A stretch of DNA of 13,661 nucleotides from Sphingobacterium griseoflavum (GTDB taxonomy: Bacteria > Pseudomonadota > Gammaproteobacteria > Pseudomonadales > Cellvibrionaceae), in the NCBI GenBank assembly GCA_052039425.1, contig JBQGED010000156.1:1-13661 (forward strand), read 5' to 3'. This document shows positions 1 to 13,661 of this stretch, piece by piece. Both the position numbers and the translations under genes were made by a program. Every line of letters begins with the position of its first letter. Position 1 is the stretch's first letter. The notes beneath the pieces are model-generated. The model had not been told where the DNA came from and ran no database searches. It saw nothing but the letters and a program-made list of their open reading frames with translations.

Positions 1-2
1 CT

Positions 3-137
3 TTGATGAGTGGCGATGATATGGTGATTTCCGGCCTGAAGAACAAGGCACAGATCGCCGCGAGCAGTATTACGCCGGATAGTTTGGTCGCCAAAGCCAT
101 GTTAAAGCAGCAGGCGCCGCGCGGTAATTCCAATTAA
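3..137 (+). CDS. 3' end (about 44 codons) of an unidentified gene entering from upstream of the window
   Basis: Frame 3 is open from the window edge to TAA at 135-137 (…ISGLKNKAQIAASSITPDSLVAKAMLKQQAPRGNSN*). A strong intrinsic terminator follows about 20 nt downstream. No recognisable motif in the fragment. Confidence 0.3.
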   Translation: MMSGDDMVISGLKNKAQIAASSITPDSLVAKAMLKQQAPRGNSN

Positions 138-152
138 AAAAATTCCACCAAT

Positions 153-184
153 AAAAAAGCCGCCATCAGGCGGCTTTTTTTATC
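153..184. terminator. Bidirectional rho-independent terminator shared by the convergent genes ending at 137 (+) and 202 (-)
   Basis: A-run (153-158), stem AGCCGCC (158-164) / loop ATCA / GGCGGCT (169-175), then T-run 175-183. Read on the minus strand it is again stem + T-run, 19 nt past the TGA (202-204) of the giant minus-strand gene. Confidence 0.8.
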
Positions 185-201
185 TATCGCGGATTCCGCA
201 A

Positions 202-3200
202 TCAGCTCGGCTTCGGATCAGGCTTGCGCGGTTCGCGTAATTGTTTTTTCTGCTCCGCCAATTCCTTTTGAATTTTGAGTTCGATATCCGCCAGCTGCTT
301 GGAGATGTCCTGCATTTTGTAATGGGTACGCAGATCGATTTCCAGCTTTTTATCCATACTGCGCACAATCGGATACAGGCTCTGCTCGATGGACGCGGTT
401 AATGTCTCCAGCAATTTATCGAGGCCGGGCACCGGCTGGTTGATCACTTCCACATTGGGGCGATTGGCGGCAATCGTGTTTTGGATTTTGCCGACCAGGT
501 CGAGCAGAAGTTTTTGCTGCTCTTCCTGACGACGTTTCTCCACTTTTGCGTCGCTTTCTGTGGTACTCGGTGCGCGCGCGGTTTCTGCCAAGTCGCGCAC
601 GCCGCCGACGAGATCAGCGAGTTGCACCACGATTTTACTGCCGGTATCCGCGTCGTCCCCGCCCATGGCTTTGTTGCGCAGAAAATCCGCTTTGATCTGC
701 TCCCAGCGGGCTTTTTGTTCCGCCGTGAGCGCGCCGCGAATTTCCGCCAGTTTCAGTAGATTTTCCTCCGCACCGGAAGTCAGTAATTGCGCTTCGCCGA
801 GATAGTGATCGGCGATCATCTGCTGCAGCTCCTGCTCGTTCATCACCGACGCAATCTTTTCCGCCATCTTGTTCATATTGCGATAACTGCCCTGCAATTT
901 GAACGGCGGTTCTGTGCGGTATTTTTCCGCCTGTGCCGCGGAAACGATGTACTGGCGATTCACCTTCATAACGATATCCCGCACCATAAATAGCTTGCGC
1001 AGCACATCGACAATTTCGCTGACTTCCGCCGCGCTGTAGCTGTGGGATAAATCGGTGGTGGCGATATTTTCGCCCTGCGCCATTTTGACAAACTTGTACA
1101 GATCCTGCAGATCCCGCGTCGCGAGCGGTGCGAGAACCGGATTGGAAGTGAGGCAGTTTTCGATATAGCTCAGCTCAAACTGTTCTTCCATGCCGCCGAG
1201 AATATCACCGAGGTTATAAATATCCGCGCGGTTGGCCAGCATATCCGGAATTTTGAACACCTCACCGGATTCCGTATAAGGGTTGCCCGCCATCACCACG
1301 CAGAATTTGCGTCCGCGCATATCGTAGGTCTTGGTTTCGCCGCGCCAAACGCCCTCGATACGGCGGGTGCCGTCACACAGGGAAATAAATTTCTGCAGAA
1401 ATTCCGGATGGGTGTGCTGAATATCATCGAGATAGAGCATCACGTTATTGCCCATCTCCAACGCCAGATTGAGCTTGTTCAACTCCTGGCGCGCAGTGGC
1501 GTTGGGCGCCTGCGCGGGATCGAGGGACAGCACATCGTGACCGAGCGCCGGGCAGTTAATGCGCATAAAAATCAGCCCCAGGCGATTGGCCACATATTCC
1601 ATCAAAGTGGTTTTACCGTAGCCCGGTGGCGAGATCATCATCAACAGACCCATAAGGTCCGAGCGCTTATTTTCGCCGACCGTACCCATTTGCTTGGCGA
1701 GGTTATCGCCGATAATCGGCAAATAGGATTCGGTAATCAGCCAGTTGCGCACAAATGAGGTGAGCGGCCGCGCCTTAAAATCTTGCAGGCGCAGCTGGCG
1801 GCGCTGGCCTTCGACAAACTGCTGGCGCGCGGCGAGAAAACGGCGATAGGCTGGAATAAATTCTCTGCGGTGGCGCTCCACCTTTTCCAAAAAGGCATCC
1901 ACCGACAATGACAGACTGCGCTCTTTGATCAATGCATGCTCACCGAGCAGACCCTCAATGCGAAATTCCAGATCGATCTGAGTCATTCTGCGGTCGAGGC
2001 GCTGATCGGCATTGAGCAACGCTATGGCTTCAGGAATATAGCGACGCAAATGCTGCAAGCCGCGATTTTCCACCATGGCGGAAAACCAAGCCTGGGATAG
2101 ATCCCAACGGGCGGAGGGCAATCCAACCAATTTATCCAACGCGCTTTGATAGCGACGCCAGGCCGCATCGTCCAAGGAGCGGCGCAATTCCTCCGTCAAT
2201 ATCTGCGCATAGCGGCTGCCAATAAATTCCAGCCGTTCGCGGCCCAATTCCAATACCAGATATTCGGCGGCGCGCACCCTTGTCAGCGCATTGATCGGCA
2301 GTGGATGCGCTTCGACAAATGCCGCCATAGCCGCTTGAATTTCCCGCGCAAGAATATCCGCCGCTTGCTGGCTGCCAAAGACACGCTGCATATGCGCAGC
2401 GGACTGCGCCCGTTCGCTCCAGGTTTGCCAATTCATAGGAGTTTTGATTTGCGCGGAAAAGGATTCCAGATTGGCCCAGAATTTCTGCGCAAAACCGCGA
2501 CTCAATGGATCAAAGCGCAATAAATCCGCCTGTTCAAGCGCTGGCAATAACGTTTGCAGAATCAGCGCGGCATCGTGATCGTGAATACCTTTTTCATAGC
2601 CTTCGCGGTAACGCTGGGCGGCATAATCCCGCACCAAGCGTTGCATGGCAGCCGAACCGAGCAAGGCACTTTTGAGCTGCTCACTATTGAGCCCGTCAGT
2701 ATTGTGCTCTGCGGCGTAAATGATGCTGGCGGCAAGATATTCCGCCCGATAAATATCCGGGCTTTCCGACTCCAAGGTCACGGTCCAAAACGCTTTGAGC
2801 TCATTCAAAGCCGGGTCGTCGACCTGCTGGTAATATTCCGTACCGGTGAGATGGAGATACAGGGAATCCTGGCGCGGAATCAGGGTGAGATCCAATTCCT
2901 GCGTATTGACGCTGAATTTATGCCGTGGCCCGAGTTTGACCACATTGCCGCCGGCTTCAAATAAATCGCTTTTATCACGCAGGGAGCGCGCGCCTTGATC
3001 GCGAATACTTTTGAATTTCGCCTCCACGTCATCCGCTTTGACGGCGTTATCCAGTTCGCGCAACTGGGCGACAAATTCGCGCACCTTTTGCACCATGGCG
3101 TCGGCTGCGAAAAACGTATTCAGCTGCTGCGCGTCGGTAAATTTCTGCGCGCGCCGTTCGATGCTGGTGAGCACCCGCGACGCAGCATCCACCACTGCCT

Positions 3201-5523
3201 GCGCCTTGCGCTGGCGCTCGTCGAGCAATTGCTGTTTGTGTGCCTCAAAGGTCTCGTAAATTTCCTCGCGCTTGGCAACTATATCGGCGAGAAATTCCTC
3301 GCGGTCGGCAAACTGGCTTTCCAATTCCTCCAACTGCACCAGCAGGCGTGCCATTTGTTCATCGCAAGCCTCGGGTGTGGAAGCCAGACCTATGGCATTG
3401 GCGATGCTTTGGGACAGCAATTTAAATTGCGCGCCGAACTGCGCCACCGCCTCCGCCGAACCAAAACTTTTTTGTTTGTGCCCCGCCTGTGCTTTGCATT
3501 GATTCAACTTGGCGTATACCGCCGCTATGCCATCAATAATGCGCGTATGGACCGTCGCGTCGCCCACTTTGAGCGTAGCCAATAATTCGGTCAACAAATC
3601 CAGACCGGAAGCCATGCTGTCAATCTGCTGCAACAGCGGCGCAAGTTCAGCGACGGTCGTAACAACGTCCAGATCGCGATAAAACTGCTCGATGCGCTCC
3701 TCGTAGGGGCGCAAGGCGCGCTCGTCCGCGAGAAAAGCCACGGTTTTCTCACTGATGGCATTTTGCTGTTCCAACAGCTGCTGTTCCAGTTGCTCGATGC
3801 GAGCGACGTCAATGTAGCGGTGATCGCGAATGGTGGCGAGATGACCGCGCTGGCGGCGGATTGCATCCAGTGCGCGTACGTGATCGTCGGTGGTTTCCCA
3901 ATTCGATGTTCGGATAAACGCCAGCAGCTGATTTTGCTGCTGCTCCGCGCCCGCCAGTGCTTGCACGGATTGCTGGCGAATATTTTCGACTTTTTCAAAT
4001 TCGTCGATGGCCAGTTCGGCGGTTTTGCCAATTTCCGACAACAGCGGTTTCAAGCTGGCAGTGTCGGCGTCGCCAATCCAATAATGATCATCAAAAATCT
4101 TCAGTGCGGCTTTGCGCAATTCTTCATAGAGACGCAAAGTCACCGATTGGTTATCGATAATGCGCGCTACCGCAAATAAATCCGCGATGCCACGCACCAG
4201 CTCCGCATTGCCGACGCGTCCCAGAAATGTCTGTTTGGGCGGTTCGCGGCTGGCATGCTCCGCACTGAAAAACGGCGTGCGCCACACCTGCATGGGATGA
4301 ACCCTTGTCGGCTCCGGCACCGCGGCAAAAATGACCAGCGTGCCGTCTTCGGCCAAGGCATAACCATCACCGTAAATCGGATTCTGCAGGGTTTTGTTAA
4401 TCATGTTGTAGGCGAAAAGGCCCACCAACCCCGCCTTGGCCTCATAAAATACGTAGAGCACATCCTCGCCGTTGGGCGAGCGGATCATGCGGCTGAACAA
4501 CATGTCACGACTGCCGTCATCAAACGTTTTGTACTGTCCCGTCTGCAAATAATAGCCTCCGGGAAAAACAATGCCGTGATCCTCCGGCAACTGCACACAG
4601 GACGCGCCTATGGCGTCTATGCGTTGAACTTCGCGGGTGAGCTTATTGAAAACCAGATAGCGCCACGCGGTTTCGCGGTAAGGCAGAATTTTCAGCAGAA
4701 TCAAACTGCCGAGTTCGGCATACCAGAATTCACCATCGTCGATAGACTGATTGAGATCTTCCACCGGTTCGCGATAAATACCGAGACCGCTCTCGGTATT
4801 GTTTTCGATTTTTACCGTGAGGTCGCCACCGACGGTTTCAACGAAAATCTGATTGAGAATATTGACGTGTGGATGTTTGCCGTTGACCACCTGATCGCGA
4901 GTGGTTTTAGTCCATTCGAAATCAAATGCCGGTGGCAGTTGAATATCGCGTTCACCGCGATTGTCGATGTAGATTACCTGCTTCGCATCCGCAGACAGAT
5001 TCCAACGAAACACCCGCATGTCGCTGCGCCGTTCGCCAATCTGGAATGCTGCCAATAATTTGCCGTTGCGCACTGCGAGCTGCACCAAATGCGTATGCTT
5101 GTAGTAGCGGTACAACTCTTCGAAGTCTCGCTGAAACGCAGGTTCAGTGAGAAAAGTGCCGGCGAGAGGAATTTCCTGCATCGCGGCATCATCACCGCTC
5201 CCTTCAAGCCGGAATAATGCAAAAACGTCGGCGACGCGAGTTTCGGTTTTCAAGCCGAGAAAAACGTTATAGCCGAACAGCAAAACATTCCCGACCTGAA
5301 CTATGTCGCGAGGAATGCAATTATTTTCCGTGCGCACGCGGACGCGCGCTGCGACCGCCATTTCCGAATGGCCGAATTCCCCCAGCCGCGCCTGGTTGAG
5401 TGCTGAGGTGAGGATTTTGAGTTGTTCGCCCTGCTCGGTCAGACGCCGCCGAATGATGTCATAGGCACCACCTTCCGCCACCGCTTGGTCAAATTGAGAA
5501 TTATCCGGATCTATGACCGCCAT
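202..5523 (-). CDS. Giant (about 1773 aa) multidomain AAA+ ATPase: N-terminal beta-rich domain, long coiled-coil region, MoxR/AAA_5-type ATPase core, C-terminal helical tail
   Basis: Continuous ORF. The ORF track starts at a TTG (5565). The first ATG is 14 codons downstream (plus-strand CAT at 5521-5523), preceded by AGGGA 7 nt upstream, and is taken as the start. AAA+ motifs by eye: Walker A ISPPGYGKTTL (codons at about nt 1609-1638), Walker B VMLYLDDIQ, sensor/second region VVMAGNP…IPDMLANRADI. These align motif-for-motif with MoxR (GVPGVGKT / LLADEINRA / VIATQNP…LDRF). Residues about 470-1250 are A/E/Q/R/L-rich helical repeats. Residues about 15-465 are beta-rich (e.g. GDGYALAEDGTLVIFAAVPE). 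Confidence 0.85.
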   Translation of the reverse strand: MAVIDPDNSQFDQAVAEGGAYDIIRRRLTEQGEQLKILTSALNQARLGEFGHSEMAVAARVRVRTENNCIPRDIVQVGNVLLFGYNVFLGLKTETRVADVFALFRLEGSGDDAAMQEIPLAGTFLTEPAFQRDFEELYRYYKHTHLVQLAVRNGKLLAAFQIGERRSDMRVFRWNLSADAKQVIYIDNRGERDIQLPPAFDFEWTKTTRDQVVNGKHPHVNILNQIFVETVGGDLTVKIENNTESGLGIYREPVEDLNQSIDDGEFWYAELGSLILLKILPYRETAWRYLVFNKLTREVQRIDAIGASCVQLPEDHGIVFPGGYYLQTGQYKTFDDGSRDMLFSRMIRSPNGEDVLYVFYEAKAGLVGLFAYNMINKTLQNPIYGDGYALAEDGTLVIFAAVPEPTRVHPMQVWRTPFFSAEHASREPPKQTFLGRVGNAELVRGIADLFAVARIIDNQSVTLRLYEELRKAALKIFDDHYWIGDADTASLKPLLSEIGKTAELAIDEFEKVENIRQQSVQALAGAEQQQNQLLAFIRTSNWETTDDHVRALDAIRRQRGHLATIRDHRYIDVARIEQLEQQLLEQQNAISEKTVAFLADERALRPYEERIEQFYRDLDVVTTVAELAPLLQQIDSMASGLDLLTELLATLKVGDATVHTRIIDGIAAVYAKLNQCKAQAGHKQKSFGSAEAVAQFGAQFKLLSQSIANAIGLASTPEACDEQMARLLVQLEELESQFADREEFLADIVAKREEIYETFEAHKQQLLDERQRKAQAVVDAASRVLTSIERRAQKFTDAQQLNTFFAADAMVQKVREFVAQLRELDNAVKADDVEAKFKSIRDQGARSLRDKSDLFEAGGNVVKLGPRHKFSVNTQELDLTLIPRQDSLYLHLTGTEYYQQVDDPALNELKAFWTVTLESESPDIYRAEYLAASIIYAAEHNTDGLNSEQLKSALLGSAAMQRLVRDYAAQRYREGYEKGIHDHDAALILQTLLPALEQADLLRFDPLSRGFAQKFWANLESFSAQIKTPMNWQTWSERAQSAAHMQRVFGSQQAADILAREIQAAMAAFVEAHPLPINALTRVRAAEYLVLELGRERLEFIGSRYAQILTEELRRSLDDAAWRRYQSALDKLVGLPSARWDLSQAWFSAMVENRGLQHLRRYIPEAIALLNADQRLDRRMTQIDLEFRIEGLLGEHALIKERSLSLSVDAFLEKVERHRREFIPAYRRFLAARQQFVEGQRRQLRLQDFKARPLTSFVRNWLITESYLPIIGDNLAKQMGTVGENKRSDLMGLLMMISPPGYGKTTLMEYVANRLGLIFMRINCPALGHDVLSLDPAQAPNATARQELNKLNLALEMGNNVMLYLDDIQHTHPEFLQKFISLCDGTRRIEGVWRGETKTYDMRGRKFCVVMAGNPYTESGEVFKIPDMLANRADIYNLGDILGGMEEQFELSYIENCLTSNPVLAPLATRDLQDLYKFVKMAQGENIATTDLSHSYSAAEVSEIVDVLRKLFMVRDIVMKVNRQYIVSAAQAEKYRTEPPFKLQGSYRNMNKMAEKIASVMNEQELQQMIADHYLGEAQLLTSGAEENLLKLAEIRGALTAEQKARWEQIKADFLRNKAMGGDDADTGSKIVVQLADLVGGVRDLAETARAPSTTESDAKVEKRRQEEQQKLLLDLVGKIQNTIAANRPNVEVINQPVPGLDKLLETLTASIEQSLYPIVRSMDKKLEIDLRTHYKMQDISKQLADIELKIQKELAEQKKQLREPRKPDPKPS

Positions 5524-5577
5524 ATTTTTTCCCTGTATGTGTGCTGCATGGAATGCGGGACTCAATGTGCAGAATCA

Positions 5578-5606
5578 GCGCCGCCACGCTCGCTGCAGGG
5601 CGGCGC
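5578..5606 (-). other. GC-rich hairpin in the 89-nt gap between the flotillin gene and the giant ATPase gene
   Basis: GCGCCGCC (5578-5585) / 13-nt loop / GGCGGCGC (5599-5606). No U-run follows, so it is not a canonical terminator. It could be an intra-operon stability or processing element. Confidence 0.3.
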
Positions 5607-5612
5607 CGGATA

Positions 5613-7586
5613 TTAACCGGCTGTCAAGTCGGTTGCGGAGTTGGTAGCGTTGCCCGTAGCCTTGTGGCCGGTGAGGGAGAGGACGCTTTCCAGAATATTG
5701 GCGATGGTACTGCTCTTGGTGGCAAGGCCATCCACCGCTTTGCCGATGGAAAGCGATTTGGCGAAATTGTCGAAGAAATGCTCTTCACCGCCGACAATAT
5801 CGATTTTCGCTTTCGCCAATGCGGTGGCGAGCACCTCGGCATTTTCCTTGGCAATTTCTTTGCCCGCCTCGATGGACGCAATCGCTTCTTTGAATGCGGT
5901 TTCCAACGTCATGCGGAATTCTTCGTGCTGACGTGTCTGCTCACTCATTTGGCTCATGGCAGTAAATTTATCTTCCAGACCATCGGCCTCTGCCTTGTAT
6001 TTCTCGCGCACCACTTCGGCTTCGGCGATACCCACCTGACGTTTGGCCAGTGCTTCCGACTCGCCGCGCAGCGCGACAACCTTCGCTTCCGCTTCACCGG
6101 TATTTTTGATGACGTTGGCGTCGGCCTCACCTTTGGCCGCAATTACGCGCGCTTCCGCCAGCCCTTCTTTTTCCATAGCGTCGGCCTTGGCTTCCTGCAC
6201 TTTGGCGGCCGCCAGTCCTGGGGCGGCTTGTTCAGCCTGCACACCTTCGGCCATTTTCTTCTTGGCGTCGGCTTCTTTTGCGGCGGCGTCGAGGCGCGCC
6301 TGAGCCAGCGTGGTAATTTCCACAGATTTGTGTTTCGCCGCCAATTCTTCGGCTTCCGCCGCTTTCACCTGTTTGACTTTCTCTTCTTCCGCAGAAGCCT
6401 GAGCTTCCAATACCTGGATTTGGCGGCGGCGATCCGCCTCGGACACTTCGCGCACTTCTTTGATTTTTTCTTCCTCGATGGCGACGGTTTTGTCCACCGC
6501 AACGCGCTCGCGGATCACGTTGGCAATTTCCTTGCGCTCGATTTCGATGGCTTTTTCCGCTTCTATTCGCTGGATTTCCACTTCGCGTTCGCGCGATACA
6601 ATTTCCAGGTCGCGGGCGCGAGTGACTTTTTCCTGCTCGATCACCACAGCGCGCTGGCGATTCTGCTCGGCCACCTCCACTTCGCGCTTCTGATTTTCCG
6701 TCTGTACCAACAGTTCCTGGTCCACTTGAATGGTGGCGGACTGAGCTTTTTTACGCTCCTCTTCCTGCACGCGTTTCGTCTCAGCCTGTTCGCGAGCCTG
6801 AATAGTGGCAATTTCGCGCGCTTGGCGTGCTTCAGCATCTTTTTGCTGACGCTCAAGCTCCAACATGGCTTCCGTGGTTTCCACGTTTTTCTTTTTGATC
6901 GCCAACTCTTCGTCGCGTTCGAGCATATTGGTCTTGATATTCTGCTGCGCGGTCAATTCGGTGATTTTGCGAATACCTTCGGCGTCGAGAATATTGTGTG
7001 GATCAAGCGAGCTTTTCGGCGTCTGCTCGAGATAGTCGATGGCCACGTCCTCCAACACATAACCATTCAAGTCGTTGCCGATCACCTGAATGATTTTGTC
7101 ACGGAAATCCTGCCTGTCTTGAAACAGGCGGACAAATTCAATTTGTTTACCAACAGATTTCAGGGCTTCGGAAAACTTGGCGTTGAACAGCTCATTCACG
7201 GCGTGTTTGTCCGACGCGCGGCTGGCACCCAGCGACTTGGCGACTTTCAGCACGTCTTCCGGGGTTTCATTTACGCGCAGATAAAAAGCGACAGTAATAT
7301 CCGCGCGCATATTGTCGGCACAAATCAGGCCGTCTTTGCCGCGCCTGTCCACCTCAAGCGTGATCAGCGATATTTTCATCAATTCTTTTTTATGAATAAC
7401 AGGCCACACCCACGCACCGGTAAAAAATACCTTCGGGCGGGAAGTGGTGTCGTTCTTGATCAACGCAGTCCCCTGCTCGACCTTGATATAAAAGGCCTTG
7501 GCCAAAGCGGCAATCGCGATCAGCGCAAGAATGAGGATACCGACCACGGTCAATATCATCAGGAAAACTGGGGTGGATTCAGACAT
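5613..7586 (-). CDS. SPFH/band-7 flotillin-family membrane protein (YqiK-like), 657 aa, with an unusually long Ala/Glu/Lys-rich coiled-coil
   Basis: ATG at 7584-7586 with AAGGAG 5-10 nt upstream. N-terminal TM helix (VFLMILTVVGILILALIAIAALA). SPFH core motifs resemble E. coli YqiK (…LITLEVDRRGKDGLICADNMRADITVAFYLRV…). A long EA/KA-rich helical region follows. Stop is TAA at 5613-5615. Confidence 0.9.
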   Translation of the reverse strand: MSESTPVFLMILTVVGILILALIAIAALAKAFYIKVEQGTALIKNDTTSRPKVFFTGAWVWPVIHKKELMKISLITLEVDRRGKDGLICADNMRADITVAFYLRVNETPEDVLKVAKSLGASRASDKHAVNELFNAKFSEALKSVGKQIEFVRLFQDRQDFRDKIIQVIGNDLNGYVLEDVAIDYLEQTPKSSLDPHNILDAEGIRKITELTAQQNIKTNMLERDEELAIKKKNVETTEAMLELERQQKDAEARQAREIATIQAREQAETKRVQEEERKKAQSATIQVDQELLVQTENQKREVEVAEQNRQRAVVIEQEKVTRARDLEIVSREREVEIQRIEAEKAIEIERKEIANVIRERVAVDKTVAIEEEKIKEVREVSEADRRRQIQVLEAQASAEEEKVKQVKAAEAEELAAKHKSVEITTLAQARLDAAAKEADAKKKMAEGVQAEQAAPGLAAAKVQEAKADAMEKEGLAEARVIAAKGEADANVIKNTGEAEAKVVALRGESEALAKRQVGIAEAEVVREKYKAEADGLEDKFTAMSQMSEQTRQHEEFRMTLETAFKEAIASIEAGKEIAKENAEVLATALAKAKIDIVGGEEHFFDNFAKSLSIGKAVDGLATKSSTIANILESVLSLTGHKATGNATNSATDLTAG

Positions 7587-7627
7587 GGTAGTGCTCCTTT
7601 CTTAATGAAACTTTATTTTGAAAATCC

Positions 7628-7661
7628 GCTAATTGTGGAAATCTGCTAATTGTGGAAATCT
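7628..7661. repeat. Perfect 17-bp tandem duplication (GCTAATTGTGGAAATCT x2) straddling the stop codon of the NfeD/YqiJ-like gene
   Basis: Copy 1 is at 7628-7644 and copy 2 at 7645-7661, followed by a partial third start (GCT). The downstream (higher-coordinate) copy encodes the C-terminal EADFHN* of the minus-strand gene. The other copy lies in the 3' intergenic region before the flotillin RBS. Confidence 0.85.
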
Positions 7662-8308
7662 GCTTCGGAGACGACGCGATATACGTTTTCGCCCGCGACA
7701 TATTCCAGCAGTACGACTTTATCGCCGCGCTTAAAACTTTCATCCTTATAGGCGCGAACTTTGACGATCAACCCCGCCCCGCCGTCTTCAACATAGGCCT
7801 CGCCGAAATTGCGATTGACTTCACCTGTGCGCACTGTTGCCACTTGACCGAGGACCTGCTTCTGAACCTCCTGGTTGGTCGCAACGAAAATTGGGCGTAA
7901 AGGTTTGATCAATACGGCGGTTATTAAGGCAGCGACATACAGCGCCGCGATAATGACCGGTATTCCGAGCAGCAGCTGCAACCAGCGGAAAGGCACAAAG
8001 GGGTAAATAAAAAACACCACCAGAAAACACAGCATCCAACCGCTCAGGGAAATCAGGGAGATAACGATGGTGATTGGCACGCCGTTGAGGCCGAGGCGAA
8101 AAAGCAATCCGGAGAAGACATTCAAACTCGTCACTGAATCGGCGGCGTCCATATCCAGATCAAATGCCTCAATGCCGACAAATCCCAACATGGTCAACAG
8201 CCAATACGCCACCGACAAAATCAGGAAAAAAGTAAAGAACACCGTAGGAAAGGAAAAAATGATGTTAAGAAAAATATCCATTTGATCGCTCAGCAATATG
8301 GCAAACAT
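7646..8308 (-). CDS. NfeD-family inner-membrane protein (YqiJ-like): multi-TM N-terminal part plus C-terminal OB-fold beta domain
   Basis: ATG at 8306-8308 preceded by AGGAAGGA. Three to four hydrophobic segments (FFTFFLILSVAYWLLTMLGFVGI; LISLSGWMLCFLVVFFIYPF; LLLGIPVIIAALYVAALITAVLI). C-terminal GQVATVRTGEV…GDKVVLLEY is typical of the short NfeD OB-fold. The position immediately upstream of a flotillin gene matches the yqiJ-yqiK arrangement. Confidence 0.8.
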   Translation of the reverse strand: MFAILLSDQMDIFLNIIFSFPTVFFTFFLILSVAYWLLTMLGFVGIEAFDLDMDAADSVTSLNVFSGLLFRLGLNGVPITIVISLISLSGWMLCFLVVFFIYPFVPFRWLQLLLGIPVIIAALYVAALITAVLIKPLRPIFVATNQEVQKQVLGQVATVRTGEVNRNFGEAYVEDGGAGLIVKVRAYKDESFKRGDKVVLLEYVAGENVYRVVSEADFHN

Positions 8309-8364
8309 ATGTCCTTCCTAGTGGTTGTTCGGGAAGTTCGGCTTCTCGAATGGACCACTCATCC

Positions 8365-8385
8365 CTGGCGGCGCAGGGCCGCCAG
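8365..8385 (-). other. Short GC hairpin in the 118-nt gap between the pspA-like and nfeD-like genes
   Basis: CTGGCGGC / GCAGG / GCCGCCAG inverted repeat with no U-run. This is the longest intergenic gap inside the operon. Confidence 0.25.
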
Positions 8386-8426
8386 TATAGCGCCTAGGGG
8401 TTTACCCGATGGCAGAAGCCAAGGTG

Positions 8427-9113
8427 TTATTTCTTTTGTTTCAGCCGCTCTAGGATGTCCTGGGCGCTGGAGCCGTTGGAAACGATTCCCGCTTTCTCAA
8501 GTTTGCGCTGCAGATGGTCTTCGCTGGTTTCCTGAGCGAGTTCCGTGGCGGCTTTCATTTGCGCGGATTTCTGCGCTTGTTTTTCTTTAATGCGTTCAAG
8601 AGATTCCATAGCGGTCTGCAATTTGGAATTGGAGCCACTGTGACGCTCGGCCACTGCGGCCTGGGCGCGCTGAACATTTTCCGTGGCTTTTACCGTATCC
8701 ACCTGCTGTTTCAGACGCTTGATATTCTGTTCGGCCTGCTTGACCGCCTCGCGCAGCTGATTGGCGCTGCCGGCAAACTCCTGAGCCATCGCCTCTTCAT
8801 TGCGCAACTGATTCTCGAAATCCGCAATTTTTTGTGCGACCTCCAACGCGAGCGCATCTTCGCCTTTGCTCAACGCCTGGGTCGCGTAACCCTCGTGCTT
8901 AGCAATTTGCTCGCGCAATTGCTGGCACTTTTCCTCCGCCAGTTTTTGCCGCGCGATTATGGCCGCGAGGGAGTCCTTGCTCTGGCGCAACTCCTCCGAC
9001 GCATCGCGCACTTCCTGGTCGAGAATTCTCAACGCCTGGGTGTCCACGATCGCCTCGCCCACTTCCGTGGCTCCACCGCGCAGGGCGGTAATCATTTTGG
9101 CCCATATATTCAT
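8427..9113 (-). CDS. PspA/IM30 (ESCRT-III superfamily) protein, YjfJ-like, 228 aa
   Basis: The ORF track begins at an upstream ATG (9140). I place the start at the ATG at 9111-9113 (MNIWAKMITALRGG…) because GGAG lies about 7 nt upstream and overlaps the stop codon of the preceding gene. The sequence is all-helical and heptad-rich. The C-terminal motifs VKATENVQRAQAAV… and AGIVSNGSSAQDILERLK closely match E. coli YjfJ as I recall it (VVKATEAMQRAQ…AGIGGSNKSSAQDVLARLQ). Confidence 0.85.
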   Translation of the reverse strand: MNIWAKMITALRGGATEVGEAIVDTQALRILDQEVRDASEELRQSKDSLAAIIARQKLAEEKCQQLREQIAKHEGYATQALSKGEDALALEVAQKIADFENQLRNEEAMAQEFAGSANQLREAVKQAEQNIKRLKQQVDTVKATENVQRAQAAVAERHSGSNSKLQTAMESLERIKEKQAQKSAQMKAATELAQETSEDHLQRKLEKAGIVSNGSSAQDILERLKQKK

Positions 9114-9123
9114 AGTCGATCTC

Positions 9124-9774
9124 CTAGGCTTGCGCCTCATTGGGGGTTTTCAAAAAATCCGCATAGGCCTCAGTCGCCTGAATGACGTTCGACGCGAGCA
9201 CCTCAATTTCAAACACTACATTGGCGAGTTCGGAGGCGGAACTCAGGGCACCAAACATATGGTAGTAGTCTTTGCCGTGCGCGAGCGTGTCCAGACTGAT
9301 GGTGGAGAGCGGAAAATATTTATGAGTCCGCAACACCGCATCGTTGAGCCCAACCTGATCAATCACATCGTCCGCAGACCAGAGCACCGACTCTGCAATA
9401 ATCTGATCTCCCGCCACTGTCACAAATACGGGCAGATCGCCGTACTCGTGCATGGTGATATGGAGCGCCGGTTCGACGCCGTCGATCAACGCCAAGGTCG
9501 CCTTGTGCTCGCGGAACAGAGAGGCTCCCTGCAGCGCATCGAACAAAGATTCGGTCGTCCAAGTGTTGGCTGATTCGATCATCATTTTTCCTCCGATGGT
9601 GGCCAAGTCGAGCGTATCGACGGTTTCGCGCAATTGCTTTTCCACATGGGCAAGCAACTTCGCATTTTCCGGGCGAATCCAAACCTCCTTTTTCACCAGA
9701 CCGCTGTCGCGCAGTCGCTTGCGGAATTCCCTCTGGTAGTGGGCGGACGATTTCGCTTTCATGAGACGAACCAT
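9124..9774 (-). CDS. Two-part protein: N-terminal about 63-aa DUF3018-like (ribbon-helix-helix/antitoxin-like) segment in frame with a DUF2170/YjfI-like (YbjN-type chaperone-like) domain; first gene of the operon
   Basis: ATG at 9772-9774 (AAGAAGG just upstream). The N-terminal segment KSSAHYQREFRKRLRDSGLVKKEVWIRPENAKLL resembles DUF3018-type small DNA-binding proteins as I recall them (…SAERMRAYRARLRAAGLRPVQIWVPD…). The C-terminal about 150 aa (…YHMFGALSSASELANVVFEIEVLASNVIQATE…) fits the YjfI/DUF2170 family, which sits directly upstream of yjfJ in E. coli. There is an internal in-frame ATG-ATG at 9585/9582 with a perfect GGAGG 4 nt upstream. Stop is TAG at 9124-9126. Confidence 0.6.
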   Translation of the reverse strand: MVRLMKAKSSAHYQREFRKRLRDSGLVKKEVWIRPENAKLLAHVEKQLRETVDTLDLATIGGKMMIESANTWTTESLFDALQGASLFREHKATLALIDGVEPALHITMHEYGDLPVFVTVAGDQIIAESVLWSADDVIDQVGLNDAVLRTHKYFPLSTISLDTLAHGKDYYHMFGALSSASELANVVFEIEVLASNVIQATEAYADFLKTPNEAQA

Positions 9775-9779
9775 ACCTT

Positions 9780-9839
9780 CTTACATGTAATCTTGTAAAT
9801 ATCATCACATGTAATATTTTGGAATAGATTACATGTGAT
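9780..9839. promoter_or_regulatory. Three operator-like copies of a 12-bp palindrome (consensus ATTACATGTAAT) with centres exactly 24 bp apart, directly upstream of the minus-strand operon
   Basis: Copies at 9780-9791 (CTTACATGTAAT), 9804-9815 (ATCACATGTAAT) and 9828-9839 (ATTACATGTGAT). Each has one mismatch to the perfect palindrome. ACATGT cores are at 9783, 9807 and 9831. The proximal copy ends 6 bp from the start codon and overlaps the RBS. The region is AT-rich. Confidence 0.55.
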
Positions 9840-9940
9840 ACCAAACGGCGAGTTTACACAGATTTCCTCACCCTGTTGCTTCTTATATATCCCTAAGGCA
9901 AAACCCACTGTTGTCGCTACGGCTGCGACGGGCGTAAACC

Positions 9941-9969
9941 TTGACAGCTAGGGACCGTCCCCCTAGCAT
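9941..9969 (+). promoter_or_regulatory. Candidate sigma70 promoter for ispB
   Basis: Perfect -35 TTGACA (9941-9946), 17-bp spacer, -10 TAGCAT (9964-9969), about 35 nt before the ispB ATG. Divergent from the minus-strand operon. Confidence 0.4.
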
Positions 9970-10005
9970 CCACCCCCAATTTCCGACCAACCAAGATTCC
10001 CGCCG

Positions 10006-10968
10006 ATGCTGCCGTTTCAACAAGCTGTCGCCACCGACTTGTCTTTGGTGAACGACATGATCATCAAAGAACTGCATTCCGAAGTCGGCCTGGTGGAAAA
10101 TATAGGCCACTACATAGTGGATGCCGGCGGCAAACGCCTTCGCCCCATCCTGGTTCTACTCACCGCACGCTGCCTGGAATATCCCAAACAGCGCCATATC
10201 GATCTGGCGACCATCATCGAATTTATTCACACCGCCACACTGCTGCACGACGATGTGGTCGATATGTCAGCGCTGCGCCGTGGCCGCCCCACGGCCAACG
10301 CCCAATTCGGTAATGCGCCGAGTGTGCTGGTGGGTGACTTCCTTTATTCCCGCGCGTTTCAGATGCTGGTGCGCCTGGGCAGCATGGAGATCATGGCGAT
10401 CCTGTCCGACACCACCAACGTGATTTCCGAAGGTGAAGTCCAACAGCTGATTAACGCCAAAAACCCTTCGGTGAGCGAGCAGGACTATCTGACCGTTATC
10501 CATAAAAAGACGGCAGCCTTGTTTGAGGCGGCATGTCGCACCGGGGCGGTTCTGGCTGGAGCCGGGGAAGAGCAGAAACAGGCGGCTTTTTTGTTTGGCC
10601 ATCACCTGGGGCTGGCATTTCAGTTGATCGACGATCTGTTGGATTACGAAGGCGATCAGGCGGCGCTAGGAAAAAACATTGGCGACGACTTGGCAGAGGG
10701 CAAACCGACACTGCCGTTGATTCACGCCATGGCACACACCGAAGGCGCCGAACAGGAGCTGATCCGCGACGCCATCACCAACGGCAGGGTCGATCATCTG
10801 GCCGATATTGTGGCGCTGATCCGTCGCTGCGGCAGTCTCGACTACACCCGGCGCAAAGCCCAGGAGCACGCTCAAAAGGCGGAACTCGCTCTGGGCGCAT
10901 TGCCCGACAACTCCTGGCGCAAGGCGATGGAGGAACTCGCCCGCTTTTCGGTTACCAGAGCCTATTGA
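10006..10968 (+). CDS. ispB: Octaprenyl-diphosphate synthase (trans-polyprenyl diphosphate synthase)
   Basis: 320 aa and near-collinear with E. coli IspB. Shared features: GGKRLRP, first DDxxD LLHDDVVD, second DDxxD QLIDDLLDY, GKNIGDDLAEGKPTLP, CGSLDYTRRKA. Confidence 0.93.
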   Translation: MLPFQQAVATDLSLVNDMIIKELHSEVGLVENIGHYIVDAGGKRLRPILVLLTARCLEYPKQRHIDLATIIEFIHTATLLHDDVVDMSALRRGRPTANAQFGNAPSVLVGDFLYSRAFQMLVRLGSMEIMAILSDTTNVISEGEVQQLINAKNPSVSEQDYLTVIHKKTAALFEAACRTGAVLAGAGEEQKQAAFLFGHHLGLAFQLIDDLLDYEGDQAALGKNIGDDLAEGKPTLPLIHAMAHTEGAEQELIRDAITNGRVDHLADIVALIRRCGSLDYTRRKAQEHAQKAELALGALPDNSWRKAMEELARFSVTRAY

Positions 10969-10994
10969 GACATCACCAGCCACGACAACAATTC

Positions 10995-11020
10995 CGCGGG
11001 GATGCTGACCAAGCCCCGCG
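10995..11020 (+). other. GC hairpin in the ispB-pgi intergenic region
   Basis: CGCGGGG (10995-11001) / 12-nt loop / CCCCGCG (11014-11020), with no T-run. Possibly a partial terminator or stability element. Confidence 0.2.
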
Positions 11021-11039
11021 CCCACCCCTGGAGAAATCC

Positions 11040-12683
11040 ATGTCCTACAGCAGACTTTCCGACAAATACACCGTTTGGCCGCAACTGGAGCAACACCGCG
11101 AATCCTGGAAAAGCCAGACACTCGCCAACCTGTTCCGCGATGACGGCAATCGCTGCGCGCGCTTCAGCGTCTCTGCCGCCGGCATCGAGCTGGACTACTC
11201 GAAAAACCACGTCACCACCGAAACCCTGCAACTTCTGCTCGAGGTCGCCCGCCAGGCGGATTTGAGCGGCGCTATCAAAAAGCTACTCAAAGGCGAGCAC
11301 GTCAACGGCACCGAAGACCGCCCCGCTCTGCACACCGCGCTGCGCCACACTGGTACACCGGTGACCCCAGAGCAAAAAGCCGTAGCAGAAACCCTGGACA
11401 AGATGGCTGGCCTGATTACCGCCGTACATGAGGGTCAGTGGACCGGCTACACCGGCCAGCGCATCACCGACGTGATCAATATTGGTATCGGCGGTTCCGA
11501 CCTGGGTCCGCGCATGGTGACCAAGGCGCTGACGCCCTATTTGAACGCAGCCGTTAACGTACACTTCGTAGCGAATATCGACGGCGCCGAGCTCTCCGAC
11601 ACCCTGGCCAAGCTCGATCCCGCCAGCACCCTGTTTATAGTCGCATCCAAATCCTTCTCCACCCAGGAAACACGGGAAAACGCCCTCAGTGCCCGCACCT
11701 GGATGTTGGATGCCGGCTGCCCTCAGCAAGAACTAAGAAAGCACTTTGTCGCCATTTCATCCCGGGTCGATAAAGCGGTGGAATTCGGCATAGCGCAGGA
11801 AAACGTCTACCCGATCTGGGACTGGGTCGGCGGTCGTTATTCCCTTTGGTCCGCCATCGGCATGTCCATTGCCTTTGCCGTGGGCATGGACAACTTCAAC
11901 CGTCTGCGCGCAGGCGCAGAGGCCATGGATAAACATTTCGCGGAGGCTCCGCTGGAGAAGAACCTGCCGGTCCTTATGGGGCTGCTGATGTTTTGGTATA
12001 GCGAGTTCATGGGCTCCAGCACGCAGGCGATCCTGCCTTACGCCCATCACTTGAACCTGCTGCCGTCTTACCTGCAGCAATTGGAGATGGAAAGCAACGG
12101 CAAGAGCGTGACCCGCGACGGCAACCCGGTGGACTACCCTACTGGTGCCATCGTATGGGGTACCGAAGGCACCAACGGCCAGCACTCGTTTCACCAACTG
12201 CTGCATCAAGGTACCAGCCTTGTACCCATCGACTTTATCGCCACGCTGAAAGGTCACGATGAGTTGAAACATCAACACCGCCTGCTATTCGCCAACTGCG
12301 TGGCGCAGAGCCAGGCGCTGCTGACCGGGCGCAATCTGGATATGGCAAAGACCGAGCTGAAAGCGCAAGGCTACAGCGAACAGGAGATCGCCTTCCTGGC
12401 GCCGCACAAGGTTCATCCAGGTAATCGCCCCAGCAACACCATGGTGATGGAAAAGCTGACTCCAGAAACCCTCGGTGCGTTGATCGCCGCCTATGAGCAC
12501 AAGGTGTACACCCTCGGCGTGCTGCTGGACATCAACTCCTTCGACCAATGGGGCGTGGAGCTGGGCAAACTGCTCGGCACTCACGTCAATATCGCCATTG
12601 AAACCACCGATATCCCCGGCGACTGGGATTCCTCCACCCAGCATCTGATCCGCCGTTTCTGCAGCGTCAATTCCGACCTCTAG
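11040..12683 (+). CDS. pgi: Glucose-6-phosphate isomerase
   Basis: Start at ATG 11040 (MSYSRLSDKY…), GGAG 8 nt upstream. The ORF track extends it upstream to 10533, but that extension overlaps ispB. 547 aa, with PGI hallmarks: IGIGGSDLGP, FIVASKSFSTQET, GGRYSLWSAIG, LEMESNGK. Confidence 0.93.
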   Translation: MSYSRLSDKYTVWPQLEQHRESWKSQTLANLFRDDGNRCARFSVSAAGIELDYSKNHVTTETLQLLLEVARQADLSGAIKKLLKGEHVNGTEDRPALHTALRHTGTPVTPEQKAVAETLDKMAGLITAVHEGQWTGYTGQRITDVINIGIGGSDLGPRMVTKALTPYLNAAVNVHFVANIDGAELSDTLAKLDPASTLFIVASKSFSTQETRENALSARTWMLDAGCPQQELRKHFVAISSRVDKAVEFGIAQENVYPIWDWVGGRYSLWSAIGMSIAFAVGMDNFNRLRAGAEAMDKHFAEAPLEKNLPVLMGLLMFWYSEFMGSSTQAILPYAHHLNLLPSYLQQLEMESNGKSVTRDGNPVDYPTGAIVWGTEGTNGQHSFHQLLHQGTSLVPIDFIATLKGHDELKHQHRLLFANCVAQSQALLTGRNLDMAKTELKAQGYSEQEIAFLAPHKVHPGNRPSNTMVMEKLTPETLGALIAAYEHKVYTLGVLLDINSFDQWGVELGKLLGTHVNIAIETTDIPGDWDSSTQHLIRRFCSVNSDL

Positions 12684-12691
12684 CCACCCGA

Positions 12692-12750
12692 AGGGTCCGC
12701 ATCACATCACAAAAGTGAGTGCGGACCCGCTCCGCTCGGCCTTTATTTGT
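12692..12750 (+). terminator. Intrinsic terminator downstream of pgi
   Basis: GGGTCCGCA(T)CAC / loop / GTG(A)GTGCGGACCC stem (12692-12727), followed by GC-rich spacer then CCTTTATTTGTG. The T-tract is interrupted, so strength is moderate. Confidence 0.55.
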
Positions 12751-12843
12751 GACCGATCGTGACAGAATCACTTGAATCGGTGTCAACAGTTGCCCCTATA
12801 ATCGGACAAATTCGAGCAGCGTTTATAACGGCGTCGTATATCC

Positions 12844-13661
12844 ATGGAAAAACTTCCCCCGCGGGCGGGCGTTAGTCTGCAGCCGCAGCACTATCAGGAG
12901 ATCCTGAATTCACACCCCAAAATCGGCTGGGTGGAAATTCATCCCGAAGACTATCTGGGACTGGGCGGAGCAGCGCATTTCTATCTGGAAAAGATCGCCG
13001 GCCACTACCCTTTGGCCATGAACAGCCGCAGCCTGTCCCTGGGCTCGGCGGAAAGCGTCAACAGCAAACATCTGCAAGATATCGCCTCCCTGGTGGAGCG
13101 CTATTCACCTGCACAATTTTCGGAGCACCTCGCCTGGAGTCGCTGGCAGGGCAACTATTTCCACCAAATGTTCCCCCTGCCCTACACCACTGAAAGCCTG
13201 GATCAGGTGAGCTTTAACGTCCGCACGGTACAAAACCGGCTGGGACGACGCATCCTGTTGGAAAACCCCGCCCGCTTTTTCGCCCTTGAAGAAGAATTCA
13301 GCGAGGGCGCGTTTTTCTCCGAACTGGTGCGCTCCAGCGGCTGCGGTCTGTTGTTGGATCTCACCAGTCTCTACATCTCCTGCCTGAATCTCGGTAAAGA
13401 TCCTTTCAAAGAGCTACAGCAGTACCCCCTGGCGGCCGTCAAAGAGATCCATCTTGGAGGCCACACCCTGATGCCGCTGGATGACGACTACATTCTGCTG
13501 GTGGACGATCACAGCACCGCCATCTGCAAACCGGTGTGGCAGCTCTACCGCGAAGCTCTGCTGCAACTGCCAAAGCCGGTTGCCACGCTGATCGAATGGG
13601 ACAGCAAAGCGCCGGAGCTGAGGGTGATTCTGGAGCAGGTGGCGAAAGCGGATCAGATTAT
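12844..13661 (+). CDS. DUF692-family protein (MbnB/HvfB/TglH-like TIM-barrel diiron enzyme of peptide-modification systems), 5' partial (runs off the window)
   Basis: ATG at 12844 after an in-frame TAA. MEKLPPRAGVSLQPQHYQEIL…WVEIHPEDY…SEHLAWS…LLENPARF…CGLLLDLTSLYIS…EIHLGGH matches the conserved DUF692 layout I recall (GVGLR…HY, …VHSENF…, SEHLSWS, LLENPS, CGLLLDVNN, EIHLAGH). It is not in the ORF track because no stop falls inside the window. A TATAAT hexamer is at 12797-12802, but no well-spaced -35. Confidence 0.85.
   Translation, partial: MEKLPPRAGVSLQPQHYQEILNSHPKIGWVEIHPEDYLGLGGAAHFYLEKIAGHYPLAMNSRSLSLGSAESVNSKHLQDIASLVERYSPAQFSEHLAWSRWQGNYFHQMFPLPYTTESLDQVSFNVRTVQNRLGRRILLENPARFFALEEEFSEGAFFSELVRSSGCGLLLDLTSLYISCLNLGKDPFKELQQYPLAAVKEIHLGGHTLMPLDDDYILLVDDHSTAICKPVWQLYREALLQLPKPVATLIEWDSKAPELRVILEQVAKADQI

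Follow-up and report, generated by a model that had tools for sequence, protein, structure and literature searches.

BacE, a giant DUF3686-family AAA+ ATPase encoded beside a flotillin-NfeD pair, as a candidate remodeller of a membrane-stress scaffold

The window, i.e. the whole 13,661-nt stretch of DNA analysed here, encodes a giant AAA+ ATPase that always adjoins a flotillin (BacD) and an NfeD-like partner (BacC) and thus probably powers a membrane-stress scaffold. As judged from its sequence, the protein is the counterpart of P. aeruginosa BacE (PA3728/PA14_16190) in a Cellvibrionaceae-like gammaproteobacterium, an assignment that is based on the homologue in P. paraeruginosa ATCC 9027 (57% identical, equal gene order) and on the match of the nearby BacA to an NCBIfam equivalog. 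Our preferred reading, to which we assign a probability of roughly one half, is that BacE acts as an ATP-driven remodeller of a flotillin/NfeD scaffold, sometimes including PspA, under envelope stress.

Family and domain organization of BacE

According to the ORF list and the translation, bacE is a minus-strand ORF that runs from an ATG (MAVIDPD...) to a stop codon at 202-204, i.e. the 1773-aa frame of the original prediction is correct (Table 1); a public collection contains an identical protein of the same length. The family, which for the N-terminal and stalk regions had seemed impossible to name from sequence alone, is that of BacE/PA3728, recognizable by DUF3686 and DUF7902, and profile matches clearly place the protein in the widespread DUF3686 / "DNA repair ATPase" family. 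DUF3686 (PF12458) matches over its full length (model positions 3-448 of 448; E=4e-199, 662 bits vs a cutoff of 25) and is found in 20/20 homologues tested as well, and DUF7902 (E=7e-27) and one C-terminal AAA module complete the Pfam architecture. More than 5317 homologues are present in a public collection; among the matches listed from a representative library, in which the match spans ~850-1640, full-length proteins have ~1500-2040 aa, mostly 1600-1930. Pseudomonas homologues share 57-58% identity and the same gene order. The architecture has already been set out by Ravi et al. 2024 and the gene name stems from Wallart et al. 2024; no paper came up in the literature under the name DUF3686. 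No TM segment was detected (maximum 19-residue hydropathy 1.35), and BacE is predicted to be a soluble cytoplasmic protein of ~200 kDa.

Table 1. Features of bacE and its surroundings (nucleotide positions in the window; residues of BacE)
Feature	Position (nt)	Residues	Strand	Basis
bacE-like ORF, 1773 aa; DUF3686/DUF7902 giant AAA+ ATPase, predicted soluble	202..5523		minus	Pfam, hydropathy
N-terminal helix (20-50), beta-propeller-like strands (56-415) and first helices = DUF3686	4081..5418	36-481	minus	Pfam, AlphaFold2
Helical-bundle rod, helices of 15-58 residues and loops	2962..4080	482-854	minus	AlphaFold2
DUF7902 within rod region	3469-3717	603-685	minus	Pfam
Conserved linear segment KLGPRHKFSVNTQELDLT in low-confidence linker	2884..2937	863-880	minus	conservation, pLDDT
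Globular middle domain, largely helical, small beta elements	1774..2892	878-1250	minus	pLDDT >90
AAA+ ATPase core	1114..1671	1285-1470	minus	motifs, conservation, hhalign
Walker A, PPGYGKTT	1606-1629	1299-1306	minus	motif
Walker B, MLYLDD (DD variant)	1423-1440	1362-1367	minus	motif
Predicted pre-sensor-1 hairpin		1388-1401	minus	prediction, Lon alignment
VVMAGNP, sensor-1 N1414	1279-1299	1409-1415	minus	motif; alignment to Lon/RavA
ANRADI, candidate Arg finger R1432	1219-1236	1430-1435	minus	motif; alignment to Lon/RavA
Conserved helical region past ATPase core, presumed AAA+ lid and extra helical domain	589..1113	1471-1645	minus	AlphaFold2
Variable C-terminal helices and basic/proline tail	205..588	1646-1773	minus	alignment, pLDDT
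Intrinsic terminator GCCGCC-TGAT-GGCGGC and T run, after bacE	150..174		minus	sequence, region fold -27.6 kcal/mol
bacD-like flotillin, 657 aa, single membrane segment at N-terminus	5613..7586		minus	BLASTP to YqiK, hydropathy
bacC-like NfeD/YqiJ-type membrane protein, 220 aa, 3-4 TM segments and C-terminal soluble part	7646..8308		minus	TM peaks
bacB-like PspA/IM30 (ESCRT-III superfamily)	8427..9140		minus	Pfam PspA_IM30 E=2e-48
bacA-like DUF2170 (CesT/Tir-like)	9124..9774		minus	Pfam DUF2170 E=2e-50
Three ACATGT-core palindromes, 24-nt spacing, just upstream of bacA, candidate operator	9783..9836		minus	sequence

The N-terminal domain is probably a divergent beta-propeller-like domain, as AlphaFold2 predicts strands over residues 56-415 and Foldseek returns 96 PDB matches at E<=1e-3 for the N-terminal model, all of them beta-propellers among those listed. 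Both the beta-rich character of the ~450 N-terminal residues, with which the extent of DUF3686 agrees, and the suggestion that they might form a propeller had thus been foreseen. The region that follows (residues ~421-854, ~430 residues) is predicted to consist of helices of 15-58 residues parted by loops, i.e. of helical bundles, which are weakly spectrin-like, their closest structural matches being spectrin repeats and three-helix bundles. Next comes a linker in which pLDDT drops to about 36 (residues 250-273 of the AlphaFold2 model of residues 601-1773) and whose conserved segment, KLGPRHKFSVNTQELDLT, contains two residues, G865 and H868, that are invariant in 81/81 sequences. The globular middle domain (~370 residues) has neither a Pfam model nor a PDB fold match, the Foldseek search of the PDB with the C-terminal model having yielded nothing at E<=1e-3, only spectrin-like helices. 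Hence, where the original prediction had placed a heptad coiled coil of ~780 residues (470-1250), serving as a very long lever or stalk, helical bundles and a globular domain are predicted, with no helix longer than 58 residues. Nor is the AAA module embedded between the N-domain and such a coil; both precede it in the chain, and ~330 more residues come after it. Of these, residues 1471-1645 form predicted helices with pLDDT 65-90 and 56-81% conservation, and residues 1646-1773 show 12-31% identity and many gaps across 80 species together with low pLDDT; the tail ...REPRKPDPKPS is present in the translation, as had been noted.

Wherever the middle domain is found, the AAA module belongs to the same uninterrupted match. 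Its 'GIHDHD' motif stands out: Y972, H981, D982 and D984 do not vary among the 81 sequences of proteobacterial range, and G979, H981 and D984 stay constant in a cross-phylum set of 52 sequences. This His/Asp cluster suggests a second, possibly enzymatic activity, which a pure remodeller model leaves unexplained. One may even regard BacE primarily as an enzyme, in which metal-dependent catalysis by the middle domain would be directed at a substrate in the membrane or envelope and the AAA+ module would regulate or deliver this domain. The invariant residues, including H868 in the linker, the confident fold without known structural relative, the constant fusion to the ATPase and frequent neighbours of the PLD-like and rhomboid type, i.e. 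lipid- or membrane-active enzymes, would all fit such a function. However, Pfam, NCBIfam and the PDB reveal no hydrolase similarity, and invariant polar residues would equally suit an inter-domain or partner interface, so that we consider this possibility improbable. In any case, a confidently folded domain of unfamiliar structure is brought to notice here.

The AAA+ module

BacE contains a single P-loop module (Pfam), and the positions of the Walker A, Walker B, VVMAGNP and ADI motifs agree with the one module near residues 1300-1460 that had been proposed. AAA (PF00004) matches residues 1295-1421 with 29.3 bits (cutoff 21.2), the core shows 78-96% identity in 80 species, and none of the 81 sequences deviates at K1304, T1305, D1366, D1367, N1414 or R1432; by these motifs the ATPase appears catalytically intact. 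As Walker B ends in DD rather than DE, hydrolysis could be slow or switch-like. AlphaFold2 leaves the ATPase core unfolded (pLDDT <50 over residues 1253-1443), probably owing to the 80-96% identity of the alignment in this stretch.

To which AAA+ proteins the module is related can be judged from hhalign comparisons with eight E. coli AAA+ proteins, for which a diverse profile of the family was more informative than a profile of 81 highly similar sequences, the latter aligning just 18-41 columns around the P-loop. With the diverse profile, probabilities were 96% for RuvB, 92% for FtsH and ClpX, 91% for Lon, 87% for YifB and 73% for McrB, whereas RavA was the lowest of the eight (19%; 8.5-19% overall). 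The match to Lon extends over 128 columns and comprises Walker A, Walker B, the pre-sensor-1 hairpin, sensor-1 and the Arg residue. Sequence searches of the PDB with BacE alone, a 20-sequence profile and the 52-sequence diverse profile gave P-loop matches only (best E=1.5e-3), the profile hits being NVL, RuvB, Rix7, Rpt3 and p97, and no MoxR, RavA, CbbQ or dynein was among them. The protein is thus not drawn into a well-characterised family unrelated to membranes, an outcome that would have spoken against the original prediction. Although Lon, RuvB and ClpX (HCLR clade) are the best profile-sequence matches, the similarity is weak and restricted to the ATPase core (PDB profile E about 1e-3, P-loop), and BacE has no protease, DNA-binding or ClpP-docking element. 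Moreover, the segment GHDVLSLDPAQAPNATARQEL (family consensus GHxVTSLDPAxAP), which aligns with the Lon pore loop, lacks an aromatic residue where Lon has its pore-loop tyrosine, and classical substrate threading is therefore doubtful.

The original prediction had seen in BacE a chaperone-like ATPase of the MoxR/AAA_5 type on a long coiled-coil stalk that is attached to a membrane scaffold and lacks the usual vWA partner. Like the MoxR proteins (RavA, CbbQ/NorQ), BacE has a single AAA+ module, and AAA_5 (PF07728) scores just above its gathering threshold (24.1 bits vs 22, model positions 2-127 of 139) and matches all 20 family members tested (best E=1e-6). A forced alignment with RavA pairs Walker A, Walker B, the pre-sensor-1 hairpin, the sensor-1 Asn and the Arg, and there is an 'NP..E.G....P....R' pattern, which we take to resemble MoxR/chelatase-type motifs. 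The one-to-one correspondence of landmarks can thus be reproduced, but it is statistically unsupported: the MoxR model AAA_3 (PF07726) has no match at E<=1 in BacE, nor at E<=0.01 in 20 homologues, RavA ranks far below RuvB, FtsH, ClpX and Lon, and the PDB profile matches contain no member of this group. BacE is also five-fold larger, its extra domains are unrelated to those of MoxR proteins, and a stalk is replaced by helical bundles and a globular domain. The vWA partner, the absence of which had been correctly stated, is encoded neither in the window nor by a conserved neighbour in 80 related loci. Consequently, of the MoxR/AAA_5 assignment the AAA_5 part has the weak Pfam match as its sole support, the MoxR part is unsupported, and we regard this reading as quite unlikely.

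The database label suggests yet another role, i.e. that BacE is a DNA repair ATPase. Apart from the legacy names (the DUF3686 description and the NCBI name 'DNA repair ATPase'), it is the likeness to RuvB, one of the best-scoring solved P-loop relatives, that could be cited in its favour, but this match is confined to the generic region from Walker A to Walker B. Neither Pfam nor NCBIfam detects a nuclease, helicase or DNA-binding domain in BacE, the 80 loci show membrane-related conserved neighbours and none from DNA metabolism, and a literature search found no paper tying PA3728 to repair. A role in DNA repair is close to refuted, and the annotation, widespread as it is, is unsupported.

The bac operon and its conservation

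The genes bacA, bacB, bacC, bacD and bacE lie on the same strand in this order, either overlapping or separated by 59-118 nt, bacE being the last. BacD resembles E. coli YqiK (BLASTP E=3e-40, 28% over 460 aa) and BacC gives a collinear, non-significant match to YqiJ (E=0.15); Pfam and PDB sequence searches with BacD and BacC produced no match. BacA is recognized as the NCBIfam equivalog 'biofilm formation regulator BacA' (305 bits vs a cutoff of 300), and a ribbon-helix-helix domain at its N-terminus finds no Pfam support. The hairpin after bacE is missing from the list of a consensus scan for terminators; since an A run precedes it, it may work in both directions. The operon thus appears to terminate after bacE, with bacF absent here.

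In 70/70 informative loci, i.e. those with enough flank, the genes for NfeD-like BacC and flotillin BacD are located directly upstream of bacE (BacC was counted in 72/80 loci overall), whereas BacA and BacB (CesT-like and PspA, respectively) are present in 49/70 and absent in 21/70. Beyond the bac genes, conserved neighbours in the 80 loci are solely PLD-like, rhomboid, TelA and Zn-ribbon genes, of which the first three are additions specific to certain lineages. The same BacC-BacD-BacE triad occurs in other phyla, in Niabella (Bacteroidota) together with CesT and PspA and in a Fibrobacterota locus alone, without BacA/BacB; BacD is 46-47% identical in these loci and BacC is recognizable as a homologue (E=2e-13 in Niabella, E=5e-9 in Fibrobacterota). 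This fixed position of bacE beside the flotillin-NfeD pair holds for no fewer than 588 reference species, as well as for the phyla checked. Prior comparative genomics arrived at an equal association (PMC11237479); the strict NfeD-flotillin-BacE adjacency, including Bacteroidota and Fibrobacterota, is new in this analysis. Gene order thus indicates that BacC and BacD are evolutionarily fixed partners of BacE, with BacB and BacA frequent but dispensable, and a functional connection with the adjoining membrane genes, already part of the original prediction, is strongly supported.

Discussion

FtsH with the SPFH cage HflK/C is an example of an SPFH protein paired with an AAA+ protein, and the BacD/BacE pair may represent a comparable coupling of scaffold and motor, in agreement with the alignment of the N-terminal half of the BacE ATPase to FtsH. 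In the mechanism that we propose, envelope stress would induce the bac operon, and BacD together with BacC would form a flotillin scaffold at the cytoplasmic membrane, on its inner face. On this scaffold BacE might dock via its propeller and/or helical-bundle regions, and ATP hydrolysis would then lead to the assembly, opening or recycling of the scaffold and, where present, of the PspA polymer, functionally like FtsH with HflK/C or Vps4 with ESCRT-III. The contact of BacE with BacD/BacC, its oligomeric state and the object that is remodelled are points that we infer. In contrast to FtsH, BacE has neither a protease domain nor a TM segment, is three times larger and is genetically linked to a YqiK-type flotillin and an NfeD-like protein.

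A more elaborate version, which is tentative and to which we lend distinctly less credence, pictures BacE as the ATP engine of flotillin microdomains that docks via the propeller and the spectrin-like rods, opens, closes or recycles the cage, recruits PspA and has a second activity in its middle domain. If this version holds, BacE would constitute a new class of SPFH-associated mechanoenzyme, conserved in Proteobacteria, Bacteroidota, Fibrobacterota and Planctomycetota alike. BacE also bears on the question of the mechanical role and the energy source of bacterial flotillins and of PspA-type ESCRT-III proteins. How PspA homologues that have no associated AAA ATPase regulate their assembly is unknown according to Ravi et al. 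(PMC11237479).

BacE could alternatively be dedicated to PspA, i.e. be a disassemblase that acts on a BacB polymer as Vps4 acts on ESCRT-III, with BacA as chaperone of BacB. As with Vps4, the AAA+ protein is encoded together with an ESCRT-III-superfamily protein in ~70% of the loci, BacB being a PspA_IM30 protein; CesT-PspA pairs share the operon in Proteobacteria as well as in Niabella, the N-terminal half of the ATPase is like classical AAA proteins, and ATP-dependent membrane remodelling has been proposed for PspA-AAA+ associations (Ravi et al., PMC11237479). Nevertheless, BacA/BacB are missing from 21 of the 70 loci and from Fibrobacterota, while BacC and BacD are never missing, i.e. the linkage to PspA is dispensable and the one to flotillin and NfeD is kept. 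Additionally, Pfam finds no MIT domain in BacE, its putative pore loop has no aromatic residue, and the predicted pre-sensor-1 hairpin is absent from classical AAA proteins such as Vps4. Specificity for PspA is thus unlikely, although PspA might still be one of the objects handled by a flotillin scaffold remodeller.

Several published observations connect the P. aeruginosa genes with stress. RT-PCR in PA14 showed co-transcription of bacA to bacF, BacB-F increased 6-13-fold in a bacA mutant, and higher BacB levels were seen in biofilm and after osmotic shock (PMC10948618). Deletion of paFlo3 (bacD) in PA14 reduced biofilm by just ~20% (PMC13086221), which counts against the preferred reading, and PA3728 is among the genes reported mutated in three studies in a review on P. 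aeruginosa adaptation in cystic fibrosis (PMC8190622). A mention of PA3729 in an Arc3 pull-down paper was considered as a lead and rejected as background. Moreover, PA3728-PA3732 were induced in all phage-infected samples (PMC12041424), which, together with the frequent occurrence of giant ATPases in defence systems, might point to an anti-phage or abortive-infection function. However, PADLOC gives no match for BacE, BacA, BacC or BacD, and the matches of BacB to JetC/LmuB are coiled-coil noise; the locus lies among the housekeeping genes ispB and pgi, and the family is vertically conserved with 50-65% identity across orders, unlike typical defence islands. Induction by phage would likewise suit a general envelope or phage-shock response, and a defence system is, in our opinion, very unlikely. 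In P. aeruginosa, links of the bac operon with biofilm, virulence and both osmotic and phage stress are already known. As the ATPase of BacE appears intact and its gene is fixed beside the flotillin-NfeD pair, energy-dependent remodelling of the scaffold should be testable in this tractable organism.

The P. aeruginosa 'biofilm-associated cluster' bacABCDEF resembles the operon described here in the Pfam architecture and length class of BacE and in the upstream order BacA-BacD. It differs in that it continues with PLD-like bacF, a gene found in 20-32 related loci depending on the clustering of downstream ORFs, whereas the present operon stops at bacE with a terminator. Upstream of bacA a sigma-54 promoter has been proposed for PA14; here, no sigma-54 consensus match beyond chance is detectable in the window and none with a strict pattern in related loci, but the three ACATGT palindromes are found instead, and at least two ACATGT copies precede bacA in 36/49 related loci.

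Family identity and the bac operon

BacE, the product of the minus-strand gene under study, belongs to an uncharacterised but known family. Its N-terminal region matches DUF3686 (PF12458) over the full model and is followed by DUF7902, and the P-loop region gives weak Pfam matches to AAA (29 bits), AAA_22 and AAA_5 (24 bits). The public collection already holds a protein of the same length and sequence (P0001). Four same-strand genes stand upstream of bacE: BacA is a DUF2170 protein that exceeds the cutoff of the NCBIfam equivalog 'biofilm formation regulator BacA', BacB a PspA/IM30 protein (E=2e-48), BacC a 220-aa protein with 3-4 TM segments, and BacD a homologue of the E. coli flotillin YqiK (BLASTP E=3e-40) with 657 aa and a single N-terminal membrane segment. 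This is the gene order of the P. aeruginosa bac operon, PA3732 to PA3727, whose six genes are co-transcribed according to RT-PCR and whose large fifth gene, PA14_16190, here taken as the PA14 counterpart of PAO1 PA3728, was given the name bacE (Wallart et al. 2024, PMC10948618). The same bac-type gene neighbourhood was reported by Ravi et al. 2024 (PMC11237479). As the neighbourhood has been both named and described, BacE is already in the literature, and a specialist aware of the 2024 papers will find its identification unsurprising; the published record of the protein consists only of the name and a domain cartoon, and our literature search found no paper mentioning the term DUF3686. Thus, the family, which the original prediction could not name for the N-terminal and stalk regions from sequence alone, is named by its two Pfam domains and the bac gene order.

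BacE homologues comprise more than 5317 proteins at E<=1e-5 and occur in at least 588 species in a scan with one genome per species, including Cellvibrionaceae, Pseudomonas, Xanthomonadales, Xenorhabdus, Gilliamella, Comamonas, Zetaproteobacteria and Longimicrobium; of the named relatives among the matches listed, the one from Marinagarivorans sp. is closest (86%). The matches are annotated as 'DNA repair ATPase', 'AAA family ATPase' or 'MoxR-like ATPase'. The first label would make BacE a DNA-repair enzyme, which is barely credible for the product of a gene that lies in an operon with membrane-scaffold genes.

Coordinates of features in the window and in BacE
Feature	Window position (strand)	BacE residues	Remarks
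Convergent gene, 3' end	1-135 (plus)		...AKAMLKQQAPRGNSN, then stop; ends at ~135
Terminator	150-174 (minus)		GCCGCC-TGAT-GGCGGC + T run
Open frame (ORF scan)	202-5565 (minus)		1787 codons
bacE	202-5523 (minus)	1-1773	likely start ATG at 5523, AGGGA ahead
DUF3686		36-481	E=4e-199
DUF7902		603-685	E=7e-27
Helices of 10-58 residues, short loops		601-854	pLDDT 75-90
Low-confidence linker		850-873	highly conserved KLGPRHKFSVN
Conserved segment	2884-2937	863-880	KLGPRHKFSVNTQELDLT
Globular, mostly helical domain, small beta elements		~878-1250	pLDDT >90
ATPase core		1253-1443	pLDDT <50
Walker A, PPGYGKTT	1606-1629	1299-1306	
Walker B, MLYLDD	1423-1440	1362-1367	
Hairpin before sensor-1		1388-1401	
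VVMAGNP		1409-1415	
ANRADI		1430-1435	
Helical region, poorly defined tail after		1445-1640	intermediate confidence
bacD	5613-7586		
bacC	7646-8308		
BacA N-terminal extension	9630-9774		BacA residues ~5-50; ...YQREFRKRLRDSGLVKKEVWIRPEN...
ACATGT-core palindromes	9783-9836 (minus)		TATCACATGTAATC, TATTACATGTGATG, GATTACATGTAAGA
Polyprenyl synthetase (IspB-like)	10006-10968 (plus)		Pfam E=4e-82
Phosphoglucose isomerase	~11040-12683 (plus)		Pfam PGI, E=8e-186

Domain organization of BacE

BacE contains no TM segment and is a soluble cytoplasmic protein. The AlphaFold2 model of residues 601-1773 (mean pLDDT 74) falls into five regions (Table). A Foldseek search of this model against the PDB returned nothing at E<=1e-3, the best matches being spectrin repeats (E 0.1-0.3, probability 0.90-0.96, ~310 columns). 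Thus, what had been described as a 780-residue coiled coil is a helical-bundle rod of ~430 residues followed by a distinct domain of ~370 residues.

No Pfam model covers this middle domain, and it lacks a relative in the PDB. H868, Y972, H981, D982 and D984 are invariant in all 81 sequences of the proteobacterial-range set, and G979, H981 and D984 are still invariant in a multi-phylum set of 52 sequences (30-53% identity). Such residues might be expected if the middle domain had the core enzymatic role in BacE, a reading that seems improbable. Apart from the ATPase, the segment at residues 863-880 is among the best conserved of BacE, with G865 and H868 invariant in 81/81 sequences. The linker in which it lies has a pLDDT of ~36, and the segment may serve to dock a partner or another domain.

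When residues 855-1650 were searched against a 50%-identity representative library (1.84 billion), 1268 proteins fell within E<=1e-3 and 462 within E<=1e-30. The search evidently does not reach generic AAA+ proteins. Full-length matches have ~1500-2040 aa (mostly 1600-1930) with the matched region at ~850-1640, so the architecture is constant; distant named members come from Bacteroidota, Fibrobacterota and Planctomycetota.

The ATPase core

The ATPase core is the most conserved part of BacE: when 80 species are compared in blocks of 30 residues, identity is 78-96% in the core and 12-31% in the tail, and K1304, T1305, D1366, D1367, N1414 and R1432 are invariant. Therefore, strong selection maintains what is predicted to be an active ATPase; the high conservation of the core probably starved AlphaFold2 of covariation. 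Pfam finds a single P-loop module, as predicted, and the Walker A, Walker B, VVMAGNP and ANRADI motifs as well as the C-terminal tail ...REPRKPDPKPS are all where the original prediction had them.

The assignment to an AAA+ clade rests on sequence comparison. Profile searches against the PDB find NVL, RuvB, Rix7, Rpt3 and p97, with matches confined to the Walker A/beta2 region (best E=1.5e-3); MoxR, RavA, CbbQ and dynein are all absent from these matches. In hhalign comparisons of a diverse-family profile of residues 1240-1480 with eight E. coli AAA+ proteins (MG1655) the probabilities are 95.9% for RuvB (75 columns), 92% for FtsH and ClpX, 90.6% for Lon, 87% for YifB, 73% for McrB, 30% for PspF and 19% for RavA. 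The Lon alignment (128 columns) includes Walker A, Walker B, the pre-sensor-1 hairpin, the sensor-1 Asn and the Arg of ANRADI. This hairpin is the only beta element that AlphaFold2 predicted in that part, and aromatic residues are absent from the BacE loop (GHxVTSLDPAxAP) that the alignment places against the Lon pore loop. We read BacE as a divergent AAA+ core nearest to RuvB/Lon/ClpX (HCLR) and the classical groups, with a pre-sensor-1 hairpin and without a canonical pore loop.

MoxR membership, as originally proposed, is unsupported, its sole favourable point being the AAA_5 match just above threshold; the RavA alignment that reproduces the proposed landmarks is forced and without significance. 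A MoxR-type ATPase working as a lever is an improbable description of BacE. Overall, the original observation was largely right, with a domain map that was partly wrong and a family assignment that was too specific.

Gene linkage and a possible function in scaffold remodelling

Upstream flank of 4.8 kb or more is available for 70 of the 80 best loci. BacC-like and BacD-like genes lie directly upstream of bacE in 70/70 of these, BacA and BacB being present in 49/70. The genes of Niabella (Bacteroidota) are arranged as CesT_Tir_1, PspA_IM30, a 145-aa TM protein, BacC-like (E=2e-13), BacD-like (47% identity, E=1e-179) and BacE, and a Fibrobacterota genome has only BacC-like (E=5e-9), BacD-like (46%) and BacE. 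Therefore, the evolutionarily fixed unit, strictly linked across phyla, is NfeD-like protein, flotillin and BacE, to which PspA and a CesT-like partner are a frequent add-on. The extra multi-TM protein of Niabella yanshanensis (4576-5013 of locus L088), located between the PspA and BacC-like genes, lacks Pfam annotation.

BacD and BacC have no Pfam match even at E<=1, and the precomputed Pfam fields of their Niabella and Fibrobacterota homologues are empty. With 46-47% identity between Proteobacteria and Bacteroidota/Fibrobacterota and only 28% to E. coli YqiK, the BacE-linked BacD seems to represent a flotillin subfamily of its own, highly conserved and missed by current Pfam models.

Clustering of all ORFs in the 80 best loci revealed no conserved regulator and no vWA protein, the latter as the original prediction noted for the window. 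Besides BacA to BacD, the conserved neighbours found are a PLD-like protein that is presumably BacF (PF13091; 20-32 loci), a 186-aa rhomboid (PF01694, E=2e-21) directly downstream of bacE in 11-19 loci and often overlapping the bacE stop, TelA (PF05816) downstream in 13 loci of Xanthomonadales, and a TFIIB-type Zn-ribbon protein downstream in 10-12 loci; there are no further ones. The rhomboid, TelA and Zn-ribbon genes are absent from the window.

SPFH scaffolds repeatedly pair with AAA+ enzymes, e.g. HflK/C with FtsH and prohibitin with the m-AAA protease; for ESCRT-III the partner is Vps4. Based on this precedent the most economical model is that BacE would attach to the BacD/BacC scaffold on the inner face of the membrane and spend ATP to assemble, open or recycle this scaffold, and the PspA polymer where present. 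We assign a probability of about 0.5 to BacE being such a remodeller. Against it stand that the docking is something we infer, that an aromatic pore loop is absent, that Walker B is a DD variant, that the cluster of invariant His and Asp residues may point to a further activity, and that deletion of paFlo3 (bacD) has only a mild biofilm phenotype (PMC13086221). A PspA-specific analogue of Vps4 would fit the loci with BacB and is unlikely, if the least so of the alternatives. Phage infection induces the Pseudomonas bac operon (PMC12041424), as might be expected for an anti-phage defence component; BacB also rises in biofilm and on osmotic shock, as summarised in PMC10948618, and a defence function is very doubtful. 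BacE is a well-defined, testable candidate energy source for bacterial flotillin and PspA scaffolds. Compared with the published work, the present analysis quantifies the cross-phylum fixation of the NfeD-flotillin-BacE triad with PspA being optional. It also recognises the middle domain as a unit of its own, modelled with confidence, bearing invariant His/Asp and lacking a structural relative, provides evidence that speaks against labelling BacE as MoxR or DNA repair, and adds the accessory rhomboid and TelA genes and, ahead of bacA, the conserved palindromes as a candidate operator.

The region upstream of bacA and the operon flanks

The three ACATGT-core palindromes upstream of bacA are spaced by exactly 24 nt. 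At least two ACATGT copies within 220 nt upstream of bacA are found in 36/49 related loci (raw count), including Pseudomonas, Comamonas, Gilliamella and Lampropedia, making the palindromes a candidate conserved operator. BacA itself might bind them, because the bacA mutant derepresses the operon in PA14, BacB-F being up 6-13-fold (PMC10948618). For PA14 a sigma-54 site was proposed (Wallart et al., PMC10948618). The -24/-12 consensus (TGGCAC-N5-TTGC) is absent upstream of bacA in the window (9775-10005), two-mismatch matches in the whole window number 15, below the chance expectation of 19.5, and in related loci L003-L080 the 220 nt ahead of the bacA start as called contain no strict match. 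BacA carries an N-terminal extension of ~65 residues ahead of DUF2170, which we take to resemble ribbon-helix-helix/MazE-like antitoxin DNA-binding motifs; Pfam gives no support for ribbon-helix-helix (best E=0.04, unrelated family).

In the window the operon ends with bacE. Behind the bacE stop comes a strong bidirectional intrinsic terminator, not listed by a consensus terminator scan, and beyond it a convergent gene, of which the window holds the 3' end. The bac operon is flanked by housekeeping genes (IspB-like, pgi). The listed pgi ORF has 716 aa and its Pfam match begins only at residue 221, so the true pgi start is probably internal.

What the first reader, a model, noticed from the sequence alone, without database searches (positions are those of the whole stretch)
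9124..9774. DUF3018-like DNA-binding-type segment fused in frame to the DUF2170/YjfI-like domain, with a strong internal SD+ATG
The first 63 codons resemble small RHH/antitoxin-like DNA-binding proteins (…SAHYQREFRKRLRDSGLVKKEVWIRPE…). Exactly where the YjfI-like domain begins there is GGAGG-AAAA-ATGATG (internal start at 9585, minus strand). The GGAGG is itself in frame (coding Gly-Gly).

Three possibilities:
- (a) a genuine fusion protein;
- (b) two products from one frame (full length plus an internally initiated DUF2170 protein);
- (c) only the short form is made and the upstream in-frame stretch is a stop-free leader.

A DNA-binding head on the first gene, directly downstream of palindromic operators, suggests autoregulation. 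This could be a PspF-independent way of controlling a PspA-family gene.
Basis: partly seen in the sequence, partly recalled or inferred. Interest (0 to 1): 0.5.

Follow-up and report, generated by a model that had tools for sequence, protein, structure and literature searches.

The report
BacA repressor gene encoding two nested proteins
The first gene of this PspA-type membrane-stress operon (an orthologue of Pseudomonas BacA) appears to make two proteins from one reading frame: a long form with a small DNA-binding head, translated from an mRNA with no leader, that probably shuts off its own promoter, and a short headless form started at a conserved internal ribosome-binding site; published work on BacA has studied only the short form.

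Summary
ORF 9124-9774(-) joins a conserved 46-residue basic head to a DUF2170/YjfI domain, and GGAGG-AAAA-ATGATG lies at 9594-9580. The true start is ATG 9762, not 9774. The protein passes NCBI's model for Pseudomonas BacA.

Comparison with about 80 species shows four things:
- The head is the most conserved part of the protein, so it is translated.
- A sigma-70-like promoter ends 5-8 nt before the first ATG in 74/80 sequences. In P. aeruginosa PA14 the published transcription start is exactly the A of that ATG. The long form is therefore leaderless there, and by inference here.
- The palindrome TTACATGTAA occurs 2-4 times around that promoter in nearly every species, roughly 1000-fold enriched.
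- In the otherwise variable linker, 73/79 sequences keep GGAG 5-8 nt before an in-frame start codon. The Gly codon is GGA in 71/71 cases, against 13% elsewhere in these genes. Other clades encode the same site as Lys-Glu.

Best reading: option (b), two nested products, with the long form autorepressing the operon. Option (c) is refuted. DNA binding and the short protein itself remain untested. The DUF3018 (now PF11455) link is sub-threshold. The synthesis was not found in the papers searched, and the BacA crystal structure lacks the head.

The parts
9829..9838 (.). Distal operator-like palindrome O3. It reads TTACATGTGA on the + strand and TCACATGTAA on the gene strand. Its centre is about 71 nt upstream of ATG 9762.
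   Evidence: The same motif sits at -64 to -70 in about 27 of 80 species.
9805..9814 (.). Operator-like palindrome O2. It reads TTACATGTGA on the gene strand, just upstream of the -35 element, centred about 47 nt upstream of the ATG.
   Evidence: A conserved site lies at -42 to -48 in nearly all 80 sequences.
9794..9799 (-). -35 hexamer TTTACA of the bacA promoter.
   Evidence: Promoter scan. TTGACA-like hexamers occupy the same place in the orthologous loci.
9781..9790 (.). Proximal operator-like palindrome O1, a perfect TTACATGTAA. It lies inside the 18-nt spacer between -35 and -10, centred about 23 nt upstream of the ATG.
   Evidence: A site is present at -20 to -24 in about 72 of 80 sequences.
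9770..9775 (-). -10 hexamer TATGGT.
   Evidence: In 74 of 80 sequences the best sigma-70 match has its -10 ending 5-8 nt before the ATG.
9760..9762 (-). Start codon of the long form (BacA-L, 212 aa). It is also the predicted transcription start (A 9762 or C 9763), so the mRNA would be leaderless. No SD precedes it.
   Evidence: Geometry. In the PA14 orthologue the mapped start 1374599 lies 177 nt before the annotated start 1374776, which is exactly the 59 codons from the long ATG to the internal ATG.
9625..9762 (-). Coding region for the 46-residue basic N-terminal head (MKAKSSAHYQREFRKRLRDSGLVKKEVWIRPENAKLLAHVEKQLRE). It is the putative DNA-binding module and is distantly related to PF11455 MazE-like (formerly DUF3018).
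   Evidence: It is the most conserved block in the alignments. It alone scores 78 bits against NCBIfam NF050185. PF11455 matches below threshold in 9 of 22 relatives, and a profile of free-standing relatives reaches PF11455 members. AlphaFold predicts helix 6-19, an extended segment 20-30 and helix 31-45.
9565..9624 (-). Coding region for a variable, disordered linker that holds the internal translation-initiation region.
   Evidence: Length and sequence vary in alignment A1. pLDDT is below 50 for residues 53-64.
9590..9594 (-). Internal Shine-Dalgarno sequence GGAGG, read as Gly-Gly in the long form.
   Evidence: GGAG lies 5-8 nt before an in-frame start codon in 73 of 79 sequences. The Gly codon is GGA in 71 of 71 cases, against 12.8% for other Gly codons in the same genes. 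The preceding base is A in 60 of 71. Pseudomonas and Lysobacter encode the same SD as Lys-Glu.
9580..9585 (-). Tandem internal start codons ATG-ATG for the short form (BacA-S, 149 or 148 aa). ATG 9582 has the conserved 8-nt spacing from GGAG.
   Evidence: A Met 3-12 residues before the domain's Trp is present in 225 of 226 long-form homologues. One species has GTG instead (L029). The P. aeruginosa annotation and crystal chain start at the equivalent codon.
9151..9564 (-). DUF2170/YjfI domain with a T3SS-chaperone-like fold. It is shared by both forms.
   Evidence: Pfam E 1.9e-50. PDB 8q8o matches at E 1.5e-38. The model superposes on 8q8o with TM 0.94-0.97, followed by YbjN, AmyR and T3SS chaperones.
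9124..9762 (-). Complete bacA coding sequence (long form, stop codon included).
   Evidence: P0001 is 100% identical, 212 aa. NF050185 scores 305.2 bits against a cutoff of 300.
8427..9113 (-). bacB, a PspA/IM30-family gene immediately downstream. Its own AGGAG overlaps the bacA stop codon.
   Evidence: Pfam PspA_IM30 E 1.6e-48. The same gene order occurs in P. aeruginosa and Lysobacter.
202..8308 (-). Rest of the operon: a membrane protein (7646-8308), a 657-aa coiled-coil protein at the position of BacD (5613-7586), and a 1787-aa DUF3686/DUF7902/AAA+ protein (202-5565).
   Evidence: The order matches the P. aeruginosa bacC-bacE region and the operon class described in PMC11237479.

Best explanation
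bacA encodes two nested, in-frame proteins.

Promoter and mRNA. A sigma-70-type promoter (TTTACA, 18 nt, TATGGT) starts transcription at or within 1 nt of the A of ATG 9762. The mRNA therefore has no leader.

Long form. BacA-L (212 aa) is translated by leaderless initiation. It consists of a 46-residue basic head, a disordered linker and the dimeric DUF2170 domain. BacA-L is proposed to bind the TTACATGTAA palindromes. One lies in the promoter spacer (-23), one just upstream of -35 (-47) and one further upstream (-71). Binding would repress its own operon, which includes the PspA-family gene bacB, without PspF or sigma-54.

Short form. On the same mRNA, a canonical internal SD (GGAGG 9594-9590) directs initiation at ATG 9582 or 9585. 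This gives BacA-S, the DUF2170 domain alone, which is the form crystallised from P. aeruginosa. BacA-S is proposed to be the more abundant, non-DNA-binding partner, for example of BacB.

Status of each step:
- Shown by sequence comparison: the head is conserved as protein; the promoter geometry; the operator motif; the internal SD and ATG under synonymous-site constraint.
- Shown experimentally in the P. aeruginosa orthologue by others: the transcription start falls on the long-form AUG; a bacA mutant over-produces the operon's proteins; RsmA binds around the internal SD.
- Inferred: DNA binding by the head; the existence and amount of BacA-S in cells; what BacA-S does.
For: 1. Family. NCBIfam NF050185 'biofilm formation regulator BacA' scores 305.2 bits (cutoff 300) over residues 5-210. 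The head alone scores 78 bits.
2. The head is translated. In about 240 homologues it is nearly invariant (K4 S6 A7 Y9 Q10 R11 R14 R16 R18 G21 K24 K25 E26 W28 P31 ...), while the linker varies in length and sequence. It is intact in 79 of 80 gene sequences read.
3. Leaderless mRNA. The -10 hexamer ends 5-8 nt before the ATG in 74 of 80 sequences. In the window this is TTTACA-18-TATGGT-7 nt-ATG. In PA14 the mapped start is 1374599, the annotated start 1374776 and the '5'UTR' 177 nt (Wurtzel 2012, Table S3). The long ATG lies exactly 177 nt before the internal ATG.
4. Operators. TTACATGTAA with at most 1 mismatch occurs 185 times within 160 nt upstream in 80 sequences, against 9 times in the other 640 kb. 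Centres fall at -22/-23, -44/-46 and -64/-70, spaced 21-24 bp. The window has 3 sites against 0.15 expected. The layout is the same in P. aeruginosa (66% GC) and Lysobacter (67% GC). E. coli yjfI, which has no head, has no such motif upstream.
5. Internal start. GGAG lies 5-8 nt (63 times exactly 8) before an in-frame ATG in 73 of 79 sequences; one has GTG. The Gly codon is GGA in 71 of 71 cases, against 90 of 704 other Gly codons. The preceding base is A in 60 of 71. There are 22 different x-G-x contexts. Pseudomonas and Lysobacter encode the SD as AAGGAGG or AAGGAG through Lys-Glu. A Met is present in 225 of 226 homologues.
6. Repression. The bacA::Tn mutant accumulates BacB-F 6- to 13-fold (PMC10948618).
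7. Other published data. PA3732 is listed as a direct RsmA target with several sites around its annotated SD, which is the internal one (PMC4066749 citing Brencic and Lory 2009). A BacA-BacB interaction is predicted by AlphaFold2 (PMC13092808).
Against: - No direct evidence that the head binds DNA. Its relation to PF11455 is below Pfam's threshold (best 21.1 bits against 22, and only in relatives). No solved structure matches it by sequence.
- The monomer model shows helix, extended segment, helix, which is not the canonical ribbon-helix-helix order.
- No protein-level evidence was examined for either form in cells.
- Four Methylococcales orthologues and two others lack the internal SD, so the short form is not universal.
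- The derepression in P. aeruginosa comes from a MAR2xT7 transposon mutant whose cassette could read out into downstream genes.
- In a few close relatives of this window the -10 hexamer reads TAAGGT, which could also serve as a weak SD.
- The transcription start in this organism is inferred, not measured.
Confidence: 0.72

Rival explanations
1. Only the long fusion protein matters. The conserved internal AGGAG-N8-AUG is kept for a reason other than making a second protein. It could be a CsrA/RsmA binding site controlling mRNA fate, or a site that pauses or loads ribosomes on a poorly initiated leaderless mRNA and so protects expression of the downstream operon.
For: The conserved core A-GGA-G also fits the GGA core of CsrA/RsmA sites. 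PA3732 is reported as a direct RsmA target. Six orthologues do without the motif.
Against: - A pause or binding site does not need an in-frame start codon at fixed spacing. That codon is present in 73 of 79 sequences, and once it is replaced by GTG, another start codon.
- Any ribosome loaded there would still make the short protein.
- RsmA repression at an SD is itself the usual sign of a working ribosome-binding site.
- The window has only two GGA motifs near the site.
- No structure stands out: fold z = 0.18 and no Rfam match.
Confidence: 0.1
2. The TTACATGTAA palindromes are bound by a different, unlinked transcription factor. The conserved head does something else, such as binding RNA, BacB or the membrane.
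For: DNA binding by the head is untested. It has no above-threshold match to any DNA-binding family. DUF2170-fold relatives (YbjN, AmyR, ExsC) regulate without their own DNA-binding domain.
Against: - Motif and head co-occur in every locus examined, from Cellvibrionales to Xanthomonadales. E. coli yjfI lacks both.
- The motif is almost absent elsewhere in 640 kb of flanking DNA, which argues against a global regulator.
- The head is strongly basic.
- Its free-standing relatives link to an antitoxin family (PF11455) whose members sit beside MazF-like toxins.
- Loss of bacA raises operon expression.
Confidence: 0.13
3. Only the short DUF2170 protein is made, as in the PAO1 and PA14 annotations. 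The upstream in-frame stretch is an untranslated leader.
For: Older Pseudomonas annotations, some gene calls of 152-153 aa and the crystal construct use the short ORF. The internal SD is far stronger than anything before the first ATG.
Against: - The 'leader' is the best-conserved protein segment of the family.
- Substitutions there are amino-acid-level and conservative, and the frame is open in 79 of 80 sequences.
- The PA14 transcription start falls exactly on its AUG.
- NCBI's curated BacA model includes it.
- The one 153-aa call whose DNA was read (L007) sits on a MAG contig with a frameshift in the head.
Confidence: 0.02
4. The operon is driven by a sigma-54 promoter with an enhancer-binding protein, as for E. 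coli pspA and as proposed by sequence inspection for P. aeruginosa bacA. The short form would come from its own internal transcript.
For: Wallart et al. proposed a -24/-12 site. The window has one weak sigma-54-like match (TGGAAAAGCAATTGCG, 3 mismatches) 118 nt into the coding region.
Against: - Sigma-54-like matches are scattered. They occur in only 13 of 80 sequences, with 4 at +118, where they follow from the E-K-Q-L-R codons.
- None is found in the P. aeruginosa locus at 3 mismatches or fewer.
- The only start listed for this transcription unit in PA14 is at the long-form ATG, downstream of a sigma-70-like TTGAAA-17-TAGTGT.
- No enhancer-binding protein gene lies in or next to the operon.
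Confidence: 0.03

Closest known systems
Pseudomonas aeruginosa BacA (PA3732 / PA14_16140; PDB 8q8o; NCBIfam NF050185)
   Same: It is an orthologue: 305 bits against NF050185, and 8q8o matches residues 69-210. The operon is the same (bacA, then a PspA-like bacB, a membrane protein, a long protein at the BacD position and a DUF3686/AAA+ protein). The operators, promoter geometry and internal SD are also the same.
   Different: This copy comes from a Cellvibrionaceae-like marine gammaproteobacterium; the nearest genome loci are Marinagarivorans and Saccharophagus MAGs at 85-89% identity. Its SD is encoded as Gly-Gly rather than Lys-Glu-Glu. Published BacA work used only the 146/147-aa short form, proposed a sigma-54 site, and does not mention the N-terminal head, the palindromes or the leaderless start.
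E. coli YjfI (DUF2170), first gene of yjfIJKLMC
   Same: It has a DUF2170 domain (32% identity over 108 residues) and lies directly upstream of a PspA-family gene.
   Different: It is 133 aa and starts 2 residues before the domain's Trp. It has no head, no linker and no TTACATGTAA motif upstream. The operon class is different, built around polyamine and peptide-spermidine ligase genes.
PF11455 'Antitoxin MazE-like' (formerly DUF3018) and small free-standing relatives
   Same: They share the pattern R-x-R-L-R-x-x-G-L-V-x-x-E-V-W-I-x-P-E...L. There are recurrent sub-threshold hits (9 of 22), and a profile of free-standing 46-70 aa relatives reaches proteins that carry PF11455. Antitoxins of this kind usually bind their own operators; that is general knowledge and was not tested here.
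   Different: The window's head does not reach Pfam's threshold or even E = 1. No toxin gene is adjacent. The head is fused to a chaperone-like domain. The closest free-standing relatives lie in phage-like early-gene regions, not toxin-antitoxin pairs.
Phage lambda cI transcribed from PRM (leaderless repressor mRNA, three operators)
   Same: This works alike rather than being related. A repressor is translated from an mRNA that begins at its AUG, and several spaced palindromic operators overlap its own promoter. That description of cI is textbook knowledge.
   Different: There is no sequence or fold relationship. cI makes a single product and also activates PRM. Here a second, SD-driven product is nested in the same frame.
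Nested isoforms made by internal initiation (Tn5 transposase/inhibitor, ClpB 93/79, IF2 alpha/beta, CheA long/short)
   Same: Two in-frame products share a C-terminal part and the shorter one lacks an N-terminal functional module. In Tn5 the short form lacks the DNA-binding end and inhibits the long form. This is textbook knowledge.
   Different: Here the long form appears to use leaderless initiation and the short form an SD, so the two use different initiation routes on one mRNA. No inhibitory role for the short form has been shown.
PspA-PspF regulation of the E. coli psp operon
   Same: A PspA-family gene sits in an operon under negative feedback that involves a protein encoded in the same locus.
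   Different: PspF is a sigma-54 enhancer-binding activator that PspA inhibits. Here the promoter is sigma-70-like, there is no enhancer-binding protein, and the putative regulator is a repressor encoded by the first gene.

Membership tests
BacA (NCBIfam NF050185, equivalog) | Whole-protein HMM score at or above the curated cutoff of 300 bits, over nearly the full model | tested here: met
   305.2 bits; residues 5-210 match model positions 1-204 of 206. The score is only just above the cutoff, as expected for a non-Pseudomonas orthologue.
BacA (NCBIfam NF050185, equivalog) | First gene of a bac-type operon, followed by a PspA/IM30 gene, a membrane protein, a long protein at the BacD position and a DUF3686/AAA+ protein | tested here: met
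   The window's gene order is the same as in P. aeruginosa L081/L082.
DUF2170 / YjfI (Pfam PF09938) | [quoted passage not shown] | tested here: met
   170.7 bits against a cutoff of 27. The model superposes on 8q8o with TM 0.94-0.97 and rmsd 1.1-1.5 A.
PF11455 MazE-like antitoxin (formerly DUF3018) | Pfam gathering score of 22 bits | tested here: not met
   The window's head gives no hit at E <= 1. The best relative scores 21.1 bits, E 3e-4. Nine of 22 relatives hit below threshold. A profile of free-standing relatives reaches proteins annotated with PF11455. This is remote similarity, not membership.
PF11455 MazE-like antitoxin (formerly DUF3018) | Encoded next to a cognate toxin gene (MazF/CcdB-like) | tested here: not met
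   No toxin-like gene lies beside bacA in the window or in the related loci.
Ribbon-helix-helix (MetJ/Arc/CopG) DNA-binding domains | Strand-helix-helix order, with the N-terminal strand pairing in a dimer to read the major groove | tested here: inconclusive
   The monomer model gives helix 6-19, an unpaired extended segment 20-30 (VKKEVWI) and helix 31-45. This could be a permuted arrangement, but no dimer or DNA model could be built, and no RHH family or solved structure matches by sequence.
Leaderless mRNA | Transcription starts at, or within a few nt of, the A of an AUG start codon, with no SD upstream | tested here: met
   This is met for the P. aeruginosa orthologue using published 5'-end mapping: start 1374599 is 177 nt (59 codons) before the annotated start, which is the long-form ATG. 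For the window it is inferred from the conserved -10-to-ATG distance of 5-8 nt in 74 of 80 sequences, and from ATG being the start codon in all of them.
Nested isoforms by internal translation initiation | An in-frame internal start codon with its own SD, conserved beyond what the protein sequence requires | tested here: met
   73 of 79 sequences have it. GGA is the Gly codon in 71 of 71 cases against 12.8% background. The SD is encoded by different amino acids in different clades. One species has a GTG variant.
Nested isoforms by internal translation initiation | Both polypeptides detected in cells | not testable with these tools
   This needs a Western blot, N-terminomics, or re-analysis of proteome data (for example PXD044736) for head peptides and for the short form's N-terminus.
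Autorepressor with operators at its own promoter | Specific binding of the protein to the promoter palindromes, and derepression when either is lost | not testable with these tools
   The evidence is indirect only: head and motif co-occur, and a transposon mutant over-produces the operon's proteins.

The most novel reading that the evidence does not exclude
The two forms make a self-contained ratio switch for a PspA-family membrane-stress operon.
- BacA-L, made by leaderless initiation, would be the repressor.
- BacA-S, made by SD-dependent initiation, would lack the head and would heterodimerise with BacA-L through the DUF2170 domain, or compete with it for BacB. It would then act as a built-in anti-repressor.
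- The L:S ratio, and so operon expression, would be set by anything that shifts the balance between leaderless and SD-led translation.
- It would also be set by CsrA/RsmA binding at the internal SD. That would tie the Gac/Rsm lifestyle switch directly to bac and PspA expression, and could explain why Bac proteins accumulate in biofilms.
Probability: 0.2. Interest if true: 0.8.

Novelty: new variant of a known kind. Interest (0 to 1): 0.66.

Why it matters
BacA is a named biofilm and virulence regulator of P. aeruginosa whose mode of action is described as unknown. The crystal structure, interaction predictions and promoter proposals all rest on the short annotated ORF.

If this reading is right:
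- The '177-nt 5'UTR' encodes a conserved DNA-binding head.
- The repression seen genetically has a simple cause: an autorepressor acting at TTACATGTAA operators.
- The RsmA site lies on an internal ribosome-binding site.

The reading also provides a widely conserved gammaproteobacterial example of one mRNA using leaderless and SD-led initiation to make two nested proteins. It describes a PspF- and sigma-54-independent way of controlling a PspA-family operon. Every element can be tested with standard experiments.

Tried and rejected
- Pfam on the window's head alone gave only spurious weak hits (Ser_hydrolase, PheRS_DBD1). NCBIfam gave a weak UrfF 'plasmid repression protein F' match (E 1e-3), which I treated as a hint only.
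- A profile of the head searched against all PDB sequences found no credible match. The best hit, 7cay (E 0.005), is a short basic stretch in a protease.
- Foldseek of the full model against the PDB is dominated by the DUF2170 domain and says nothing about the head. A dimer or DNA complex of the head could not be modelled with the tools allowed.
- Rfam on 9050-10050 at E <= 1 found nothing.
- Folding the first 223 nt of the putative mRNA showed no unusual structure (z = 0.18). I therefore dropped the idea of a structured switch around the internal SD.
- A sigma-54 promoter is not conserved.
- The 152-153-aa gene calls are not evidence for a head-less gene. The one I could read at DNA level (L007) has a frameshift in the head on a MAG contig.
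- Brencic and Lory 2009 (PMC5567987) is not held. The RsmA point therefore rests on a secondary citation.
- A full census of fused against unfused DUF2170 genes was not possible, because only the best 120 hits are listed. Only E. coli was checked as an unfused case.
Full report
**1. The observation**

The minus-strand ORF 9124-9774 (216 codons) is present. Pfam places DUF2170 on residues 71-208 (E 1.9e-50). The sequence GGAGG-AAAA-ATG-ATG lies at 9594-9580, in frame, with GGA-GGA read as Gly-Gly. The next gene downstream is a PspA/IM30 homologue (8427-9113). It is followed by a membrane protein, a 657-aa coiled-coil protein and a 1787-aa DUF3686/AAA+ protein.

Three copies of TTACATGTAA (at most 1 mismatch) lie at 9781-9790, 9805-9814 and 9829-9838 and nowhere else in the window. 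The expected number is 0.15, and 0 of 200 shuffles reach 3.

**2. Identity**

The protein passes NCBI's curated model NF050185, 'biofilm formation regulator BacA', with 305.2 bits against a cutoff of 300. The match covers residues 5-210, and the first 48 model positions alone give 78 bits. It is therefore an orthologue of P. aeruginosa BacA (PA3732 / PA14_16140).

The only solved relative, PDB 8q8o, is a 146-residue chain that matches residues 69-210 only. The paper describing it treats BacA as a DUF2170 protein. It reports that a bacA transposon mutant over-produces BacB-F 6- to 13-fold and proposes a sigma-54 site. It never mentions an N-terminal extension or DNA binding (PMC10948618).

**3. 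The head is translated, and the start is ATG 9762**

Among the 120 best homologues, nearly all are 207-218 aa. Apart from a few calls with extra upstream residues and the 152-153-aa calls, they begin MKAKSSAHYQRE(Y/F)RKRLRE.GLVKKEVWI.PENAK.L...EK.LR. In alignments of 24 and 87 sequences this block holds the densest run of invariant columns. The next 15-25 residues vary freely in length and sequence.

The database gene call on this very contig is 212 aa and starts at 9762 (P0001). Of the 80 gene sequences read at DNA level (79 fetched loci and the window), 79 have the head intact. The exception, L007, is a MAG contig with a frameshift, and it is the source of one of the 153-aa calls.

Option (c), an untranslated stop-free leader, is therefore refuted.

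**4. Promoter, operators and a leaderless mRNA**

Upstream regions from 80 gene sequences (79 fetched loci and the window), mostly Cellvibrionales, Oceanospirillales, Pseudomonadales and Methylococcales, share one layout:
- an (A)TTACATGTAA(T) palindrome;
- a TTGACA-like hexamer;
- a 17-nt spacer that contains a second palindrome;
- a TAnnnT hexamer;
- 5-8 nt, then the ATG.

The best sigma-70-like match has its -10 ending 5-8 nt before the ATG in 74 of 80 sequences. In the window the elements are TTTACA 9799-9794, an 18-nt spacer, TATGGT 9775-9770, seven nt, then ATG 9762.

The palindrome (at most 1 mismatch) occurs 185 times within 160 nt upstream of these genes, against 9 times in the remaining 640 kb. 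Its centres fall at -22/-23, -44/-46 and -64/-70, spaced 21-24 bp. The same arrangement is found in P. aeruginosa (TTGAAA-17-TAGTGT-6 nt-ATG) and in a 67%-GC Lysobacter. E. coli yjfI, which has no head, has no such motif upstream.

A -10 hexamer this close to the ATG predicts an mRNA with no leader. Published 5'-end mapping in PA14 lists, for the transcription unit PA14_16140-16150:
- transcription start 1374599;
- annotated gene start 1374776;
- a '5'UTR' of 177 nt (Wurtzel 2012, PMC3460626, Table S3).

In the P. aeruginosa locus the long-form ATG lies exactly 177 nt (59 codons) before the internal ATG that the PA14 annotation uses. The end of the unit also matches the end of bacB. The mapped start is therefore the A of the long-form AUG. 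The leaderless reading is experimentally supported in the orthologue and inferred here.

**5. The internal start**

In the otherwise variable linker, a Gly and a Met are at least 90% conserved. A Met lies 3-12 residues before the domain's Trp in 225 of 226 long-form homologues.

At DNA level:
- 73 of 79 sequences have GGAG 5-8 nt (63 times exactly 8) before an in-frame ATG.
- One species has GTG at that spot.
- The Gly codon is GGA in 71 of 71 in-frame cases, against 90 of 704 (12.8%) for other Gly codons in the same genes.
- The preceding base is A in 60 of 71 cases, against about 23% A at third codon positions overall.
- The flanking amino acids take 22 different forms.
- In Pseudomonas and Lysobacter the same SD is spelled AAGGAGG or AAGGAG through Lys-Glu codons.

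Selection is therefore acting on the nucleotides AGGAG-N-ATG, not on the peptide. This is what a working internal ribosome-binding site looks like.

In long ORFs of the same loci, about 2% of in-frame ATGs have GGAG at this spacing. Most of those cases are bacA itself.

Exceptions that lack the site are four Methylococcales, L028 and L034. The short form is therefore common but not universal.

The P. aeruginosa annotation and the crystal chain start at this internal codon. PA3732 is cited as a direct RsmA target with several sites around that SD (PMC4066749). I could not read the primary paper.

**6. What the head is**

The window's head has no Pfam match. A search of 1.84 billion representative proteins finds only 70 relatives. 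They include free-standing proteins of 46-70 aa.
- Five of ten of these, and 9 of 22 head-type sequences overall, hit PF11455 'Antitoxin MazE-like' (formerly DUF3018) below threshold. The best is 21.1 bits against 22.
- A profile of the free-standing proteins reaches proteins that carry PF11455.

AlphaFold (pLDDT 82 overall) predicts helix 6-19, an unpaired extended segment (VKKEVWI) and helix 31-45. A disordered linker follows, then a confident DUF2170 domain. That domain superposes on 8q8o with TM about 0.95 and then on YbjN, AmyR and T3SS chaperones. The order helix-strand-helix is not the canonical ribbon-helix-helix. No solved structure matches the head by sequence. DNA binding is inferred from four things: its basic character, the antitoxin link, its strict co-occurrence with the palindromes, and the mutant phenotype.

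**7. Mechanism proposed**

One leaderless mRNA gives BacA-L, made by leaderless initiation. In Gammaproteobacteria this route is usually inefficient (general knowledge), so BacA-L should be scarce. BacA-L would bind O1-O3 and occlude the promoter. O1 lies in the spacer between -35 and -10.

The same mRNA gives BacA-S from a strong SD. BacA-S is the DUF2170 dimer, which is predicted to bind BacB (PMC13092808). Whether BacA-S also titrates BacA-L is speculation.

**8. Rivals**

- A role for the internal motif that does not involve initiation does not explain the fixed, in-frame start codon.
- A different factor acting on the palindromes cannot be excluded without binding assays.
- A conserved sigma-54 promoter is not present.
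- No Rfam family and no unusual RNA structure is present.
- One caveat applies to the genetics: the derepression in P. aeruginosa comes from a transposon mutant.

**9. Novelty**

The gene family, the DUF2170 structure, the negative effect on the operon, the PA14 transcription start and the RsmA link were each already published or are in databases. RefSeq already annotates the long form.

I did not find the following in the papers that mention BacA, PA3732, YjfI or DUF2170:
- recognition of the head as a putative DNA-binding module;
- the conserved operators;
- the leaderless reading of the '177-nt UTR';
- the nested short form.

I rate this a new variant of known kinds, with direct consequences for how BacA is studied.

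Noticed in passing
L007:4001-4638 (JANPZW010000008.1, Cellvibrionaceae MAG): This close relative (90% identity) has a frameshift inside the head-coding region (MKAKSSAHYQREFRKRLRDSGLVKKGGMDSPG...). NCBI therefore annotates only the 153-aa short form. It could be an assembly error or a natural short-form-only variant.
   Followed up: partly
L025, L059, L060, L078 (Methylococcales/Crenotrichaceae); also L028, L034: These orthologues keep the head, operators and promoter geometry but lack the internal GGAG, and some also lack the Met. They would be natural long-form-only cases, useful as controls.
   Followed up: partly
L029 (Alteromonadaceae MAG), linker region: The internal start codon is GTG (Val in the long form) at the conserved 8-nt spacing from GGAG. 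This is the kind of substitution expected for a start codon but not for a structural Met.
   Followed up: partly
L085:3001-3204, L086:3001-3228, L087:3001-3141: Free-standing 46-75 aa relatives of the head lie among runs of small ORFs beside Sak-type recombinase, DnaB or SNF2 genes. These look like phage early or replication regions. This suggests the head came from a small phage or plasmid regulator.
   Followed up: partly
L082:6140-6185 (P. aeruginosa bacA linker): About five GGA motifs fall within about 45 nt around the internal SD, which fits the reported multi-site RsmA binding. The window has only two GGA there, so RsmA/CsrA control may be specific to some lineages.
   Followed up: no
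fold search, (5z38): Among structural neighbours of the DUF2170 domain is CesT in complex with CsrA. Because the P. aeruginosa bacA mRNA is itself an RsmA target, a protein-level BacA-RsmA contact might be worth testing. This is only a coincidence of observations at present.
   Followed up: no
window 9631-9646 (-), 118 nt into the coding region: There is a weak sigma-54-like match, TGGAAAAGCAATTGCG (3 mismatches). It follows from the conserved codons for V-E-K-Q-L-R, recurs in only 4 of 80 sequences, and is absent from P. aeruginosa.
   Followed up: yes
window 9941-9969 (+) and 10006-10968 (+): A sigma-70-like promoter (TTGACA-17-TAGCAT) faces the opposite way, ahead of a polyprenyl synthetase gene. 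A phosphoglucose isomerase gene follows; its listed ORF 10533-12683 is over-extended at the 5' end, since the PGI domain starts at residue 221.
   Followed up: no
window 202-5565 (-): A 1787-aa protein carries DUF3686 ('ATPase involved in DNA repair'), DUF7902 and an AAA+ module. It is the BacE equivalent, conserved at the end of bac-type operons, and its function is unknown.
   Followed up: no
L023 and L032: Two loci with typical gammaproteobacterial bacA regions are labelled Flavobacteriales and Lentisphaeria MAGs. The contigs were probably mis-binned.
   Followed up: no

What the first reader, a model, noticed from the sequence alone, without database searches (positions are those of the whole stretch)
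9780..9839. Triple 12-bp palindrome ATTACATGTAAT phased at exactly 24 bp upstream of the operon
Three near-perfect copies (one mismatch each) of a 12-bp perfect palindrome have ACATGT cores at 9783, 9807 and 9831. The proximal site overlaps the RBS of the first gene.

Palindromic symmetry implies a dimeric regulator. Three regularly spaced sites imply cooperative binding or filament formation along 60 bp that would occlude both promoter and translation start.

No sigma54 -24/-12 element (TGGCAC-N5-TTGCA) was found. A classical PspF-dependent arrangement is therefore unlikely. I could not find a convincing sigma70 -35/-10 pair either, so the actual promoter is undefined.
Basis: seen in the sequence. 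Interest (0 to 1): 0.6.

Follow-up and report, generated by a model that had tools for sequence, protein, structure and literature searches.

The report
Conserved operator in leaderless bacA promoter
The three palindromes are real and deeply conserved repressor-type binding sites built into the promoter of a membrane-stress (PspA-like "bac") operon. They are most likely bound by an overlooked N-terminal domain of the operon's own first protein, BacA, whose message starts directly at its start codon.

Summary
Sites lie at 9780-9791, 9804-9815 and 9828-9839, exactly 24 bp apart, and are the only matches in the window.

They are functional. TYACATGTRA occurs 183 times in 645 kb around 80 orthologous loci, and every copy lies within 130 bp upstream of the orthologous gene. 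P. aeruginosa, Lysobacter and divergent lineages have the same sites.

On the minus strand it reads -35 TTTACA (9799-9794), site 1 inside the 17/18-nt spacer, -10 TATGGT (9775-9770), 7 nt, then ATG (9762). There is no RBS, so the mRNA is leaderless. A published P. aeruginosa PA14 TSS falls exactly on the A of the orthologous ATG. No sigma54 element is present.

The gene is the homologue of BacA (PA3732). It carries a nearly invariant ~47-aa N-terminal domain absent from the crystallised protein, weakly similar to MazE-like antitoxins and to plasmid repressor UrfF. E. coli and Citrobacter YjfI lack both the domain and the sites.

Best model: BacA autorepresses by binding 2-4 operators around the -35 element. 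Binding itself is inferred, not shown.

Novelty is moderate: an ordinary kind of element, but undescribed for this system, and it corrects published annotation.

The parts
9780..9791 (.). Operator site 1 (O1), ATTACATGTAAG on the minus strand. It spans -29..-18 relative to the predicted TSS and lies inside the -35/-10 spacer.
   Evidence: The ACATGT core sits at this position in 76 of 81 promoters, with the -35 at -10..-5 and the -10 at +13..+18 relative to the core.
9804..9815 (.). Operator site 2 (O2), ATTACATGTGAT on the minus strand. It spans -53..-42, immediately upstream of the -35 hexamer, and is the most constantly present site.
   Evidence: It is also present in the lineages that lost O1 (Hahella L030 and L040; L045).
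9828..9839 (.). Operator site 3 (O3), ATCACATGTAAT on the minus strand, spanning -77..-66. It is an accessory site present in about one third of orthologous promoters.
   Evidence: 25 of 80 promoters have three sites.
9794..9799 (-). -35 hexamer TTTACA. The alternative register is TTACAA at 9793-9798, which gives a 17-nt spacer.
   Evidence: TTTACA-18-TATGGT. Column conservation is T 95%, T 75%, G 55%, A 68% in the orthologues. TTGACA-like hexamers appear in 83 promoters.
9770..9775 (-). -10 hexamer TATGGT.
   Evidence: The TAnnnT columns are T 80%, A 83% and T 88%. The hexamer lies 6-7 nt before the ATG in 73 of 83 promoters.
9760..9762 (-). ATG start codon of bacA and predicted transcription start (the A at 9762). 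This makes the mRNA leaderless.
   Evidence: Start codon placed by alignment of homologues. It is ATG in all 80 loci; in L017 the ATG lies four codons upstream of the aligned position. The published PA14 TSS at 1374599 equals the A of the orthologous ATG. An SD-like tetramer occurs in only 4 of 83 promoters.
9622..9762 (-). BacA N-terminal domain (residues 1-47, MKAKSSAHYQREFRKRLRDSGLVKKEVWIRPENAKLLAHVEKQLRE). It is the candidate DNA-binding module.
   Evidence: Nearly invariant across homologues. AF2 gives helix 6-19, an extended segment 20-30 and helix 31-51, pLDDT 84.5. Weak similarity to UrfF plasmid repression protein F (13 of 18 relatives, best E 1.9e-5) and to PF11455 MazE-like.
9151..9564 (-). 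BacA DUF2170 domain (CesT/T3SS-chaperone-like).
   Evidence: Pfam PF09938, E 1.9e-50. It aligns to PDB 8q8o, the P. aeruginosa BacA crystal construct.
9124..9762 (-). bacA coding sequence (212 aa plus stop), first gene of the operon.
   Evidence: NCBIfam NF050185 'biofilm formation regulator BacA', 305.2 bits against a cut-off of 300. Homologue P0001 is 212 aa.
8427..9113 (-). bacB, a PspA/IM30-family protein. Its likely start is the ATG at 9113, preceded by a canonical AGGAG that overlaps the bacA stop codon.
   Evidence: Pfam PF04012, E 1.9e-48, with the domain starting at residue 11 of the longer ORF. Sequence read.
7646..8308 (-). bacC-like membrane protein (220 aa) with no Pfam hit. It occupies the same operon position as the 213-aa gene in P. 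aeruginosa.
5613..7586 (-). bacD-like long coiled-coil membrane protein (657 aa), flotillin-like.
   Evidence: weak FloT similarity, E 5e-4. Operon type described in PMC11237479.
202..5565 (-). Large DUF3686/DUF7902 AAA+ ATPase (about 1,770-1,787 aa; exact start codon not resolved).
   Evidence: Pfam PF12458 E 4e-199, PF25472 and AAA. The orthologue follows bacD in P. aeruginosa.

Best explanation
The three palindromes are operators of the sigma70-type promoter of a bacABCD-type operon on the minus strand. That operon encodes a DUF2170 protein, a PspA-like protein, a membrane protein, a flotillin-like protein and an AAA+ ATPase.

The promoter reads -35 TTTACA, a 17/18-nt spacer, -10 TATGGT, 7 nt, then ATG. 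Transcription therefore starts at or next to the A of the start codon, and bacA is translated from a leaderless mRNA.
- O1 fills the -35/-10 spacer.
- O2 abuts the -35 on its upstream side.
- O3 lies one more repeat upstream.

A symmetric dimeric protein bound at O1 and O2 would exclude RNA polymerase. The most likely binder is BacA itself, through its nearly invariant ~47-residue N-terminal helix-strand-helix domain. Two such domains would pair to read one 12-bp palindrome, and adjacent sites would be linked through dimerisation of the C-terminal chaperone-like DUF2170 domain. The result would be negative autoregulation of the whole operon.

The DUF2170 domain is predicted by others to bind the PspA-like BacB. 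That would let the free pool of BacB tune repression, a sigma54-independent analogue of PspA-PspF feedback.

Shown here: the sites, their conservation and exclusivity, the promoter geometry, the absence of an SD, the absence of sigma54 elements, the presence of the N-domain, and the coincidence of the published TSS with the ATG in P. aeruginosa.

Inferred: that BacA is the binding protein, that binding represses, the stoichiometry, and the role of BacB.
For: - Sites and exclusivity: (window). All 183 TYACATGTRA matches in 645 kb of 80 orthologous loci lie at -130..0 of bacA.
- Wider conservation: the same sites occur in P. aeruginosa, in Lysobacter, P. piscis and E. mendocina, and in two divergent BacA lineages.
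- Promoter geometry: the -35 lies at -10..-5 and the -10 at +13..+18 relative to the O1 core. The spacer is 17 nt in 71 of 83 promoters, the -10-to-ATG distance is 6-7 nt in 73 of 83, and an SD-like tetramer occurs in 4 of 83. An independent scan finds TTTACA-18-TATGGT.
- Contrast within the operon: bacB has a canonical AGGAG.
- Leaderless start: Wurtzel 2012 Table S3 puts the TSS at 1374599, 177 nt before the old PA14_16140 start. That is 59 codons, so the TSS falls on the A of the ATG of the 206-aa protein.
- N-domain: it is nearly invariant, is part of NCBIfam BacA model positions 1-47, and is absent from the crystallised 146-aa protein 8q8o. Stand-alone relatives of 46-70 aa exist in phage/MGE-like contexts. 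Similarity to UrfF and PF11455 is sub-threshold.
- Negative controls: E. coli and Citrobacter YjfI lack the N-domain, and their loci lack the motif.
- No alternative regulator in cis: no conserved neighbouring gene lies upstream of bacA in 70 loci; the largest cluster covers 10 loci.
- Experimental hint: Bac proteins rise 6-13.5-fold in a P. aeruginosa bacA::Tn mutant.
- BacA-BacB: the interaction is predicted with AF2 probability 0.981 in PMC13092808.
Against: - No binding experiment exists.
- The N-domain matches no curated DNA-binding family above threshold.
- Its predicted monomer has no significant structural neighbour in PDB or BFVD, so the fold class is unresolved. The predicted element order (helix, extended segment, helix) is not that of a canonical ribbon-helix-helix.
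- The P. aeruginosa mutant is a MAR2xT7 transposon insertion. Its outward transcription could by itself raise the downstream proteins.
- The negative controls come from a single enterobacterial clade.
- Only about 4 kb on each side of bacA was examined, so a global regulator with further sites elsewhere in these genomes is not excluded.
- Paired TTACATGTRA sites occur in many unrelated metagenomic contexts; only 6 of 80 listed loci carry bacA.
- At 24-bp spacing, adjacent sites are about 100 degrees out of helical phase.
Confidence: 0.66

Rival explanations
1. The sites are operators for a different trans-acting regulator encoded elsewhere in the genome, for example a stress-responsive repressor or activator with a wider regulon. 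BacA's N-domain would then have another role.
For: The N-domain has no above-threshold match to any DNA-binding family and no structural neighbour. Only about 8 kb per genome was searched for further sites. The transposon mutant data are confounded.
Against: The motif and the N-domain co-occur in every one of about 90 loci examined across Cellvibrionales, Pseudomonadales, Oceanospirillales, Methylococcales and Xanthomonadales. Both are absent from the N-domain-less yjfI loci. No other gene is conserved next to the sites. Both the domain and the operator core are nearly invariant, as expected of a matched pair.
Confidence: 0.17
2. The sites bind BacA or another factor, but the net effect is activation or a dual switch. 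O2, centred at -47.5, and O3, at -71.5, would recruit RNA polymerase, while O1 acts only at high occupancy. This resembles lambda cI at PRM.
For: O2 is the most constant site and lies just upstream of the -35, where activators often sit. Some lineages (Hahella L030 and L040; L045) keep only the upstream sites and lack O1. The -35 and -10 hexamers are often imperfect.
Against: O1 sits in the spacer in 76 of 81 promoters, a position typical of repression. One divergent lineage has only O1. The published proteomics point to negative control.
Confidence: 0.1
3. The palindromes act at the RNA level, or are chance or structural AT-rich repeats (hairpins, an attenuator, an RBS-masking stem, a methylation or restriction target).
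For: Each site can self-pair, and sites 2 and 3 form a larger 17-nt inverted repeat. ACATGT-containing palindromes are abundant for unrelated reasons in some metagenomic contigs.
Against: The sites lie upstream of the predicted TSS, and upstream of the mapped TSS in P. aeruginosa, so they are not in the bacA mRNA. No Rfam family matches. The sequence, not merely the pairing potential, is conserved: the core is invariant in 185 sites. The position is fixed relative to the -35 and -10. The sites persist in genomes of 40-69% GC.
Confidence: 0.03

Closest known systems
P. aeruginosa bac (biofilm-associated cluster) operon and BacA (PA3732 / PA14_16140; Mace 2008, Wallart 2024, PMC10948618)
   Same: It is the same protein family (NCBIfam NF050185 above its cut-off) with the same gene order: DUF2170, PspA-like, membrane protein, flotillin-like, DUF3686 AAA+. 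The operator/promoter layout is also the same: TTACATGTGA, TTGAAA, TTACATGTGA, TAGTGT, 6 nt, ATG.
   Different: The published work describes BacA as a 146-aa chaperone-like protein, proposes a sigma54 promoter, and names no DNA-binding domain or operator. Here the protein is 206-212 aa with an extra N-domain, the promoter is sigma70-type and leaderless, and the operator is defined.
Classical Psp regulation (PspF sigma54 activator inhibited by PspA)
   Same: A PspA-family effector operon appears to be under feedback control by a protein predicted to bind the PspA-like product.
   Different: There is no -24/-12 element, and none of the six window proteins scanned against Pfam is an enhancer-binding protein. 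The control element is a repressor-type operator inside a sigma70 promoter. The regulator is a chaperone-like protein with a small N-terminal domain, not an AAA+ activator.
Small dimeric plasmid/phage repressors with operators inside the promoter (Arc and Mnt of P22, CopG, omega; ribbon-helix-helix class). This comparison rests on general knowledge.
   Same: A short domain of about 45 aa contains a central beta-like segment. The palindromic or repeated operators of about 12 bp overlap the -35/-10 region, occur as several adjacent sites, and give autoregulation.
   Different: The predicted order of elements is helix, extended segment, helix rather than strand-helix-helix. No Pfam RHH hit and no structural match was obtained. 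Here the domain is fused to a T3SS-chaperone-like domain.
Pfam PF11455 MazE-like antitoxin (formerly DUF3018) and NCBIfam NF041430 UrfF 'plasmid repression protein F'
   Same: They share the sequence pattern of a basic helix, G-L/F-V, x-K-E-V-W-I/V-x-P. Stand-alone relatives of the BacA N-domain score 21.1 bits against PF11455, whose cut-off is 22. 13 of 18 relatives match UrfF, best E 1.9e-5.
   Different: All matches are below the curated cut-offs. The window domain itself does not hit PF11455. No toxin gene is adjacent.
Leaderless autoregulator mRNAs (lambda cI from PRM, Tn1721 tetR). This comparison rests on general knowledge.
   Same: The first gene is a putative repressor whose mRNA starts at the AUG, so its own synthesis could stay low, while downstream genes have normal SD sequences.
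   Different: Here the leaderless gene heads a five-gene, roughly 9.5-kb operon of a gammaproteobacterial chromosome, and the design is conserved across several orders.
T3SS chaperone-based regulatory switches (ExsC-ExsE-ExsD-ExsA; IpgC-MxiE; SicA-InvF). The fold relation is cited in PMC10948618.
   Same: A CesT-like chaperone domain whose occupancy by a partner protein could set transcriptional output.
   Different: In those systems the chaperone acts on a separate AraC-type regulator. Here the putative DNA-binding module is fused to the chaperone domain itself, and no secretion system is involved.

Membership tests
BacA / YjfI-type regulator of bac operons (NCBIfam NF050185) | Full-length match at or above the curated cut-off | tested here: met
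   305.2 bits against a cut-off of 300, covering model positions 1-204 of 206.
BacA / YjfI-type regulator of bac operons (NCBIfam NF050185) | DUF2170 (CesT-like) domain followed by a PspA-family gene, a membrane protein, a flotillin-like protein and a DUF3686 AAA+ ATPase in one operon | tested here: met
   Pfam hits and gene order in the window match P. aeruginosa L082 and L083.
Repressor operator embedded in a sigma70 promoter | Conserved symmetric sites overlapping or abutting the -35/-10 elements | tested here: met
   O1 lies inside the 17-nt spacer and O2 abuts the -35. The positions are fixed in 76 of 81 promoters.
Repressor operator embedded in a sigma70 promoter | A protein protects the sites and represses transcription | not testable with these tools
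   There is only indirect published evidence: a 6-13.5-fold rise of Bac proteins in a bacA::Tn mutant. This is confounded by the transposon.
Leaderless mRNA | Transcription start at, or within a few nt of, the A of the AUG | tested here: inconclusive
   There are no transcript data for the window organism. For the P. aeruginosa PA14 orthologue, the published TSS at 1374599 coincides with the A of the ATG. In the window the -10 ends 7 nt before the ATG.
Leaderless mRNA | No Shine-Dalgarno sequence, and an AUG (not GUG or UUG) start | tested here: met
   An SD-like tetramer occurs in 4 of 83 promoters. The start codon is ATG in all 80 loci. bacB in the same operon has AGGAG.
sigma54 / PspF-dependent psp-type promoter | -24/-12 element TGGCAC-N5-TTGCW upstream of the first gene | tested here: not met
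   There is no match with up to 3 mismatches on the coding strand in window 9763-10005, nor in L083 5697-6000. The mapped PA14 TSS fits the sigma70-type -10 instead.
sigma54 / PspF-dependent psp-type promoter | An enhancer-binding protein (PspF-like AAA+ activator) encoded nearby | tested here: not met
   None of the six window proteins scanned against Pfam is a sigma54 activator. No conserved upstream neighbour exists in 70 loci. A distant gene cannot be excluded.
Ribbon-helix-helix DNA-binding superfamily | An N-terminal beta-strand followed by two helices, with recognisable sequence or structure similarity to RHH proteins | tested here: not met
Pfam PF11455 MazE-like antitoxin (ex-DUF3018) | Score at or above the gathering threshold of 22 bits | tested here: not met
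   The window N-domain gives no hit. The best stand-alone relative, P0299, scores 21.1 bits, E 3e-4; four others score 12.5-17.5 bits. This is remote similarity only.

The most novel reading that the evidence does not exclude
BacA would be a single-polypeptide 'repressor-chaperone'. A previously unrecognised small DNA-binding fold (helix-strand-helix, shared with MazE-like antitoxins and small plasmid/phage repressors) is fused to a CesT-like domain that holds the PspA-like BacB. N-domain pairs would read each palindrome, and DUF2170 dimers would link neighbouring sites, forming a short protein chain along 2-4 operators. Capture or release of BacB during membrane stress would switch DNA binding. 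This would be a sigma54-independent Psp-type feedback loop that is widespread in Gammaproteobacteria and starts from a leaderless mRNA.
Probability: 0.3. Interest if true: 0.72.

Novelty: new variant of a known kind. Interest (0 to 1): 0.56.

Why it matters
The bac operon affects biofilm formation, rhamnolipid production, swarming and virulence in P. aeruginosa. Its regulation is unsolved: BacA is called a 'possible regulator' with no known DNA-binding part, and a sigma54 promoter has been proposed.

This analysis supplies four concrete, testable pieces.
- A defined operator, ATTACATGTAAT, present 2-4 times.
- A sigma70 leaderless promoter.
- A corrected 206-212-aa BacA with a candidate DNA-binding N-domain that the crystal construct (146 aa) lacked.
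- A reinterpretation of a published '177-nt 5' UTR' as coding sequence.

It also offers a compact model for how PspA-like membrane-repair modules that lack PspF are controlled, across at least five orders of Gammaproteobacteria.

Tried and rejected
1. Structure of the N-domain.
- The full-length monomer model gave pLDDT 38-55 over the N-terminal ~70 residues.
- The RHH idea is therefore unconfirmed.

2. Sequence searches with the N-domain.
- A profile search against PDB gave nothing.
- Direct Pfam and PHROG scans gave only noise-level hits; phrog_536 'transcriptional regulator' scored E 0.035.

3. Specificity or regulon test by a metagenome scan for paired sites.
- Only 6 of 80 listed loci carry bacA.
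- The rest are unrelated: satellites, palindrome-rich contigs, and other operators.

4. Operators near stand-alone N-domain homologues.
- No consistent motif was found. There is a single TCACATGTGA just downstream of the gene in L088 and a one-mismatch site in L089.

5. Literature search for the motif sequence found nothing relevant.

6. Two top 'hits' to the N-domain, P0241 and P0243, are repetitive proteins and spurious.

7. sigma54 was rejected.

8. An RNA-level role was rejected, because the TSS lies downstream of the sites and there is no Rfam hit.

9. The 9774 ATG (MVRL...) was rejected as the start. Homologues begin at MKAKSS, and the -10 hexamer overlaps 9774.

Full report
**1. Observation**

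The window contains three sites:
- CTTACATGTAAT at 9780-9791
- ATCACATGTAAT at 9804-9815
- ATTACATGTGAT at 9828-9839

Each has one mismatch to the perfect palindrome ATTACATGTAAT. The ACATGT cores start at 9783, 9807 and 9831. These are the only matches with up to 2 mismatches in 13,661 bp. The expected number is 0.22, and 1 of 200 shuffles reached three. The repeat finder independently reports three copies with 24/24 spacing.

**2. Context**

The sites lie in the 243-bp gap between two divergent units.

On the minus strand runs a five-gene operon:
- a DUF2170 protein (9124-9762)
- a PspA/IM30 protein (8427-9113)
- a 220-aa membrane protein
- a 657-aa flotillin-like coiled-coil protein
- a roughly 1,780-aa DUF3686/DUF7902 AAA+ ATPase

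On the plus strand are ispB (10006-10968) and then pgi.

The first protein passes the NCBIfam equivalog model 'biofilm formation regulator BacA' at 305 bits against a cut-off of 300. The locus is therefore a Cellvibrionaceae version of the P. aeruginosa bac operon. Its nearest relatives are a Cellvibrionaceae MAG (90%), Marinagarivorans (89%) and Saccharophagus (85%). This operon class was catalogued in a PspA comparative-genomics study (PMC11237479).

**3. Phylogenetic footprinting**

I fetched 80 orthologous loci from one-genome-per-species contigs. They cover Cellvibrionaceae, Oleiphilaceae, Hahella, Bacterioplanes, Methylococcales and others.
- ACATGT cores occur at about -25 and -48 from the start codon in essentially all loci, and at about -70 in about a third.
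- TYACATGTRA occurs 183 times in the 644,567 bp. All 183 copies are within -130..0 of bacA and none is elsewhere, against about 3 expected.
- The site logo from 185 sites is (T)A-T-T/c-ACATGT-A/g-A-T, with an invariant core.
- Promoters carry 2 sites (52 cases), 3 (25), 4 (1) or 1 (2).
- Spacing between sites 1 and 2 is 21-24 bp in 72 of 78 promoters.

The same sites occur in more distant lineages:
- P. aeruginosa
- P. piscis, E. mendocina and Lysobacter (69% GC)
- two divergent BacA lineages
- six metagenomic bacA loci

**4. The promoter**

I aligned the orthologues on the proximal core. This shows a -35 hexamer at -10..-5 (T 95%, T 75%, G 55%, A 68%; consensus TTGACA). It also shows a -10 hexamer at +13..+18 (T 80%, A 83%, T 88%; TAnnnT). 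The spacer is 17 nt, and O1 fills it.

Across 83 promoters:
- the spacer is 17 nt in 71
- the -10 ends 6-7 nt before the ATG in 73
- only 4 have an SD-like tetramer

In the window the minus strand reads ATCACATGTAAT(O3)-12 nt-ATTACATGTGAT(O2)-gata-TTTACA-ag-ATTACATGTAAG(O1)-aagg-TATGGT-tcgtctc-ATG. The scan tool independently reports TTTACA-18-TATGGT at 9799..9770.

The start codon is the ATG at 9762 (MKAKSS...), as in all homologues, and not the ATG at 9774. By contrast, bacB has a canonical AGGAG 7 nt before its ATG.

**5. Experimental support for the leaderless start**

Wurtzel et al. 2012 (PMC3460626, Table S3, TU 841) mapped the TSS of PA14_16140-16150 at 1374599. That is 177 nt upstream of the then-annotated ORF start at 1374776.

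The current 206-aa P. aeruginosa BacA (P0123) has the old start at Met60, which is 59 codons or 177 nt downstream of Met1. The distance from Met60 to the end of bacB is 1,153 nt both in that table and in locus L083. The mapped TSS is therefore the A of the full-length ATG.

The sequence there is TTACATGTGA-gctg-TTGAAA-tc-TTACATGTGA-tctcg-TAGTGT-gagtcc-ATG. The reported '177-nt 5' UTR' is in fact the coding sequence of the N-domain.

**6. No sigma54 promoter**

TGGCAC-N5-TTGCW has no match with up to 3 mismatches on the relevant strand, either in the window intergenic region or upstream of P. aeruginosa bacA. The sigma54 site proposed by Wallart et al. is not supported by sequence or by the mapped TSS.

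**7. Who binds the sites**

BacA homologues share a nearly invariant N-terminal segment, K-S/T-SAHYQRE-F/Y-R-x-RLREQGLVKKEVWI-x-PE...L...E..LR. A variable linker follows, and then DUF2170.

The P. aeruginosa crystal structure (8q8o, 146 aa) covers only DUF2170 and aligns to residues 65-206 here. The published paper mentions no DNA-binding region.

Evidence on the domain itself:
- Searched alone, it finds 73 representatives among 1.8 billion. These include stand-alone proteins of 46-70 aa in phage/MGE-like gene neighbourhoods.
- The stand-alone relatives reach 21.1 bits against Pfam PF11455 'Antitoxin MazE-like' (ex-DUF3018), whose cut-off is 22.
- 13 of 18 relatives match NCBIfam UrfF 'plasmid repression protein F', best E 1.9e-5.
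- AF2 predicts helix 6-19, an extended segment 20-30 and helix 31-51 at pLDDT 84.5. This is compatible with a strand that pairs in a dimer.
- No structural neighbour was found, so the fold class remains open.

Three circumstantial points link the domain to the operator:
- They co-occur in every locus examined.
- E. coli and Citrobacter YjfI (133-134 aa, no N-domain) have no such site within 8-12 kb.
- No other gene is conserved next to the sites; the largest upstream-neighbour cluster covers 10 of 70 loci.

Experimentally, a PA14 bacA::MAR2xT7 mutant accumulates BacB to BacF 6-13.5-fold. Transposon read-through could contribute to this.

**8. Mechanism proposed**

BacA would autorepress the operon.
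- An N-domain dimer on O1 (-29..-18) occupies the spacer.
- A second dimer on O2 (-53..-42) abuts the -35.
- O3 (-77..-66) adds cooperativity.

DUF2170 dimerisation, seen in the crystal, together with the flexible linker, could bridge sites 21-24 bp apart even though they are not in helical phase.

BacA is predicted to bind the PspA-like BacB (PMC13092808). The free BacB pool could therefore modulate repression, which is functionally analogous to PspA-PspF but without sigma54. The leaderless start may keep BacA synthesis low relative to the SD-bearing downstream genes.

The binding protein, the sign of regulation and the role of BacB are all inferences.

**9. Rivals**

- Another trans-acting regulator: possible, about 0.17.
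- Activation or a dual switch: about 0.1.
- An RNA-level or chance explanation: largely excluded, because the sites are upstream of the TSS, their sequence (not merely pairing) is conserved, and no Rfam family matches.

**10. Specificity caveat**

A metagenome scan for paired TTACATGTRA sites returned mostly unrelated contexts; 6 of 80 listed loci carry bacA. The motif is therefore not unique in the biosphere. Whether bacA-bearing genomes have additional sites is untested beyond about 4 kb on each side.

**11. Verdict**

This is a real, strongly conserved operator array inside a sigma70-type, leaderless promoter of a BacA/PspA-like operon. The kind of element is ordinary. It had not been described for this system, however, and it corrects the annotated protein length, the crystallised construct, the '5' UTR' and the sigma54 proposal. 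It makes the regulation of bac operons directly testable.

Novelty: new variant of a known kind. Interest: about 0.56.

Noticed in passing
L083:6001-6177 (P. aeruginosa); window 9586-9762: The crystallised P. aeruginosa BacA (PDB 8q8o, 146 aa) and the older PA14_16140 annotation start at Met60 of the 206-aa protein. They therefore lack the conserved N-terminal domain. The '177-nt 5' UTR' in Wurtzel 2012 Table S3 is this coding segment.
   Followed up: yes
L133, L139, L142, L145, L156, L096 (metagenome contigs): Some contigs of 38-44% GC carry 4-12 copies per 7-14 kb of TTTACATGTAAA-type palindromes, commonly the 14-bp form CTTTACATGTAAAG. They lie both inside and between genes, far above chance. 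No BacA N-domain is encoded on these contigs. This looks like an over-represented genomic palindrome of unknown role.
   Followed up: partly
L091:1487-1517, L093:1028-1058, L151:3353-3381: High-GC contigs (65-67% GC) carry two GTTACATGTAAC palindromes 19-21 bp apart. In L091 and L151 an ATG follows about 15-20 nt downstream (with an SD-like AAAGGAG in L151), and no BacA N-domain is present. They may be operators of a different regulator with a similar half-site.
   Followed up: no
L104:2-191, L111:647-1362, L115:288-392, L160:1443-1572: These are tandem arrays with a 20-bp period, each unit containing TYACATGTRA. They are satellite-like repeats unrelated to bacA.
   Followed up: no
window 9941-9969 (+): A good sigma70-like promoter (TTGACA-17-TAGCAT) sits about 37 nt before the ispB start. 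It is presumably the divergent ispB promoter. It lies about 100 bp from the nearest palindrome and so is probably not controlled by the sites. ispB is not a conserved neighbour of bacA.
   Followed up: partly
window 9111-9126 (-): bacB most likely starts at the ATG at 9113 (MNIWAKM...), not at 9140. Its AGGAG Shine-Dalgarno overlaps the bacA TAG stop codon, which suggests translational coupling of bacB to bacA.
   Followed up: partly
window 9804-9839: Sites 2 and 3, together with their flanks, form a larger imperfect inverted repeat: 17-nt arms, 88% complementary, 2 nt apart. It is mostly a consequence of two palindromes placed side by side.
   Followed up: no
window 5541-7649 (+), 8514-9185 (+), 2995-3585 (+): Long open reading frames run antisense to the flotillin-like, PspA-like and AAA+ genes; the longest is 702 aa. 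Their translations are rich in F, L and R. They look like by-products of E/K/A-rich coiled-coil coding sequence on the other strand rather than genes.
   Followed up: no
L030, L040, L045 (Hahella and a Cellvibrionaceae MAG): These promoters keep the two sites upstream of the -35 but have no recognisable site in the spacer. L085 shows the opposite, with only the spacer site. The operator layout is therefore not uniform and may reflect different regulatory set-points.
   Followed up: partly
L088:179-188: A stand-alone 46-aa homologue of the BacA N-domain, in a phage-like gene row, has a perfect TCACATGTGA 13 nt after its stop codon. This is a single case and may be chance.
   Followed up: no
PMC10948618 (methods): The published 'delta-bacA' strain is a MAR2xT7 transposon insertion. 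The 6-13.5-fold rise of the downstream Bac proteins could partly reflect outward transcription from the transposon rather than loss of repression.
   Followed up: partly
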